This document shows positions 1 to 64,000 of a stretch of 64,000 nt of DNA, piece by piece (positions within the stretch are counted from its first letter, which is position 1; each line of letters starts with the position of its first letter). The notes under the pieces are model-generated. The model was not told the origin of the DNA. It worked only from the letters and a program-made list of their open reading frames with translations, and searched no databases. This DNA comes from Candidatus Janibacter merdipullorum (lineage in GTDB: Bacteria; Actinomycetota; Actinomycetes; Actinomycetales; Dermatophilaceae), in the NCBI GenBank assembly GCA_019116945.1, contig DXAR01000088.1, positions 1,430 to 65,429 of the forward strand, written 5' to 3'. Made by a program: the position numbers and the translations under genes.

Positions 1-203
1 GCGTCGAAGTGGACGCACTCCACGGGACCATCACCTCGGGAGGAGGAACGACGCCGCGGTCAGGGCGCGCAGCAGTCGGCTGCCGGTGATCGGGGGCATG
101 ACCGCAGGGTAACGATCTGTGGGTGGCCACGTCCTTCGCCGCGCGCACAGGCCCTTCCGTGGATACGGTCGAGGCACTGTTCACGTCACACTGGAGGAGA
201 ACC

Positions 204-1517
204 ATGCAAGCGCAGAGCTTCCTCGACGACATCGATTGGGCCGGAGTCCTCGGCAAGGCCTTGGGCGCGATTGCGATCATCGTGGTCACGTGGTTGATCG
301 CGATGGTCGTCAAGTCGTTGTTCACCAAGCTGTCCCGCAAGATCCCTGCGCTCCAGCGCGCGGGTGCTGACGGGGAGAGCGTCGGCGCGACGCTCGGCTC
401 CATCGGTTCGCTCATCGTCTGGATGCTCGGCCTCACGGCCCTCCTCCAGCTCCTCGGTCTGACGCAGGTCCTCACCCCGATCCAGTCGATGGTCGACGGG
501 GTGCTCGGCTTCCTGCCCAACCTCATCGGTGCGGGCGTCGTCTTCTTCGTCGGCGCGCTCCTGGCCAAGGTCGTGCGCCAGCTGGTCCAGACCGCTCTCG
601 GTGCGCTGCCGATCTCCTCCTGGATGAAGAAGGCCGGCGCGACGACGAGCTCGATCCCCGGCAGCCCGACGGCCGCCCCGGCCGGTTCGCCGCCCCCGCC
701 CCCCGGTCAGCCGGCCCCGCCGCAGGGACCCCACGGCCAGCCTGCGCCGCCGCAGGGCCACGCCCCGGCGCAGGGCCCGGGCAGCTCCATCCCGAAGACG
801 CTCGCGACGATCGTCTACGCGCTCATCATGATCGTCGTGACGATCTCGGCGCTGCAGATCCTCGGTATCGAGTCCATCTCGCGTCCGGCCGAGCAGATGC
901 TCCAGACGATCTTCGACACCATCCCGCTCATCGTCGCGGCGGGCCTCATGCTCGCCCTGGGCATCTTCATCGCCCGCTTCGTCGGTGACATCCTCGAGCA
1001 GGTCCTCGACGGTGTGGGTCTCGACCGCCAGCTGACCGAGCTCGACATCCTGCCGGCGGAGACCAAGGTCGTCCCGACCATCGCCAAGGTGGCCCAGATC
1101 GCCATCGTGCTCTTCTTCGCGGTCATGGCGGCCCAGCTGCTGAACTTCCCGCAGATCACCTCCTTCCTCAGCGAGGTCCTCGCCCTCGGCGGCAAGGTCG
1201 TCTTCGGCGGCGCGATCATCGCGGCCGGGTTCTTCGTGGCCAACCTCCTGGCGAAGATGCTCTCCGGCGTCGGCGCGACGATCATCAAGTACGCCACGAT
1301 CGTGCTCTTCGTCGCGATGGGCCTGAAGTACATGGGCATCGCGGACTCGATCATCGAGCTCGGCTTCGGTGCCCTCGTCGTCGGCGGTGCGGCTGCTGCG
1401 GCGCTCGCCTTCGGGCTCGGTGGTCGCGACGCGGCCGCCCGTCAGCTCGACCGGCTCTCGGCCAAGGCCGAGGCGCAGTCCACGCCGGCTCGGCAGCCGG
1501 GTGACCAGCAGGGCTGA
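204..1517 (+). CDS. CmpX/MscS-like multi-pass membrane protein (conserved TM-helix repeats) with Pro/Gln-rich linker
   Basis: ORF 123..1517. ATG at 204 follows GGAGGAGA. Two hydrophobic modules (FLPNLIGAGVVFFVG, TIPLIVAAGLML) are separated by QPAPPQG repeats. Confidence 0.7.
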   Translation: MQAQSFLDDIDWAGVLGKALGAIAIIVVTWLIAMVVKSLFTKLSRKIPALQRAGADGESVGATLGSIGSLIVWMLGLTALLQLLGLTQVLTPIQSMVDGVLGFLPNLIGAGVVFFVGALLAKVVRQLVQTALGALPISSWMKKAGATTSSIPGSPTAAPAGSPPPPPGQPAPPQGPHGQPAPPQGHAPAQGPGSSIPKTLATIVYALIMIVVTISALQILGIESISRPAEQMLQTIFDTIPLIVAAGLMLALGIFIARFVGDILEQVLDGVGLDRQLTELDILPAETKVVPTIAKVAQIAIVLFFAVMAAQLLNFPQITSFLSEVLALGGKVVFGGAIIAAGFFVANLLAKMLSGVGATIIKYATIVLFVAMGLKYMGIADSIIELGFGALVVGGAAAAALAFGLGGRDAAARQLDRLSAKAEAQSTPARQPGDQQG

Positions 1518-1532
1518 TCACCACCGGCCCAT

Positions 1533-1579
1533 GACCGAAGGGCGGTGCACCCGAGGAGCCGGGTGGACCGCCCTTCGTC
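1533..1579. terminator. Stem-loop between convergent genes (probable bidirectional terminator)
   Basis: gaccgaagggcggtgcacccg-aggagc-cgggtggaccgcccttcgtc, a near-perfect inverted repeat. Confidence 0.65.
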
Positions 1580-1591
1580 CTGCTCGGTGGG

Positions 1592-3220
1592 TCAGGACTG
1601 CAGGATCGTCACCGCCTGCTCACGCATCTCGACCTTGCGGACCTTGCCCGTGACGGTCATCGGGAAGGCGTCGGTGACGTGGACGTACTTCGGGATCTTG
1701 TAGTGGGCGAGCTTGCCGGTGGCGAACTCCCTGACCTCCTCGGCGGTGAGGCCCGTGGCCCCCTCCCGGAGCACGACCCAGGCCATGAGCTCCTCGCCGT
1801 ACTTCTCGTCCGGGACGCCGATGACCTGCACGTCCGCGATCGCCGGGTGCGTGTAGAGGAACTCCTCGACCTCGCGGGGATAGACGTTCTCCCCGCCGCG
1901 GATGACGAGGTCCTTGATCCGGCCGACGATGCTCACGTACCCGTCCTCGTCCATCGTGGCCAGGTCACCGGTGTGCATCCACCGGGCCGCGTCGATCGCC
2001 TCGGCGGTCTTGTCCGGCTCCTCCCAGTAGCCGAGCATGACGCTGTAGCCGCGGGTGCACAGCTCACCCGTCTCGCCCCGGGGGAGGGGCACCCCGGAGA
2101 CCGGGTCGACGACCTTGGACTCGATGTGCGGCATCGAGCGACCGACGGTCTCGGTGCGCCGGGCGAGGTCGTCATCGGTCCGCGTCATCGTCGACACCGG
2201 TGAGGTCTCGGTCATGCCGTAGCTGATGGCCACCTCCACCATGTTCATCTCCGCCACGACCCGCTTCATCACCTCGACCGGGCAGGTCGACCCGGCCATG
2301 ATCCCGGTGCGCAGGCTGCTGAGGTCGTAGTCGGCGAAGTCCGGCAGCCCGAGCTCGCCGATGAACATCGTCGGCACGCCGTAGAGCGAGGTGCACCGCT
2401 CGTCGACGACGGCCTGCAGCGTCGCCGCCGGCTCGAAGGAGGGGGCCGGGATGACCATGCAGGCACCGTGGGAGGTGGCGGCGAGATTGCCCATGACCAT
2501 GCCGAAGCAGTGGTAGAAGGGCACGGGGATGCAGATCCGGTCCTCCTCGGTGTACCGGATCAGCTCGCCGACGAAGTAGCCGTTGTTGAGGATGTTGTGG
2601 TGGCTGAGGGTCGCCCCCTTGGGGAAGCCCGTCGTCCCGGACGTGTACTGGATGTTGATCGGGTCGTCGGGGGTGAGGCCGGCCCCGCGCTCCGCGAGCT
2701 CCTCGTCGGTGACCGACGACCCGGCCGCGACGAGCGCCTCCCAGGAGGTGTCCCCGATGTGCACGACCTCGCTCAGCGACCCGCAGTCGGGACGAGCCTC
2801 CTCGACCATCGCCCGGTAGTCGGACGTCTTGTGGGACAGGGCGCTCACGAGCATCCGCATGCCCGACTGGTTGACCACGTAGGTCAGCTCGTGGGTCCGG
2901 TACGCCGGGTTGACGTTCACGAGGATCGCGCCCATGCGCGCCGTGGCGTACTGGAGGATCGTCCACTCCGGGCAGTTGGGAGCCCAGATACCGATGCGGT
3001 CGCCGGCGGCCACGCCCTTCGCCATGAGGCCCTTGGCGACGGTGTCGACGTCGGTGAGCAGCTCGCGGTAGGTCCACCGTCGGCCGCTGGGGACGTCGAC
3101 GAGGGCCTCGCGGTCGCCGTGCGTCGCCACGGTCCGCTCGAGGTTGCCGCCGATGGTGTCCCCGAGGAGGGGCGTGTCCGAGGTTCCGGACGAGTACGAA
3201 GGGGCTGGGGGCTGGGTCAT
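1592..3220 (-). CDS. AMP-dependent acyl-CoA synthetase (fatty-acid--CoA ligase family)
   Basis: [12 protein letters not shown]-loop, [13 protein letters not shown] and GKVRK motifs. Start MTQPPAP at 3220 follows AGGAGG. Confidence 0.9.
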
Positions 3221-3296
3221 GCGTCGGACCTCCTGTGGTCGCGTCGTTGCGATCATTGAGCAGCCTGCCACGACGGCGGGCTGCCATGCTGGCGAC

Positions 3297-3803
3297 GTGA
3301 CGATCGACGACCTCACCATCCGACCCGCCACCGACGACGACTGGCCGCAGATCTTCCCCTTCTGGACCCGCATCGTCGACGAAGGGCGGACCTACGCCTA
3401 TCCCACCGACCTGACGTCCACGCAGGCGCGCCCGCTGTGGATGGAGCAGCCACCCGGCAGGACCACCGTCGCGGTGGACGAAGGGGGTGCCGTCCTCGGC
3501 TCGGCGAAGATGGGCCCGAACCGCCCGGGACGAGGCGCGCACATCGCGACGGCCTCCTTCATGGTCGACCCGGGACGGCGGACCCGGGGTGTGGGTCGTG
3601 CCCTCGGCGAGGACATGCTGACCTGGGCGCGCTCGGAGGGGTACGCGGGGGTCCAGTTCAACGCGGTCGTCGAGACGAATGAGGCTGCGGTACGCCTCTG
3701 GCGGTCCCTCGGCTTCGACGTCATCGGGACCGTGCCCGGGGCCTTCGACCACCCGGAGCACGGTCCCGTGGGACTGCACGTGATGTTTCGGCAGCTGCCC
3801 TAG
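3297..3803 (+). CDS. GNAT family N-acetyltransferase
   Basis: [17 protein letters not shown] motif A and [24 protein letters not shown] start at 3297 inferred. Confidence 0.85.
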
Positions 3804-3820
3804 TCGGCGTCGCCGACGAA

Positions 3821-3851
3821 GGCGTGGGTCGCACTGGCAGCGACCCACGCC
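3821..3851. terminator. Stem-loop between convergent GNAT and betT genes
   Basis: ggcgtgggtcgc-actggca-gcgacccacgcc, a 12-bp perfect stem. Confidence 0.6.
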
Positions 3852-3866
3852 CTCGACCTCGGTGGA

Positions 3867-5888
3867 TCAGGGGTGCTCGGCGAGTTCCCCTGCAGCGGAC
3901 CACCGCTCGAAGTGGTCGAGCACGTCGTGGCAGACCTCTTCCTCGCTGTAGTCGAAGATGTCGTACCCCGCGCCGGTCGGCAGCGAGACCTCGAGCCGCG
4001 TCGTGCGGTCGTCGGCCTCGATCATCCGCGCCCCGTAGCTCGGCGCGGCCACCTGCCGTGCCCGCACGGAGTAGACGAAGGGCGATCCCGAGGTGCCGAC
4101 GACGAGCTGAGCCGAGGCGGCCGCGGACGGGTCGCCGTCGGTGACGTCGACACGGGCCTCCCTCCCTTCGCCCTCCATGGCCTGGGCGACCTCGCGCAGG
4201 GCCGGGACGACGACGCCGGTGAGGCGATCGTTGGCTCGCCGGAGGCTCACCGTGCCGAAGGTGCGCGCGACGCGGCGACGCCAGGACCCCTGGTGCTGGG
4301 CCTCACGACCGGCGAGGTGGGTCGTCAGCGACAGCTGGGCAGCGCTCACCTGCGTGCGTTCGGCCTCGAGGGCCTTGTACAGCCCGATCATCACGAGCAC
4401 CATGACGACGGCGAAGGGCAGACCCATGACGATCGTCGCCGACTGGAGGGCGGCGATGCCGCCGACGACGAGCATGGCGATGGTGAGCACGCCCGTGGCC
4501 ACGGCCCACCCGATGCGCAGCGCTGGGTGGGCATCGGTCTCGCTGTCGGGCAGCTCCGAGCTGAGGTTGGCCATGACGAGCGCACCGGAGTCGGCGGAGG
4601 TGACGTAGAAGAGCAGGCCGACGAAGGTCGCGAGAGCCACGACGACCATGGCGGCCGGGTACTGCTGCAGGAGGGTGTAGAAGCCCTCCTCCGGCTGGTT
4701 CATCGCGAGCTCGCCGAAGTCGGCATTGCCGTCCCGGATCGACTTGACCGCAGAGTTCCCGAAGATCGAGACCCACATGACGATGTACATGAAGGGGATC
4801 GTCAGGGTGCCGAGGACGAACTGCCCGATGGTCCGGCCACGGGAGATGCGCGCGAGGAACATCCCGACGAAGGAGGCCCAGGCGACCCACCAGGCCCAGA
4901 AGAAGAGCGTCCAGGCACTCATCCAGTCGGCCGGGTGGTCGAAGGCCATCGTGTCCATCGTCATGCCGGGGAAGAGGCTGACGAAGTCGCCGACATTCAT
5001 GACGAGGCCCCGCAGGAGGAAGGCCGTCTCGCCGGTGACGAGGACCCAGAGCGCAAGGGCGATGGCGAGGACGACGTTGAGCTGGCTGAGGACCCGGATG
5101 CCGCGGTCGACGCCGGTCGTCGCGGAGATCGTCGCGACCGTGACCGCGAGGACCACGAGACCGACCTGCGCGGGGATCCCCTGCGGGACACCGAACATCA
5201 CACCGAGCCCGACGTTGAGCATGACCACGCCGATGCCGAGCGAGGTCGCGACGCCGAAGATCGTCCCGAGGACGGTCGCGATGTCGACCGCGTCGCCGAC
5301 CGGGCCACGGATCCGTCGACCGAAGATCGGGTAGAGGGCGGAGCGCACAGCCAGCGGCAGCTTCTTGCGGTGGGCGAAGTAGCCCAGGGCGATGCCCATG
5401 AGGGCGTACATGCCCCAGCCGGTGATGCCGTAGTGGAAGAGGGTCCACACCGTGGCCTCGCGAGCGGCCTGCACGGTCTCGCCCGACCCCTGTGGCGGCG
5501 CCAGGTACTGGGTCGCCGGCTCGGCGACCGCGAAGAACATCACGTCCGTGCCGATGCCGGCCGCGAAGAGCATGGCGGCCCAGGCGAAGGTCGAGAACTC
5601 CGGCCGGTCATCGTCGTCGCCGAGACGGACGCGCGCGTAGCGCACACCGACGTAGATGACGAAGACGAGGATGGCGGTCGCGAGCAGGATGTAGAACCAG
5701 CCGAACCAGTTGGCGATCCAGCCGACGGCGGTCCCGAGTGTGGTCTCGGCGTGCCCCGGTGCGAGGAGTGCCCACGCAGCGACGACGAGGGTCACGAGGC
5801 CGGAGACCGCGAGGACCGTCATCTTGACGCGCGGCCGGCTCGGGCGGTCCTCGATGAGGTCGGGGTCGATGGTCAGGGGAGCAGTCAT
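3867..5888 (-). CDS. betT: BCCT family choline/betaine transporter, BetT-type with C-terminal extension
   Basis: WAAMLFAAGIG, WTLFFWAWWVAWASFVGMFLARISRGRTI and TSADSG BCCT signatures. Start overlaps the betA stop. Confidence 0.9.
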   Translation of the reverse strand: MTAPLTIDPDLIEDRPSRPRVKMTVLAVSGLVTLVVAAWALLAPGHAETTLGTAVGWIANWFGWFYILLATAILVFVIYVGVRYARVRLGDDDDRPEFSTFAWAAMLFAAGIGTDVMFFAVAEPATQYLAPPQGSGETVQAAREATVWTLFHYGITGWGMYALMGIALGYFAHRKKLPLAVRSALYPIFGRRIRGPVGDAVDIATVLGTIFGVATSLGIGVVMLNVGLGVMFGVPQGIPAQVGLVVLAVTVATISATTGVDRGIRVLSQLNVVLAIALALWVLVTGETAFLLRGLVMNVGDFVSLFPGMTMDTMAFDHPADWMSAWTLFFWAWWVAWASFVGMFLARISRGRTIGQFVLGTLTIPFMYIVMWVSIFGNSAVKSIRDGNADFGELAMNQPEEGFYTLLQQYPAAMVVVALATFVGLLFYVTSADSGALVMANLSSELPDSETDAHPALRIGWAVATGVLTIAMLVVGGIAALQSATIVMGLPFAVVMVLVMIGLYKALEAERTQVSAAQLSLTTHLAGREAQHQGSWRRRVARTFGTVSLRRANDRLTGVVVPALREVAQAMEGEGREARVDVTDGDPSAAASAQLVVGTSGSPFVYSVRARQVAAPSYGARMIEADDRTTRLEVSLPTGAGYDIFDYSEEEVCHDVLDHFERWSAAGELAEHP

Positions 5889-7645
5889 CAGGGCCTCCTC
5901 GTCTGCTCGGCGGCACCTTGGACGGCCGCAGCGCTCGGCAGGTCGGTGCGGGCATCCCAGGCGTCGTTGCGCGGGTCGCCCTGCGGGTAGATGGGCATCC
6001 CCGCCTTGGCCCGGTAGAGCGGGGGGTGCTCCGCCGCGAGGGGCGTGTTGCCGGCGATGAGGTCGGCGGCCTTCTCGGCGACCATCATCACCGGGGCGTA
6101 GATGTTGCCGTTGGTGATCGTCGGGAAGACCGAGGCGTCGACGACGCGCAGCCCCTCCGTCCCGTGCACCCGCATCGAGCCCGGGTCGACGACCGACATC
6201 TCGTCGGTCCCCATCTTGGCCGAGCACGACGGGTGGAGCGCCGTCTCGGCGTCCTTGGCCACCCAGTCGATGATCTCCTCGTCGGTCTGCACGTCCGGGC
6301 CGGGCGAGATCTCGCCGCCGTCGAAGGGGGCGAAGGCCGGCTGCTGCAGGATGTGCCGCGCGGCGCGCACGACCTCGACCCACTCCCTTCGGTCCCGCTC
6401 CGTCGACAGGTAGTTGAAGAGGATGCTCGGCTTGGCGTGCGGGTCCGCGCTCGTGATGCGCACGCGGCCGCGCACGTCGGAGTTCATCGGGCCGATGTGC
6501 ACCTGGTAGCCGTGCTTCCCGCCGGAGGCGGTGCCGTCGTAGCGGACCGCGATCGGGAGGAAGTGGAACATGAGGTTGGGGTAGGCGACCTCGTCGTTGG
6601 TGCGGATGAAGCCCCCGCCCTCGAAGTGGTTGGAGGCGCCGACCCCACGGTTGAGGAAGAGCCACTCCGCGCCGATGTAGGGCGCCTTCCACATCTTCAG
6701 CCAGGGCGCGATCGACACCGGCTGGAGGCTCTCGTGCTGGAGGTAGACCTCGAGGTGGTCCTGGAGGTTCTCACCGACACCGGGCAGGTCGATGTGCGGG
6801 GTGACCCCGGCGGCGCGCAGCGTCTCCGGGTCGCCGACGCCGGAGAGCTGGAGCAGTTGTGGGGTGTTGAAGGCCCCACCGCAGAGGATGACCTCGCCGG
6901 CCTCGACGGAGTGCTTCCGTCGCCCGGCCCGCACGAAGTCCACACCGGTGACCCGGGTGCCCTGCCAGCGCAGCCCGGTGACCGTGGCGAGCGTCGTGAC
7001 ATCGAGGTTCTTGCGGTGGCGCACCGGGCGCAGGTAGGCGCGGGAGGCCGACATCCGGCTGGCCTTGTAGACATTGCGGTCGAAGGGGGCGAAGCCCTCC
7101 TGGCGGTAGCCGTTGACGTCGTCGGTCCGGGCGAAGCCGGCCTGGGTCGTCGCCTCGAAGAAGGCCTGGAAGAGAGGGCTCTCGGCCGGGCCGCGCTCGA
7201 GCTTGAGGGGTCCGGAGCCACCGCGCCAGGCATCGGCGCCGGCGGTCGTGGTCTCCATCCGCTTGAAGTAGGGAAGGCAGTGCGCGTAGTCCCACTGCTC
7301 CATCCCGTCGAAGCCGGCCCACGTGTCGTAGTCACCGGGGTTGCCCCGCTGGAAGATCATGCCGTTGATGCTCGAGCTGCCGCCGAGCACCTTGCCGCGG
7401 GCGTGGGCCACGCGGCGACCGCCCATGTGCGGCTCGGGGTCGGTCTCGTAGGCCCAGTCGTAGAGGGGGTTGCCCGAGGGGAACATCAGGGCGGCGGGCA
7501 TGTGGATGAGGGGGTCGGCGAGGAAGTCGGCCCGGCCCGCCTCGAGGACGAGCACGCTCGTGCCCGGGTCGCTGCTCAGTCGGTTGGCCAGCGCGGATCC
7601 CGCGGATCCTCCGCCGACGATGATGTAGTCGTAGCGCTCTCTCAT
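5888..7645 (-). CDS. betA: Choline dehydrogenase (GMC oxidoreductase)
   Basis: [15 protein letters not shown] motif, [39 protein letters not shown]. Confidence 0.92.
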
Positions 7646-7671
7646 GTCTCTCTCCTCGTGGGCTGCGCGGC

Positions 7672-9168
7672 TCAGGCCCGGTCGGCGAACCAGTCGGCGC
7701 GTGCCGGGCGGGTGTTGTGCCAGATGTGCTTGGTCTCCTGGTATTCGTGCAGGCCTGCGGTGCCGAGCTCTCGGCCGATGCCGGACTGCTTCATACCGCC
7801 CCACTCCGCAGCGGGGACGTAGGGGTGGAAGTCGTTGATCCAGATCGTCCCGTGACGCAGGCGCCGGGCCATCCGCTCGGCCCGGCCGGCGTCCTGGGTC
7901 CACACCGCACCGGTGAGGCCGTAGATGGTGTCGTTGGCCAGGGCGACGGCAGCGTCCTCGGCCGCGTCTCGGGTCTCCCCGGAGAAGGTCTCGACGGTGA
8001 GGACGGGGCCGAAGGACTCGTCCTGGACGCAGGACATGTCGGTCGTGCACGCGTCGAGGATCGTCGGCGGGTAGTAGCTGCCCTGCGCGAGCTCACCGGC
8101 GGGGCGGTCGCCACCGCACCGGAGCACCGCGCCCTCGTCGAGGGCGGCCGCGACGTAGGCCTCGACCTTTTCCCGGTGGGCCTCGCTGATGAGCGGACCG
8201 GTCTCGGCGTCCTCGTCGAAGGGGCCTCCCATCCGGATGGTCTCGGCCCGGCGGACCAGCTCGTCGACGACCTCGTCGTGGATCGACTCCTCGACGATGA
8301 GCCGGGAGCCGGCGGAGCAGACCTGTCCGGAGTCGAGGAAGATCGCGGTGAGGGCGTTGTCGATCGCGGCCTCGCGGTCGGCGTCGGCGAAGATCACGTT
8401 GGGGTTCTTGCCGCCGAGCTCGAGGGCGATCTTCTTCACGGTGGGCGCTGCGGCCGCCATGATCGTCCGGCCCGTGACGAGGCCACCGGTGAAGGAGACG
8501 AGGTCCACCTCGGGGGACGTCGTCATCGCGGAGCCCACCGTCGCGCCCGGGCCGAGGACGAGGTTGGCCACGCCGTCGGGGAGTCCTTCCGCGACGAGTG
8601 CCTGGACGAGCCAGATGGAGGTCTGCGGGGTCAGCTCGCTGGGCTTGAGGACGAAGGTGTTGCCGGCGGCCAGCGCGGGGGCGACCTTCCACGCCGTCTG
8701 GAGGAGGGGGAAGTTCCACGGCGTGATGAGGGAGCACACGCCGACGGGCTCGGTGACGACACGGGAGGAGACGTCGGGCACGCCCGCGTCGACGACCCGA
8801 CCGGCCTCGGCCTGGGCCAGCCCGGCGAAGTGCCGGAAGACGGCGACGATGTCCTCCATGTCGATCCGCGACTCGACGAGCCGCTTGCCGGTGTCGAGCG
8901 ACTCGAGCCGAGCGACCTCGTCGAGCTCGCGCTCGAGCCGGTCGGCGATCCGGTGGAGGAGGGCGGCCCGCTCGGGGGCAGGCGTGCTCGGCCACGGCCC
9001 CTCGTCGAAGGCGCGTCGAGCCGCCCGGACGGCCTCGAGGGCGTCCTCGGCGCCCCCTTCGTCCACGGTCACGACCACGGAACCGTCTGCGGGACAGGTG
9101 ATCTCACGAGTGTCGCCGGAGGCGGCAGCACGCCACCGTCCGTCGATGTGCAGGGTCTTCATGGGCAT
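7672..9168 (-). CDS. betB: Betaine-aldehyde dehydrogenase (ALDH family)
   Basis: [20 protein letters not shown], catalytic GQVCSAG, ESFGP; directly upstream of betA and betT. Confidence 0.85.
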
Positions 9169-9207
9169 CTCCTCGTCGGTGGCGTCGATGGCGGCGGTGC
9201 GGCACCG

Positions 9208-9250
9208 ACCGTAACGCACGTTTCAGTCTTTGTGAAACGCGCGTTACGGT
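9208..9250. promoter_or_regulatory. Inverted-repeat operator between betB and the divergent tetR
   Basis: accgtaacgc-a-cgtttca-gtctttg-tgaaacg-c-gcgttacggt: 17 of 18 arm positions pair; lies just upstream of -10 TAAGGT of the leaderless tetR. Confidence 0.7.
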
Positions 9251-9262
9251 TAAGGTGGGGTC

Positions 9263-9844
9263 ATGACCACCGAACGTCGCCGCCCGGCGCGCGAGCGACT
9301 GCTCAACGCCGCGGACGAGCTGATGTTCGTCGATGGGGTCGTCCTCACCCCCGTCGACGACATCCTGCGGCGGGCGGGCGCCGCTCCGGCGACGCTCTAC
9401 TCCAACTTCGGCAACAAGGACGGCCTCATCGCCGCCGCCCTCGAGCGCCGGCTCGAGGACTGGACCGACGCCTGGGATGCGGCGATCGCCGACGCGGACT
9501 CGCCGACGGGTCGGCTCTTCGCGATCTTCCCCGCCCTGCGCAGCTACCAGCGCGAGCGGCTCCACGAACGCTGGTGCGCCTTCAGCGGTACCGCGGCCGC
9601 GACCAACCGGCCGTCCGAGGGGATCACGAGGATGCTCGAGGCGGAGGATGAGCTGCTCCACTCGCGTCTGCTGGCCTTCGCGACGGAGGTCGCCGGTGAG
9701 GACCGGGCGCAGGACCTCGCCGACCAGGTGGCCGTCGCCTATCTCGGGACGCTCACCGGGATGCTCCGGGGGGACCAGGAGACCGCCATCGCCCGGGGAG
9801 AGCTCGTCGCCCGGACCCTCGTCAGCTCACTCCTGGGGGAGTAG
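9263..9844 (+). CDS. TetR/AcrR family transcriptional regulator, divergent from betBA-betT
   Basis: N-terminal HTH: RERLLNAADELMF...DDILRRAGAAPATLYSNFGNKDGL. Confidence 0.9.
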   Translation: MTTERRRPARERLLNAADELMFVDGVVLTPVDDILRRAGAAPATLYSNFGNKDGLIAAALERRLEDWTDAWDAAIADADSPTGRLFAIFPALRSYQRERLHERWCAFSGTAAATNRPSEGITRMLEAEDELLHSRLLAFATEVAGEDRAQDLADQVAVAYLGTLTGMLRGDQETAIARGELVARTLVSSLLGE

Positions 9845-9972
9845 GTCGTCACTCCCTCGCTCCATCCCGAGCCGTGCGAGGGCCAGGACGAAGGGGCGAC
9901 CGGAGAGGTGGGGCATGTCCGCAGTATCTGCTTTGATCGTGTGGTCCGCCCCGCGACCCCCTGGGAGAGCCG

Positions 9973-12333
<2,361 letters not shown>

Positions 12334-12353
12334 CGCGCCGGTCGGCGTGGGAG

Positions 12354-12372
12354 TTAGGATCTCCTTACCCCG
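12354..12372 (+). promoter_or_regulatory. Putative IdeR/DmdR1 iron box
   Basis: TTAGGATCTCCTTACCCCG matches 13 of 19 positions of TWAGGTWAGSCTWACCTWA; directly upstream of the Fe-siderophore ABC operon. Confidence 0.45.
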
Positions 12373-12422
12373 GTGTGCCACGATGCACGCCGCACGTCGT
12401 CGGAAGGGTGGAGGTCGAACCT

Positions 12423-13466
12423 GTGACTGCTGCACCCGCCGACCTCCTCGGACACGAGCCGTCGACCTCGCGGAGCCTGAGCACGCGCACCACGGCGTTG
12501 ACCTGCATGGGCGCACTCCTCGTCGTCGTCTCCGTCCTCTCGGTCTTCGTCGGGAGCGGTGACATCCCCGTCGGGGAGGCGTGGCGTGCCATCTGGCACC
12601 ACGACGGGAGCACCAACGCCGAGATCATCCGCAGCACCCGTCTCCCGAGGACCCTCCTGGGGATCACCGTCGGGGCGGCCATGGGCATCGCGGGTGCGCT
12701 CATGCAGGCCCTGACGCGCAACCCGCTCGCGGATCCGGGGATCCTCGGGGTCAACGCGGGCGCCTACTTCGCCATGGTCGTCGGCTTCGCCGTCCTCGGT
12801 GCGACGACGACGGCCGGCAATGTCCTCTTCGCCATGGCCGGGGCCTTCGTCTCCGCCGCCCTCGTCCATGTCGTCGGTTCGCGGGGGAGGGGAGCCGGCC
12901 CCGCCACCCTCGTCCTCACCGGGGTGGCGGTGAGCTGCGTCTTCACGGGCGTCGCCTTCGGGATGACGATGGTCGACCCCAAGGCCTTCGACGCCATCCG
13001 CGGGTGGCAGGTCGGCTCCCTGCAGAAGGACCACGGCAGCGACCTGCTCGTCTCCACGACGCCGTGGATCGTCGTCGGCATCCTCCTCGCCCTGGCGCTC
13101 ACCGGGTTCCTCAACGCCATCGCGCTCGGCGACGACCGCGCCCGTGCACTGGGCGTACCCGTGACGGGCGTGCGGACGGTGGGCTTCGTCGCCATGACCT
13201 TCATGTGCGGTGCCGGGACGGCGGCCGTCGGCCCGATCACCTTCCTCGGCCTCATGGTGCCCCACGCCGTGCGCGCCGTCGTCGGTCCCGACCAGCGGTG
13301 GATCATCCCCGCGTGCGCCCTCGCTGCGCCGGTGCTCTTCCTCGGCGCCGACGTCATCGGCCGGGTTCTGCTCGAGACCGAGCTGCCCGTCGGCATGATC
13401 ACCGCCTTCATCGGTGCCCCCGTGCTCATCCACCTCGTGCGGACGCGGGGGGTGCGGGAGCTGTGA
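12423..13466 (+). CDS. FecCD family iron-siderophore ABC permease
   Basis: RLPRTLLG, QALTRNPLADPGILGVNAGA, GPITFLGLMVPH. GTG start at 12423 after GGAGG. Confidence 0.9.
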   Translation: MTAAPADLLGHEPSTSRSLSTRTTALTCMGALLVVVSVLSVFVGSGDIPVGEAWRAIWHHDGSTNAEIIRSTRLPRTLLGITVGAAMGIAGALMQALTRNPLADPGILGVNAGAYFAMVVGFAVLGATTTAGNVLFAMAGAFVSAALVHVVGSRGRGAGPATLVLTGVAVSCVFTGVAFGMTMVDPKAFDAIRGWQVGSLQKDHGSDLLVSTTPWIVVGILLALALTGFLNAIALGDDRARALGVPVTGVRTVGFVAMTFMCGAGTAAVGPITFLGLMVPHAVRAVVGPDQRWIIPACALAAPVLFLGADVIGRVLLETELPVGMITAFIGAPVLIHLVRTRGVREL

Positions 13467-14551
13467 CCACGACGACGAAGGGGGCGCTGCCCGCGATCTG
13501 GCCGCGGCGGTTCCGCGTCCTGTCCTCCGGGGCCGGGAGGATCAGCGTCCGCGTCGACGTACGCACCCTGCTCGTGACGCTCGTCCTCGCGCTCGCCACC
13601 GTCCTCCTCTCCGTGTGGTCCCTCGGGGTCGGCTCCGCCGACGGCACCTCGCTGTCGCTCGAGCGGGTCATCGGCGCCTTCACCGGTACCGAGTCCGAGG
13701 TGGTCCGTCGGATCGTCGTCGAGGGGAGACTGCCGCGGGTACTCGTCGCGGTCCTCGGGGGAGCCGCCCTCGCGCTGAGCGGGGCGATCTTCCAGACCCT
13801 GACGCGCAACCCCCTGGGCAGCCCGGACATCATCGGCTTCACGAGTGGCGCCAACACCGGAGCGCTCGTCGCGATGCTCGTCCTCGGCTCCGGGTACGCG
13901 GGGGCGACCGTCGGATCCCTCGTCGGCGGCCTCCTCACCGGTCTCGTCATCTACCTCCTCGCCCTCAAGGACGGTGTGCACGGCACGAAGCTCATCGTCG
14001 TCGGGATCGGCGTCAGCGCCATGCTCGTCGCCTTCAACGGCTTCCTGCTCGTTCGCGCTCGGGTGGAGAATGCCGCGTCCGCGGCGGCGTGGGGCCAGGG
14101 CATCTTCGACCAGCTGCGCTTCGTGGACGTCGTCGCCGTCGCTATCGTCCTCCTCGTGCTCCTGCCCGCGCTCGCCGCCCTCACCCCGAGCCTGCGCATG
14201 TTCGAGCTCGGCGAGGACGCCGCCCGGAGCAAGGGGGTGGACACCGGTCGGGTCCAGCTCCTCCTCCTCGTCGTCGGTGTCGGGCTCGTCGCGGCGGTCA
14301 CGGCGGTCGCCGGACCCATCGCCTTCGTCGCTCTCATCGCACCCCAGGTGGGCAAGCGGATCGCTCGCAGCGCGGGGATCCCGCTGCTCACCACGGCAGC
14401 CGTTGGGGCCTCCCTGCTCGTCCTCTGCGACGCCCTGGCGCGGACGATGCTCGCCCCGGTCCAGCTGCCGGTCGGTGTCGTCACGACCGCCCTCGGCGGC
14501 GTCTACCTCCTCGGCCTCCTGCTGGCCCAGTCCCGGAGGGTGGCGTCGTGA
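13463..14551 (+). CDS. FecCD family iron-siderophore ABC permease (second subunit)
   Basis: RLPRVLVA, QTLTRNPLGSPDIIGF, GPIAFVALIAP. GTGA overlap with the previous gene. Confidence 0.9.
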   Translation: MTTTTKGALPAIWPRRFRVLSSGAGRISVRVDVRTLLVTLVLALATVLLSVWSLGVGSADGTSLSLERVIGAFTGTESEVVRRIVVEGRLPRVLVAVLGGAALALSGAIFQTLTRNPLGSPDIIGFTSGANTGALVAMLVLGSGYAGATVGSLVGGLLTGLVIYLLALKDGVHGTKLIVVGIGVSAMLVAFNGFLLVRARVENAASAAAWGQGIFDQLRFVDVVAVAIVLLVLLPALAALTPSLRMFELGEDAARSKGVDTGRVQLLLLVVGVGLVAAVTAVAGPIAFVALIAPQVGKRIARSAGIPLLTTAAVGASLLVLCDALARTMLAPVQLPVGVVTTALGGVYLLGLLLAQSRRVAS

Positions 14552-15384
14552 CCTCCCGCCTGCAGACGGAGGCGATGGGGGCCGGGTACGAGGGCCGCGC
14601 GGTTCTCGACGGACTCGACGTCGAGATCCCGGACGGGTCCTTCACGGTGATCGTCGGGCCCAATGCGTGCGGCAAGTCCACGCTCCTTCGAGCCCTCTCC
14701 CGCCTGCTGCGACCGACGGAGGGGAGCGTGCTCCTCGACGGCAAGGACGTCCAGCGCTACGGCGGCAAGGCCTTCGCCCAGGAGCTCGGCCTGCTGCCGC
14801 AGCAGTCGATCGCCCCCGAGGGCATCACCGTCGTCGACCTCGTCTCGCGCGGGCGGTTCCCCTACCAGCGGATATTCCGCCAGTGGACCGACGAGGACGA
14901 GCGGGCGGTGCGCAGCGCCCTCGAGGCGACCCAGCTCGTCGAGCTCTCCACCCGCCCGCTCGAGACCCTCTCCGGGGGCCAGCGGCAACGCGTGTGGATC
15001 GCGATGGCGCTCAGCCAGGAGACGCCGATCCTCCTCCTCGACGAGCCGACGACCTACCTCGACCTCGCCCACCAGCTCGAGATCCTCGACCTGTGCGCGG
15101 CCCTCAACCGCGAGGGCCGTACCCTCGTCGCGGTGCTGCACGACATCAACCAGGCGGCGCGCTACGCCAACCACCTCATCGCCATGCGCGGTGGGGCGGT
15201 CGTGGCCGAGGGCGCTCCGCGCGAGGTCGTCACCGAGGCCCTGGTCCACGCGGTCTTCGGTGTCCGCGCACGCGTCATCGACGACCCCGAGTCCGGAACA
15301 CCGATGGTCATCCCACGCGCCTCCGGTGCCATCAGCCCTGCTGAGCTTCCCGGGGACACCGTCACCGCCCGCTCCACCTCCTGA
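14548..15384 (+). CDS. Iron-siderophore ABC transporter ATP-binding protein (FecE/FepC-like)
   Basis: GPNACGKST, LSGGQRQR, LLLDEPTTYLD, VLHDINQA. Confidence 0.92.
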   Translation: MTSRLQTEAMGAGYEGRAVLDGLDVEIPDGSFTVIVGPNACGKSTLLRALSRLLRPTEGSVLLDGKDVQRYGGKAFAQELGLLPQQSIAPEGITVVDLVSRGRFPYQRIFRQWTDEDERAVRSALEATQLVELSTRPLETLSGGQRQRVWIAMALSQETPILLLDEPTTYLDLAHQLEILDLCAALNREGRTLVAVLHDINQAARYANHLIAMRGGAVVAEGAPREVVTEALVHAVFGVRARVIDDPESGTPMVIPRASGAISPAELPGDTVTARSTS

Positions 15385-15412
15385 TCCATCCACCCCTGAA
15401 GAAGGACACCCC

Positions 15413-16417
15413 ATGCGCCCCCTCCACCGTCTCTTCCTCGCCCCGGCCCTCGTCATCGGCCTCGCGATCGTCTCTGCCTGCGGGTCCTCGGAGAGCAGCG
15501 GCGGCGACGAGGGAGAGGTCGTCGGCGCGGTCGAGCGAGGCCCCGAGAAGGAGGTCCGTCAGAGCGGGGAGACCCTTAAGGTCGTCGCGTTGGGCTGGTC
15601 CGACGGTGAGATCGCCGCCGACCTCGGCGTCGTCCCTGAGGCCATCTACGACTGGCAGGGACACGGTGAGGACGCCAAGGGTGTGGGCCCGTGGGCGGAG
15701 GACTCCGTCAGCGACGCCGACATCGAGGTCATCAAGAACTCCGGCGCGACGTACAACTACGAGCAGATCGAGCTCATGGAGCCCGACCTCATCCTCAACG
15801 TGCGCGCGGCGAGCGACGAGAAGGTCTTCAACCGCCTCTCGAAGATCGCTCCCGTCGCCTCGGCACCGAAGGACGCACCGGACTTCGCCGTCGACTGGCG
15901 CACCCAGACCGAGATCATCGGCGAGGCGCTCGGCAAGGAGGAGGAGGCCAAGGAGGCCATCGACAAGACCGACAAGGTCATCCGGGCGACCGCGGGTGAC
16001 TACCCGCAGTTCGAGGGCAAGACCTTCGCCTACGGCGCCAAGTTCGGCGACGCCTACGGCGGTTACGTCAAGGGTGACGCCCGCTTCGACGTCTTCGGCG
16101 AGCTCGGCTTCGTCGAGAACCCCGCCCTGGCCAAGCTCACGCCGAGCGGTGGCTTCTTCGCCAACGTCGCCGCCGAGCAGGTCACGGCCCTCGACGCCGA
16201 CGTCGCCGTCCTCACGACGATCGCGCTGCCGAAGAAGGACCTCGAGTCGGACAAGAAGATCACCTCCCTCGACGTCGTCAAGGACGACCGGGCGATCATC
16301 CTCGACGAGAAGGACGAGGTGAACGCCGCCCTCGCCGCCGGCACTCCCCAGTCGATCGCCCTCGCCGTCGAGGAGATCGCGCCCGACCTGGACAAGGCCG
16401 CCGGCAAGGTCGAGTGA
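15413..16417 (+). CDS. Iron-siderophore ABC substrate-binding lipoprotein
   Basis: Lipobox VSAC after a hydrophobic signal; YEQIELMEPDLIL and LSKIAPV motifs of the periplasmic-binding family. Confidence 0.88.
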   Translation: MRPLHRLFLAPALVIGLAIVSACGSSESSGGDEGEVVGAVERGPEKEVRQSGETLKVVALGWSDGEIAADLGVVPEAIYDWQGHGEDAKGVGPWAEDSVSDADIEVIKNSGATYNYEQIELMEPDLILNVRAASDEKVFNRLSKIAPVASAPKDAPDFAVDWRTQTEIIGEALGKEEEAKEAIDKTDKVIRATAGDYPQFEGKTFAYGAKFGDAYGGYVKGDARFDVFGELGFVENPALAKLTPSGGFFANVAAEQVTALDADVAVLTTIALPKKDLESDKKITSLDVVKDDRAIILDEKDEVNAALAAGTPQSIALAVEEIAPDLDKAAGKVE

Positions 16418-16418
16418 C

Positions 16419-17246
16419 TCAGCGCCGCTCCTCGAGCATCCGCTTCTGGACCCGCCGCCCCTGGGCGGTCATGAGCGGCAGGGTCGCCAGGCCGAGGGAG
16501 GGGACGACGTCGCCGAGCCGGCACAGAGCACCCCGCCATCCGGGCACGGCCGTCACCAGACGTGGGCGGTCGAGCACCCGTCCGACCGCCTCGACGACCT
16601 CCGCCGGCTGGAGCAGCTTGCCGGAGAAGGAGAGCGCGGCCCCCGGGTCGTCGAGTCGGTCGTGGAGCATCGGCGTCCAGATCCCGTCGGGGCAGACGCA
16701 CGAGATGTCGATGTCGGTGACCTTGTCGGCGCGCAGGTCCGCGATCGCGCTGAGGCTGAAGCCCATGACTGCGTGCTTCGAGGCCGCGTAGACACCCTCG
16801 CCCGGGACGGACGTGATGCCCGCGAGCGAGGCGATGTTGACGATGTGGCCTCCGCCGGCACCGCGCATCGCCTCGATGGCGGCCAGGGTGCCGTTCATCG
16901 TGCCGAGGGCGTTGACCTCGAGGGTCAGCCGGCGCTGGTCCTCGTCCTGCTGCCAGACGGGGCCGGTGAAGAGGACGCCGGCGTTGTTGACCCAGACGTC
17001 GAGCCGATCGGCGAGCGCGATGATCCGGTCGCGGGCACGGTGGACGGCCGCCTCGTCCCGGACGTCCACGACGAGCGCCTCGGCCCGGTCACCGAGCTCG
17101 GCCGCGGCTCCCTTCGCCGCGGACTCGTCGACGTCCGTGAGCAGCACGGTGTGGCCGCGCTCGACGAGGAGCCCGGCGATGAGCCGGCCGAGACCCCGAC
17201 CGGCGCCGGTGACGACGGCCCCGGCGGGAGCCGCGGGCGCGTTCAT
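16419..17246 (-). CDS. SDR family oxidoreductase
   Basis: TGAGRGLG, NNAG, YAASK. Confidence 0.9.
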   Translation of the reverse strand: MNAPAAPAGAVVTGAGRGLGRLIAGLLVERGHTVLLTDVDESAAKGAAAELGDRAEALVVDVRDEAAVHRARDRIIALADRLDVWVNNAGVLFTGPVWQQDEDQRRLTLEVNALGTMNGTLAAIEAMRGAGGGHIVNIASLAGITSVPGEGVYAASKHAVMGFSLSAIADLRADKVTDIDISCVCPDGIWTPMLHDRLDDPGAALSFSGKLLQPAEVVEAVGRVLDRPRLVTAVPGWRGALCRLGDVVPSLGLATLPLMTAQGRRVQKRMLEERR

Positions 17247-18367
17247 CGACCCGCCCGGATCGTGCCGTAGTCGATCCCACCGTGGTGGTAGGTCGGCACG
17301 ATCGGCCAGAAGCGCTTCCAGGGAGCCAGCTCGCTCGAGGGCAGGATCTGCAGCCAGCGGGGATCCGTCACCGACGGGTCGGCGAGGGTCTTCTCCTTGA
17401 TCATCGAGTCGTACTGGTCGAGGGAGTCCTCGAGGGTGTTGCCGTTCGGGCAGATCTCGCGGCCGTACTGCCGGTGGTAGAGCCGCACCCCCGGAATCTT
17501 CGACTGCTCGGGCTGCCAGTTGTCCAGCGCGATGCCGTTCTCCGACGAGACCCACACCCCGTCAGGGGTGTTGACGACGAGCGAGTGGTTGCCGTCGGTG
17601 TGGCCGGGTGTCCACAACAGGGCCACACCGGGGCCGAGCTCGATGTCCCCCTCGAAGGTCGCGAACTTGTCCATGTCGACGCCCTCGAGGCTGCCCTCGA
17701 CGTACCACGCCCACTGCATCGGGTGGAGCGACTGCAGGGTGGCCAGCTCGCGGGTGTTGACGAGCATGCGGGCGTCACCGAAGATCGGCTGCCGAGTCCT
17801 CGTCTCACCGGGGATGAGCGCCGAGGAGCCGAGGATCATCCGAGGGTCCTGCACGTGCAGGTGGTCGAAGGCGCAGAAGTCGATGTCAGCGGGGGTCAGG
17901 CCGACGGCGGCGAGGACGTCCTCCGGCTCGTTGTAGTAGTTGACGATGACCTTCTCGGCCCGGTTGGCGTAGGGGATCTTGTTCGTCAGGCGCTGCAGCT
18001 TGCTGAAGAAGGGGGCCTGCGCCGAACCCTCGGGGACCGTCGGCTCGAAAACGAGGGTGCGGGGGCGCCCGTCCCAGTCCTCGTACTGGACGACGACCAT
18101 CCGGTTGATGATCGGGATGAGCGGGCTGTGCGGCACTGCGACCGCGGTGTTGAATCCGTACTTCACCGGGTAGGGCGCGGAGGCGATGTCCACGGACTTC
18201 ACCGCGGTCACCTGGCCCTCGCGCTTGAACCGCTCCTTGTAGGTCCTGGCCGCCTCGCCGACGGCGGTGAGGCGGTCACCCCGGGGCCACACCTCGTGCA
18301 CACCGTCGAACTCGGGGATGGAGCGAGCACCGATCGACGCGAGGTCGGTGCGGGTCTGGGTCGTCAT
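17243..18367 (-). CDS. Metallo-beta-lactamase-fold protein with atypical motif 2, function unknown
   Basis: FDHLHVQD and TPGHTDGNH motifs. AGGAGG lies 6 nt before the ATG. Translationally coupled to the SDR gene. Confidence 0.65.
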   Translation of the reverse strand: MTTQTRTDLASIGARSIPEFDGVHEVWPRGDRLTAVGEAARTYKERFKREGQVTAVKSVDIASAPYPVKYGFNTAVAVPHSPLIPIINRMVVVQYEDWDGRPRTLVFEPTVPEGSAQAPFFSKLQRLTNKIPYANRAEKVIVNYYNEPEDVLAAVGLTPADIDFCAFDHLHVQDPRMILGSSALIPGETRTRQPIFGDARMLVNTRELATLQSLHPMQWAWYVEGSLEGVDMDKFATFEGDIELGPGVALLWTPGHTDGNHSLVVNTPDGVWVSSENGIALDNWQPEQSKIPGVRLYHRQYGREICPNGNTLEDSLDQYDSMIKEKTLADPSVTDPRWLQILPSSELAPWKRFWPIVPTYHHGGIDYGTIRAGR

Positions 18368-18439
18368 GAACATCCTCCTGGTACGGAGCGTGGGGCGAGA
18401 ACCACCCACGATGGCCGATGTCCGTCCCTCGTACTTGAC

Positions 18440-19492
18440 TCAGGACGACACGGTGGGCCCTGTGCGCCGGAGCTCACGCGGGCTCATCCCCGACCAGCGG
18501 CGCACGGCCCGGCTCAGGGCGCTCTGCTGGCTCAGGCCGATGAGGGCCGCCACCTGGACGAAGGGGATGTCCGTGGCGGTGATGTAGTGGGTGGCCGCCG
18601 TCCGACGCACGTCGTCGAGGATGACGTCGAAGCTCGTGCCCTCGGCGACGAGCCGACGCTGCAGGGTCCGTGGGTGGACCCCGAGCACCCGGGCGACATG
18701 GGCGAGCGAGGCCGGAGCGGTGCCCATCCCGTCGGCGAGCGCGCGACGCACCCGGACGGCCACCTGCAGATCGGGCCGAGGATGCTCCCGGGTGAGGTGG
18801 TCGAGCGTGACCTGACGGATCGTCGCGTCCGCATCGGCGAAGGTCCGGTCCAGGACGTGGTGATCGACACGCAGCGCCGCGACCGTCCCGTCGAAGCGGA
18901 CGTCGACCCCGAAGTGCTCGATGTAGCGGGAGACGGGGGAGAGGGGTGGGTGAGGCAGCTCGACGGACCGCAGTCCGGTGCTCTCCCCGAGGAGGGCCAC
19001 CGAGATGCGGTGCAGGAGCGCGATGCCCAGCTCGGTCGCCTGCGGCGAGTAGGGCGACTCCCGGAGGGACTTGCGGTAGGTCACGGCGACGACACCCCGC
19101 GCGCCACGGGGATCGTCCTCGACGCCGATGTGCAGAGCCGGACTGTGCACGAAGAGGAAGCGACTGGCCAGCCCGAGGGCCTCGCCCACGGACTCCGAGG
19201 CCTCGATCGCCACGGCGAGCGGCCCGAGGACGCTCAGGTCCTGCCCCTCGGCCAGGCGCAGGCCGAGATCGGGGCAGCCCAGTTCCTCGGCCGCCGTGTC
19301 GAGCATGAGGTCGTGCGTCGTGATGGGGATGAGGCCGTCATCCCGCGTGAGCGCGTCGACGGGTATCCCGAAGCGCTCGAGGAGCTCCTCGGGTCGTCCA
19401 CCGAGCGCCTCGACGAGCGGGACCAAGCCCCGCAGGCTCGCCGCCCGGATGACACCGGTGTCACCGGTGCGCGCGGTCGGGCTCGGCTCCAT
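18440..19492 (-). CDS. AraC family transcriptional regulator (VirS/OruR type)
   Basis: C-terminal VARVLGVHPRTLQRRL and SQQSALSRAVRRWSG; N-terminal AAEELGCPDLGLRLA domain. Confidence 0.88.
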   Translation of the reverse strand: MEPSPTARTGDTGVIRAASLRGLVPLVEALGGRPEELLERFGIPVDALTRDDGLIPITTHDLMLDTAAEELGCPDLGLRLAEGQDLSVLGPLAVAIEASESVGEALGLASRFLFVHSPALHIGVEDDPRGARGVVAVTYRKSLRESPYSPQATELGIALLHRISVALLGESTGLRSVELPHPPLSPVSRYIEHFGVDVRFDGTVAALRVDHHVLDRTFADADATIRQVTLDHLTREHPRPDLQVAVRVRRALADGMGTAPASLAHVARVLGVHPRTLQRRLVAEGTSFDVILDDVRRTAATHYITATDIPFVQVAALIGLSQQSALSRAVRRWSGMSPRELRRTGPTVSS

Positions 19493-19518
19493 CCCTGCAG
19501 TCTGCACCGGATCCGGCG

Positions 19519-20946
19519 TCAGAGGACGATGCTCTGCGGGTCGTACGTCCGGCGCACCCGGACGAGGCGGTCGGTGTTGGTGCCGAGGTACTCGCGCAGC
19601 GGCCGCCCCGACTCGACGTAGCCGAGGTAGCCGCCGCGGGATCGGCTCCCCACGAGGTCGTGTGCCTGCGCCACCCAGCCCTGGGCGGCGGCGTACTGGT
19701 CGGAGGTGGGCGAGCTCGACATGCCCACGTACCACTGGATGCTCGCCGCCTCCTCGCGCCAGGGGAAGGCGGTGTCCCCCTTCGCCACGTCTGCGACCGC
19801 GCCGTCGAGGGGGTCGAGGATCGCCGAGGCGCTCATCCCCTTCGGGACGGACCGCATCGCCTCCTCGACGGCGCCGGCGGCACCCGTCGTGACGAGCGAG
19901 AGGACGTCCGAGCCGGCGACGATGCGGGTGCGATCCGTCGTGCTGCCGCCACCGAGGTACGTCACGCCGTCGAGGTAGGAGCGGGTGGTCGTGCTCGTCC
20001 TCGTCGGCGTGATGCCGACGGCCTTGCGAAGGGAGTCGGCCCGCGCCTTCTCCTTCCCCGCCGGGCAGACGCCGAAGAGCCGCACGGACAGCGACCCGCC
20101 GGCCGAGTCGACGTGGGCATTGGCCCAGGTGTCGCCGGGCTGTTCCTTCATCCACGAGCCCCAGGCGCGAACCACGGCCGTCGCCTTCGACGAGGGGAAG
20201 GTCAGGCTGAAGAACCCACGCCGCGGGGCGCCGACGGTGCGATAGGTCAGTGAGGTGACGATGCCGACGCCCGGCCCGCCGCCGCGGAGCGACCAGAAGA
20301 GGTCGGGGTCGCGGTCGGCGTCCACGTAGCGGATCCGACCGCGGCCGTCGACGACGATCGCCCGGACGAGACGGTCCGAGGTCAGGCCGACCCGCCGAGA
20401 GTCGACGCCGAGTCCGCCGACGAGGCTCAGGCCCGCGGTCCCCACCGTGGGGCAGGTCCCGGTCGGGATGGAGCGACCCTCCGCCGCCAGCGCGGTGTGG
20501 ACGGCGTAGAGCTGGGCGCCGGCCGCGACGGTGGCCTGGGTGCGGCCGGGGGTGAGACTCACCCCGCGCATGCTCCGGGTGTCGATGACGAGGCCGCCGG
20601 TGGTCGCCGAGGCTCCGGTGTAGGAGTGCCCGCCGGAGCGCCCGGTGACCTTGAGGCCGTGGTCGCGCGCGAACTCGATGCACGTCGCGACGTCCTGGGT
20701 CAGCAGGGTCCGGGCGACGGCGGCGGGCCGTCGGAAGTCCCAGCGGGGGTCGAAGAGGGGCGCCTGACTGCGGTAGTTGGCACTGCCCGGAAGGGCGATG
20801 CTCCCGCGGATGGTCCGGTCGAGGTCGGCCCAGTCGGCAGCACTCGGTCCCGATGCGGTCGGGGCGGCACTGGCGACGGGGTCCAGGGTGGCGACGACGG
20901 GGAGCGCTGCCCCGGCGCCGATGACGGTTCGGCGAGTGATGTCCAT
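19519..20946 (-). CDS. FAD-binding oxidoreductase (berberine bridge enzyme-like), probable Tat substrate
   Basis: TRRTVIG twin-arginine signal, RSGGHSY flavinylation motif, LFWSLRGGG, C-terminal BBE-like RRTYDP. Confidence 0.85.
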   Translation of the reverse strand: MDITRRTVIGAGAALPVVATLDPVASAAPTASGPSAADWADLDRTIRGSIALPGSANYRSQAPLFDPRWDFRRPAAVARTLLTQDVATCIEFARDHGLKVTGRSGGHSYTGASATTGGLVIDTRSMRGVSLTPGRTQATVAAGAQLYAVHTALAAEGRSIPTGTCPTVGTAGLSLVGGLGVDSRRVGLTSDRLVRAIVVDGRGRIRYVDADRDPDLFWSLRGGGPGVGIVTSLTYRTVGAPRRGFFSLTFPSSKATAVVRAWGSWMKEQPGDTWANAHVDSAGGSLSVRLFGVCPAGKEKARADSLRKAVGITPTRTSTTTRSYLDGVTYLGGGSTTDRTRIVAGSDVLSLVTTGAAGAVEEAMRSVPKGMSASAILDPLDGAVADVAKGDTAFPWREEAASIQWYVGMSSSPTSDQYAAAQGWVAQAHDLVGSRSRGGYLGYVESGRPLREYLGTNTDRLVRVRRTYDPQSIVL

Positions 20947-21031
20947 GTGGGGGCAGACGCCGGTGGGGGTGAGTCGGTTCGGGGCTTGATGGAGCCGTGA
21001 CCTGCTGTTCGCTTGGTCGTGACGTGGTCGG

Positions 21032-21802
21032 TCAGTTCGCGTCGAGGAGAAGCGACCGGGTCGGCGCGTCGGCAGGGTGCAGGACCTCGATGGCCAGCTC
21101 CGAGAGGGTGACCTCCTGGGGTGTGCCGAAGACGGTGGTCGTGCTGACGAAGGAGAGCACCTGCTCGCCGGAGCGGAAGAGGAGGGGCACGAGCAGGTCC
21201 GGTGGAGGAGAAGAGTCCTCGCCCCACGTGGACCCGTCGTCCTCGCCGATGTCCCGCAGGAGGGCATCGAGCCGCGGGTCGGAGCTGAGGTCGCGCTCGC
21301 GACGGATCCGGTGGACGAGGTGCTCGCGCCACTGGTCCAGGTTGACGATGCGCGGAGCCAGGCCGTCGGGATGGAGGCTCAGCCGGATGACATTCACCGG
21401 CGGCTCGAGCAGGTGCTCGGCCACGCCGTCGAGCAGCGGGTAGAGGGCGTCGTTGGCGGACACGAGGTCCCATCCCCGGTCCACCACGAGGGCGGGGAAG
21501 GGCTCGTGGGCCCGGAGGATGCCCTCGATGGCCTCGCTGACGTGGCTCATGGACACATCCGTCAGGGCGCGCTCCGGGTGGGCGGGTGCGTGGCCGGCCG
21601 TGACGAGGACGCGGTTCTGCTCGCGCAGGGGCACGTCGAGGTGAGCACACAGCCGGAGGACGAGCGCGCTGCTCGGGCGGGACCGCCCCGTCTCGACGAA
21701 GCTCAGGTGCCGGGTCGAGACGCCCACCCGGTGGGAGAGCTCGAGCTGCGAGAGGTGCCGTCGCCGACGCCACTCCCGAAGGGACCTCCCTGCCTCGCTC
21801 AT
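21032..21802 (-). CDS. XRE-family HTH regulator with MmyB-like ligand-binding domain
   Basis: LSQLELSHRVGVSTRHLSFVETGRSRPS; HEPFPALVVDRGWDLV. Confidence 0.88.
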   Translation of the reverse strand: MSEAGRSLREWRRRRHLSQLELSHRVGVSTRHLSFVETGRSRPSSALVLRLCAHLDVPLREQNRVLVTAGHAPAHPERALTDVSMSHVSEAIEGILRAHEPFPALVVDRGWDLVSANDALYPLLDGVAEHLLEPPVNVIRLSLHPDGLAPRIVNLDQWREHLVHRIRRERDLSSDPRLDALLRDIGEDDGSTWGEDSSPPPDLLVPLLFRSGEQVLSFVSTTTVFGTPQEVTLSELAIEVLHPADAPTRSLLLDAN

Positions 21803-21908
21803 GTGGGGACATTACCCAGCAGGTCATCGCCGGGACGAGCGAATTGTCGTTGGCTGGTCCGACCACACACCGCGGGCCCAGATGGCCCGGAGACCACGAG
21901 GAGAGACC

Positions 21909-22265
21909 ATGACGACGGCACCGGCCTACGCGATCGGCTACCTGCGGGACGTCCGCTTCGGCGACGACATCATCGAGTACATGGAGCGGTTCGACTCGAC
22001 CCTCGCTCCCTTCGGCGGGGAGTTCATCGTCCACGGCGGCGCACTGTCACCGCGCGAAGGGGAGTGGGACGGCGACGTCATCATCATCCGGTTCCCCAGT
22101 GTCGAAGCCGCCACCAGCTGGTACGACTCACCGGCGTACCAGGCCATCGTGCCCCTGCGCACCGCCAACTCCGAAGGGGTCGTCACCATCGTCGAGGGAG
22201 TGCTGCCCGGACACCGCGGCGTCGACAAGTTGGCGGAGCTGCTGGCGTCGAGCCCCAGCGCCTGA
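21909..22265 (+). CDS. DUF1330 domain protein
   Basis: FGGEFIVHGG...EGEWDGDVIIIRFPSVEAATSWYDSPAYQ. Confidence 0.85.
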   Translation: MTTAPAYAIGYLRDVRFGDDIIEYMERFDSTLAPFGGEFIVHGGALSPREGEWDGDVIIIRFPSVEAATSWYDSPAYQAIVPLRTANSEGVVTIVEGVLPGHRGVDKLAELLASSPSA

Positions 22266-22313
22266 CGACGAAAGTCCGTTGCCGCCACCTGGTCCGTCTG
22301 CTCGACTCCGGAC

Positions 22314-23216
22314 ATGAACGTCACCGTGGACACCCCGGACGCGAGCGAGCTGGCTGATCTCGTGCAGGTGCTGGGGGAGTGGCATCGCGAGGGCGGCCCC
22401 TTCCAGCTGCACCCGGGGGACGTGGGGTGGTTCGGCTGGCACGGGGACGATGTCACGGCCCGGGCGCTGCGGGTATGGCGCCGAAGGGAGCAGCCGGTCG
22501 CGATCGGTCTCCTCGATGGGCCCGGTCTGCTCCGGTTGGGCATCGCACCCCATGCCATGGAGGACGGGGACATCGCGGCGGTCGTGGCCGCTGACATCGG
22601 CCACGAGGACGGGCGTGTGCTCCCCGCCGGGGACGCCGACGTCGAGGCACCGTCGACCGCGGCCCTGCGCGACGCACTCGTCGTCTCCGGGTGGACGAAG
22701 GGGGACCCGTGGACCCACCTTCGGCATGACCTCACCGACCCGGTCGAGGTCATCGGCCAGCTGCGGGTGCAGATCGTCGACGAGCGAACTGTCCACGCGC
22801 GCACCGCCGTTCACCGCGCGGCCTTCGGCAGCGACCGCTTCACGGTCGACCGCTGGCACGCCGTCGCCGCCGGCCCGGCGTATGCCTCGGCGCGCTGCCT
22901 GCTCGGGTGGAGCGGGGACGACGCGGTGGCCGCGGTGACGGTGTGGTCGGCAGGGGAGGGGAGGCCTGGCATCGTCGAGCCGATGGGCGTGCACCCCGAC
23001 CACCGAGGCCGTGGTCACGGAGCCGCGATGAGCGCAGCGGGTGCCTCGGTCCTGCGTGAGTTCGGTGCGTCGAGCGTCGTGGTCGGCACCCCGACGAGCA
23101 ACGCCGGAGCGGTAGCGACCTACGTGGCCGCCGGCTTCGCGCCCTTCGCCGAGGTCGCCGACCTGCGGCGCGCGGAGGCGAAGGGAAGACACGAGGACCC
23201 GACGCGAGTACCTTGA
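22314..23216 (+). CDS. GNAT family N-acetyltransferase
   Basis: C-terminal EPMGVHPDHRGRGHG ... NAGAVATYVAAGF. Confidence 0.8.
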   Translation: MNVTVDTPDASELADLVQVLGEWHREGGPFQLHPGDVGWFGWHGDDVTARALRVWRRREQPVAIGLLDGPGLLRLGIAPHAMEDGDIAAVVAADIGHEDGRVLPAGDADVEAPSTAALRDALVVSGWTKGDPWTHLRHDLTDPVEVIGQLRVQIVDERTVHARTAVHRAAFGSDRFTVDRWHAVAAGPAYASARCLLGWSGDDAVAAVTVWSAGEGRPGIVEPMGVHPDHRGRGHGAAMSAAGASVLREFGASSVVVGTPTSNAGAVATYVAAGFAPFAEVADLRRAEAKGRHEDPTRVP

Positions 23217-23236
23217 CCAACAAGGTGGTGATCCAG

Positions 23237-23473
23237 ATGACATTCACGATCAAGGGACTCGACAGCGGTGTCGAGAGCAAGTTGTCGGAGCTGGCCAAGA
23301 ACCACGGCCGCACCATGGAGGCCGAGGCGGCCGAGATCCTCACTGCCGCAACTCGCGGCGAAGCCCAGGACGGCACCGCTGTCATGGGGCTCTACACCTC
23401 GGCTCGCCGCGTCGTCTCCAAGGAGGCGCTCGCCCCGCCGACCCGGGTCGACTTCACACCCGACGGCTTCTGA
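23237..23473 (+). CDS. FitA-like ribbon-helix-helix protein (antitoxin/plasmid-stability family), no cognate toxin adjacent
   Basis: MTFTIKGLD...LAKNHGRTMEAEAAEIL resembles FitA TIRNLD...HGRSMEAEVR.IL; start could be 23213 or 23237. Confidence 0.7.
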   Translation: MTFTIKGLDSGVESKLSELAKNHGRTMEAEAAEILTAATRGEAQDGTAVMGLYTSARRVVSKEALAPPTRVDFTPDGF

Positions 23474-23501
23474 GGGTGCATCTGTTGGCGATGACGTCGT
23501 T

Positions 23502-23541
23502 GTCGCGTGAGGACGCAGTTATTGCGGTGTCCGGGCACGAT
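23502..23541 (+). repeat. Degenerate copy of the 40-bp palindromic element at 47208
   Basis: gtcgcgtgaggacgcagttattgcggtgtccgggcacgat, 33/40 identical to 47208-47247. Confidence 0.75.
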
Positions 23542-23559
23542 GTCCCCGTCCGAGTCGGT

Positions 23560-23924
23560 CGACGGGTTCCTGTGTGAAGAAGGTCGTCAAGACTCGGGCC
23601 ATGACGTCCGGGGCGACGACGTGTCCCTGCCCGTCGAGCGTGTGCCGTTGGGTCTGTGGGGTGGCATCGGTTATCGCCTCCGCGGATCGGTCGAAGAAGT
23701 CGTGGGGGAGACCGGCCATTTGAGGCTCGGTGATGAGACCCTCGCTGATCACTAGGACCGACTGCGTGATCCGGGCAAGTCGGTCCGTTGGGGATCTCGT
23801 CATCGTTGACGACCACGGCGTCCTTGACGAGCGTGTGGGCTAGCGCGACGGACATGGCCCAGAACGGGTGCTGCTTGTCAGTGGCGATGTCCACGTCGGG
23901 TCCGCCTGTCAGCCTCACGAACAG
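23560..23924 (-). pseudogene. C-terminal remnant of an alpha/beta hydrolase, frameshifted near 23790
   Basis: LFVRLTGG...HPFWAMSVALAHTLVKDA in one frame continues as TDRLARITQSVLV...DRSAEAI...RHTLDGQGHVVAPDVMARVLTTFF in another. Confidence 0.6.
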
Positions 23925-24170
23925 CTAGGCGCCGTCACAGAGTCGCTTGCTCAAGTTCTTCGCCCACTCGAGTTGGGTGCGTGCATGGCCCGCTCACAGC
24001 TCGGCCTGATCACGGACGTGCTCGGGGATGCCCTCATGGGGGTGCTTCCGCCACTCGTCCCGCACGGCGAGTTCCGCCTCCAGGCGCGCGACCCGCTCGC
24101 TGACGTGCGCGATGGCGTCTGACCTTGTCAGCATGGGCAACATGGCGATGGACGCGTTAGAGGTGCACGG
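23925..24170 (-). pseudogene. C-terminal remnant of a PadR-like regulator with in-frame stops
   Basis: IAMLPMLTRSDAIAHVSERVARLEAEL...PEHVRDQAEL*AGHARTQLEWAKNLSKRLCDGA*; the stops fall where W and Y would be expected. Confidence 0.45.
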
Positions 24171-24614
24171 TGCCGAGCACCAGGAGCTTCGTCGCCGACA
24201 TGCACCCACCTCAGCTCAATCTGCGCAGACTCACTCACTGATCGGCTCGAGCATACGAGCATCCCGTATGGCGCTCGGGCAGGTGGCGTCCAGGTCGAGC
24301 GCCGCCCCCTTCGCCTCCTGTTCCGCAACGCCGATAATCCACATTATGTCATTCTCGCGGGGAGGTCGCGGGCTGTCGGCTGCGCTCCCCTTCGTCTCCG
24401 ACGGCGTGCACAAGGGGGTCTCCTGGTGCGATCGGTGGCGGATCTCGCCATGGAATGCGTCAGGAGGCCCCTGTGTGCACACGGTCCACCGGTGAAGGTC
24501 GCAACGACCCCGCCGCCACGCCACACATCCCGCAACCTCAGGGGTCGCTCGCCTCAGGGCTCGGACCTCGATCTCGACACGTTCCGGCGCTCGTCGGTCA
24601 TCAGCAACGCACCC

Positions 24615-25658
24615 TCAGCCGCTCTGGGCACCGAGCTCGTGCCGGATGCGCCGGAGGTCCTCCATGAGCGACCCGATGAGGATCCACCGCCTCCCCGTGG
24701 GGGCACTCACGTCGATGGGCGCCGTGAGCTGCGGCGCGGTGTCCTCGAGATGCTCGGAACCCGGGTCCGGCATGGCCAGGCGCAGGCGCAGTCGGGTGTC
24801 GTGGGCCGCTCGGAGCAGCTCCTCGGCGATGCCCGCGACGATCGGCTCCTCGCACACCTTGTCGTCGTAGTGGTCGACGAAGGCGCGAGTCATCCCCCGA
24901 GCCTGCACGCCGATCTTGCGCAGGATCTCCAGGCTCTCGCGCATCGCCGCGAAGTCGTCCTTGTACCTGCCTGCCCGCGGATTGAGGTGCAGCGAGTCCT
25001 CGGCGTCGTCCAGTGCCTCCGTCGCCTCCTCGAGCAGCGGGATCAGCCGGCGGGCGTCGGCGATGAGCAGCAGCCGCCCGGGGCGGGTCTTCGGTGCGGA
25101 GAGGGCGTCCGCGAGGCGCTCCATGGCCTCGGCGGTCTCCACCCCCAGGAGCTCCATGGCCGAACGGGCCGGAGCCAGTGCGACCGGCGGGACGAGCGCG
25201 AGGTGGACCATGACACCGAGGAGTGCGCCGATGCCCGTCTCGATGACGCGGACATACGCATAGTCCGGTGTCGAGGCGCCCATGGCGAGGACGAGGAGGG
25301 CGCTGATGGCGACCTGGTTCGCCGACCCCGTGGTGAGACGCAGACCCCACGCCAGCACAAGGGCGGCCGTCACGGCGAGAAGGACCACCCAGGCGGCGGT
25401 ACCGAAGGCCATCCCGAGCCCTGTAGCCAGCACGACCCCCGCCACGACCCCGGCGCTGCGCTCGATCCCCTTCGTTAGCGACTGGTTGATGCTGGGCTGG
25501 ACGACGAGCATGGCCGCGATGGCGGCGAAGACCGGTGGCGGACCATCCGGGATGAGCAACTCGGTGACCCACCACGCGAGGATCGTGGCCACGGCGGTCT
25601 TGACCGTCTGCAGAAGGGGGTCCCGCTTCGAGGCGCGCACGGCGGCGGACAGACGCAT
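24615..25658 (-). CDS. FUSC / aromatic acid exporter family membrane protein
   Basis: LQTVKTAVATILAW, FAAIAAMLVVQPSINQS, RVIETGIG. Confidence 0.85.
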   Translation of the reverse strand: MRLSAAVRASKRDPLLQTVKTAVATILAWWVTELLIPDGPPPVFAAIAAMLVVQPSINQSLTKGIERSAGVVAGVVLATGLGMAFGTAAWVVLLAVTAALVLAWGLRLTTGSANQVAISALLVLAMGASTPDYAYVRVIETGIGALLGVMVHLALVPPVALAPARSAMELLGVETAEAMERLADALSAPKTRPGRLLLIADARRLIPLLEEATEALDDAEDSLHLNPRAGRYKDDFAAMRESLEILRKIGVQARGMTRAFVDHYDDKVCEEPIVAGIAEELLRAAHDTRLRLRLAMPDPGSEHLEDTAPQLTAPIDVSAPTGRRWILIGSLMEDLRRIRHELGAQSG

Positions 25659-25687
25659 GGCCCCACCGTAGGTCGCCGGGCCTCAGG

Positions 25688-26146
25688 TCATGCGCCGGCG
25701 AGGCCGGATCGGTCCACCTCCAGGTCGTGCAGGACCATCCGGGAGCGGATGGACACCACGCCGTGGTTGCTCCTCAACCGGTCGACGACCTCCTCGAACT
25801 CGGCGGCATCCCGGCAGGCGATGCGCAGCTCGTAGTCGTAGTCGCCGGTGAGTCGCGACCCGGCGACGACCTGCGGGACCTCCTTGAGGCTGTCGGCGAA
25901 CTCGCGACGAACGACCTTCTCCCCCAGCCGGATCTCGCTGATCATCGCCAGCGGTCTCCCGAGCGCCGCGGGGTTGAGCTCGGCGCGGTAGCCGGTGATG
26001 AGCCCCTCGGACCGGAGTCGCCGGACGCGGTCGGCCACGCTGTTGGCCGAGAGACGCACCTCCTTCGAGAGGTCTTGGTAGGTCGCGCGTCCGTCGGCGA
26101 CGAGCAGCCGAAGGAGATGGCGGTCGATCCGGTCCAGAGGTGTCAT
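25688..26146 (-). CDS. Lrp/AsnC family regulator
   Basis: LDRIDRHLLRLLVADGRATY...LSANSVADRVRRL; TGDYDY. Confidence 0.9.
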   Translation of the reverse strand: MTPLDRIDRHLLRLLVADGRATYQDLSKEVRLSANSVADRVRRLRSEGLITGYRAELNPAALGRPLAMISEIRLGEKVVRREFADSLKEVPQVVAGSRLTGDYDYELRIACRDAAEFEEVVDRLRSNHGVVSIRSRMVLHDLEVDRSGLAGA

Positions 26147-26257
26147 GACGAAAGTATCGCCCGGAACCCGTCCTGACCGAGATCATCGCGGCCGGAAGCC
26201 GTGTGCAGCCGAGAAGTCCGCGCCAATCGAGGAGCGATGCGGAGCAGAGTCGAGGAC

Positions 26258-27157
26258 GTGGAAGCACTCGCCCTTCGCCTCGTCCTCCCTCCCCTCATCG
26301 TCACCGTCGCGACCCTGGCCCAGCGACACCTGGGTGACCGTCTCGGTGGCCTCCTCGTCGGTCTGCCGCTGACCTCCGGCACCTTCCTCGGCCTGCTCTT
26401 CGCCAGCCATGGCCCTGCCGCGGTCGCCGATGCCGCTGTCGGGATGCTGGCCGGCCAGGTCGCGGTCATCGCCCTCACGACGGCGTATGCCCACGCCGCG
26501 GGGACCCGGGCACCTCTGGCGCTGCTGGCGAGCGTGGTCGCGTGGGTCGCGACGGTCACCCTGGTGAGAGCGATCGACACCCTCGTCCTCGGCTGCGCCC
26601 TCTTCGGCGTCGCGACACTCATCGCCGTGCGCACCTGGCCGGGTCCCAGCGCCGTCACCGAGCGGCCGGCAGCACCCGGCGCCCGCGACCTCTTCACCCG
26701 CATCACCCTGGCCACCGCTCTCATCCTCGGCCTGACTGCCGGCGTGGAGATCCTCGGCCCCCAGCTCGCCGGCCTGCTCTCGGCTGCTCCCCTCGTGGCG
26801 CTGGTCCTCGCTCCCTCCACGCACCGGGTCGGCGGAGTCGGGGCCGTGCGGACACTCCTCCACGGGGTCGTCCGGGGCTCGGCCGGTGCCGCCGTCTTCG
26901 CGACCGTCCTCGCCATCGGCATCGCGCCCCTCGGCGGGCTCGCCTTCCTCGTGGCCGCCCTCTGCGGGATCTCGGTCGTCGCGATGTCGGTCGCGCCGCG
27001 GAACACTCATCACGCCGGGCTCACGCACGACATACCCTCCCTCCATGAGCACCCCCATCACCACCGTCGGAGTCGTGGGCGCCGGAGCCATGGGAGCGAT
27101 GTACGCGGCGCACTTCGTCGAAGGGGGCACGGAGACCCATCTCGTCGCCTCGGGTGA
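26258..27157 (+). CDS. Multi-pass membrane protein with internal duplication (GlpM-like halves), divergent from Lrp
   Basis: Two similar modules: LGDRLGGLLVGLPLTSG and LGPQLAGLLSAAPLVA. The C-terminal tail overlaps panE by about 110 nt. Confidence 0.6.
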   Translation: MEALALRLVLPPLIVTVATLAQRHLGDRLGGLLVGLPLTSGTFLGLLFASHGPAAVADAAVGMLAGQVAVIALTTAYAHAAGTRAPLALLASVVAWVATVTLVRAIDTLVLGCALFGVATLIAVRTWPGPSAVTERPAAPGARDLFTRITLATALILGLTAGVEILGPQLAGLLSAAPLVALVLAPSTHRVGGVGAVRTLLHGVVRGSAGAAVFATVLAIGIAPLGGLAFLVAALCGISVVAMSVAPRNTHHAGLTHDIPSLHEHPHHHRRSRGRRSHGSDVRGALRRRGHGDPSRRLG

Positions 27158-27947
27158 GCGCGCAGAGCGCCTCCGCACCGCCGGTGTGCGAGTCAACGGG
27201 ACTCCCCTGGACGCACCGGTGCTCGACCCGGACGATGCTGGGTCCACCCCGCTCGATCTCGCCGTCGTCGCGGTCAAGCACCACCACCTGGACCAGGCGC
27301 TCGACGACCTCGCCCCCTTCGTCGGGCCGCAGACGACGATCGTCTCCGTGCTCAACGGTCTCGACAGCGAGCAGCGCATCGCCGACCGTTTCGGCAGCGA
27401 GGGCGTCCTCCTGTGCATCGCCCTCGGGATGGCCGCCGGGCGGGAGGGCACCGAGGTCACCTACCTCTCCCCCGGTCAGCTCGTCATCGGCACCGCACCC
27501 CACCTGGCGGCGCCCGGTCGGGTCGACGCCGTCGGAGCGGCCCTCGACCGGGCCGGCCTCGCGTGGCAGGCGCCCGAGGACATGGAGCACGAGATGTGGT
27601 GGAAGTTCATGGTCAACACCTGCATCAACCAGGCGTCCGCGGTGATGCGTCTCCCCTATGCAGCCTTCACCGAGGCGGGGCCCGCCCGCTCGCTCATGCT
27701 CGCCCTCCGGGACGAGGTCGTCGCCGTCTCGCACCCTGCCGGCGTCCCCCTCGGACCCGCCGACTGCGAGCGGTGGGACGAGGTCCTCCGCGGACTCCCC
27801 GCGGAGGGGCACACCTCGATGCTCCAGGACGTCCTCGCCGGACGGCCCACCGAGGTCTCCCTCTTCGCCGACCATGTCGTGGATCTCGGTGCGGCACACG
27901 GGATCCCGACGCCCTACAACCAGACGATGTCCTGGCTCCTGGGCTGA
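27045..27947 (+). CDS. panE: 2-dehydropantoate 2-reductase (ketopantoate reductase family)
   Basis: VGAGAMG, SVLNGLDSE, WWKFMVN, TSMLQD, RPTEV. Confidence 0.8.
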   Translation: MSTPITTVGVVGAGAMGAMYAAHFVEGGTETHLVASGERAERLRTAGVRVNGTPLDAPVLDPDDAGSTPLDLAVVAVKHHHLDQALDDLAPFVGPQTTIVSVLNGLDSEQRIADRFGSEGVLLCIALGMAAGREGTEVTYLSPGQLVIGTAPHLAAPGRVDAVGAALDRAGLAWQAPEDMEHEMWWKFMVNTCINQASAVMRLPYAAFTEAGPARSLMLALRDEVVAVSHPAGVPLGPADCERWDEVLRGLPAEGHTSMLQDVLAGRPTEVSLFADHVVDLGAAHGIPTPYNQTMSWLLG

Positions 27948-27950
27948 CGC

Positions 27951-28265
27951 TCAGCGTCGGTCCCGCACCAGCCGCCGGACCTCCACCTCATAACGGCTGG
28001 CCGGCCCTCCGGGGGTCCTGAAGAAGCGCCGCCGCAGGGCGCCCTCGACCCGTGCGCGATCGCCGTCCTGGAACCGACCCGCGGCCCGCCGCGCCCCGGC
28101 GCTCCAGCAGGCGCAGTCGATGGTGTCGACCGGCCCACCGTCCGCGCGGGCGACGACGAGCCGAAGCGTCACGAGCGCGTCCCCGCTCGGGAGGTCCCGC
28201 GTCACGGGATCTCCGCTGACCCTCCCCGTGAGTTCCACGAGGTTGGTCTCCTGCGTCGTCGCCAC
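27951..28265 (-). CDS. ssb: Short single-stranded DNA-binding protein paralogue (SsbB-like)
   Basis: NLVELTGRVSGDP...DTIDCACW...RVEGALRRRFF OB-fold pattern; no acidic tail. Confidence 0.8.
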   Translation of the reverse strand: MATTQETNLVELTGRVSGDPVTRDLPSGDALVTLRLVVARADGGPVDTIDCACWSAGARRAAGRFQDGDRARVEGALRRRFFRTPGGPASRYEVEVRRLVRDRR

Positions 28266-28435
28266 CGTGCCACTCCCCTTCGTCGTCGTGCCCCCACCCT
28301 CGTCCTCCGCGGGCCGACGCACGGGACCCGACCCTCCCCTGTGGACGAAGGGCGCGGACGGTCACCACATGTGGGTGGACCACCTGCTGAGACGCCGAGT
28401 TGCCCCTGCCGGACGCCAGGGGTCTACTGGATGCA

Positions 28436-28518
28436 CCCATCCAGAGCGGCCGAGAGATCTGGCTCGACGACGCCGCAGCAACCACCTTCGGGCAGGTGCT
28501 CACGCCAGGATCGATGGA
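28436..28518 (+). ncRNA. SAM riboswitch (SAM-I or SAM-I/IV variant)
   Basis: ccATCcAGAGcggccGAGAGAtctGGCTCgacGACGCCgcaGCAACC...GGTGCtcacgCCagga..GATGG matches the S-box core (AUCxAGAG, GCAACC, GGUGC). P1 is CCAUC/GAUGG. It lies upstream of sulfur-assimilation genes. Confidence 0.8.
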
Positions 28519-28525
28519 GGAAGAG

Positions 28526-28597
28526 ATGAAGGTGCTCGTCACCCGCCGCGTCATCGACCACAAGCGTCGAGGCGTCACCGCCTGTCCACTCGACTGA
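28526..28597 (+). CDS. Putative Cys-containing leader peptide MKVLVTRRVIDHKRRGVTACPLD
   Basis: GGAGG SD at 28516-28520; L-x-RR-x-I/V-D-x-x-R-x4-C pattern of actinobacterial sulfur-operon leader peptides. Confidence 0.65.
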   Translation: MKVLVTRRVIDHKRRGVTACPLD

Positions 28598-28680
28598 GCC
28601 ACAGCCGCGGGGCTGCAGCCCCGCCACCTCGGCCGGCACCCGGCCACACACTGCCTTCCCCCTTCGTCCTGGGAGGACCC

Positions 28681-29187
28681 ATGTCCATCACCACGGTGTC
28701 CCCGCCCGATGTCCGGGCCGCCTTCCGTGCCGCCGCGGCCAGTGCCTGGGTCGTCACCGGGCACTCGGCGGACGGCCCCGTCGGCTTCACCGCGATCTCC
28801 GTCGTCTCGGTGTCCGTCGACCCACCTCTCGTGAGCTTCAACATCTCGAAGAGCTCAAGCTCGCTCGCCACCGTCAGCCGCTCCCGTCGCGCCGCACTCC
28901 ACCTGCTCGGTGACGAGCAGGCAGGTGTGGCACGGCGATTCGCCGGCGACCGGGCCCGTCGCTATGACGACGACGGGAGCTGTTCGATCGATGACGGGGG
29001 CCTCCCCCGGATCCACGGGGTCGTCAGCCGTCTCGTCGTCGAGGTCGTCGATCTCGTGGACGCCGGTGACAGCTACATCGCCGTCGGGAGGGTCGAGTCC
29101 ACCGAGACGACGGACCGCGAACCCCTCGTCCACCACGCCGGGACCTACCTCCCCCGCACCCCCAGCACGACCACGAACGGAGCCTGA
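28681..29187 (+). CDS. Flavin reductase family protein (partner of the two-component monooxygenase)
   Basis: GFTAISVVSVSVDPPLVSFNISK, DAGDSYIAVGRV, PLVHHAG; GGAGG SD. Confidence 0.85.
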   Translation: MSITTVSPPDVRAAFRAAAASAWVVTGHSADGPVGFTAISVVSVSVDPPLVSFNISKSSSSLATVSRSRRAALHLLGDEQAGVARRFAGDRARRYDDDGSCSIDDGGLPRIHGVVSRLVVEVVDLVDAGDSYIAVGRVESTETTDREPLVHHAGTYLPRTPSTTTNGA

Positions 29188-29190
29188 TCC

Positions 29191-30075
29191 ATGACCACCA
29201 CCGATCCCCTGAACTTCGCCTACTGGGCGCCCAATGTCTCCGGCGGACTTGTCGTCTCCGACATCGAGCAGCGCACCGACCACTCCCCCGCTTACAACGT
29301 CGACACCGCCCGCATGGCCGAGCAGGTCGGCTTCGACTAGGCCCTGACCCAGGTGCGCTACCTCGCCTCGTACGGCGCCGACGCCCAGCAGGAGTCGGTC
29401 TCCTTCTCGCAGGCACTCCTGCACGCCACGGAGCGGCTCAAGGTCATCGCCGCGGTCCACCCCGGCCAGTGGCCACCGCACATCCTCGCCAAGCTCGCCG
29501 CCACCACTCAGGCAACGACGAACAACCGCCTCGCGCTCAACATCGTCTCGGGATGGTTCAAGCAGGAGTACGCCCAGCTCGGGCTGGCGTGGCTCGACCA
29601 CGAGGAGCGCTACCGCCGCGCCGAGGAGTTCATCGAGGTGCTCCGCGGCCTCTGGGGCGAGGAGGAGTTCACCTACCGCGGCGACTTCTAGACCCTCGAG
29701 GGCGCTGCCGAGCAGGTGCGAGCCGTCCGGCAGCAGGCGGCCGCGCACGGTCGCCGGGGCCGCTTCGGCATCAACGGCTTCGCCCTCGTCCGCGACACCG
29801 AGGCGGAGGCCGTGGCCGTCGTCGACGAGATCATCGCCCGGGCGAATGTCGACAAGGTCAACAACTTCGGCGAGGCGGTCAAGCAGACGGGCAGCGCCAC
29901 GGCGGACAAGAAGGGGAGGTGGGCCGACAGCGAGTTCAAGGACCTCGTGCAGTACAACGACGGCTTCCGCACCGGCCTCATCGGCACTCCCGAGCAGGTC
30001 GCCGAGCGGATCGTCGAGTACAAGAAGGTCGGCATCGACCTCGTGCTCACCGGGTTCCTCCACGTCCGCGAGGAG
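29191..30075 (+). pseudogene. sfnG: Dimethylsulfone monooxygenase SfnG (luciferase-like), disrupted
   Basis: FAYWAPNVSGGLVVSDIEQRT, ALTQVRY, NIVSGWF, DLVQYNDGFRTGLIGTPEQVAERI. In-frame TAG at 29338 and 29689, an internal deletion after GDF, and the 3' end replaced. Confidence 0.85.
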
Positions 30076-30186
30076 GTCGACGAGGCGACCACGGACCAGT
30101 TGATCACTCTCACCGAGCGCTACTGCGTCATCGCGCAGACGCTGGCCTCTCCCCCTTCGCTCGAGGTGGCTGGGCGCCGGGGGTGA
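30076..30186 (+). pseudogene. C-terminal remnant of an OsmC-family protein fused in frame to sfnG
   Basis: DEATTDQLITLTERYCVIAQTLASPPSLEV resembles the L-TERYCVV-QTL C-terminus of actinobacterial OsmC-like proteins. Confidence 0.55.
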
Positions 30187-30198
30187 CATGCTGACGAG

Positions 30199-30639
30199 GT
30201 GAACGAGCTGCGGGTGCCGGCCGGGCCGGGGATCCCCGAGGGACTGGTGATCCCCGGCCCGGAGCTGTCCGAGCAGTTCAGCCGGGCAAGTGGTCCCGGA
30301 GGCCAGGGTGTCAACACGACGGACTCCCGGGTCCAGCTCTCGCTCGACCTCGCGACGACGACGGGGCTGACCGCGTCGCAGCGCGACCGTGCGCTCGGAC
30401 GCCTCGCGCCGCGGCTCGTCGGCACGACCCTCACCGTGGCCGCCGCGGAGCACCGGTCCCAGCGCCGCAACCGCGCTGCGGCCCGCGAGCGGATGGCCGG
30501 TCTGCTGCGGGAGGCACTCGCGCCCCCTCCCCCACCCCGGCGACCCACGAAGCGCACCCGCGGGTCGCAGCGCCGGCGACTGGAGGCCAAGCGCCGCCGC
30601 TCCGAGATCAAGGCCCGTCGCGGGCGCCCCATCGAGTAG
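30199..30639 (+). CDS. arfB: Alternative ribosome rescue peptidyl-tRNA hydrolase ArfB
   Basis: FSRASGPGGQGVNTTDSRV (GGQ motif), SQRRNR, basic C-terminal tail RRPTKRTRGSQRRRLEAKRRRS. Confidence 0.9.
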   Translation: MNELRVPAGPGIPEGLVIPGPELSEQFSRASGPGGQGVNTTDSRVQLSLDLATTTGLTASQRDRALGRLAPRLVGTTLTVAAAEHRSQRRNRAAARERMAGLLREALAPPPPPRRPTKRTRGSQRRRLEAKRRRSEIKARRGRPIE

Positions 30640-30648
30640 GTTGCGGGC

Positions 30649-31440
30649 ATGGACGCCGACGCCAGCACCTCCACCCGCATCGCCGTGCTCATCGACTGCG
30701 ACAACGTCTCGAGCAAGCACACGACCGCCGTGCTCGAGGAGCTCGCCAAGTACGGCACACCGACGGTCAAGCGGGCCTACGGGGACTGGACGACGACCCA
30801 GCTCGGCGGGTGGAAGGGCGAGCTGCAGCGCAATGCCATCCAGCCGGTGCAGCAGTTCGCCTACACGGTCGGCAAGAACTCCACCGACTCCGCCCTCATC
30901 ATCGACGCGATGGACCTCCTGTGGCAGGGCAATGTCGAGGCCTTCGCCCTCGTCTCCTCCGACTCCGACTTCACCCGCCTGGCCACGCGGCTCCGGGAGT
31001 CCGGCAAGCGGGTCTACGGGCTCGGCATGCGCAAGACCCCTGAGTCCCTGCGTCGTGCGGTCGACCAGTTCATCTTCCTCGAGCTGCTCGCCGAGCAGTC
31101 CCGGGAGGAGGACGACAAGCCCGAGGAGGACTCCACGGACGACGGGAGGACGCACGCCGGCTCCCCGTCCCCCGAGCCGACCCTCAACCTCCAGTCGGCG
31201 CTGACCAAGGCGATCAACGCCACCTCGGGTGATGACGGGTGGAGCACCCTCGGGACCATCGGTCAGCACCTCTCCCGCGCGCACGCGGACTTCGACCCGC
31301 GCGCCTTCGGCCACCAGAAGCTCTCGACCCTCGTCGAGGAGCAGCCCTACCTCGAGACCCGCAGCGAGGCCTCGATGATCCAGGTGCGGCTACGCACGAA
31401 GCAGCGTGCCGCCAAGAAGACGACGAACCGCAGCCGCTGA
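30649..31440 (+). CDS. NYN (LabA/DUF88) domain protein with C-terminal OST-HTH/LOTUS domain
   Basis: AVLIDCDN, RAYGDW, GKNSTDSALIIDAMDLL, SSDSDFTRLA; DFDPRAFGHQKLSTL. Confidence 0.88.
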   Translation: MDADASTSTRIAVLIDCDNVSSKHTTAVLEELAKYGTPTVKRAYGDWTTTQLGGWKGELQRNAIQPVQQFAYTVGKNSTDSALIIDAMDLLWQGNVEAFALVSSDSDFTRLATRLRESGKRVYGLGMRKTPESLRRAVDQFIFLELLAEQSREEDDKPEEDSTDDGRTHAGSPSPEPTLNLQSALTKAINATSGDDGWSTLGTIGQHLSRAHADFDPRAFGHQKLSTLVEEQPYLETRSEASMIQVRLRTKQRAAKKTTNRSR

Positions 31441-31522
31441 CGCGGCGCCCGTCACACGGGCATTCCCAGCGGTCCTGCCGCGGCCTAGACTGACCGCTGG
31501 TCCGCACCCCGAGGAGTACTCC

Positions 31523-32851
31523 ATGCACCGTGGTCGACGGCGACCGACCGGCACCACCCGGATCGTGGCGGCTGCCTGCCTCGCAGCAGGTGTGGCCCTG
31601 ACTCCGTCGGTGATGGCCGAGCCCACCGACCCGACGCCGACGAGTTCCCCGTCGCCGTCGGGGTCCTCCCCCGCTGACGCGTGGACGCCCGACGAAGACT
31701 CCCCGGTGGGCGACGCCAACGACACCCCGCTCACCGGCTCACGCCTCGACGAGCAGATCGCCGAGGCCGACCGGCTCGCCAAGGACCTGGCCGAGGACAG
31801 CAAGGAGATCAGCACCGCGGTCAAGGACCTCAAGTCCTACTCCTCCAAGGCCAACCGTCTCCTCCAGCGCAAGGCCAAGGCCCGGGACGAGTACGACGCC
31901 GCGAAGAAGGAGGCAGACGAGGCCGATCGACAGCTCCGGTCCTACCGCACGCGGCTGGAGGACGGCCGAGCCGGGCTGCGCACCTGGGCCTTCGACACGT
32001 ACACCCAGGCCGGTGGCTACTCCGACACGATGACGCTCTTCGGGACCCTGACCCGCCGCAGCGACACGGGGAGCACCTCCGCCGGTGACCTCAGCTACCT
32101 CACCGACGAGCGGATCCGCCAGGTCGACCTCGTCCGCAAGGGCACCGTGACCAAGGCCGACCTCAAGCGGACCAAGGACCGGGCCAAGGACAAGGCCGCC
32201 ACGGCCAAGAAGCGTGCCGACACGGCGAAGAAGGACGCCGACGCCGTCCTCAAGAAGCGCAAGCAGCGGCTGGAGACCCTGCGCAAGAAGCACTCCGACG
32301 AGCTCAAGGAGGCGGGCCCGGTCATCAACGCCCTCATCGGGATGCCCGACGAGGACGCCCAGGGGGCGAGCACCCGACTCCGCGACGCGCTCAAGGAGCT
32401 GGGGCAGGACGTCTCGGAGTTCGACGACGCGAAGCCGTGCTCGACCAACACCGAGACCTACCCCAACGGCCAGATCCCACCGAGCGCCATGTGCCCCCTC
32501 ATCGGCGCGCCCGGTGAGTCGCTGCGTCCGGCTGCTGCCGCCGCCTTCAACAGCATGAGCCGTGCCTACCAGCGCGACACCGGCCACACGCTCTGCGTCA
32601 CCGACAGCTACCGCTCCTACGGCGAGCAGGTCGTGACGAAGTCCGAGAAGGGGCACTGGGCGGCCACCCCGGGCAAGAGCAACCACGGCCTGGGCAAGGC
32701 GCTGGACCTCTGCGGCGGGGTGAACAACTTCGGCCACCCGGCGCACGAGTGGATGCAGCAGAACGCCCCCATGTACGGGTGGTTCCACCCCTCGTGGGCC
32801 GCGGCCGACGGGTCACTCCCCGAGCCGTGGCACTGGGAGTTCGCCGGCTGA
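31523..32851 (+). CDS. Secreted M15B (VanY-like) D,D-carboxypeptidase with coiled-coil N-terminus
   Basis: Signal peptide, Lys/Ala coiled coil, VTDSYRSY, SNHGLGKALD, EPWHWEF. Confidence 0.85.
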   Translation: MHRGRRRPTGTTRIVAAACLAAGVALTPSVMAEPTDPTPTSSPSPSGSSPADAWTPDEDSPVGDANDTPLTGSRLDEQIAEADRLAKDLAEDSKEISTAVKDLKSYSSKANRLLQRKAKARDEYDAAKKEADEADRQLRSYRTRLEDGRAGLRTWAFDTYTQAGGYSDTMTLFGTLTRRSDTGSTSAGDLSYLTDERIRQVDLVRKGTVTKADLKRTKDRAKDKAATAKKRADTAKKDADAVLKKRKQRLETLRKKHSDELKEAGPVINALIGMPDEDAQGASTRLRDALKELGQDVSEFDDAKPCSTNTETYPNGQIPPSAMCPLIGAPGESLRPAAAAAFNSMSRAYQRDTGHTLCVTDSYRSYGEQVVTKSEKGHWAATPGKSNHGLGKALDLCGGVNNFGHPAHEWMQQNAPMYGWFHPSWAAADGSLPEPWHWEFAG

Positions 32852-34207
32852 TCAGTCCGCGGTCGACACGGTGCCGTCGGGTGAACGCACCGGGACGAGC
32901 ACCGCGAGCCCGGCGACGAGGACGAGGGCGATCCCGAGGATCCCCCAGTACTGCGTGTTGTCCGCGCCCGTGACCACGGAGCCGATCCAGATGAAGAGGC
33001 CGAAGGCCGCCGGGGACAGGAAGGACGCGACCCGGCCCGTCGTCGCGTAGAGGCCGAAGATCTCGCCGCTGTGGCCCTCCGGGATGACCCGGGCGAGGAA
33101 GCTGCGGGAGGCGGCCTGCGCGGGCCCGACGAAGGCCGTCATCGCCAGCCCGAGCGTCCAGAAGACCATCGCACCCCCGTCGTGGAGGACGAAGACGCCG
33201 AGGCCGAGGACGACGAGCGAGACGAGCGAGATGAGGATGACCCTCTTGGGGCCGAGGCGGTCGTCGAGCAGGCCGAAGAGCATCGTGCTCACCCCCGCGA
33301 GGATGTTGGCGGCGGCACCGAAGATGATGACCTCGCTCGCCGACATCCCGAAGGTGCCGGCGGCCAGGACCGCGCCGAAGGCGAAGACACCGGCGAGGCC
33401 GTCACGGAAGAGGGCCGAGGCGCCGAGGAAGTAGACCGTGTGCCGCGACGTGCGCCACAGGGTGCGCAGCGAGACCCAGACGAGGCGGTAGGACTCGACG
33501 ACCCCCACGCTCGGGCTGCGCTCGCTCGGTCGGTCCTTGAGCACGATGAAGGTGGGGATGGTGAAGAGGAGGATCCACACCCCGCACGCGAGCATCGAGA
33601 CGCGGATGTCCATGCCCTCGTCGCCGGTGACCCCGAAGAGCCCGCGCTCCGGCTGGATGAAGAGGACGAAGAGGAGCAGCAGGACGATGATCCCGCCGAG
33701 ATAGCCCATCCCCCAACCGAATCCGGAGATGCGACCGACGTTGGTGGGCGAGGCCACCTGCTCGATGGAGGCGTTGTAGTTGACCCCGGCGATCTCGGAG
33801 ATGATCGACCCGACACCGAGGAGGACGAGGCCGAGCACGAGGTACGACGGGTCGGGCTTGACGAGGAAGAGCGAGGCGGAGAGGGCCGCGAGGACCCACG
33901 TCTGGAGGCGCAGGTTGCGCACGGTGCGGCCTGAACGGTCGGAGTTCTGCCCGAGCACCGGGGCGAGCACGGCCACGAGCAGTCCGGCCACGGCGGTGGA
34001 GATCGCGAGGGCCGTCGACGTGGTGTTCGTGCTGCCGAAGCTCTCGCTCGTGAGGTAGACGGAGAAGACGAAGGTCGTGATGACGGTGTTGAAGGGCTGG
34101 GACCCCCAGTCCCACATGGCCCAGCCGAGGACCCTCCCCCTTCCCCCGTCGGGCTCGGCGCGGAGCGCCGGCTCGGGTGGCGCTGAGGACGGGGTCGGGA
34201 CGGTCAC
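32852..34207 (-). CDS. MFS transporter (UMF1/Atg22-like)
   Basis: GWAMWDWGSQPFNTVITTF, GRISGFGWGMGYLGG, QAASRSFLAR, FGLYATTGR. Confidence 0.85.
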   Translation of the reverse strand: MTVPTPSSAPPEPALRAEPDGGRGRVLGWAMWDWGSQPFNTVITTFVFSVYLTSESFGSTNTTSTALAISTAVAGLLVAVLAPVLGQNSDRSGRTVRNLRLQTWVLAALSASLFLVKPDPSYLVLGLVLLGVGSIISEIAGVNYNASIEQVASPTNVGRISGFGWGMGYLGGIIVLLLLFVLFIQPERGLFGVTGDEGMDIRVSMLACGVWILLFTIPTFIVLKDRPSERSPSVGVVESYRLVWVSLRTLWRTSRHTVYFLGASALFRDGLAGVFAFGAVLAAGTFGMSASEVIIFGAAANILAGVSTMLFGLLDDRLGPKRVILISLVSLVVLGLGVFVLHDGGAMVFWTLGLAMTAFVGPAQAASRSFLARVIPEGHSGEIFGLYATTGRVASFLSPAAFGLFIWIGSVVTGADNTQYWGILGIALVLVAGLAVLVPVRSPDGTVSTAD

Positions 34208-34459
34208 GGCCCGAGGCTATCGGGTAGGAGGTGCCTCGATGTGCGCGACACGGTGGTGACGCGCTATCCTGTGGGGTCGCCTCAGGTTCGGCCCACGAGC
34301 CGACCGCTGCACGGGCCCGCACGGCCCGACGAGACAGACCTCACCCAGCGCAATGACGCGCCCTGCGGAACATCGGACCCGGTCCGGGCGTTGACGCAGG
34401 AGAGCAGGTCTGCGCAGCAGGGGCGCAGACACCGCGAGAGACACCAGGAGACTTGCAAC

Positions 34460-34816
34460 ATGGCAGAGCGCACGCTGCGCGGAACGCGCATGGTCAGCTT
34501 CAGCATGGAGACGACGGACAACGTCGTGCCCAGCGACCGTCAGATCACGGCCTATGTCTGCGAGGACGGGCACAAGACCGAGCTCCCCTTCTCGGTCGAG
34601 GCCGACATCCCCGGCACGTGGGAGTGCCGCTGCGGCAAGCTCGGCAAGCTCGTCGACGGTCCGGAGCCGGACCTCAAGCCGGCCAAGCACGTCCGCACCC
34701 ACTGGGACATGCTGCTCGAGCGCCGCTCCATCCCCGAGCTGGAGGAGCTCCTCGAGGAGCGTCTGGCCCTGCTCCGCGCCAAGCGGGGCGAGAAGCCGCG
34801 CAAGCGCTCCGCCTGA
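34460..34816 (+). CDS. rbpA: RNA polymerase-binding protein RbpA
   Basis: MAERTLRGTR, YVCEDGH, WECRCG, RTHWDMLLERRSIPELEELLEERL. Confidence 0.95.
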   Translation: MAERTLRGTRMVSFSMETTDNVVPSDRQITAYVCEDGHKTELPFSVEADIPGTWECRCGKLGKLVDGPEPDLKPAKHVRTHWDMLLERRSIPELEELLEERLALLRAKRGEKPRKRSA

Positions 34817-34828
34817 GCCACCACCTCT

Positions 34829-34874
34829 GACGAAGGGGGTCCCGCCACCAGGAGGTGGCGGGACCCCCTTCGTC
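34829..34874. terminator. 21-bp perfect hairpin between convergent rbpA and fxsA
   Basis: gacgaagggggtcccgccacc-agga-ggtggcgggacccccttcgtc. Confidence 0.8.
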
Positions 34875-34886
34875 GTGTGTGGTCGG

Positions 34887-35393
34887 TCAGTCGTCGTCGA
34901 CGATCTCGCCCTCGATGACCTCGCCGGAGGAGTCCTCGGTCCGCTCGACCCGGGCCTGTCCCGGCGGGCGCGGTGGGCCACCTGCGCCGGGGACGACGGC
35001 GATGACCCGGCGGGCGATGATCACCTCGAGGCCGATCCGGGCCACCGGCCGGGTGAAGGGCAGGACGAAGAGCAGGCCGAGGACATCCGTGACGAATCCG
35101 GGGGCGACGAGCAGCGCGCCGCCGACCCACACGAGGACGGCATCCGCCATCTGGCGACTGGGCATCTCGCCGCTGCGCACGGCCTCGCCGAGCGCCCGCC
35201 AGGTCCGCCGACCCTCCCGTCGCACGAGCCACGCCCCGAGGACGGAGGTCGCGAGGAGGAGCACGATGGTCCACCCGACGCCGAGCTGCCGCCCGACGAG
35301 GATGAGGACGGCGACCTCGAGGACGAAGGTGAGGACGAGGACGAGGGGGATCCAGCGCACCCGTCGTCGCGTCCTCCGGGGCGGCACGCTCAC
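34887..35393 (-). CDS. fxsA: FxsA family membrane protein
   Basis: LEVAVLILVG, REGRRTW, LLVAPGFVTDVLG; conserved synteny. Confidence 0.88.
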   Translation of the reverse strand: MSVPPRRTRRRVRWIPLVLVLTFVLEVAVLILVGRQLGVGWTIVLLLATSVLGAWLVRREGRRTWRALGEAVRSGEMPSRQMADAVLVWVGGALLVAPGFVTDVLGLLFVLPFTRPVARIGLEVIIARRVIAVVPGAGGPPRPPGQARVERTEDSSGEVIEGEIVDDD

Positions 35394-36175
35394 TGCTGCC
35401 GCCCCCGTGGGTCGCGGTCCAGCAGGCGCTGCAGCTGTTGCCGGCGGTGCGCCAGGCCCCAGCCGGTGATCCGCGACATCGACTCGCGCACGACGTCGCC
35501 GTCCATCTTGGAGTCCCCGATCTCACGCTCGATGAAGGTGATGGGGATCTCGACGACGGTGAGCCCGGCTCGGACGGTGCGCACGGTGAGGTCGGTCTGG
35601 AAGCAGTAGCCCGCGCTCTGGACGTCGTCGAGACCGATGGTGCGCAGGGTCTCGGCCCGGTAGACCCGGTAGCCCGCGGTCGCGTCACTCACCGGCATCC
35701 CGAGCAGGACCCTGATGTAGGCATTGCCGGCGATGCTGATCGCCTTGCGGTTCGCCGGCCAGTTGACGACCCGGCCACCCCGGACATAGCGGGACCCGAT
35801 GACGAGATCGGCGTCGGCGGCCGCCTCGAGCATCCGCGGCAGGTGCTCCGGACGGTGCGAGCCGTCGGCGTCCATCTCGACGATGGCGTCGTAGCCCTGC
35901 TCGAGGGCCCAGGCGAAGCCGTCGAGGTAGGCGGCGCCGAGCCCCTCCTTGCCGGCCCGGTGACGCACGAGGACGTGGTCGTCGACGGCGGCCAGCTCGT
36001 CCGCCACGTCCCCGGTGCCGTCCGGCGAGTTGTCGTCGAGGACGACGACGTCCGCGTCGGGCACGGCGGCCCGCACACGCTCGACGATGCGCGGGAGGTT
36101 CTCCCGCTCGTTGTACGTGGGGATGAGGACGGCGACCCGCTCGATCGGCGGTCGCTGCTCACGGGGGTCAGGCAC
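35390..36175 (-). CDS. ppm1: Polyprenol-monophosphomannose synthase (GT2)
   Basis: VLIPTYNE, DDNSPDGTG, EMDADGSH, DATAGYR, GYCFQTD. Confidence 0.92.
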   Translation of the reverse strand: MPDPREQRPPIERVAVLIPTYNERENLPRIVERVRAAVPDADVVVLDDNSPDGTGDVADELAAVDDHVLVRHRAGKEGLGAAYLDGFAWALEQGYDAIVEMDADGSHRPEHLPRMLEAAADADLVIGSRYVRGGRVVNWPANRKAISIAGNAYIRVLLGMPVSDATAGYRVYRAETLRTIGLDDVQSAGYCFQTDLTVRTVRAGLTVVEIPITFIEREIGDSKMDGDVVRESMSRITGWGLAHRRQQLQRLLDRDPRGRQQ

Positions 36176-37745
36176 CGGCGGTGGCTTCCTCGGTCTGCGG
36201 GGACGGGGTCTGGCCCCCGAGCCTACCCGTGGGTCGCTTCATCACCCGAAGCACTACCGCGCCGAGGAGCAGCAGCCCGCACACCCACTCCACCCACGGG
36301 CCGACCCGGTCGGAGAGCGTCAGACCGCTCCGCAGGACGACGTGCTCAGCGGGCTGGGCGGCCGTGAAGAGATCGGTCGTCGGCGTCGAGGTGCCGTTGG
36401 GGTTGATGAACCCTGAGACCCCGACGGTCGACACGTGCGCCACCGAGCGGCCGTGCTCGATGGCCCGGATGCGGGAGATCGCGTACTGCTGGGTGGACTC
36501 GGCGGTGTGCCCGAAGGTCGCGTTGTTGGTCTGCACGACGAGGAGACTCGGGTCCCCCTGCTTCTCCGCGTGGCGCACGGCGTCCCGCATGAGGCCGTCG
36601 TAGGCGACCTCGAAGCAGATCGTCGGCACCGCGGAGAAGGTGCCCTGGGCTCCCTCCACCTCGAAGGCTACGGTCCGGTCCCCCTTCGCGAAGCCCGCCC
36701 GGACGAGGTCGACCTGGGAGCTGAAGAGGCGGTAGAAGTCCCGGTGGGGCACGTACTCGGCGAAGGGGACGGGGTGCTTCTTGACGTAGCGCTCCGGCGT
36801 CCCGCCGTCCGGCTCGTAGAGGAGCGAGGCATTCGAGACCGCCGGCCGCGGCTCGTCGAGGATGGCCCCCACGACGAGCGGGGTGTCGACGGCCGCGACG
36901 GCCCGGTCCACCTGTCGCCGTGCGTCGTCGTTGCGAAGGGGGTCGATGTCCGAGGAGTTCTCCGGCCAGATGACGAGGTCGAGGTCGTCGTGGGCCTCGG
37001 CGAGGCGCTCGGTCCCCGAGACGTGGTTGTCGAGCACCTGACGCCGCTCGGCGTTGAAGTCCAGACCCGCCTTGGGCACGTTGCCCTGGACCATCCCGAT
37101 CCTCGCCGTGGAGTCGCCCTCCGTCGGGAGCGGGACCGCGTAGGACCCGGCGAAGAGGGCCACCGCGAGGGTGCCGGAGACCCAAGGCGCGCGGCGGGTC
37201 ACGGCGAGGACGACGAGTGGCGTGGCCATGAGGGCCACGACGAAGGTGATGAGTGGCGCTCCCCCGATCGCGGCCCACCGGGCGAAGGGGGCGTCGGCCT
37301 GACCGAAGGCGATCCGGGCCCACGGGAAGCCGCCGTAGGGGACGGTGCCCCGCACGAGCTCCTGGAGGACCCAGAGCACGGGGACGAGGAGGGTGGCGCC
37401 GAGGTGCCGGCCCCGGCGGATGAAGGGGGCCTGGACCCACACGAGGACGGCTCCCATGGCGGCGACGTAGAGCGCCTCGGTCGTCGCGAGGGCGAACCAC
37501 GGGAAGCGACCGACGAAGATCCCCGACCAGCTGAGGGTGGGGACGAAGCAGCCGAGACCCGCGACGAGGCCGAGGAGGGCCCCCGTCCGGGGCCGGACAT
37601 CCCACATGGCGATCGCGATGAGCGCGACCCCGGGGATCGCGGCGATGGCGATGTCGTGGTCGGGGAAGCTGAGCCAGAGCAGCAGGCCGCCCGCGAGGGC
37701 GAGCAGCAGGCGGACCGGCAGGACGCGGGGGTCGACTACTCCCAC
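36168..37745 (-). CDS. lnt: Apolipoprotein N-acyltransferase
   Basis: VIWPENS, KKHPVPFAEY, ICFEVAY, QTNNATF. Confidence 0.93.
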   Translation of the reverse strand: MGVVDPRVLPVRLLLALAGGLLLWLSFPDHDIAIAAIPGVALIAIAMWDVRPRTGALLGLVAGLGCFVPTLSWSGIFVGRFPWFALATTEALYVAAMGAVLVWVQAPFIRRGRHLGATLLVPVLWVLQELVRGTVPYGGFPWARIAFGQADAPFARWAAIGGAPLITFVVALMATPLVVLAVTRRAPWVSGTLAVALFAGSYAVPLPTEGDSTARIGMVQGNVPKAGLDFNAERRQVLDNHVSGTERLAEAHDDLDLVIWPENSSDIDPLRNDDARRQVDRAVAAVDTPLVVGAILDEPRPAVSNASLLYEPDGGTPERYVKKHPVPFAEYVPHRDFYRLFSSQVDLVRAGFAKGDRTVAFEVEGAQGTFSAVPTICFEVAYDGLMRDAVRHAEKQGDPSLLVVQTNNATFGHTAESTQQYAISRIRAIEHGRSVAHVSTVGVSGFINPNGTSTPTTDLFTAAQPAEHVVLRSGLTLSDRVGPWVEWVCGLLLLGAVVLRVMKRPTGRLGGQTPSPQTEEATAGA

Positions 37746-38158
37746 GGCGTCGTCAGCACGATCGTCGTCCGCGTCGACACCCCACCGGCGGAGCGCACGC
37801 GGGCGAGGAGCTCCTCGAGGTCCTGGGGCGTGCCCACGCGGACGCGGAGGAGGTAGTTGGAGTCACCGGCGACGGAGTAGCAGGCGTCGATCTCCTCGAT
37901 CCCCCGCAACCGGTCCGGGATGTCGTCGGGGTCGCGGGGGTCGAGCGGCGCGACGGAGACGAAGGCGGTGAGAGGGGTCCCGAGCGCGGAGGCATCGACG
38001 ACCGCGGTGTAGCCGGAGATGACGCCGCGCTCCTCGAGGCGACGCACGCGCTGGTGGACCGCCGAGGTGGACAGGCCGATGGCCTTGCCGAGGTCGGTGA
38101 AGCTCATGCGGCCGTCCTGGCGCAGGAGGTCGATGATGCGACGGTCGGCTTCTTCCAT
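37736..38158 (-). CDS. Lrp/AsnC family regulator
   Basis: DRRIIDLLRQDGRMSFTDLGKAIGLSTSAVHQRVRRLEERGVI. Confidence 0.9.
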   Translation of the reverse strand: MEEADRRIIDLLRQDGRMSFTDLGKAIGLSTSAVHQRVRRLEERGVISGYTAVVDASALGTPLTAFVSVAPLDPRDPDDIPDRLRGIEEIDACYSVAGDSNYLLRVRVGTPQDLEELLARVRSAGGVSTRTTIVLTTPWE

Positions 38159-38194
38159 GCCAGAACCATAGGCGACACCCGTATCGTCGACCGC

Positions 38195-39139
38195 ATGTCC
38201 CTCTCGGCGAGTGAACGCCTCCTCCTGCTCGACTCCGCATCGTTGTACTTCCGGGCCTTCTACGGCGTGCCGGCCCGCACCGGCGGCCCGTCGGGCCTGC
38301 CGACCAATGCCGTGGCCGGGTTCCTCGACATGATCGCCACGCTCATCACCCGCTACGGACCGACCCATGTCGTCGCCTGCTGGGACGACGACTGGCGCCC
38401 GCAGTGGCGGGTCGACGCCATCCCGACGTACAAGGCACACCGGGTCGCGGAGGATGCCGCGGAGGGTGAGGACGTGCCGGACGAGCTCGGCCCGCAGGTG
38501 CCGATCATCGCCGACGCCCTGGCGGCGATCGGGATCGCCCGCGTCGGTGCACCGCACTACGAGGCCGATGACGTCATCGGCACCTATGCCATGCGCTACC
38601 GCGGGCAGATGCCCGTCGACGTCGTCACGGGCGACCGCGACCTCTTCCAGCTCGTTGACGACGCCTCGGGCACGCGCGTGCTCTACACGGCCCGCGGCGG
38701 TGTCCGGGAGCCGGACGTCATCACCCAGGAGGTCCTCATGGACAAGTACGGCGTCGCCACCGGCGACGCCTACGTCGACATGGCGGCGCTCCGCGGGGAC
38801 ACGAGCGACGGCCTCCCCGGCGTCAAGGGGATCGGCGACAAGACCGCTGCCCTCCTCATCGCCGAGTACGGCTCCCTCGCCGGAGTCCGCGAGGCGCTCG
38901 CGGCCGGCGACCCGGGGATCAAGGGGGCCCGCCGCACCCGCCTCGAGGAGGCCTCGGACTATCTCGACGTCGCCCCCCTCGTCGTCCGCGTGGCGCACGA
39001 CGTCCCCGTCGGCGACACCGACCCCCGCCTGCCGGAGGACATCGCGGACCCGGCCGCGATGAGCCAGCTGGCCCTCGAGCACGGACTCACCGGGCCCTTC
39101 GACCGGGTGGGCGCCGCCCTTCGCTCGGTCCGCGCGTAG
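38195..39139 (+). CDS. 5'-3' exonuclease (flap endonuclease-like, stand-alone PolI N-terminal domain)
   Basis: LLLDSASLYFRAFY, YEADDVI, TGDRDLFQL, LRGDTSDGLPGVKGIGDKTA. Confidence 0.9.
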   Translation: MSLSASERLLLLDSASLYFRAFYGVPARTGGPSGLPTNAVAGFLDMIATLITRYGPTHVVACWDDDWRPQWRVDAIPTYKAHRVAEDAAEGEDVPDELGPQVPIIADALAAIGIARVGAPHYEADDVIGTYAMRYRGQMPVDVVTGDRDLFQLVDDASGTRVLYTARGGVREPDVITQEVLMDKYGVATGDAYVDMAALRGDTSDGLPGVKGIGDKTAALLIAEYGSLAGVREALAAGDPGIKGARRTRLEEASDYLDVAPLVVRVAHDVPVGDTDPRLPEDIADPAAMSQLALEHGLTGPFDRVGAALRSVRA

Positions 39140-39142
39140 CGG

Positions 39143-41941
39143 TCAGTCCAGCCGGTCGGCAGCGACCACACCGCGCATCACCGCGTCGACCGCCTTGCGC
39201 GCCACCCCGCGCAGGTGCGGCTGCGGGGCCGCGTCGCCCACCTGTCCGAGGAGGTCGACCACCTGCTTGCAGCGCCGCACGAAGTCGCCGGCCGTGAGAT
39301 CGGAGCCGCTGAGCACCTCGTCGAGGCGGCGACCACGCGCCCACCGGTGCACCGCCCACGCGATGCCGGCGTCGGGCTCCCCCGTCTGCGGCAGCGCGTG
39401 CGCGCTCTCCAGGTCCTCCAGCTCGCTCCACCTCCGGAGCATGTCCTCCCAGGCCTCGGTGACCCCGTCCGTGGGCAGCCGGGGAAAGGGGTCGTGCTCG
39501 TCCCGTCGCGGCTCGTGGACGAGCATCGAGACGACAGCGGCGAGCTCCGCGGGGTCGAGGCGCTGCCACGCTCCCCCGCGCAGGCACTCGGCCGCGAGCA
39601 GGTCCTTCTCCGTGTAGAGGCGCCGCAGACGGCTCCCGAGGGCGCTGACGGTCTCCCCGTCCTCGTCGAGATACCCCAGTTGGGTCAGCACGACGCAGAT
39701 CCGCTCGAAGGTCTGCGACACCGAGTTGGTCCGGTGCTCGACCTTGCGCTGGAGCGCCGAGGTCTCGCGCTGGAGCTTCCACCACCGGGCCGCCCACCGC
39801 GCGTGCACCTCCCTCTCCGGGCACTGGTGACAGGGGTGCGCCTTGAGCTCCTGTCGCAGCTGTGCGAGGCGCTCGTCCTCCCCCTTCGCGCTCTCCGTGG
39901 CGTGCTCGCGCACACTCGGTGCCTCCTCCTGGGGCGCCTTGATCCGCAGGGTCGTCGCGAGGTCGGTGCGCTGCTTCGGCGACTTGGGGTTGAAGCCCCG
40001 CGGGATGGCCAGCCGGCCGAAGGGGGCCACCGGACCGTCGAGGTCGGACGGCATGAGCCGGCGGACCTGCTTGTGCTCGGTGAGCACCGTCGGCGCAGAG
40101 GCCTCCCCCTTGTAGGAGCGCGGCGGGGCGATGACGAGAGCGAGGCCGGACCGGCGCCCCCCGATGCGGATGATGTCGCCCACGGAGAGCGACTCGAGGG
40201 AGACAGCGATCTCCGCGCGGCGGTTGGCCCCCCGCCGCTTGGCGCCCTCCTTCTCGACATCCGTGATCCGGCGGCGCAGCGCCGCGTACTCCCGGAAGTC
40301 ACCCAGGTCGCAGTGCATCGCCTCGGCGTAGGCGTCGAGCGACTCCTGCTGCTCACGGACCTTCGTCGCCAGACCGACGACCGCACGGTCGGCCTGGAAC
40401 TGGGCGAACGAGGTCTCGAGGACCTCCTTCGCCGTCTGCCGGCCCACCTGGGCCACGAGGTTGACCGCCATGTTGTACGTCGGCTTGAAGCTCGATCGAA
40501 GGGGGTAGGTCCGCGTCGAGGCGAGGCCAGCGACCGCCATCGGGTCCAGACCGCGGGACCACACGACGAGCGCGTGCCCTTCCACGTCGATGCCCCGGCG
40601 TCCGGCCCGGCCGGTGAGCTGGGTGTACTCCGCCGGGGTGATCTCGACGTGGGACTCGCCGTTGAACTTCACGAGCTTCTCGAGGACGACGGTGCGCGCC
40701 GGCATGTTGATGCCGAGGGCGAGGGTCTCGGTGGCGAAGACGGCGCGGATGCGTCCCTCGGTGAAGAGCTCCTCGACGATCTCCCGGAAGAGCGGGAGCA
40801 TCCCCGCGTGGTGGGCCGCGAAGCCGCGCGAGAGCCCCTCGACGAACTGGTGGTAGCCGAGGACGTCGAGGTCCTCCCCCTCGAGGACGGCCGCCCGCTC
40901 CTCGACGGTGCGCCGGTTGCGCTCGCCCTCACGCTCGGAGACGAGACGGACGTCGTTGGCGAGCAGCTGGCCGACCGCGCCCTCGCACCCGGCTCGGCTG
41001 AAGATGAAGGTGATCGCCGGCAGCAGGCCGTCCCGGTCGAGCTCGCGGATGACCTCGGTGCGTGACGCGGCCCCGCCGAAGCGGCCCCCTCCCCCGCGCG
41101 AGCCGCGCGGACCGGGACCGCGCCGATCCCGTCCGCCCCGGCCACCCCGACGGTCACGGCGGTGTCCCCCGCGACCGCGGCCCTCGTCCTCGGTGCCGCG
41201 GACCCGTGCGCGGATGGCGTCGAGGAGCTCGGGGTTGACCTTCGTCGGAGGGCCGGCGGCGCCCCTCCCTTCGTCGACGAAGAGGTCGTGGACGTCGCGG
41301 CCGACCTGCATGTGCTGCCAGAGCGGCACCGGCCGCTCCTCGGAGACGACGACCTCGGTGCCACCCCGGACCTCGGCCAGCCAGTCGCCGAACTCCTCGG
41401 CATTGCTCACGGTCGCCGACAGGGAGACGACCTGGACCGACCGCGGCAGGTGGATGATGACCTCCTCCCACACGGCCCCGCGGAAGCGGTCGGCGAGGTA
41501 GTGCACCTCGTCCATGACGACGAAGGCGAGGGAGTCCAGCGTCGTCGAGCCGCCGTAGATCATGTTGCGCAGCACCTCGGTCGTCATGACGACGACCGGT
41601 GCCTCGCCGTTGACCGACATGTCACCGGTGAGCAGGCCGACGTTGTCCCGACCGTGCCGCGCGACGAGCTCGTGGTACTTCTGGTTGCTCAACGCCTTGA
41701 TGGGGGTCGTGTAGAAGGCCTTCTGCCCCCGGGCGAGGGCGAGGTGGACGGCGAACTCCCCCACCACCGTCTTGCCTGCTCCCGTCGGCGCGGCGACGAG
41801 GACCCCGTGGCCGGCCTCGACGGCCTCGCACCCCTCGATCTGGAAGGGGTCGAGGTCGAAGTCGAAGGAGGCGGTGAAGGCGGCGAGCTCTCCAGGCCCC
41901 TTGCGACGAGCGGCTGCATAGCGATCGGCGGGAGAGGTCAT
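39143..41941 (-). CDS. helY: Ski2-like DEAH-box RNA helicase HelY
   Basis: APTGAGKT, MDEVH, SAT, HHAGM, QLTGRAGRRG, C-terminal DSHCT (GDFVR). Confidence 0.92.
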   Translation of the reverse strand: MTSPADRYAAARRKGPGELAAFTASFDFDLDPFQIEGCEAVEAGHGVLVAAPTGAGKTVVGEFAVHLALARGQKAFYTTPIKALSNQKYHELVARHGRDNVGLLTGDMSVNGEAPVVVMTTEVLRNMIYGGSTTLDSLAFVVMDEVHYLADRFRGAVWEEVIIHLPRSVQVVSLSATVSNAEEFGDWLAEVRGGTEVVVSEERPVPLWQHMQVGRDVHDLFVDEGRGAAGPPTKVNPELLDAIRARVRGTEDEGRGRGGHRRDRRGGRGGRDRRGPGPRGSRGGGGRFGGAASRTEVIRELDRDGLLPAITFIFSRAGCEGAVGQLLANDVRLVSEREGERNRRTVEERAAVLEGEDLDVLGYHQFVEGLSRGFAAHHAGMLPLFREIVEELFTEGRIRAVFATETLALGINMPARTVVLEKLVKFNGESHVEITPAEYTQLTGRAGRRGIDVEGHALVVWSRGLDPMAVAGLASTRTYPLRSSFKPTYNMAVNLVAQVGRQTAKEVLETSFAQFQADRAVVGLATKVREQQESLDAYAEAMHCDLGDFREYAALRRRITDVEKEGAKRRGANRRAEIAVSLESLSVGDIIRIGGRRSGLALVIAPPRSYKGEASAPTVLTEHKQVRRLMPSDLDGPVAPFGRLAIPRGFNPKSPKQRTDLATTLRIKAPQEEAPSVREHATESAKGEDERLAQLRQELKAHPCHQCPEREVHARWAARWWKLQRETSALQRKVEHRTNSVSQTFERICVVLTQLGYLDEDGETVSALGSRLRRLYTEKDLLAAECLRGGAWQRLDPAELAAVVSMLVHEPRRDEHDPFPRLPTDGVTEAWEDMLRRWSELEDLESAHALPQTGEPDAGIAWAVHRWARGRRLDEVLSGSDLTAGDFVRRCKQVVDLLGQVGDAAPQPHLRGVARKAVDAVMRGVVAADRLD

Positions 41942-41963
41942 GACCCCACGCTATGCCAGCGTC

Positions 41964-42893
41964 TCACCGCACGATCGACAACGCCCCGTGGGCCGCCTCG
42001 GCGGTGAGCGGGAGAGGCGCCACGCGCTCCCCGTCGGCGTAGGCGACGATCCCCTGGGTCGCCAGGCGGATGGTCCGGCCGCGGACGATCTCGACCGCCG
42101 GGTGGGACACGTGCGCGCCCTTGAAGACCTGCGGGAAGACGGCGAGGAAGGTGGGGACGGGGATCTCGTGGACGATGACGAGATCGAGGAGGCCGTCCTC
42201 GACATCGGCGTCGGGGGCCACCTTCATCCCGCCCCCGAAGGCGCGGCCGTTGGCGATGCAGGCGAGCATCCCGCGGACCTCGCGCTCCTCGCCGTCGACG
42301 GTGAGGTCGTAGGTGATCGGCCCGAAGAAGGGCAGCTCCCGCAGGATGGCGAGGTTGTAGCGCTGCGGTCCGCGCGGCCACGGCAGCTGGTTGGCGCGCT
42401 CGTTGACCACCGCGTCGAAGCCGCAGGAGAGGACCCCGAGGTAGTCACGGACGTGGTGGCCCTCGTCGTCGCGGACCCGTCCGAGGTCGATGCTCTGGGT
42501 GCGACCGGTGAGGATGCGCTGGACGGCGGCCTCGACATCCCGCACCGGGAGGCCGAGCTCGCGCGCGTTGTCGTTGCCCGTCCCGACGGGGACGACGCCG
42601 AGCGGCACGTCGCTGCCGGCGCAGATGTTGGCCCCCAGGCCGGCGACCCCGTCTCCGCCCGCGACGACGAGCATGTCGATGTCCTGCTCGGCGACCGCGG
42701 CCCGCGCCTTGCGCTCCGCCCTCGCGGCGTCGAGGCCGGTGAGGTCGACGACCTCCCGCCCGGCCGCCTCGAGGAGGTCCGCGACGCGCGTCCCGATCTC
42801 CTCACCACGGTGCCTGCCAGCCGTGGGGTTGACGAGGAGTCCGATCCGGGAGGCCGAGGTGGTGGGCATGCTGGAGATCCTGGAGGAGGTCAC
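41964..42893 (-). CDS. Diacylglycerol kinase family lipid kinase
   Basis: LVNPTAG, VAGGDG, PVGTGNDNAR, FGGGM, YADGE. Confidence 0.88.
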   Translation of the reverse strand: MTSSRISSMPTTSASRIGLLVNPTAGRHRGEEIGTRVADLLEAAGREVVDLTGLDAARAERKARAAVAEQDIDMLVVAGGDGVAGLGANICAGSDVPLGVVPVGTGNDNARELGLPVRDVEAAVQRILTGRTQSIDLGRVRDDEGHHVRDYLGVLSCGFDAVVNERANQLPWPRGPQRYNLAILRELPFFGPITYDLTVDGEEREVRGMLACIANGRAFGGGMKVAPDADVEDGLLDLVIVHEIPVPTFLAVFPQVFKGAHVSHPAVEIVRGRTIRLATQGIVAYADGERVAPLPLTAEAAHGALSIVR

Positions 42894-43762
42894 GTGAGCG
42901 GGGAGGCCTCGTCGTCGGCGAGGTCGGACCAGTCGGGCTCGCCGCCGGCCTTGACCCGCCGTCGGTCGATGAGCAGCGCGATCCCCACCGCGCCGAAGTA
43001 CAGCACGCAGAGGGGGCCGGCGAGGAGGAACATCGTGAAGGGGTCCGGCGTCGGGGTGATGATCGCCGAGGCGATGAAGATGAGGAGGATCGCCACCCGC
43101 CAGGACTTGAGCAGGGTCTTGCCGGACATGATCCCGATGGAGACCAGGCCGACGAGGAAGACCGGGAGCAGCCAGGCCAGGCCGAAGGCGAGTATGAAGC
43201 GGGTGACGAAGGTGAAGTAGTCACTCGCCTGCTGGATGTTGCTCGACGTCCCGTCCTCCGGGGTGAAGCCGAAGAGGATGATGAGCGCCTTGGGCAGGGT
43301 GTAGTAGGCGAAGGCGCAGCCGGTGAGGAAGAGCGGCATCGCCGTCGCGAAGACCCCCAGGGAGAGCCGCTTCTCCCGCTTCGTCAGGCCGGGGAGGATG
43401 AAGGCCCAGATCTGCCAGACCCACACCGGGCTGGAGATGATGATGCCGGTGAAGATCGAGATGCCGAAGCGGGTGGAGAAGGCGGAGGTTGCGTTGGCGA
43501 AGTTCAGCGACACGAGCGCCTCGCTGTTGCCCTCGGCGCGCGCGATCGCCTCGTACTCCTTGAAGGGCAGGGTCAGCTGCTCGTAGACCCCGGCGTAGTG
43601 CCACCCGCGGATGGTGACGCCGTCGTAGAGGATCCATCCGACGACCGCGCCGATGATGATCGCGGCCGCGGCGACCATGAGCCGGTTGCGGAACTCGAGC
43701 AGGTGCTCCTTGAGCGGCATCCGCCCTTCGGGGTCCCTGGGCGTGCGTGGTCGACGGGCCAT
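42890..43762 (-). CDS. tatC: Twin-arginine translocase subunit TatC
   Basis: MPLKEHLLEFRNRL, WAFILPGLTKREKR, ITPTPDPFTM; start could be 43795 (TTG). Confidence 0.93.
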   Translation of the reverse strand: MARRPRTPRDPEGRMPLKEHLLEFRNRLMVAAAAIIIGAVVGWILYDGVTIRGWHYAGVYEQLTLPFKEYEAIARAEGNSEALVSLNFANATSAFSTRFGISIFTGIIISSPVWVWQIWAFILPGLTKREKRLSLGVFATAMPLFLTGCAFAYYTLPKALIILFGFTPEDGTSSNIQQASDYFTFVTRFILAFGLAWLLPVFLVGLVSIGIMSGKTLLKSWRVAILLIFIASAIITPTPDPFTMFLLAGPLCVLYFGAVGIALLIDRRRVKAGGEPDWSDLADDEASPLT

Positions 43763-43787
43763 GCGGCGGGCGGGCGCGGGGGGTGAC

Positions 43788-44045
43788 TCAGGCAACCGGG
43801 CCGGACTCGTTGTCCGTGCGCGGCTTGGCCTCGTCGATGGCGTCGGTGCCGGACGTCCCGTCGTTTCGCGTGTTCTTCGCGGCCTCGCGCTGCCGGTCCT
43901 CTTCCTTCATCTCGCTGACCTCGGACTTGAAGACGCGCGCCGACTTGCCGATGCTCCGGGCGGCCTCGGGCAACTTCTTGAAGCCGAAGAGGAGGAGGAT
44001 GAGCACCAGGATGAGGATGATCTCCATCGGACCCAGATTGGGCAT
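43788..44045 (-). CDS. tatA: Twin-arginine translocase subunit TatA
   Basis: MPNLGPMEIILILVLILLLFGFKKLPEAARSIGKSARVFKSE. Confidence 0.95.
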   Translation of the reverse strand: MPNLGPMEIILILVLILLLFGFKKLPEAARSIGKSARVFKSEVSEMKEEDRQREAAKNTRNDGTSGTDAIDEAKPRTDNESGPVA

Positions 44046-44116
44046 GACTGCACCTTTCGCGTCAGGACTGGCTTCTTCAGTGTAAGCCTCGAGGCCATGG
44101 TGCCTCAGGACGTGGC

Positions 44117-45076
44117 TCAGCCGTGGTACAGGTCCAGCGTGGACAGTGAGTGAACGGCGATGGACTCCCGCAGCTCGGCCGGCTCGATGACCTCCGCACT
44201 GCCCGCGAGGCGGAGGACGAGACGCCGGAGGAAGCCCTCGTTGCTCGTCGGCATAGTGACGACGAGGTCCTCCCCGTCGGGCTGCCGATCGGTGACCGGG
44301 TAGTACTCGGCGACCCAGTGGGCACCGGGCGAGAGCCGCAGCCGGACCGCGGTGTCGGCCGGCTGGCGCTGGTAGGCGCCGGCGCTGAGGTCCCGCCCGG
44401 TGGCATCCGAAGGGGGCTCTGCCGCCACGTCGAGGACCTGCACCTCCTCGATCCGGTCGACGCGGAAGAGGCGCACGTCCTGCGCCCGGTGGCACCAGCC
44501 CTCGAGGTACCAGTGCCCGTCGACGTGGGCCAGGCGCATCGGGTCCACGTCGCGCTCGGTCCGCTCGTCCCGGCTGGGTACGTGGTAGCCGAGATGCACC
44601 CGCCGACCGGCGGTGAGGGCGTCCCGCAGCTGGGCCAGGGTGTGTCCGGCCTCGGTGTCGTCCTCGACGACGACCACCCGCTCGACGCCCGGGATGGCGC
44701 CCGTCGCCTCCTCGAGCTTGGCCAGGGCACGCTCGACGGCGCTGGACTCCCCTGCCCCCGTGGCGGCGAGGGAGCGCAGGCCGACGATGAGCGAGATCGC
44801 CTCGTCCACGGTGAGCCGGAGCGGGCGGTCGATCGTCTCGGCATTGCTGACGAAGACCCGCCCGCCCTCGTAGCTGGCCTCGATGAGCTCGTCGGGCATC
44901 GGACCGTAGCCGCACATGAAGAGGAGGTCGAGGTCCTCCCGCAGCTGCTTCTCGGTGATGCCGAGGCCGGCCGCGGCACGCTCGATCTCGATGCCCTGCC
45001 GGCTCGCCAGCCACGGCACCATCGTCAGGAGTCGCTGGACCCGGGTCGTCGCGGACTCGACCGGTGGGCGACTCAT
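44117..45076 (-). CDS. pafC: WYL-domain regulator PafC
   Basis: RLLTMVPWL, LREDLDLLFMCG, WYLEGWC...FRVDRI; synteny. Confidence 0.9.
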   Translation of the reverse strand: MSRPPVESATTRVQRLLTMVPWLASRQGIEIERAAAGLGITEKQLREDLDLLFMCGYGPMPDELIEASYEGGRVFVSNAETIDRPLRLTVDEAISLIVGLRSLAATGAGESSAVERALAKLEEATGAIPGVERVVVVEDDTEAGHTLAQLRDALTAGRRVHLGYHVPSRDERTERDVDPMRLAHVDGHWYLEGWCHRAQDVRLFRVDRIEEVQVLDVAAEPPSDATGRDLSAGAYQRQPADTAVRLRLSPGAHWVAEYYPVTDRQPDGEDLVVTMPTSNEGFLRRLVLRLAGSAEVIEPAELRESIAVHSLSTLDLYHG

Positions 45077-46062
45077 GCGCCGACCTCCTCGTGCAGGGCA
45101 GCGATGGCGCTCAACCTCTCGATGACGGCCTCGCGGAGCCCGGCGGGCTCCTCGACGACGACATCGCGGCCGTGGCTGAGGATCTCGGCGACGAAGGGGG
45201 CGACCTGGCCGTGGTCGACCGCCACCCGGTCCCACTGCTCGTCGACCGAGGTGACCGCGGTCGCGCGGCGGCGCAGCTGGTGCCCCGTGCCGACCCGGAC
45301 CCGCAGGACCGACGGGTGGGGACGCGGCTCCTGGGGGTCGGTCGCCGCGATCATCGAGACCGGGTCGAGGTCCTCGGGGACGGCCTGCGTCACCGGCTCC
45401 CCGGTCGTCGTGGCCCCCGACGTGATGCGCGAGAGACGGAAGACCCGGGTGGCCTCGCGATCGAGGTCGTACCCCACGAGGTACCACCGCCCGTGCCACG
45501 CCGTGAGGTTCCACGGCTCGACGTGGCGGGGGCGGCTCCCCCCTTCGCCCGGCCGCGCGTAGTCGAAGCGCACCGTCGCCGAGGTGAGCACCGCGTTCTT
45601 GAGGGGCTCGAAGGCCGGCTCGGCCCCGCCGAGCTGGGGCTCCAGACCGACGAAGGGCTCGGTGTCGACCTCGTCTCCGGCCGCGACCTTGCGCCACGCG
45701 GTCGCCGCCGCGCCGGCCATCGTCGCGTGGGCCCAGGCGCGGCTGGCCAGACCGACGACGGCCATCTCGTCGGCGGAGAGCTCGACCGCCGGCAGGTCGT
45801 AGTCGCGACGGTCGATGCGGTAGCCCTGCTCGTCCTCGAAGACCCCGATGTCCTCGGTGACGAGCGGGATGCCCATCGCCCGCAGGTCCTCCTTGTCCCG
45901 CTCGAACATCCGGTCGAAGGCCTCGTCCGACTCGACGACCTGGTAGGCCTCGACGAGCTGACGGATCCGGTGCTTGGGCAGGGGGATCCTCGACGAGAGC
46001 AGGCTCATCGTCAGGTTGAGCAACCGCTCGGTCTTGGCCTGCGGGGTGTTGGGTGCCGCCAC
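45073..46062 (-). CDS. pafB: WYL-domain regulator PafB
   Basis: KTERLLNL, RMFERDKEDLRAMGIP, WYLVGYDLDREATRVFRLSRI. Confidence 0.9.
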   Translation of the reverse strand: MAAPNTPQAKTERLLNLTMSLLSSRIPLPKHRIRQLVEAYQVVESDEAFDRMFERDKEDLRAMGIPLVTEDIGVFEDEQGYRIDRRDYDLPAVELSADEMAVVGLASRAWAHATMAGAAATAWRKVAAGDEVDTEPFVGLEPQLGGAEPAFEPLKNAVLTSATVRFDYARPGEGGSRPRHVEPWNLTAWHGRWYLVGYDLDREATRVFRLSRITSGATTTGEPVTQAVPEDLDPVSMIAATDPQEPRPHPSVLRVRVGTGHQLRRRATAVTSVDEQWDRVAVDHGQVAPFVAEILSHGRDVVVEEPAGLREAVIERLSAIAALHEEVGA

Positions 46063-46142
46063 GTCGCTCCCTTCGTCACGGTGAGGCTATCTCCGGTGGC
46101 GCCTGTGGTCGCGGTAGCCACCGCACACGGCATGGCGCGGTC

Positions 46143-46181
46143 GTCCCGCGAGGACATGGTCATTGCTACGCCCGCGCGCAC
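46143..46181 (+). repeat. Degenerate copy of the palindromic element, upstream flank of the DUF559-like gene
   Basis: gtcccgcgaggacatggtcattgctacgcccgcgcgcac, 29/37 identical to 47208-47244; cacggc lies 17 nt upstream in both copies. Confidence 0.65.
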
Positions 46182-46255
46182 CAACCACGTCTGGCACGGG
46201 TCACGGCTGTGGACAACTCGCGGCGCGTCCGCCGCGCGTGCGTGAGGATCGACGG

Positions 46256-47178
46256 ATGGACGCCCGACTGAGGACCCGCGCGGAGGCGCAGTTCGGGGTG
46301 TTCACCTGGCAGGACGTCACGTCGCTCCTCGTCCGCCCGTGGGAGCTACGGACGGCGATCGCGCGCGGTGAGGTCGTCCGGGTGCGTCGCGATGCGTACG
46401 TCCTCGGCGACCTGTGGCGGGATGCGCGCCCCACCGAGCGCCTGGCCCTGCGCGTCCGCGCCTGCCTGCGCTCCCGGTCGGATGTGGTCGCCACGCACCA
46501 GAGCGCCCTCGCCCTGCACGGGCTGCCCTGCTGGGGGTTGCCGACCGATGTCGTCGATGCCTGCGGCCCGGTCACCCGTACCCGGACGGTGGGTGGCCTG
46601 CGCATCCATCCCCGACCCGCGGGTCTCGAGCCGACCGACGTGGGCGGCACGGCCGCGGTGGACATCCCCCTCGCCATCGCCCAGGTGGCACAGCGGCACG
46701 GGGTGGTTCCCGCCCTCGTGGCGCTCGACCGAGGCCTGCACGAGCGGCGCTGCCGGCAGGCCGAGGTGTCGCCGCGGTCCGTCGGGTCGCGCGCAGCTCC
46801 CGCGAGACGACCCGGATGGAGGCGATCCTCGCCTTGGCCGATGCCGCGTGCGAATCCGTCGGCGAGACCCGCACGCGCATCCTCCTCGAGGATCTGGGCT
46901 ACTCCGTCAGGAGCCAGGTCACCATCAGTGACGAGGACGGCCGATTCGTCGGCCGGGTGGACTTCATGATCGGCGATGGGGTCGTCGTCGAGTTCGATGG
47001 CATGGTCAAGTACGAGGGGGCCGAAGGGCGGTCCGCCCTCGCCGCGGAGAAGCGGCGCGAGGAGCGACTGAGCGCGCTGGGGTGCGTCGCCATCCGACTC
47101 GTGTGGGCCGACCTCGACCACCCGCAGCGGATCCGCACCATGGTCGAGGCGGCTCGGCAGCGCGCACGGCGTCCCTGA
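46256..47178 (+). pseudogene. AbiEi-like N-terminal / DUF559 (Vsr-like nuclease) protein, frameshifted near 46769
   Basis: N-part AEAQFGVFT...VVRVRRDAY...ATHQSALALHG; C-part ACESVGETRTR...GRVDF...VVEFDGMVKY...EKRREERL in another frame. Confidence 0.75.
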
Positions 47179-47207
47179 CCCGGCTGGCACCACGGCCGGA
47201 CGGACAC

Positions 47208-47247
47208 GTCGCGCGCGGACGCAGTTATTGCTGCGTCCGCGCGCGAC
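47208..47247. repeat. Perfect 17-bp-stem palindrome (REP-like; may also terminate transcription)
   Basis: gtcgcgcgcggacgcag-ttattg-ctgcgtccgcgcgcgac. Confidence 0.8.
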
Positions 47248-47286
47248 AAGTGCGTCCCGGCGCGGTGGTGGCGGGGCGAAGGGAGG

Positions 47287-47673
47287 TCAGCCGACCTTGA
47301 CGAGGTCCACGACGAAGATCAGCGTCTCGCCGCCCTTGATGACATTGCCCGCGCCCTGGTCGCCGTAGCCGAGGTGCGGCGGGATGGTGATCTTGCGACG
47401 GCCGCCCTCCTTCATGCCGAGGAGCCCGTCGTCCCAGCCCTTGATGACCTGGCCGATGCCCGCGGTGAAGGCGAGCGGTGCGCCGCGGTTCCACGAAGCG
47501 TCGAACTCCTCGCCGGTGGAGTGCGCGACCCCGACGTAGTGCGCCTGGATCGGCGAGCCGGCCGTGACCTCGGCGCCGTCACCGACGGTGATGTCCTCGA
47601 CGAGGAGCTCCGTGGGCGGGGTGTCGCCGGGGAAGTCGATCTCGGGCTTGGTCGTGCTCGGGTCGAAGGGCAT
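47287..47673 (-). CDS. FKBP-type peptidyl-prolyl isomerase (cytoplasmic)
   Basis: HYVGV, FDASWNRG, VIKGWDDG, PPHLGYG, TLIFVVDL. Confidence 0.93.
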   Translation of the reverse strand: MPFDPSTTKPEIDFPGDTPPTELLVEDITVGDGAEVTAGSPIQAHYVGVAHSTGEEFDASWNRGAPLAFTAGIGQVIKGWDDGLLGMKEGGRRKITIPPHLGYGDQGAGNVIKGGETLIFVVDLVKVG

Positions 47674-47719
47674 TGCGGCTCTCTCTTCCTGTGGTCGTGC
47701 AGGGGGTTCGTGCTGCGGG

Positions 47720-48793
47720 TCAGCCCGCGCCGCCGCCGGACGCACCGGCACCGCTCGAGGTGCCGACGATGTCGACGACGAAGACGAGGTCACCGCCGGG
47801 CTGGCCGGGCTGGACCTCCTTCTCGGAACCGTAGGCCTCCTTGGCGGGGATGACGAGGAGGACGCGCGAGCCGACCTTCTGCCCGACGAGACCCTTGTCC
47901 CAGCCGGGGATGACGCCCCCTTCGCCGATGGGGAAGCTCACGGGTGCCTTGCCGGCCTTCATCGAGGAGTCGAAGACCTTGCCGTCCTTGAGGGTGGCGC
48001 CGGTGTAGGTGACGTCGATCGTGTCGCCCTTCTTCACCGTCTCGCCGTCGCCCTTGATGAGCGGCTGCACCTCGGTCTTCTTGCCGGCCTTCTTCGCATC
48101 GCCCGAGATGGTGAACTTCGCGGGCGCGTCGTCCTTCCACTCGACCTCGGGCAAGCCCTCCTTCGGCTCGACCTTGGTGCCCTCGGCCTCGGTCATCGCC
48201 TCGTCGACGACGTCGAAGTAGAGGATGAGGTCCTCGTTGGGGCCGACACCGGCGTCGGGGAAGCCCTCCTTGCCGTACATGTCCTTGGCGGGGAGCACGG
48301 CGACGCCGCTGCTGCCGACCTTCTGCCCCTTGATGGCCTTGATGAAGCCGGGGAGGATCTGGTCGCCGGAGAGGTCGAGCGCCTGCGGGCCACCTTGGGT
48401 GAAGGTGTCCAGCCCGGGCACGGACTTGCCGTCCTTGGCGGTGTACATCGCCATGTCGACCTCGACGACGGCGTCCTCGAGGGCCTTGCCCTTGCCCTCC
48501 TCGAGGACGTTGACGGTCGTCTGCGAGACGGAGACCTTGCCCCCGGGCAGGGTGAGCTTCGGCGGCTTGTCACCGCTGGCCTTGCCGACCTTGATCCCCT
48601 TGACCTTCTTGGTGTCCGCCGGCTTGGGCTCGGCGAGCGTCGGCGCCGGGCTCGAGGACGACGACGAGCTGGCGCTGGACTCGCCCTTCTTGTCGTCCCC
48701 GCCGGAGTCCGAGTCGCCTCCGCAGGCGCTGAGCGCGAGCAGGGCGGCTGCGGACGCCGCGACGGAGGTGGTGAGACGGGAAGCCTTGGGCAC
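47720..48793 (-). CDS. Two-domain FKBP-type PPIase lipoprotein
   Basis: Lipobox LSAC; two FKBP domains (ILPGFIKAI, VIPGWDKGL, IPAKEAYG). Confidence 0.88.
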   Translation of the reverse strand: MPKASRLTTSVAASAAALLALSACGGDSDSGGDDKKGESSASSSSSSSPAPTLAEPKPADTKKVKGIKVGKASGDKPPKLTLPGGKVSVSQTTVNVLEEGKGKALEDAVVEVDMAMYTAKDGKSVPGLDTFTQGGPQALDLSGDQILPGFIKAIKGQKVGSSGVAVLPAKDMYGKEGFPDAGVGPNEDLILYFDVVDEAMTEAEGTKVEPKEGLPEVEWKDDAPAKFTISGDAKKAGKKTEVQPLIKGDGETVKKGDTIDVTYTGATLKDGKVFDSSMKAGKAPVSFPIGEGGVIPGWDKGLVGQKVGSRVLLVIPAKEAYGSEKEVQPGQPGGDLVFVVDIVGTSSGAGASGGGAG

Positions 48794-48864
48794 GTGCGAA
48801 CCTCGATGGAGTGCGGGGGTGGACCGGGGGTCACCCTAACGACCGAGTCTGGATGTCTGCTGAC

Positions 48865-50253
48865 CTACGGCGTCGGCGTGCCCCGCGGGGCAGACATCCC
48901 GTCGATGAGCCGCTGGACGCGCTCGTCGACCGCGCGGAAGGGGTCCTTGCACAGGACGGTGCGCTGCGCCTCGTCGTTGACCTTGAGGTGCACCCAGTCG
49001 ACGGTGACATCCCGGCCGTACTCCCGGGCGGTGCGCACGAAGTCGCCCCGGAGCCGGGCCCGCGTCGTCTGCGGTGGCGTGTCGACGGCGGTGGCGATCT
49101 CCTCGTCCGTGACGACGCGGGAGGCCCGCCCGGCCCGCTGGAGGACGTGGTGCACGCCGCGGCTGGGGTTGATGTCGTGGTAGGCGAGATCGAGCTGGGC
49201 CAGCCGCGGGTCGTCGAGGTCGAGGCCGTGCCGCGTGGCGTAGGAGTCGAGGAGGCGGTACTTGATGACCCAGTCGATCTCGGTGTCGACGAGACCGAGA
49301 TCGTCGCTCTCGACCGCGCGCAGCGTCCGCTCCCAGAGGTCGAGCACGCGGGTGGTGAGCTCGTCGTCGATGCCCTCGCGCTCGGCGTACTCCGTGGCCC
49401 GGGTGAGGTACTCCCCCTGGATCTCGAGGGCGCTCATCCGGCGTCCGTCGGCGAGGGCCACGGGCGTGCGACCGGTGCGGTCGAGGCTGATGTCACGGAT
49501 GGCCCGGATGGGGTTGTCGAGGGACATGTCGGGCAGCGCGATGCCGTCCTCGAGCATCCGCAGGACGAGGTGCGCGGACCCCACCTTGAGCAGGGTCGTC
49601 GTCTCGGTCATCGTCGAGTCGCCGACGATGACGTGCATCCGCCGGTAGTGCTCGGCGTCCGCGTGCGGCTCGTCGCGGGTGTTGATGATCGGCCGGGAGC
49701 GGGTCGTCGCCGAGGAGACCCCCTCCCAGATGTGGTCGGCGCGCTGGCTCACCGAGAAGCGGGTGCCCCGGGAGCCGGCCATGAGCTTGCCCGTCCCGGC
49801 GATGAGCTGCCGGGTGATGAGGAAGGGCAGGAGCCCCTCGGTGACGCGGGAGAAGTCGTCGGTGCGCGCGACGAGGAAGTTCTCGTGGCAGCCGTAGGAG
49901 TTGCCGGCGGAGTCGACGTTGTTCTTGAAGACGTAGATGTCCCCGGAGATCTCCTCCTCGGCCATCCGCGCCTGCGCGTCCTCGACGAGGTCCTGGACGA
50001 TCCGCTCCCCCGCCCGGTCGTGGGCCACGAGGGTGCGCAGGTCGTCGCACTCGGCGGTCGCGTACTCCGGGTGGCTGCCGACGTCGAGGTAGAGGCGGGA
50101 GCCGTTCGGGAGGAAGACATTGCTCGACCGACCCCAGGTGACGACCTTGCGGAAGAGGTAGCGGGCCACCTCGTCCGGCGTCAGCCGCCGCTGGCCGTCG
50201 GTGACGGCGGTGATCCCGAACTCGGTCTCGATGCCGAAGATGCGTCGCTCCAC
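48865..50253 (-). CDS. pafA: Pup--protein ligase
   Basis: [51 protein letters not shown]. Confidence 0.95.
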
Positions 50254-50262
50254 GTCGGCAGG

Positions 50263-50958
50263 CTAACCCTCGGACCCGAGACCGTCACCGAGGCGACGGA
50301 AGCACCGCCGCGGACGGGCCCGCTCGAGCACGGCGATCTCGAGGGAGTCCAGCGGGATCGACGGGCCGGGCTCCTCCCCTTCGCCGGGGAGGGAGAGGAC
50401 GGTGACGGCGAGGTCGAAGGCGGCCCCGAGCGTCATGCCCGGCTCCCACCGGGCGGCGAGGGTCTCGTTGAGCCGCTCGCTCGCCCCGCCGATGGCCACG
50501 CAGCCACGCTCGTCGGACACCGAGCCGTCGTAGGTGAGCCGGTAGATCCGGTCGGTGTCGGCCGTGCGACCGACCTCCGCGACGACGATCTCCACCTCGT
50601 AGGGCTTCTGGTCCTGGGTGAAGACGGTGCCGAGCGTCTGGGCGTAGGCATTGGCCAGGGCCCGGGCGGTGACGTCCGAGCGGTCGTAGGAGTAGCCCCG
50701 CAGGTCGGCGTAGCGGATCCCGGCGACGCGGAGGTTCTCGAACTCGTTGTACTTGCCGACGGCCGCGAAGCCGATGCGGTCGTAGATCTCGCTCACCTTG
50801 TTCAGCGAGCGGCTGCTCGGGTTGTCGGCGACGAAGAGGATGCCCTCGTCGTAGCCGAGGACGACGACCGATCGTCCGCGGGCGATGCCGGCCCGGGCGA
50901 AGTCCGCCCGGTCCTTCATCACCTGCTCGGGCGAGACGTAGAAGGGGGGTTGGCTCAC
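50263..50958 (-). CDS. prcA: 20S proteasome alpha subunit
   Basis: [45 protein letters not shown]. Confidence 0.95.
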
Positions 50959-51779
50959 CGGGCACCTCCTGAGTTGCCGCGACGGTCTCGGAGGATCTCC
51001 GCCACGACCTGCTCGATGGTCTCGTCGTCGAGGAAGTGGGCGCCTTGGGGGTCGACGACCCCGACCATCGGCCAGATCTGCCGGTGAACGTCGGGGCCGC
51101 CGGTCGCCGAGTCGTCGTCGGCGGCGTCGTAGAGGGCCTCGATGGCCACCCGGGCGGCGGCTGCGCGCTCGAGGTCCGGCCGCCAGAGCTTCTTCAGGGC
51201 GCCCCGGGCGAAGACGGAGCCGGACCCGACGCTGTGGTGCTGCTGCTCCTCGTAGCACCCGCCGGTGACGTCGTAGGAGAACAGGCGGCCCCGCCCTTCG
51301 TCCTCGTCGTAGCCGGCGAAGGCGGGCACGACGGCCAAGCCCTGCATGGCCAGCCCGAGGTTGCCGCGGAGCATCGCGGCGAGGCGGTTGGCCTTGCCCT
51401 CGAGCGACATGTGGACGCCCTCGATCTTTTCGTAGTGCTCCAGCTCGACCTGGAAGAGGCGGACCATCTCGATGGCGACACCCGCCGTCCCGGCGATACC
51501 GACGAGGGAGAGGTCGTCGGCGGCGAAGACCTTTTCCACATCGCGGTTGGCGATGAGGCTGCCCATCGTCGCCCGCCGGTCACCGGCCATGAGCACGCCC
51601 CCGGACCACACGAGGCTGACGATCGTCGTCCCGTGCGGGGTCTCGAGGGCCGGGGCCGAGGGCAGAATCCGGCGACCGGGGAGCAACTGCGGCTCGTGCC
51701 CGGCGAGGAACTCGGTGAAGGAGGACCCACCGGCGGTGAGGAAGGCGGCCGGAAGGCGTCCCCGGGCGGGGTCGGTCAC
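50955..51779 (-). CDS. prcB: 20S proteasome beta subunit
   Basis: Propeptide PHG|[28 protein letters not shown]. Confidence 0.95.
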
Positions 51780-51973
51780 TGGCCGCCCTTCTGGACGAAT
51801 CCCTTGACGAACTCCTCGGCGTTGGACTCGAGGACACCGTCGATCTCGTCGAGCACGGAGTCGACGTCCTCGTCGCGGGCGGCGTTCTGGGCAGCGACCT
51901 GGCTGCCGTCGGTGCCCTCCGGGCCCTCGTCACCGCCGCCGGACCGCTCCGGTCGGACCTGCTCCTGTGCCAT
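51776..51973 (-). CDS. pup: Prokaryotic ubiquitin-like protein Pup (C-terminal GGQ)
   Basis: [25 protein letters not shown]. Confidence 0.97.
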
Positions 51974-52025
51974 GACTGCTCCTTTGCCGTGCGGCGGGCG
52001 CCTCGACGCGCCCGATGGGTCGACC

Positions 52026-53522
52026 CTATGCCCCGAGGGCGGAGACGAGGTCGTCCACGTCCCCTGCCGTGAGGAGAGCGTCGGTCTCCGCCCGGCCGTG
52101 GGCCAGCGGATCGGTGAGGGGAAGGCGGGCGACACGCCCCGCCCGCGGCAGCCGCAGGACGAGGCTGTCCCACGACGCGGACACCACGTGGTCGCCGAGC
52201 GTCTCGACGGTCCTCCCCCGCAGCCATGCCCGGGTGTCCTCGGGCGGCGTGGAGACCGCGGAGCGCACCTCGTCCTCCGTCGTGAGACGGGTGATCCGGC
52301 CGGCGGCCTCGAGCTTGTGGAAGATCCCCTTGTCCGGGCGCACGTCGGAGAACTGGATGTCGATCGCGGTGAGGCGCGGGTCGCCCCAGGCCAGGCCGTC
52401 GCGGTCGCGGTAGCGCTGGAGGAGGCCGAGCTTGGCGACCCAGTCGATGTCCGCGACGGCCTCCATCGGGTCGCCGGCGAGCAGCCCGAGCACCCGCTCC
52501 CACTGGGCGAGGACCTCGTCGGTGGCCGGGTCGCTCCCTTCGCGCTCGACGAAGGACCGGGCCCGCTCCAGGTAGTGGCCGAGGATCTCGACGGCGGTGA
52601 GGTCCCTGCCGTCGCGCATGCGGACCGTGGCCCGACAGGTCGGGTCGTGGGAGATGACCTTGAGCGCCTCGACCGGATGGAGCACCTCGAAGGACCGGTC
52701 GACCTCCCCGGCCTCGATCATCGCGAGCACGAGGGAGGTCGAGCCGACCTTGAGGAGGTTGGCGACATCGGCCTGGTTGGCGTCGCCGATGATGACGTGC
52801 AGCCGCCGCCACACGTCGGGGTCGGCGTGCGGCTCGTCGCGGGTGTTGATGATCGGACGCTTGAAGGTCGTCTCCAGGCCCACCGGCGCCTCGAAGAAGT
52901 CGCTGCGGGAGGAGATCTGGTAGCCGACGTGCTCGCTCTCCTGACCGATCCCGACCCGCCCGGCGCCGCACATGACCTGGCGGGCGACGAAGAAGGGGGT
53001 GAGCCCCGTGACGATCCGGTCGAAGGGGGTCTGCCGGCTCACGAGGAAGTTCTCGTGGGTGCCGTAGGAGGCACCCTTGCCGTCGGTGTTGTTCTTGTAG
53101 AGGTTGATCGGTCGGCCGCTCTCGGCGAGCCGCGTGACGACTTCGCGCATGACGAGCTCGCCCGCCCGGTCCCAGACGACCGCGGCGCGGGGGGAGGTGA
53201 CCTCGGGCGAGGAGTACTCGGGGTGCGCGTGGTCGACGTAGAGGCGGGCGCCGTTGGCGAGGACGACGTTGGCGAGCGTCGGGTCCTCGATGTCGGTGAG
53301 CTGCGAGAGGTCGGCCCGCGCCCGCGGGACCTCGAAGCCCCGCGCGTCGACGAGGGGATGCTCGTCGCTGTAGTCCCACGCCCCGTGGGCCGCCCGCAGC
53401 CCGTGGGCCCGGGCATAGGTCGTCACGACCTCCCCCGAGGCCGCCATCGGGTTGGCTCGCGGGTCCCCCGGGACCGCGATCCCGTACTCGGTCTCGATGC
53501 CCATGACCCGTCGCGTGCTCAT
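52026..53522 (-). CDS. dop: Pup deamidase/depupylase
   Basis: RVMGIETEYG, NGARLYVDHAHPEYS, KNNTDGKGASYGTHEN. Confidence 0.95.
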   Translation of the reverse strand: MSTRRVMGIETEYGIAVPGDPRANPMAASGEVVTTYARAHGLRAAHGAWDYSDEHPLVDARGFEVPRARADLSQLTDIEDPTLANVVLANGARLYVDHAHPEYSSPEVTSPRAAVVWDRAGELVMREVVTRLAESGRPINLYKNNTDGKGASYGTHENFLVSRQTPFDRIVTGLTPFFVARQVMCGAGRVGIGQESEHVGYQISSRSDFFEAPVGLETTFKRPIINTRDEPHADPDVWRRLHVIIGDANQADVANLLKVGSTSLVLAMIEAGEVDRSFEVLHPVEALKVISHDPTCRATVRMRDGRDLTAVEILGHYLERARSFVEREGSDPATDEVLAQWERVLGLLAGDPMEAVADIDWVAKLGLLQRYRDRDGLAWGDPRLTAIDIQFSDVRPDKGIFHKLEAAGRITRLTTEDEVRSAVSTPPEDTRAWLRGRTVETLGDHVVSASWDSLVLRLPRAGRVARLPLTDPLAHGRAETDALLTAGDVDDLVSALGA

Positions 53523-53568
53523 GCCCTCAGGGTAGGCGTGCTGGAATGGGGCCGTGAGCTCGACGTGG

Positions 53569-54525
53569 ATGCCCCTGCGCACAAGGCTGCTCGACTGGCT
53601 GACCCGGTCGTCGGTCACGGCTGACGAGATGACGCCCACCCAGCTCTCCCGCATGCGGGGGTCCGTGCCCATGCGGGCGCCCTACACCTGGGTCCTGGGT
53701 CGGCCGACGCCCGGCGTGACGTCCTCCTCCCGCCACATCACCGCCCGCGACGGGTACGAGCTGAAGGTCCGGGTCCACCGGCCCGACGACGCGACCGGCC
53801 CCCTGCCGCTCCTCCTCCACTTCCACGGCGGCGGCTTCGTCATCGGCAACATCGGTGTCTACGACCCGTGGTGCACCGCCGTCGCGGCGCGCGCCCGGGT
53901 CGTCGTCGTCACCGTGGCCTACCGCATGGCCCCGGAGCACCGGGCACCACTCGCCATCCACGACTGCCTCGACGCGACCCACTGGGCCCTCGAGCACACC
54001 GACGAGGTCGGTGCACGGTCCGACTCCGTCGGCGTCTCCGGCGACTCCGCGGGCGGCAATCTCGCTGCGGCCGTGGCCCAGCAGCTCCGTGACGAGGGTG
54101 TCGCCGGCCTGCGCCACCAGGCGCTCGTCTACCCGGCGCCCGACCTCACCGACCGCGAGGAGGAGGCCCTCCAGGAGCTGGACCAGCGCTTCGTGCTCCT
54201 CACCCCGGACATGATGCGCTCCTTCCGGGGGCTCTACCTCGGCGAGGAGGGCGACGAGCGCGACCCGCTCCTCTCCCCCGCCCTCGGCGAGCTCACCGGC
54301 CTCCCCCCGGCACTCGTGCAGACGGCCGAGCACGACCCCCTTCGTCCCGACGGGCTGGCCTACGCGGAGTCGCTCGCCGCGGCCGGCGTCGAGGTCCGCC
54401 AGACGACCTACCGCGGCGCGCCGCACGGCTTCATCACCTTCCCTGGCTTCGCCCCGGCCGCCCACCCGGCGCTCGACGAGCTCGTCGCCGAGATCGCCCA
54501 CCACCTCCACGAGGAGACCCCATGA
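53569..54525 (+). CDS. Alpha/beta hydrolase, HSL-family esterase/lipase
   Basis: HGGG, GDSAGGN, HDPLRPDG, PHGF. Confidence 0.88.
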   Translation: MPLRTRLLDWLTRSSVTADEMTPTQLSRMRGSVPMRAPYTWVLGRPTPGVTSSSRHITARDGYELKVRVHRPDDATGPLPLLLHFHGGGFVIGNIGVYDPWCTAVAARARVVVVTVAYRMAPEHRAPLAIHDCLDATHWALEHTDEVGARSDSVGVSGDSAGGNLAAAVAQQLRDEGVAGLRHQALVYPAPDLTDREEEALQELDQRFVLLTPDMMRSFRGLYLGEEGDERDPLLSPALGELTGLPPALVQTAEHDPLRPDGLAYAESLAAAGVEVRQTTYRGAPHGFITFPGFAPAAHPALDELVAEIAHHLHEETP

Positions 54526-55514
54526 AGCGCCCCTACCCCGGCCTGACCCCGCTCGTCGCCGCGCTGACGACCTACCTCGACAACATCGCGCGGACCTCGA
54601 TCGTCGATGCGACCCTCGAGGACATCCGGGCGGCGCGGGCGACGGTCTACCCGACGACGCCTCCCTTCTCCTGGATCACCGGTCGGGTGGAGCCATCCGT
54701 GCGGATCGAGGAGGGCACGGCCCCGGTCCGGGACGGCGGAAGCATCCCCCTTCGCTGGTACACGCCGTCGGGGACAAAGGGAGGCACCCCCGTCCTCGTC
54801 TTCATCCACGGTGGTGGGTGGGTCCAGGGCTCGACGCGGATGTACGACCCGATCTGCAGCCATCTCGCCGCCGAGCTGGGCATCGTCGTCGTGAGCCTCG
54901 ACTACCGGATGGCGCCGGAGCACCGGGCGCCGGTCGCGGCCCACGACTGCATCGACGCCGTCCGCTGGCTCCACGAGCATGGTGACCACGACATCGACCG
55001 CGACCGGATCGGCCTCAGCGGGGACTCGGCCGGTGGCAACCTCAGCGCGGTCGTCGCCCAGGAGCTGCGCGAACTGCGCTCTGCAGCAGGCGAGCCGGTG
55101 ATCCGCCACCAGGCGCTGATCTACCCCGCGACCGACCTGACGCTGGCCTCGCCCTCCATCGACGAGCACGCCGACGGGGCGATCCTCACCAAGCCCAAGA
55201 TCCTGCGCTTCCGCGAGCTCTACCTCGGCGACGGGCCCGATGCGCCGACGCTCGACGACCCGATCCTCTCGCCGCTCTTCGGCGACGTCACCGGGGTCGC
55301 GCCCGCGCTCGTGCAGACAGCCGACCTCGACCCGATCCGCGACGACGGGCTGCGCTATGCCGAGCACCTGCGCGCTGCGGGTGTCGACGTGCGGGTGACC
55401 AACTACCTCGGTCTGCCGCACGGCTTCGCGAGCTTCCCCGGAGTCGCCCCGGCCGGCCGGCAGAGCCGCCTCGAGCTCGTCACCGAGATCCGCCGTCACC
55501 TCGTGGGCGCCTGA
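54522..55514 (+). CDS. Alpha/beta hydrolase, HSL-family esterase/lipase (tandem paralogue)
   Basis: HGGG, GDSAGGN, LDPIRDDG, PHGF. Confidence 0.88.
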   Translation: MKRPYPGLTPLVAALTTYLDNIARTSIVDATLEDIRAARATVYPTTPPFSWITGRVEPSVRIEEGTAPVRDGGSIPLRWYTPSGTKGGTPVLVFIHGGGWVQGSTRMYDPICSHLAAELGIVVVSLDYRMAPEHRAPVAAHDCIDAVRWLHEHGDHDIDRDRIGLSGDSAGGNLSAVVAQELRELRSAAGEPVIRHQALIYPATDLTLASPSIDEHADGAILTKPKILRFRELYLGDGPDAPTLDDPILSPLFGDVTGVAPALVQTADLDPIRDDGLRYAEHLRAAGVDVRVTNYLGLPHGFASFPGVAPAGRQSRLELVTEIRRHLVGA

Positions 55515-55516
55515 CC

Positions 55517-56080
55517 GTGGCCCGGCAGACCGACGAGCGCGTCACCTCCCCCGGTGCCCGTACGGCCGTCGCGGCCACCCTCGACCTCGTGGTCGTCGTC
55601 GTCTTCACCCTCATCGGGCGGCGTACGCACGACGAGCCGCTCGACCCCGCCGGGTGGTGGCAGACCGCGTGGCCCTTCCTCGCCGGACTGCTCATTGGGT
55701 GGGCCGTCGTCGCCCTGACGACGCGGGCCTGGCCGACGCGACTGTGGCACGGCCTGCCGGTGTGGATCTCGACGGTCTTCGCGGGGATGGCCTTCCGGGA
55801 CATGTCCGGCCAGGGCACGGCGCTCCCTTTCGTCGTCGTGGCCACCCTCTTCCTCGCGGCGACGCTCCTCGGCTGGCGCCTCGTCCTCTGGCTCGTGGAC
55901 CGGCGGCGTCCGGAGTCCTCGCGGCCGGCCGGGGCCGGCCGGGGGCGGGTCCACGAGCCCGTCGAGCACACCCAGGTGGGTGACCCGCTGGGCCTGGAGG
56001 AGCTCACCGGTCCGGCGGACCGCACCCGTGGTCGTGGCGTCGTGCCGCCGGCCGAAGGGGAGGATCCCCGCGACGGATGA
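55517..56080 (+). CDS. DUF3054 family membrane protein
   Basis: DLVVVVVFTLIGRRTH, TAWPFLAG, GMAFR...FVVVA. Confidence 0.8.
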   Translation: MARQTDERVTSPGARTAVAATLDLVVVVVFTLIGRRTHDEPLDPAGWWQTAWPFLAGLLIGWAVVALTTRAWPTRLWHGLPVWISTVFAGMAFRDMSGQGTALPFVVVATLFLAATLLGWRLVLWLVDRRRPESSRPAGAGRGRVHEPVEHTQVGDPLGLEELTGPADRTRGRGVVPPAEGEDPRDG

Positions 56081-56128
56081 GCCCTCGTGCTCATGCCCCG
56101 GGACGGCTGCAGCGGCACTCTCGTGGGC

Positions 56129-56506
56129 ATGACCGACGCCGCCCGTCCCCGGCCCACCCTGCGGGCCCATGCCACCGTCCTGGGCTGGCTCGTCCTCGCC
56201 GGCGTCCTCGTCGCCGTGCTCTGGGGGATCTCCCCGGACCACAACCCCAACGGTCAGTGCGAGGGCATCGGCTTCGGCTGCACACCCACGCCGCGGGACT
56301 CCGTCCTGCTCGTGGCCGCCGTCGTGGGCCTGCCCCTCGGACTCGGCACGGCCATCTTCGCGCTCGTGCTCGTCGGGGTCGCCCAAGGCAGGCGGTGGTT
56401 CCCGAGCCTCGGCCCGGTTGCCCTCGGCACCGTGGCGACGGGGATCGGTGTCGTCGGCGCGCTCGTCCTGGCCGTCATCGTCGTCGGTCTCGGGTCCGCC
56501 GCGTGA
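56129..56506 (+). CDS. Hypothetical membrane protein
   Basis: Three hydrophobic segments with a CEGIGFGC loop; start 56129 inferred. Confidence 0.55.
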   Translation: MTDAARPRPTLRAHATVLGWLVLAGVLVAVLWGISPDHNPNGQCEGIGFGCTPTPRDSVLLVAAVVGLPLGLGTAIFALVLVGVAQGRRWFPSLGPVALGTVATGIGVVGALVLAVIVVGLGSAA

Positions 56507-56518
56507 CCGTGGCGGGGG

Positions 56519-58180
56519 TCAGAGGTACTGGCCCGTCCGCGAGCCGGTGTCGATCGACCGCCCCGGCTCGGCCGCGCCGGACTTCCCCCCGATGAGGGTG
56601 CGGATGTAGACGATCCGCTCCCCCTTCTTGCCGGAGATCTTCGCCCAGTCGTCGGGATTCGTCGTGTTGGGCAGGTCCTCGTTCTCCTTGAACTCTGCGA
56701 GGCAGGCGTCGAGCAGGTGCCCGACGCGCAGGCCCTCGATGCCGGTCGTGAGGAAGTCCTTGACCGCGGCCTTCTTCGAGCGGTCGACGATGTTCTGGAT
56801 CATCGCCCCGGAGTTGAAGTCCTTGAAGTAGAGGACCTCCTTGTCCCCGCCCTGATAGGTGACCTCGAGGAACTGGTTCTCCGCGGACTCGGCGTACATC
56901 CGCTCCACCACCGCCTCGATCATCTGCTCGACCGTCGCGTCGCGGTCGCCGTCGTGCTCCTCGAGGTCCTCGGGGTGCAGCGGCAGGTCCGACGTGAGGT
57001 ACTTACTGAAGATGTCCTTGGCCCCCTCGGCATCCGGCCGCTCGATCTTGATCTTCACGTCGAGCCGCCCGGGCCGCAGGATGGCCGGGTCGATCATGTC
57101 CTCGCGGTTGGTGGCACCGATGACGATGACGTTGTCCAACCCCTCGACGCCGTCGATCTCCGCGAGCAGCTGCGGCACGATCGTCGTCTCCACGTCGGAG
57201 GACACGCCGGACCCGCGGGTGCGGAAGAGGCTGTCCATCTCGTCGAAGAAGACGACGACCGGCGTCCCGTCGGTCGACTTCTCGCGGGCGCGGTGGAAGA
57301 TGAGCCGGATGTGGCGCTCGGTCTCGCCGACGTACTTGTTGAGCAGCTCGGGACCCTTGATGTTGAGGAAGTAGGCCGTCGCGCTCTCCTGCCCCGTCCG
57401 CTCGGCGACCTTGCGCGCGAGGGAGGCGGCGACCGCCTTGGCGATCATCGTCTTGCCGTTGCCGGGCGGACCGTAGAGGAGGACCCCCTTCGGCGCCTTG
57501 AGCTGGTGCCGCTCGTAGAGGTCGGCGTGGAGGTAGGGCAGCTCGACGCTGTCCCGGATCGCCTCAATCTGCTCCGCGAGCCCCCCGATGTCCTCGTAGC
57601 CGAGGTCGGGCACCTCCTCGAGGACGAGGTCGGCCACCTCGGCGCGCGGGATGCGCTCGACGGCGATGTTGGAGCGCTGGTCGATGAGGACGGCGTCGCC
57701 GACCCGCACCTGCTTGTCGGTGACGCGCGTGCCGCGGCGGACGACCCGCTCCTCGTCCTGACGCAGGACGACGAGCAGCCGGTCCTCGTCGAGGACCTCC
57801 TTGACGAGGACGACCTCGCCGGCGACGTCCTCGGCGTGCACCGAGACGACATTCATCGCCTCGTTGAGGCGCACCTCCCGGCCGACGCCCAGCTCGTCCG
57901 CCTCGACGGCGGGGCTCACCGCGACGTGCATCTTGCGGCCGCCGCTGAGGACGTCGACGGTGTGGTCCTCCGCCTGGACGCCGACGATGACGGCGTACGA
58001 GGCCGGCGGCTGGGCCAGCCGCTCGATCTCCTCACGGAGGGTGACGATCTGCTGCCGGGCGTCCTTGAGCGTGCGCACGAGGCGCTCGTTCTGCGAGGCG
58101 ACGGTGGTCGCCTGGGAGCGCTGGCGGGCGAGCTCGGCCTGCAGCTCGCGGACATCGCTCGGCGTCGGTTCCGTGGTCAT
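56519..58180 (-). CDS. arc: Proteasome-associated AAA ATPase Arc/Mpa
   Basis: N-terminal coiled coil, [22 protein letters not shown]-terminal GQYL. Confidence 0.96.
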
Positions 58181-58239
58181 CGACTCATGCTCCCTTCCCG
58201 CCGGGTACGGCGGTCTCCTGACAGTCTCCCCCGAGACGG

Positions 58240-60380
<2,141 letters not shown>

Positions 60381-60455
60381 GGACCTGACCCTAAGCGAGG
60401 GCGGTCAGGTGGTGATAATGGGAGGTCCTCCCCCGACCTCGACAGGATGTCCTTC

Positions 60456-64000
<3,545 letters not shown>

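Follow-up and report, generated by a model that had tools for sequence, protein, structure and literature searches.

A SAM-I riboswitch in front of a conserved cysteine-codon leader ORF: a candidate two-signal mRNA leader in Janibacter and related actinobacteria

Riboswitches and regulatory ORFs in mRNA leaders

In Salmonella, the mgtA leader combines a Mg2+ riboswitch with mgtL, a proline-codon ORF embedded in the riboswitch structure, and the two influence the same stem-loop choice. The metE leader of Bacillus clausii carries SAM and AdoCbl riboswitches in tandem, that is, two aptamers. The leader described here lies in a 64-kb stretch of Candidatus Janibacter merdipullorum DNA (the window). 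It resembles these cases in that two metabolic signals appear to converge on one mRNA leader, and differs in that its aptamer is predicted to gate the initiation of a proposed amino-acid-sensing ORF.

Cysteine-responsive leader ORFs are known from mycobacteria. These polycysteine ORFs are leaderless, and in each of them two or more Cys codons directly follow one another (Canestrari et al., bioRxiv 10.1101/834739); they sense charged tRNA-Cys through ribosome pausing. The best described, Ms5788A, responds to cysteine, its non-start mutant is locked off, and its mechanism relies on pairing of the Cys tract with a downstream Shine-Dalgarno sequence (bioRxiv 10.1101/834739). The short ORF of the window likewise lies 5′ of a cysteine/sulfur operon, and the two families are related in sequence. 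It has, however, one Cys codon, it starts 5 nt past a GGAGG and behind an 87-nt aptamer where the polycysteine ORFs are leaderless, and a pairing of the Ms5788A type between Cys tract and Shine-Dalgarno sequence is not predicted in the window.

Riboswitch-controlled uORFs have been described in M. tuberculosis, where a B12 switch precedes the ppe2 uORF (PMC11260477) and an Mbox element acts together with rv1805A and Rho (PMC12810186). In both cases the downstream genes depend on the uORF, and Rho-dependent termination has been implicated (PMC11260477, PMC12810186). The window leader would share with them a translational OFF riboswitch whose first target is a short conserved uORF. The ligands differ, the M. 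tuberculosis uORFs are not known as amino-acid sensors and, compared with the termination-reinitiation of ppe2, leaders of the window type have a gap of 51–231 nt. No description of a SAM riboswitch combined with a Cys leader peptide was found in the literature. An earlier note on this DNA had called the architecture unusual, which is apt for that combination but not for riboswitch control of a uORF as such, already published for M. tuberculosis (PMC11260477, PMC12810186). Both parts are thus of known kinds, and their combination is what appears new.

The SAM-I aptamer

The aptamer occupies positions 28434–28520 of the plus strand and is a P4-less variant of the SAM-I (S-box) riboswitch; the same variant is found 5′ of orthologous operons. 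When the whole 64-kb window was searched with cmscan, RF00162 (SAM) was the sole match above its gathering score, with 56.6 bits against a threshold of 44.4 (E 2e-10, full model 1–108), and the SAM-I-like aptamer proposed in the earlier note is therefore real. A rescan of the 501 bases at 28300–28800 brought no model besides RF00162 close to threshold; clan competition in cmscan masks any SAM-IV or SAM-I/IV scores at the aptamer. P1 to P3 align to RF00162, and P4, a 17-nt insert in the model, is reduced to 1 nt; throughout the subclass to which the aptamer belongs, P4 is 1–2 nt long instead of 17–18 nt. Common to the window aptamer and to RF00162 at large are P1, P2 with its kink-turn region, P3, the junction sequences and the methionine/sulfur genes downstream. 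The differences are the reduced P4 and the position of the switch, which stands before a leader peptide and not before an enzyme gene.

In the cmscan structure line P1 comprises the pairs C28434-G28520, C28437-G28517, C28438-G28516, A28439-U28515, U28440-A28514 and C28441-G28513, interrupted by two non-standard pairs. Its 3′ strand (GAUGGAGG, 28513–28520, plus strand) includes Shine-Dalgarno 1 (GGAGG, 28516–28520), so that GAUGG at 28513–28517 shares bases with the ribosome binding site, as had been claimed. Pairing of G28516, G28517 and G28520 within P1 points, on structural grounds, to a translational platform, unlike the terminator/antiterminator arrangement of the Firmicutes SAM-I riboswitches.

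Among orthologous operons, 6 of the 7 at close sfnG loci and 8 of the 10 at flavin-reductase loci have a SAM-I riboswitch upstream, and the aptamers of these relatives score 48–66 bits against RF00162. Across relatives and metagenomes, CGATGGAG followed 4–6 nt on by a start codon is seen in about 50 loci, and the genes behind the subclass are metF, rhodanese, ABC ATPase and flavin reductase/sfnG. Because its Shine-Dalgarno sequence sits 4–6 nt before the start of metF, ABC ATPase or rhodanese in many loci, the subclass looks like a translational OFF switch. Two loci have no leader ORF, and there the riboswitch stands before the flavin reductase itself, at a distance of 6 nt (L006) or of 16 nt and behind a separate GAGAGGA (L079). 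In the window a separate GGGAGGA-ATG, 84 nt further downstream, serves the flavin reductase, which makes the short ORF the likely gated target. The idea that the riboswitch gates the leader peptide and not the enzyme thus gains support from the position of the subclass Shine-Dalgarno sequence elsewhere and from the separate ribosome binding site of the enzyme. A reading of the short ORF as a piece of a SAM-IV-like extended aptamer is discarded, as other members of the subclass have unrelated coding sequence directly behind GGAG.

The leader ORF and its Cys codon

The leader ORF begins with an ATG at 28526, five bases past GGAGG, and extends to 28597 on the plus strand. It consists of 23 codons and a TGA (MKVLVTRRVIDHKRRGVTACPLD), carries a conserved motif and is a divergent member of the NF042934/Ms5788A superfamily. 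Its one late Cys codon, mentioned in the earlier note, is TGT at 28583–28585. The ORF by itself says little, since at 71% G+C as many as 77% of the ATGs in the window open at least 23 codons; conservation is the evidence. The motif RR.[VI]D[LH][MK]RR[GA]V[TSG]AC is invariant in the leader ORFs of 16 distinct loci, which come from metagenomes and from Janibacter, Ornithinimicrobium and Cumulibacter. With one exception they have the order riboswitch, short ORF, flavin reductase, usually with sfnG or OsmC next. The conserved pattern suggested from the window alone is borne out in substance and corrected in spelling, from RR.D..R....C to RR..D..R.....C. The exception is L072a, which precedes an acyl-CoA dehydrogenase-like gene instead; L072 has two riboswitch and short ORF modules. 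The leader frame is maintained despite a variable N-terminal part, with lengths of 22–41 aa, and its retention as a 22–41-codon ORF in 16 loci excludes that it is the stump of a deleted larger gene. Of 14 columns at each codon position, 3, 5 and 10 vary at positions 1, 2 and 3 (Fisher p = 0.019), a sign of coding selection, and the four invariant Arg residues are encoded by CGC, CGT, CGG and CGA across the leader ORFs.

The single invariant Cys codon (28583–28585, plus strand), a rare one, is the proposed sensing codon. It is TGT in 14 of 14 unique core sequences and in three canonical members of the family, and TGT makes up 8 of the 85 Cys codons in the likely genes of the window. The rare Arg codons CGT CGA stand just 5′ of it in the subgroup of the window. 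Its distance from the motif is fixed and that from the stop codon ranges from 0 to 3 codons; the leader of L007 has no Cys near the stop codon. Runs of Cys are confined to L002 (CCC), with C.C in L003 and L076, while the window leader has its one Cys codon. Aptamer, Shine-Dalgarno 1, leader ORF and flavin reductase are unchanged in independent metagenome contigs and in a strain of about 97% identity, except for V5F in one contig (L057). Low-depth metatranscriptome contigs span the leader and operon and thereby show their presence as RNA, without 5′ or 3′ ends.

Kinship with the putative leader peptides

The short ORFs belong to a large family of peptides. In hhalign their profile (A1) matched that of 30 NCBI-named "putative leader peptides" (A4) at 93.3% (E 2.7e-7, 26 columns) with the Cys in register, and the invariants common to window-type ORFs and NF042934-type peptides are RR..D..R.....C. 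The individual short ORFs give weak matches to NF042934, NF042933 and NF042936, of which NF042933 and NF042936 take their names from Ms5788A and Ms4527A, two ORFs whose response to Cys has been characterised by experiment (bioRxiv 10.1101/834739). Against the NF042934 HMM, whose cut-off is 27 bits, the window peptide has no match at E ≤ 10 and three of its relatives (L077, L074, L033) reach 12.3–13.0 bits, under the cut-off, compared with 33.5 bits for a canonical member (P0151); none of the peptides matched Pfam. A first peptide-profile search had returned just one annotated homologue. The family was found through a weak NCBIfam match and through probe peptides modelled on the family consensus and used solely for searching. 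It comprises 391 related proteins across Actinomycetes, most with one Cys codon.

Three canonical members were checked. They have no SAM riboswitch, a TGT Cys codon and C-rich spacers, and their downstream genes encode LLM monooxygenases or an ssuABC-like transporter. The lineage of the window therefore appears to join two otherwise separate sensors. Common to its subfamily and to NF042934, NF042933 and NF042936 are RR.[VI]D[LH].R.....C with identical spacing, 0–10 tail codons, the TGT codon, the C-rich spacer and co-oriented sulfur-scavenging genes downstream. In contrast, the window subfamily scores under the curated NF042934 cut-offs, has ..MRR[GA]V[TS]AC where NF042934-type peptides have ..LRVsSALC, and is led by a Shine-Dalgarno sequence and a SAM riboswitch that the canonical NF042934-type members checked do not have.

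The downstream genes

The first enzyme gene of the operon encodes an intact flavin reductase of 168 aa (28681–29187, plus strand; PF01613, 89 bits), whose homologues adjoin sfnG in relatives. It is followed by sfnG (29191–30186, plus strand), coding for a dimethylsulfone monooxygenase and matching TIGR04021 with 443.6 bits in two stretches. The order flavin reductase-sfnG reported earlier is thus correct (PF01613, TIGR04021), but sfnG is here a pseudogene. Compared with the intact gene of L070, it is interrupted by in-frame TAG codons at 29338–29340 and 29689–29691, lacks about 42 codons through a deletion and diverges at the C-terminus. In L057, an independent metagenome contig, sfnG shows this ORF pattern too, with breaks at identical offsets, and another 280 nt are deleted in a related strain. 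With its main enzyme gene already a pseudogene, the sulfur module may be on its way out in this genome.

Hairpins, spacer and the output step

A local hairpin seen in the sequence and in the MFE fold encloses the Cys codon (28566–28594, plus strand). It pairs GUCGAG at 28566–28571 with CUCGAC at 28589–28594 and has an inner AGGCG/CGCCU pairing at 28570–28583. A stronger version, in which the 16 nt that precede the Cys codon pair with the stop codon region, is significant in 13 of 17 riboswitch-linked leaders. It is weak in the window (z +0.86), where the stop context is TGAG as against TGAC in relatives, and inconsistent in the three canonical members, so a Cys-enclosing hairpin was rejected as a family-wide feature. 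The [GA]-V-[TS]-A codons form a hairpin arm with compensatory changes, and part of the apparent peptide conservation is therefore at the RNA level. The fold of the whole leader has no unusual stability (z-score -0.87).

Between the leader ORF and the flavin reductase lies a C-rich, G-poor spacer (28598–28680, plus strand; 49% C, 28% G), which on account of its C>G skew is a candidate Rho-utilisation (rut) region. Its skew of +0.28 falls in the top 2% of 80-nt windows on the plus strand; in related spacers the value is +0.25 to +0.45 in 15 of 17 and +0.18 and +0.13 in the remaining two. Shine-Dalgarno 2 (GGGAGGA, 28671–28677, plus strand) lies inside it. The GC-rich palindromes mentioned earlier, GCGGGGCTGCAGCCCCGC at 28607–28624 and GGCCGG-CAC-CCGGCC at 28631–28645, are present in the spacer but gain no support as a conserved attenuator element: no T-run follows them and relatives do not keep them; no intrinsic terminator was found in 28250–28750.

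Two routes from the leader ORF to Shine-Dalgarno 2 were discarded. Unmasking of the ribosome binding site as in Ms5788A fails because, in partition-function calculations, a ribosome modelled at the Cys codon leaves the accessibility of Shine-Dalgarno 2 unchanged in 15 of 17 leaders; nor was conserved or significant complementarity found. In the MFE fold of the window, the P1 3′ strand and Shine-Dalgarno 1 pair with a pyrimidine tract before Shine-Dalgarno 2. An anti-Shine-Dalgarno relay is nevertheless out, since in 17 leaders the complementarity of Shine-Dalgarno 1 with the tract, and of the tract with Shine-Dalgarno 2, is no better than in shuffled sequences.

The best guess for the output, the least certain step, is premature, probably Rho-dependent, termination in the C-rich spacer. 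Such polarity is favoured over unmasking because the flavin reductase has its own Shine-Dalgarno sequence, 51–231 nt past the leader stop codon across leaders, behind a C-rich, G-poor spacer. Rut sites of M. tuberculosis are described as C>G-biased (PMC13650167), and an Mbox in that species acts on its conserved uORF by way of Rho and a translational platform (PMC12810186). The Rho model cannot do without a further assumption, since a rut site past the stop codon would be accessible irrespective of leader ORF translation.

Proposed mechanism and alternatives

These features are best accounted for, somewhat more probably than not, by a composite mRNA leader in which a SAM riboswitch gates a Cys-sensing leader ORF, so that the sulfur-scavenging operon is on when SAM and cysteine are both low. 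The first sensor would be the P4-less SAM-I riboswitch with its translational platform. SAM binding would favour P1, which takes up part of Shine-Dalgarno 1 and would leave the leader ORF untranslated. The second sensor would be the 23-codon leader peptide of the RR..D[LH].R.....C family, on which the ribosome meets a single rare UGU shortly before the stop codon and may dwell there for a time governed by charged tRNA-Cys. If the leader behaves like that of Ms5788A, it would be locked in the attenuated state when untranslated, plentiful cysteine would allow fast read-through and hence attenuation, and only a ribosome lingering at the Cys codon would lift attenuation. Flavin reductase and sfnG would then be expressed only at low SAM and low cysteine, as in an AND gate. 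Every element of this two-input reading that could be tested in silico held up, which supports it to that extent. Points against it are that the window peptide reaches no NCBIfam cut-off, that it has a single Cys codon and no predicted Ms5788A-type pairing, that the Cys-enclosing hairpin is weak in the window, that L006 and L079 manage without a leader ORF and L007 without a Cys near the stop codon, and that sfnG is a pseudogene.

A simpler account, which is unlikely, makes the riboswitch the only sensor. The short ORF would then report the state of the switch, and its translation would keep the transcript alive, for example by barring the loading of Rho, with the Cys and other conserved residues playing no part in sensing and being kept by overlapping RNA structure. 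The subclass does drive other uORFs, of 7–18 codons, which overlap or closely precede the start of metF or rhodanese. Six of their seven types have no Cys (the exception, L047, has two), while the sulfur-scavenging leaders carry it, a contrast that favours the two-sensor reading. Riboswitch-to-uORF relays have also been published (PMC11260477, PMC12810186), and the [GA]-V-[TS]-A codons in a hairpin arm with compensatory changes fit this account. Against it, RR..D..R.....C persists across subgroups with differing RNA pairings, most of the variation falls on third codon positions, and the Cys codon never changes, being the rare TGT in every case. Moreover, the homologous family precedes sulfur-scavenging genes where no riboswitch is present, which indicates that the leader ORF has a role of its own.

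It is more doubtful that the RR..DL.R.....C nascent chain is itself the sensor and acts in the exit tunnel, where UGU decoding would be unusually dependent on Cys-tRNA or a small sulfur metabolite would be captured, and where the stalled ribosome would mask the C-rich rut region. Precedents for sensing by arrest peptides are TnaC with tryptophan and SpeFL with ornithine (bioRxiv 10.1101/604074; PMC8450073). As in tnaC and speFL, the ORF of the window leader is short and conserved, with a hairpin around the 3′ end; a C-rich, rut-like stretch adjoins it, and the structural genes do not lack a ribosome binding site of their own. No riboswitch precedes tnaC or speFL, however, and the resemblance in sequence is marginal. 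Further points in favour are the fixed distance of the conserved residues from the Cys codon, as opposed to 0–3 codons from the stop, the rarity of the two Arg codons (CGT CGA) that immediately precede Cys in the subgroup of the window, and PHLRRxVDLM in Ornithinimicrobium, which resembles the SpeFL sensor segment (HIRRXXH motif; PHIRRTTHIM). This resemblance is short and absent from the window's own peptide, however, the distance from motif to peptidyl-transferase centre is unlike that of SpeFL, and plain amino-acid starvation sensing is a simpler account of the Cys codon.

Least probable is that the leader is a decaying relic without present function here, as the two nonsense codons and the deletion in sfnG, the further 280-nt deletion in a related strain, the absence of the relatives' strong hairpin and TGAG in place of TGAC might suggest, or that the basic 23-aa peptide is a trans-acting micro-protein, a peptide function having also been considered by the authors for the Mbox-controlled uORF of M. 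tuberculosis (PMC12810186): aptamer, Shine-Dalgarno 1, leader ORF and flavin reductase are all intact, the module is unchanged (except for V5F in L057) in metagenome contigs and the strain of about 97% identity, RNA-seq contigs cover the leader, and no member of the family is known to act in trans.

The preferred reading, a SAM riboswitch gating a Cys-sensing ORF, also has a bolder form, which is possible but not likely. The RR..D[LH].R.....C nascent chain would be a true arrest or sensitising peptide that makes the rare UGU a sharp sensor of Cys-tRNA or, alternatively, binds a sulfur metabolite inside the exit tunnel. Once stalled, the ribosome would block Rho on the adjacent C-rich RNA, and the whole would have been placed under a SAM riboswitch in the Janibacter/Ornithinimicrobium lineage. 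If true, the leader would be a naturally occurring logic gate of RNA and ribosome with two inputs, low SAM and low Cys; it would be modular, and even duplicated within one locus (L072).

Implications

Few cases are known in which two signals are integrated in a single bacterial mRNA leader. The parts of the present one are separable, the SAM-I switch driving enzymes directly elsewhere and the leader-peptide family occurring elsewhere without a riboswitch. Its logic is directly testable with simple reporters, since natural controls exist: L006 and L079 have just the riboswitch, L080–L083 just the leader peptide, and other lineages both. The leader would give functional access for the first time to the large "putative leader peptide" family of NCBI, which is uncharacterised, and to the question of how one codon could sense an amino acid, and it would extend the riboswitch-to-uORF theme of M. 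tuberculosis to SAM and to non-mycobacterial actinobacteria.

The riboswitch and its translational layout

A SAM-I (S-box) aptamer (RF00162) at 28434-28520 on the forward strand is the sole above-threshold Rfam match in the 64-kb window. It covers the whole model and scores 56.6 bits in cmscan against a gathering score of 44.4 (E 2e-10); a permissive Rfam rescan of 28300-28800 gave nothing beyond noise besides it. P4 is nearly absent, with 1 nt in place of the model's 17-nt insert. In the cmscan alignment the 3′ strand of P1 (GAUGGAGG, 28513-28520) pairs G28516, G28517 and G28520 of a GGAGG Shine-Dalgarno sequence (28516-28520). Five bases past it lies the ATG (28526) of a 23-codon ORF, MKVLVTRRVIDHKRRGVTACPLD, with its TGA at 28595-28597. 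An 83-nt spacer (49% C, 28% G) and a second Shine-Dalgarno sequence (GGGAGGA, 28671-28677) lead to a flavin reductase gene (28681-29187, PF01613) and to sfnG, the dimethylsulfone monooxygenase gene, here a pseudogene (29191-30186, TIGR04021, 443.6 bits), all on the forward strand. Apart from the decay of sfnG, which it does not mention, the earlier note had described this arrangement, with P1 over GGAGG, correctly from the sequence alone, and the Infernal search bears out its SAM aptamer.

Relatives were drawn from close sfnG loci of reference genomes and from a metagenome scan for the subclass string GGTGCTCACGCCAG-N2-4-CGATGGAG. The P4-less element is present in six of seven close sfnG loci and in 8/10 flavin-reductase homologue loci retrieved by flavin-reductase and peptide look-ups. 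In the metagenome set, the start codon 4-6 nt after GGAG is that of metF (many loci), an ABC-transporter ATPase or rhodanese. The layout of the subclass is thus that of a translational OFF switch, in which P1 formation is predicted to hide the Shine-Dalgarno sequence. The flavin reductase itself starts 6 nt after the riboswitch GGAG in Marihabitans (L006), and at 16 nt, preceded by a separate GAGAGGA, in Barrientosiimonas (L079). In the remaining flavin-reductase operons (followed by sfnG and/or OsmC), and before one acyl-CoA-dehydrogenase-like gene, the riboswitch Shine-Dalgarno sequence serves a short ORF and not the enzyme, whose own Shine-Dalgarno sequence lies 51-231 nt past the short ORF stop codon.

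Other uORFs also follow the riboswitch. Those of 7-18 codons (e.g., MATTSRGLR, MSDEEPR) precede metF (L035, L038, L054, L049, L047, L032, L048) or rhodanese (L051, L063); most overlap or abut the enzyme start, which looks like translational coupling, and only that of L047 contains Cys. In the lower-GC contigs L058, L065 and L066 the riboswitch-driven ORF is a conserved one of 51 aa containing two Cys (MLLINQLFVKSCATVAEVLCGL...); it precedes an acyl-CoA-dehydrogenase-like gene and has no family match.

Conservation of the short ORF

At least 23 codons are open after 77% of the ATGs in the window, so a 23-codon ORF is by itself no evidence of function. The survey of relatives, however, found peptides of 22-41 aa encoded at sixteen distinct loci of Janibacter, Ornithinimicrobium, Cumulibacter and uncultured actinobacteria (window, L057, L001, L053, L070, L072a, L072b, L002, L003, L076, L033, L050, L075, L077, L069, L074). 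All sixteen carry the invariant C-terminal core RR.[VI]D[LH][MK]RR[GA]V[TSG]AC, with 0-3 further codons before the stop. A regular expression for the motif, applied in all six frames to every locus fetched, matches these leaders only. In the 14-codon core, 3 columns vary at the first codon position, 5 at the second and 10 at the third (Fisher p = 0.019). Its four invariant Arg are encoded by CGC, CGT, CGG and CGA, and the frame from the Shine-Dalgarno-proximal start is preserved despite N-terminal variation in length and sequence. Together these features are evidence for selection on the encoded peptide.

The Cys codon (28583-28585 in the window) is TGT in 14/14 unique cores, while the Ala codon before it differs (GCC, GCG, GCA); TGT accounts for 8/85 Cys codons in the window's likely genes. 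The same rare codon, amid varying neighbouring third positions, occurs in all 17 riboswitch-linked RR..D-type leaders (14 unique core sequences) and in three canonical leader-peptide loci. Its constancy may reflect a rare-codon effect or an RNA constraint.

Locus L072 holds two riboswitch-plus-leader modules (737-825 and 2285-2373), one before an acyl-CoA-dehydrogenase-like gene and the other before flavin reductase and OsmC. The riboswitch-leader pair thus behaves as a unit and appears to have been duplicated as such. In L005 (MFQCFTEMPPAVTAGLC, 3252-3305) and L007 (MFCRSQEMPSAVTADATTVR, 4256-4318), the short ORF between the riboswitch and the flavin reductase and sfnG genes is of another type; it is without the RR..D..R motif, retains the GGCGGUCA / UGACCGCC hairpin and in L007 has no Cys close to the stop codon.

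Relationship to known leader peptides

The short ORF peptides have no Pfam match. That of L077 weakly matches NCBIfam NF042934 ("cis_reg_atten, putative leader peptide"), at 12.4 bits where the cut-off is 27; the 19-position profile of this model ends exactly at the Cys. Probe peptides written to the NF042934 consensus score 39 bits on that model and also match the models of the Cys-rich Ms5788A (NF042933) and Ms4527A (NF042936) leader-peptide families. With the probes and the riboswitch-linked peptides as seeds, a profile search recovered 391 proteins, most of which NCBI calls "putative leader peptide"; their sources include Streptomyces, Amycolatopsis, Modestobacter, Kribbella, Terrabacter and Janibacter. 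Their consensus is LTxRRHVDLLRVsSALC, with invariants RR..DL.R.....C spaced as in the riboswitch-linked set. Aligned by hhalign, the eight original riboswitch-linked peptides and 30 NCBI-named members gave 93.3% probability (E 2.7e-7) with the Cys in register. The window peptide has no NF042934 match and its relatives reach 12-13 bits, under the curated cut-off of 27. That cut-off excludes it from the family, and profile comparison makes it a divergent subfamily.

Canestrari et al. studied Ms5788A, a polycysteine leaderless ORF downstream of which limiting cysteine raises expression. For this response the ORF must be translated, the non-start mutant staying locked in the attenuated state, and the response is lost when the Cys tract is recoded; conserved non-Cys residues of unknown meaning were also seen (bioRxiv 10.1101/834739). 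Ornithinimicrobium-type peptides (L033, L069, L074, L075, L077) read (M/I)PHLRRxVDLM, similar to the ornithine-sensor segment of SpeFL with its HIRRXXH motif, which may be coincidence.

Two proposed sensors in series

Three canonical NF042934-type loci were examined, from Streptacidiphilus (L080), Kribbella (L082) and Modestobacter (L083). They lie upstream of luciferase-like monooxygenases or an ssuABC-like transporter, have no Rfam match upstream, use TGT for Cys and have C-rich spacers of 83-199 nt after the leader. Since the riboswitch elsewhere stands directly before enzymes, the two parts are separable: on comparative grounds, each occurs alone elsewhere and both are in series in the window's lineage. 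The same order in relatives likewise supports the earlier proposal that the riboswitch gates the leader peptide and not the enzyme.

By analogy with the Ms5788A non-start result, a SAM-bound riboswitch would act as loss of the start codon does and keep the leader off. At low SAM, output would then be set by cysteine, giving an AND gate whose two inputs are low SAM and low cysteine, which makes sense for dimethylsulfone sulfur-scavenging genes.

Output to the enzyme genes

C>G skew runs from +0.25 to +0.45 in the spacers of 15/17 leaders, and the window's spacer ranks in the top 2% of the strand's 80-nt windows; such composition has been described for M. tuberculosis Rho-utilisation sites (PMC13650167). 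In 13/17 leaders a duplex between the 16 nt directly 5′ of the Cys codon and the bases at and just past the stop codon leaves the Cys codon in the loop (energies -16 to -26 kcal/mol; z -2.1 to -3.5 vs shuffles). Compensatory changes between subgroups pair GGCGGUCAGCGC with GCGCUGCCCGCC, GGCAGUCA with UGACUGCC, GGCCGUCA with UGACGGCC and CGGCGGUCA with UGACCGCCG. This hairpin explains why the stop codon is so often followed by C (TGAC), as well as some of the conservation of [GA]-V-[TS]-A. The window's version is weak (z +0.86), a shorter GUCGAG/CUCGAC pairing enclosing the Cys codon there, and the hairpin is inconsistent among canonical members. A short conserved ORF, a hairpin at its 3′ end and then C-rich RNA are also the layout of tnaC and speFL, where a stalled ribosome masks a rut site (bioRxiv 10.1101/604074; PMC8450073); the M. 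tuberculosis Mbox similarly has a conserved uORF controlled by a translational platform and Rho (PMC12810186). From the skew, the hairpin and these likenesses we infer Rho-dependent polarity as the favoured output. Its weakness is that a rut site past the stop codon would be exposed whether or not the ORF is translated, unless a lingering ribosome or the hairpin alters access.

In Ms5788A the Cys tract pairs with the downstream Shine-Dalgarno sequence (bioRxiv 10.1101/834739). Unmasking of this type is not predicted here, as the unpaired probability of the second Shine-Dalgarno sequence is unchanged in 15/17 leaders when a modelled ribosome covers the Cys codon or the entire short ORF. A long-range pairing in the window's MFE fold is not conserved, since complementarity of the tract before the second Shine-Dalgarno sequence to either Shine-Dalgarno sequence is no better than in shuffles. 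The GC-rich palindromes of the earlier note are present as two GC hairpins in the spacer (28607-28624 and 28631-28645), and the leader contains no intrinsic terminator.

Other spacer elements were seen. The L070 spacer (~2340-2470) has three tandem copies of a ~35-nt unit (GCGAGGCTCGGCCCTGCGGCCCTCACACCTCAACCA), and a single related hairpin with CACAC after it occurs in the window (28631-28651) and in L001. In L075, L077, L033, L005 and L007 a small CAUAC-loop hairpin lies ~20-40 nt before the flavin reductase Shine-Dalgarno sequence, with covarying stems (GGUUCGG/CCGGACC, GUUCGGC/GCCGAGC, GGUCCG/CGGACC).

State of the operon and significance

Relative to its intact counterpart at the syntenic locus L070, sfnG shows a Tyr codon replaced by TAG (29338-29340), a second TAG (29689-29691) at the junction of a ~42-codon deletion, and a divergent C-terminus. 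The same broken pattern is found in the independent metagenome contig L057, and a related strain in sequencing run X32 has lost a further 280 nt of sfnG (29673 to 29954). That strain (~97% identical) shows zero differences in the short ORF and several in its flanks. The operon is decaying in the Candidatus Janibacter merdipullorum genome.

The order across 26886-31440, panE, SSB-like gene (27951-28322, minus strand), leader, flavin reductase, sfnG, arfB (30199-30639) and NYN/OST-HTH gene (30649-31440), is syntenic with L070 and L072; an 819-aa minus-strand ORF (28855-31314) across these genes looks like a high-GC artefact. Low-depth metatranscriptome contigs from two runs span 28460-28665, taking in the short ORF with the 3′ half of the aptamer before it and most of the spacer after it. 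They also span 28669-28860 and 28998-29196 and cover portions of the sfnG pseudogene, and show only the presence of RNA or contaminating DNA.

Both parts of the leader are of known kinds, a SAM-I riboswitch and a member of the NF042934 / Ms5788A leader-peptide superfamily. Leaders that read two signals are exemplified by Salmonella mgtA/mgtL and by tandem riboswitches. Riboswitch-gated uORFs have already been published for M. tuberculosis (PMC11260477, PMC12810186). In full-text literature searches no paper on NF042934 came up, nor any description of a SAM riboswitch before a Cys leader peptide, whether of the NF042934 type or another. Decay of the operon lowers its physiological relevance in this genome but not the value of the architecture, a natural modular combination for which riboswitch-only, leader-only and combined lineages serve as controls.

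What the first reader, a model, noticed from the sequence alone, without database searches (positions are those of the whole stretch)
46126..47265. DUF559/AbiEi-like nuclease gene bracketed by a palindromic repeat: a candidate REP/RAYT-like mobile system
Seen: the gene interrupts the otherwise conserved FKBP-pafB junction. Downstream is a perfect 17-bp stem hairpin with a TTATTG loop (47208-47247). Upstream is a degenerate copy in the same orientation (46143-46181, 29/37 identical, TCATTG loop). Similarity extends outside the core: cacggc lies 17 nt before both copies, and aa..cgtc.ggc.cgg follows both. Known: HUH-type RAYT transposases are flanked by the REP hairpins they spread, and DUF559 is a Vsr-like nuclease fold that is often multicopy in actinobacteria. 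Inference: this nuclease and hairpin may form an analogous self-propagating unit built on a different nuclease fold, which I do not know to be characterised.
Basis: partly seen in the sequence, partly recalled or inferred. Interest (0 to 1): 0.75.

Follow-up and report, generated by a model that had tools for sequence, protein, structure and literature searches.

The report
Palindrome-bounded nuclease gene cassette in Actinobacteria
A broken copy of a small one-gene DNA cassette (a DNA-binding nuclease gene with matching palindromic repeats at both ends) sits between two housekeeping genes of a Janibacter, and the same cassette design recurs across Actinobacteria at different chromosomal places, so it is probably an undescribed, slowly moving selfish element rather than a hairpin-spreading REP system.

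Summary
There is a perfect 17-bp hairpin at 47208-47247 and a degenerate same-orientation copy at 46143-46182. Both match better than any of 200 shuffles. I also found a third, gene-less copy at 23502-23541.

The gene (46256-47178) is frameshifted in this window but intact in other strains. It encodes an AbiEi-like DNA-binding region fused to a Vsr-type nuclease.

Five related Janibacter lineages have an empty FKBP-pafB junction. Two lineages are filled, and each has an empty sister.

The pattern holds across the family. In 37 of 57 non-redundant homologous loci the two flanks resemble each other beyond the 95th percentile of a same-geometry null (p = 1e-17). The repeats differ between clades and track protein identity. 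Between copies in unrelated contexts, homology covers only the gene plus about 120-190 nt upstream and 60-77 nt downstream. Where I aligned the ends, it stops at the outer palindrome edges. A perfect actinobacterial DnaA box lies inside the cassette.

The hairpins are not a high-copy REP family. No near-identical copies occur at different sites, and none occur on plasmids or phages.

Verdict: a discrete cassette with matching terminal palindromes, probably a low-activity mobile or homing-like element. The REP/RAYT analogy is only partly supported.

The parts
46090..47286 (+). Whole segment present in filled alleles and absent from empty FKBP-pafB junctions (about 1.2 kb cassette plus its immediate non-homologous flanks)
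   Evidence: Homology with the empty alleles L138 and L141 ends at the FKBP stop (47287) and resumes at 46089. The closer pair L001 (filled) and L143 (empty) shows 1189 bp replacing a 42-nt spacer.
46126..46200 (+). Upstream terminal repeat unit. Its core, 46143-46182, is a degenerate copy of the downstream palindrome (loop TCATTG) and no longer folds.
   Evidence: 30/40 ungapped identity to 47208-47247, above all 200 shuffles. Fold z = +0.66. Extended similarity.
46208..46216 (-). TTGTCCACA box (reads TGTGGACAA on the + strand), identical to the high-affinity DnaA box of Mycobacterium and Streptomyces. It is the only one in the 64-kb window.
   Evidence: the 9-mer occurs upstream of 22 of 57 homologous genes and 0 times in 346 kb elsewhere. 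Consensus from PMC4285127 Table 1.
46244..46248 (+). Shine-Dalgarno-like GAGGA, 7 nt before the ATG. The stretch GTGCGTGAGGATCGACGGATG is conserved in L001.
   Evidence: Read from the sequence.
46256..47178 (+). Gene for an AbiEi-like (winged-helix plus C-terminal domain) / Vsr-type nuclease fusion, about 307 aa. It is frameshifted here by loss of one C after 46767.
   Evidence: ORFs and frame analysis. An intact 99% allele exists. Model pLDDT 92.7. Residues 1-195 resemble AbiEi 6y8q. The C-terminus resembles I-Bth0305I 3r3p (TM 0.73) and Vsr 1cw0. PADLOC AbiEi E = 7e-15 on P0002. Catalytic-type residues are invariant in 33 homologues.
47191..47265 (+). Downstream terminal repeat unit. Its core, 47208-47247, is a perfect 17-bp palindrome with loop TTATTG and starts 29 nt after the stop codon.
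   Evidence: An 81-bp deletion (47160-47240) that removes it is found in strain L005. That deletion coexists with the full form in run X1 (depth 3 against 10).
23502..23541 (+). Solo, partly degenerate copy of the same palindrome (33/40, loop TTATTG), lying between convergent genes with no AbiEi/Vsr gene nearby.
   Evidence: tblastn with 386 family proteins found no convincing gene remnant.

Best explanation
The window holds a decaying copy of a self-contained, single-gene cassette of about 1.15-1.2 kb. Its order is: terminal palindromic repeat, DnaA-box-like site, ribosome-binding site, ORF for an AbiEi-like DNA binder fused to a Vsr-type nuclease, second copy of the terminal repeat. It lies in the FKBP-pafB spacer of a Janibacter species.

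Shown:
- The two repeats belong to the cassette, not to the host site.
- Cassettes of this design are widespread in Actinobacteria, with at least 1,300 protein clusters at 50% identity.
- Each clade has its own repeat sequence.
- The two copies within one cassette stay more alike than homologous copies between cassettes, which indicates concerted evolution.
- The only DNA shared by copies in unrelated contexts lies within about -190 to +77 of the ORF. In the L053 clade, aligned in detail, it stops at the outer edges of the palindromes.
- Filled and empty alleles alternate among sister lineages.

Inferred:
- The protein binds its own terminal palindromes as a dimer through the AbiEi-like part. 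AbiEi proteins are known to bind inverted repeats.
- Its Vsr-type nuclease nicks or cuts at or near these palindromes, or at empty target sites.
- Host recombination and repair then relocate or copy the cassette at low frequency, in a homing- or transposition-like way.
- The same binding probably autoregulates the gene.
- The DnaA box may tie expression or DNA opening to the replication state.

Gene-less copies (23502; L093, L104) would be footprints or non-autonomous derivatives. In this window the element is inactive, because the gene is frameshifted and the upstream repeat has decayed.
For: Repeats flank the gene family-wide:
- 37 of 57 non-redundant loci exceed the 95th percentile of a same-locus, same-spacing null, and 31 of 57 exceed the 99th. 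Mann-Whitney p = 1e-17.
- Alignments show 50-90-nt palindromes. They end a median of 65 nt before the ATG and start a median of 8 nt after the stop.
- The same TTATTG-loop palindrome brackets a 71%-identical homologue in a different context (L003) and also L006 and L014.

Covariation:
- Among non-syntenic pairs, repeat similarity appears only at 60% protein identity or more (Spearman p = 7e-50).
- A second paralogue from the same metagenomes, L030 (52% identical), has a different palindrome.

Discrete unit:
- In all 24 non-syntenic pairs with long flanks, homology stays within -190..+77 of the ORF.
- In L053 against L063 it stops at GTTAGCNGGTTTG...CAAACCNGCTAAC on both sides.

Presence and absence:
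- Five empty and two filled lineages.
- The tree is (WIN filled, L138 empty), (L001 filled, L143 empty).
- L001 and L143 are 97% identical up to the junction.

Protein:
- AbiEi-like plus Vsr/I-Bth0305I-like fold with invariant acidic and lysine residues.
- AbiEi binds inverted repeats (PMC7319586).
- The Vsr-fold homing enzyme I-Bth0305I is a homodimer with a pseudopalindromic target (PMC3239194).

DNA-level rather than RNA-level signal:
- No sense/antisense stability bias downstream, no G-U bias, and 0 of 56 downstream hairpins have a T-tail.

The DnaA box is found only in cassettes.
Against: - There is no direct sign of recent movement. Every pair with at least 85% gene identity is syntenic. 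No identical copies occur at different sites.
- The family is absent from plasmids, phages and IMG/VR contigs.
- There is no target-site duplication. The filled allele replaces 42 nt rather than simply splitting the site.
- Empty alleles carry no solo palindrome.
- Flanking repeats are direct in 16 loci, inverted in 9 and ambiguous in 12. One rigid end-recognition mechanism does not predict this.
- No co-conversion of flanking markers was seen between the two filled lineages.
- A lone PD-(D/E)xK nuclease has no known strand-transfer activity.
- Binding and cleavage are untested.
- About 20 of 57 loci show no clear flank similarity.
Confidence: 0.5

Rival explanations
1. The gene is a stationary defence or toxin-antitoxin-like gene. 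It would be a single-chain derivative of AbiE in which the AbiEi-like part controls a fused nuclease. The upstream palindrome is the autoregulatory operator. The downstream one acts as a terminator, insulator or second operator for looping. The cassette reaches new sites only by ordinary horizontal transfer and illegitimate or homologous recombination, without help from its own nuclease.
For: - AbiEi-like fold and PADLOC AbiEi hits.
- AbiEi proteins repress their own promoters through inverted repeats (PMC7319586).
- Low copy number and no recent transposition.
- The gene is dispensable, since the frameshift allele is common.
- Presence/absence could reflect allele replacement through the conserved flanking genes.
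Against: - It does not explain why a copy of the operator sits directly after the stop codon in most lineages and evolves in concert with the upstream one, loops included.
- It does not explain why homology between copies in unrelated contexts never reaches beyond the repeats, and in the aligned clade ends at their outer edges.
- No AbiEii partner gene is adjacent.
- Downstream hairpins lack T-tails and strand bias.
Confidence: 0.25
2. It proposes a REP/RAYT-like system in which the nuclease is a domesticated enzyme that multiplies and maintains a genome-wide family of its palindromic hairpins.
For: - The gene is flanked by its matching hairpins, as RAYT genes are.
- Gene-less copies exist: window 23502, solo L093 and the tandem pair L104 in Janibacter sp. 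GXQ6167.
- The hairpin type covaries with the protein clade.
Against: - The genome-collection scan with the core pattern gave 42 hits in 596 Gb, about what chance predicts. At most 2 fell in any one genome.
- No additional copies within +/-3 kb of about 40 cassettes.
- One solo copy in 64 kb here.
- The protein is not an HUH/Y1 enzyme.
- The exact-match scan could miss degenerate copies, so a modest family cannot be excluded.
Confidence: 0.08
3. The cassette is a non-autonomous passenger. The palindromic ends are recognised by some other, unlinked recombinase or transposase, for example an IS200/IS605-type TnpA acting on hairpins. The AbiEi-Vsr gene is cargo, or a homing helper as TnpB is.
For: - Hairpin ends with no terminal duplication resemble IS200/IS605 architecture.
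- A lone PD-(D/E)xK nuclease lacks strand-transfer chemistry (established knowledge).
Against: - Repeat sequence tracks the encoded protein clade across very diverse hosts. This is most simply explained if the encoded protein reads the repeats.
- No transposase gene is seen near any of about 70 loci.
- No multicopy identical elements, which an active trans-mobilised MITE-like element would produce.
Confidence: 0.1
4. The resemblance of the two flanks is chance similarity between ordinary G+C-rich terminator hairpins.
For: - The window's own flank score (31) is only just above the 95th percentile of the null (29).
- The related empty sites L145, L147 and L141 carry unrelated terminator-like hairpins in this spacer.
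Against: - Shuffle test: 0 of 200 shuffles reach 30/40.
- The family-wide excess has p = 1e-17.
- The same loop sequence recurs with homologues in other contexts.
- No T-tails.
Confidence: 0.03

Closest known systems
REP elements with their RAYT (TnpA-REP) genes
   Same: A single-copy chromosomal nuclease-type gene is bracketed by its own matching palindromic repeats. A few gene-less copies occur elsewhere. The repeat type is specific to the gene clade.
   Different: - The protein is an AbiEi-like winged-helix / Vsr-type PD-(D/E)xK fusion, not an HUH Y1 transposase.
- The palindromes are low copy (two per cassette plus rare solos) rather than tens to hundreds.
- The gene moves together with its repeats as one cassette.
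IS200/IS605-family elements (subterminal hairpins, no terminal duplication)
   Same: Small elements of about 1.1-1.2 kb. The ends are hairpin-forming sequences of similar sequence, often in the same orientation. No target-site duplication was detected.
   Different: - No TnpA (HUH) or TnpB gene.
- No multicopy near-identical insertions.
- The ends can be direct or inverted.
- The palindromes are at the very ends, not subterminal with guide sequences.
Vsr-fold (EDxHD) homing endonucleases such as I-Bth0305I, and free-standing homing endonuclease genes
   Same: - Predicted catalytic domain of the same fold (TM 0.73 to 3r3p) joined to an N-terminal DNA-binding region.
- Likely a dimer reading (pseudo)palindromic DNA.
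- Sits as a solitary gene between conserved genes.
- Filled and empty alleles alternate among close relatives.
   Different: - Not in an intron or intein and not in phages.
- Carries its own terminal repeats and a DnaA box, which homing genes do not.
- No co-conversion of flanking markers detected.
- The histidine of the EDxHD/DUF559 motif is replaced by lysine (VEFDGxxKY).
AbiE type IV toxin-antitoxin / abortive infection system (AbiEi antitoxin)
   Same: The first ~195 residues match the two-domain AbiEi antitoxin in fold and by profile. AbiEi binds inverted repeats at its own promoter.
   Different: - No AbiEii (DUF1814) nucleotidyltransferase partner.
- A nuclease domain is fused instead.
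- A second copy of the repeat lies after the gene.
REP13E12 repeats of Mycobacterium tuberculosis (my own knowledge, not tested here)
   Same: Actinobacterial chromosomal repeat units of about 1.4 kb that encode a nuclease-domain protein and whose mode of spread is unknown.
   Different: These encode DUF222/HNH proteins, are multicopy within one genome, and serve as prophage attachment sites. No sequence or fold relationship was examined.

Membership tests
REP/RAYT system | Gene encodes an HUH (Y1) RAYT transposase | tested here: not met
   The predicted structure matches AbiEi (6y8q) and Vsr-fold nucleases (3r3p, 1cw0). There are no HUH hits. Pfam and PADLOC give only AbiEi_4, weak DUF559 and MTES_1575.
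REP/RAYT system | Matching palindromes dispersed in tens to hundreds of extragenic copies per genome | tested here: not met
   The core-pattern scan of one genome per species gave 42 hits in all, with at most 2 in one genome (Janibacter sp. GXQ6167). No extra copies within +/-3 kb of about 40 cassettes. One solo copy in the 64-kb window. Caveat: the scan needs exact matches.
REP/RAYT system | Gene flanked by its matching palindromes | tested here: met
   (37 of 57 loci above the 95th percentile of the null).
IS200/IS605 family | Encodes TnpA (HUH) and/or TnpB | tested here: not met
   The cassette holds a single ORF of AbiEi/Vsr type. No other ORF lies inside the homology unit.
IS200/IS605 family | Hairpin-forming ends, no terminal duplication of the target | tested here: met
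   Palindromes at both ends. No duplication at the L001/L143 filled-empty pair or in the L053 clade.
Insertion sequences in general | Several near-identical copies at different sites (recent transposition) | tested here: not met
   All pairs with at least 85% gene identity are syntenic. Different contexts appear only at 83% nucleotide identity or below.
Homing endonuclease genes (Vsr-fold / EDxHD family) | Vsr-type catalytic fold with conserved acidic residues | tested here: met
   Foldseek: 3r3p TM 0.73 (E = 2e-3), 1cw0, 3hrl. D235, E245, D247 and K251 are invariant in 33 sequences. The histidine of the motif is replaced by lysine.
Homing endonuclease genes (Vsr-fold / EDxHD family) | Filled and empty alleles of a conserved site among close relatives | tested here: met
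   Two filled and five empty FKBP-pafB junctions. Each filled lineage has an empty sister.
Homing endonuclease genes (Vsr-fold / EDxHD family) | Enzyme cleaves the empty allele, with co-conversion of flanking markers | tested here: inconclusive
   Cleavage cannot be tested here. The sliding-window comparison showed no excess similarity between the two filled lineages next to the site. However, the filled alleles are 13% diverged, so the donor is unknown.
AbiE type IV toxin-antitoxin system | AbiEi antitoxin domain | tested here: met
   PADLOC AbiEi E = 7e-15 (P0002). Foldseek 6y8q E = 6e-5. Pfam AbiEi_4 in 26 of 33 relatives, but only E = 0.087 for the window protein.
AbiE type IV toxin-antitoxin system | Adjacent AbiEii (DUF1814) nucleotidyltransferase toxin gene | tested here: not met
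   Neighbours are pafB and FKBP here and unrelated genes at L003 and L004. The cassette unit holds one ORF.
Pfam DUF559 (PF04480) | Profile match at the curated threshold | tested here: not met
   No hit for the window protein even at E = 10. 6 of 33 relatives match weakly (best E = 0.0026) and 5 of 33 match MTES_1575. This is a fold-level relative, not a member by profile.
Canonical intrinsic terminator | G+C-rich hairpin followed by a T/U run, more stable on the transcribed strand | tested here: not met
   No terminator-like site in 45900-47500. 0 of 56 downstream hairpins have a T-rich tail, and there is no strand bias. Terminators without U-tracts in Actinobacteria cannot be excluded.

The most novel reading that the evidence does not exclude
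These cassettes are a previously unrecognised class of actinobacterial selfish element. Each is a one-gene unit whose AbiEi-like/Vsr-type nuclease recognises its own terminal palindromes and drives its relocation or allele conversion, helped by a host DnaA site. No HUH, DDE, serine or tyrosine recombinase is involved. The family would number thousands of members now annotated only as 'AbiEi antitoxin domain-containing' or 'DUF559' proteins.
Probability: 0.4. Interest if true: 0.85.

Novelty: new variant of a known kind. Interest (0 to 1): 0.68.

Why it matters
Thousands of actinobacterial genes are annotated as 'type IV toxin-antitoxin AbiEi family antitoxin domain-containing protein', 'DUF559' or 'very-short-patch-repair endonuclease' and have no known role. 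This analysis shows that one large branch has a fixed cassette design: matching, co-evolving terminal palindromes, an internal DnaA box, and sharp boundaries. It also shows gain and loss between sister lineages.

If the encoded nuclease acts on its own ends, this would be a new way to build a mobile or homing element from a restriction-type nuclease fold. It would also be a new source of long-palindrome-specific DNA binders and nucleases. It would correct a widespread annotation as an antitoxin. It would explain small presence/absence differences between otherwise collinear actinobacterial genomes.

Full-text searches of the open literature for DUF559, AbiEi_4 and MTES_1575 with related terms found no description of this arrangement. 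The only hint was a statistical enrichment of DUF559 genes among predicted inversion targets (PMC9881135).

Tried and rejected
- **Rfam scan of the window.** Only a SAM riboswitch at 28434-28520; nothing at the hairpins.
- **Pfam and NCBIfam on the halves and on the repaired protein.** No significant hit. The domain assignment therefore rests on the predicted structure and on relatives.
- **Genome-collection scan with GRCGCNGTTATTGCNGNGTCC.** Hits were at about chance level. None of the 42 loci holds a homologue of the gene. This rejects a high-copy REP family but is limited to exact matches.
- **Plasmid, phage and IMG/VR searches.** Essentially nothing.
- **Search for near-identical cassettes at different sites.** None.
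- **Search for target-site duplications and for a solo palindrome in empty alleles.** None.
- **Test for co-conversion of flanks between the two filled Janibacter lineages.** No signal.
- **Test for RNA-level function of the hairpins** (strand bias, G-U pairs, T-tails, consensus terminator). Negative.
- **Preferred neighbour orientation.** A crude ORF-based test showed no clear rule.
- **Laying reads on locus L003,** to ask whether it is a paralogue in the same species.
- **Weak tblastn hit near the solo copy** (P0058 against 23394-23684, E = 0.05). Judged not significant after 386 queries.
- **Reading the TTGTCCACA box as a -35 promoter element.** Rejected because it occurs in both orientations at similar distances.
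Full report
**1. What is in the window**

The region belongs to the Pup-proteasome neighbourhood of a Janibacter. Its PafB is 76-80% identical to named Janibacter species. On the minus strand lie tatC, tatA, pafC (44117-45103), pafB (45073-46062), a small FKBP gene (47287-47673), a larger FKBP gene and pafA.

Between pafB and FKBP, on the plus strand, lies the gene of the finding (46256-47178). It is split over two frames. One C is missing after 46767 compared with three other assemblies of the same species, and with run X11. Eight assemblies share the frameshift. The window copy is therefore a pseudogene of recent origin.

**2. Check of the observation**

- The downstream hairpin (47208-47247) is a perfect 17-bp stem with loop TTATTG. 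It folds at -59.4 kcal/mol, z = -7.8.
- The upstream copy (46143-46182) matches it at 30 of 40 positions without gaps and in the same orientation.
- I found a third copy at 23502-23541 with 33 of 40 matches and the same loop.
- In 200 dinucleotide-preserving shuffles of the window, the best match of the 40-mer was 29 of 40.
- The upstream copy no longer folds (z = +0.66).
- Similarity extends to about 75 nt on each side (46126-46200 against 47191-47265).

**3. The protein**

Pfam and NCBIfam give nothing significant for the window protein. An AlphaFold model built on 33 homologues is confident (pLDDT 92.7). Foldseek gives these matches:

- Residues 1-195: the two-domain AbiEi antitoxin (6y8q).
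- The last ~100 residues: the catalytic domain of the homing endonuclease I-Bth0305I (3r3p, TM 0.73), Vsr (1cw0), the restriction-like nuclease of R2 elements, and a DUF559-type protein (3hrl).

PADLOC profiles recognise AbiEi (E = 7e-15 for P0002). Among relatives, 26 of 33 hit AbiEi_4, 6 hit DUF559 weakly and 5 hit MTES_1575.

The motifs ES.GE, RVDF, VEFDG..KY and EK.RE are invariant, so the nuclease is probably active in intact copies.

The family is large. A profile search found 1,313 clusters (50% identity) at E <= 1e-30 and 7,598 at E <= 1e-10.

**4. The flanking repeats are a family-wide feature**

Individual cases:

- A 71%-identical homologue in a different context (L003, between PIG-L and a MaoC hydratase) is bracketed by two direct copies of a 56-nt palindrome. 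Its apex is the reverse complement of the window's GTTATTGC.
- A Janibacter homologue (L004) has a different repeat.
- The 84% homologue (L001) sits at the same pafB/FKBP site as the window.

I then fetched 80 metagenomic loci. For each I compared the 220 nt before the start with the 220 nt after the stop. The null used the same geometry placed elsewhere in the same loci.

- 37 of 57 non-redundant loci exceed the 95th percentile.
- 31 of 57 exceed the 99th percentile.
- 16 of 57 exceed the null maximum (Mann-Whitney p = 1e-17).

The window itself scores 31 against a 95th percentile of 29. Alone it is marginal, and the family gives the weight.

The repeats are 50-90-nt palindromes or hairpin-forming units. 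The upstream copy ends a median of 65 nt before the ATG. The downstream copy starts a median of 8 nt after the stop. Orientation is direct in 16 loci, inverted in 9 and undecidable in 12.

**5. The repeats belong to the cassette and track the protein**

- Among pairs of loci without flank synteny, repeat similarity is absent below 50% protein identity. It is present in 61% of pairs at 60-70% identity and in 79% of pairs above 70%.
- A second paralogue occurs in the same four metagenomes as the window organism, at similar depth. This is L030, 52% identical, and it carries a different palindrome built from TCCCGGTCAC units.
- In all 24 non-syntenic pairs with at least 600 nt of flank on both sides, nucleotide homology is confined to -190..+77 around the ORF.
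- In the best case, L053 against L063 (87% protein identity, unrelated 3-kb flanks), homology runs from -117 to +71. It stops at the outer edges of the two palindromes, GTTAGCNGGTTTG...CAAACCNGCTAAC.
- Within L053 the two copies share even their 22-nt loops. The same end in L053 and L063 has diverged. The two ends therefore evolve in concert.

**6. Gain and loss at the window's site**

Five related lineages have FKBP directly followed by pafB, with spacers of 74-130 nt:

| Locus | PafB identity to window |
|---|---|
| L138 | 88% |
| L143 | 86% |
| L145 | 82% |
| L147 | 80% |
| L141 (J. cremeus) | 78% |

A neighbour-joining tree of FKBP+pafB places the window with empty L138, and filled L001 with empty L143.

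L001 and L143 are 97% identical in the 200 nt next to the site on both sides. They differ by 1,189 bp in L001 against a 42-nt spacer in L143. There is no target duplication and no solo palindrome in the empty allele.

The two filled alleles share the same junction sequence next to the FKBP stop, so they derive from one insertion. Its distribution is incongruent with the flanks.

A cassette of a distant clade (L053/L054, 37% identical to the window protein) also lies just downstream of the small FKBP gene in the pafBC-FKBP-pafA locus of a distant actinobacterium. That cassette's nearest relatives sit elsewhere.

Within the window species, the hairpin is removed by an 81-bp deletion (47160-47240, GCGCG microhomology) in strain L005. 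The deleted and full forms coexist in one dust metagenome at depth 3 against 10.

**7. What speaks against the REP/RAYT reading**

- A scan of one genome for each of 185,579 species with the core pattern GRCGCNGTTATTGCNGNGTCC gave 42 hits, about the number chance predicts.
- Only Janibacter sp. GXQ6167 had two. None of the 42 loci holds the gene.
- A profile search of everything fetched (868 kb) added only the flanking pair of L014 and a second, tandem gene-less copy in L104.
- No further copies occur within 3 kb of about 40 cassettes.

The palindromes are therefore low copy and essentially confined to cassette ends, with rare solos.

**8. What speaks against high mobility**

- All pairs with at least 85% gene identity are syntenic.
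- The family is missing from plasmids, phages and IMG/VR.
- No co-conversion signal was seen.

**9. DNA or RNA**

Downstream hairpins show no sense/antisense stability difference (p = 0.41) and no excess of G-U pairs. None of 56 has a T-rich tail. The consensus scan finds no promoter or terminator in 45900-47500. This fits DNA-level palindromes better than canonical terminators. Terminators without U-tracts cannot be excluded.

**10. An internal DnaA-box-like site**

Between the upstream repeat and the ATG lies TTGTCCACA, on the minus strand at 46208-46216. This is the high-affinity DnaA box of Mycobacterium tuberculosis and Streptomyces coelicolor (PMC4285127 Table 1).

- The 9-mer occurs upstream of 22 of 57 homologues. 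A relaxed form occurs in 39 of 57.
- It sits at fixed distances: -59 and -89 in the forward orientation, -48 in the reverse.
- It occurs 0 times in 346 kb elsewhere in the loci, and nowhere else in the window.

Whether DnaA or the cassette protein binds it is unknown.

**11. Interpretation**

Shown:

- A discrete cassette of about 1.15-1.2 kb with matching, concertedly evolving terminal palindromes.
- Variable chromosomal contexts.
- Gain and loss among sister lineages.

Inferred:

- The AbiEi-like part binds the palindromes. AbiEi proteins bind inverted repeats (PMC7319586).
- The Vsr-type nuclease acts at the ends or at empty sites. I-Bth0305I, of the same fold, is a dimer with a pseudopalindromic target (PMC3239194).
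- The result is rare relocation or allele conversion, plus autoregulation.

The main rival is a stationary AbiE-derived defence or toxin gene whose repeats are only operators. It does not explain the second repeat after the stop codon, the concerted evolution of the loops, or the sharp homology boundaries. It cannot be excluded without experiments.

The literature searches found no description of this arrangement. One paper reports DUF559 genes enriched among predicted programmed-inversion targets (PMC9881135), which may reflect these flanking repeats.

Noticed in passing
window 46208-46216 (minus strand), and upstream of 22 of 57 homologous genes: A perfect actinobacterial high-affinity DnaA box (TTGTCCACA) lies inside the cassette, at fixed distances from the start codon and in either orientation. 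L058 has four boxes in a row. The box is absent from 346 kb of surrounding DNA.
   Followed up: partly
window 47160-47240: An 81-bp deletion allele removes the stop codon and most of the perfect hairpin. It has GCGCG microhomology at the junction. It coexists with the full form in one dust metagenome (depth 3 against 10) and is fixed in strain L005.
   Followed up: yes
window 46067-46080 and 47272-47285: A 14-nt inverted repeat (CTCCCTTCGTCACG / CGGGGCGAAGGGAG) brackets the whole insert. One arm is the pafB ribosome-binding region. The other abuts the FKBP stop and occurs only in filled alleles. Its meaning is unknown.
   Followed up: no
L053 and L054 (3001-3924), metagenomic loci: A cassette of a distant clade (37% identical protein) also sits just downstream of the small FKBP gene in a pafBC-FKBP-pafA locus of another actinobacterium. 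This may indicate a recurrent insertion site.
   Followed up: partly
L104 3428-3568 (Janibacter sp. GXQ6167 Scaffold2): Two tandem ~80-nt copies of a TTATTG/TAATTG-loop hairpin unit lie in a convergent intergenic region with no nuclease gene. This could be a gene-less derivative or a footprint.
   Followed up: partly
L055, upstream of 3001: The left terminal palindrome of this cassette is duplicated in tandem.
   Followed up: no
L001 5880-5910 compared with window 46126-46160: In the sister filled allele, the perfect palindrome is upstream (GCGGCATGGCGCG GTCGT CGCGCCATGCCGC) and the downstream one has decayed. This is the reverse of the window and suggests rapid palindrome turnover.
   Followed up: no
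window 23216-23474: A small ORF ends just before the solo hairpin. Its motif (HGRTMEAEAAEIL) is typical of Arc/VapB-like antitoxins. A GNAT-like ORF lies upstream.
   Followed up: no
window 28434-28520: SAM riboswitch (RF00162, 56.6 bits).
   Followed up: no
L030 63-770, and runs X1, X3, X4, X11: A second paralogue (52% identical) with a different palindrome co-occurs with the window organism in four metagenomes at similar depth. It is probably in the same genome.
   Followed up: partly
literature (PMC9881135): 'DUF559 domain-containing protein' and 'endonuclease domain-containing protein' are enriched (odds ratios 14 and 10) among predicted programmed-inversion targets. Flanking inverted repeats like those seen here might explain this.
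   Followed up: no
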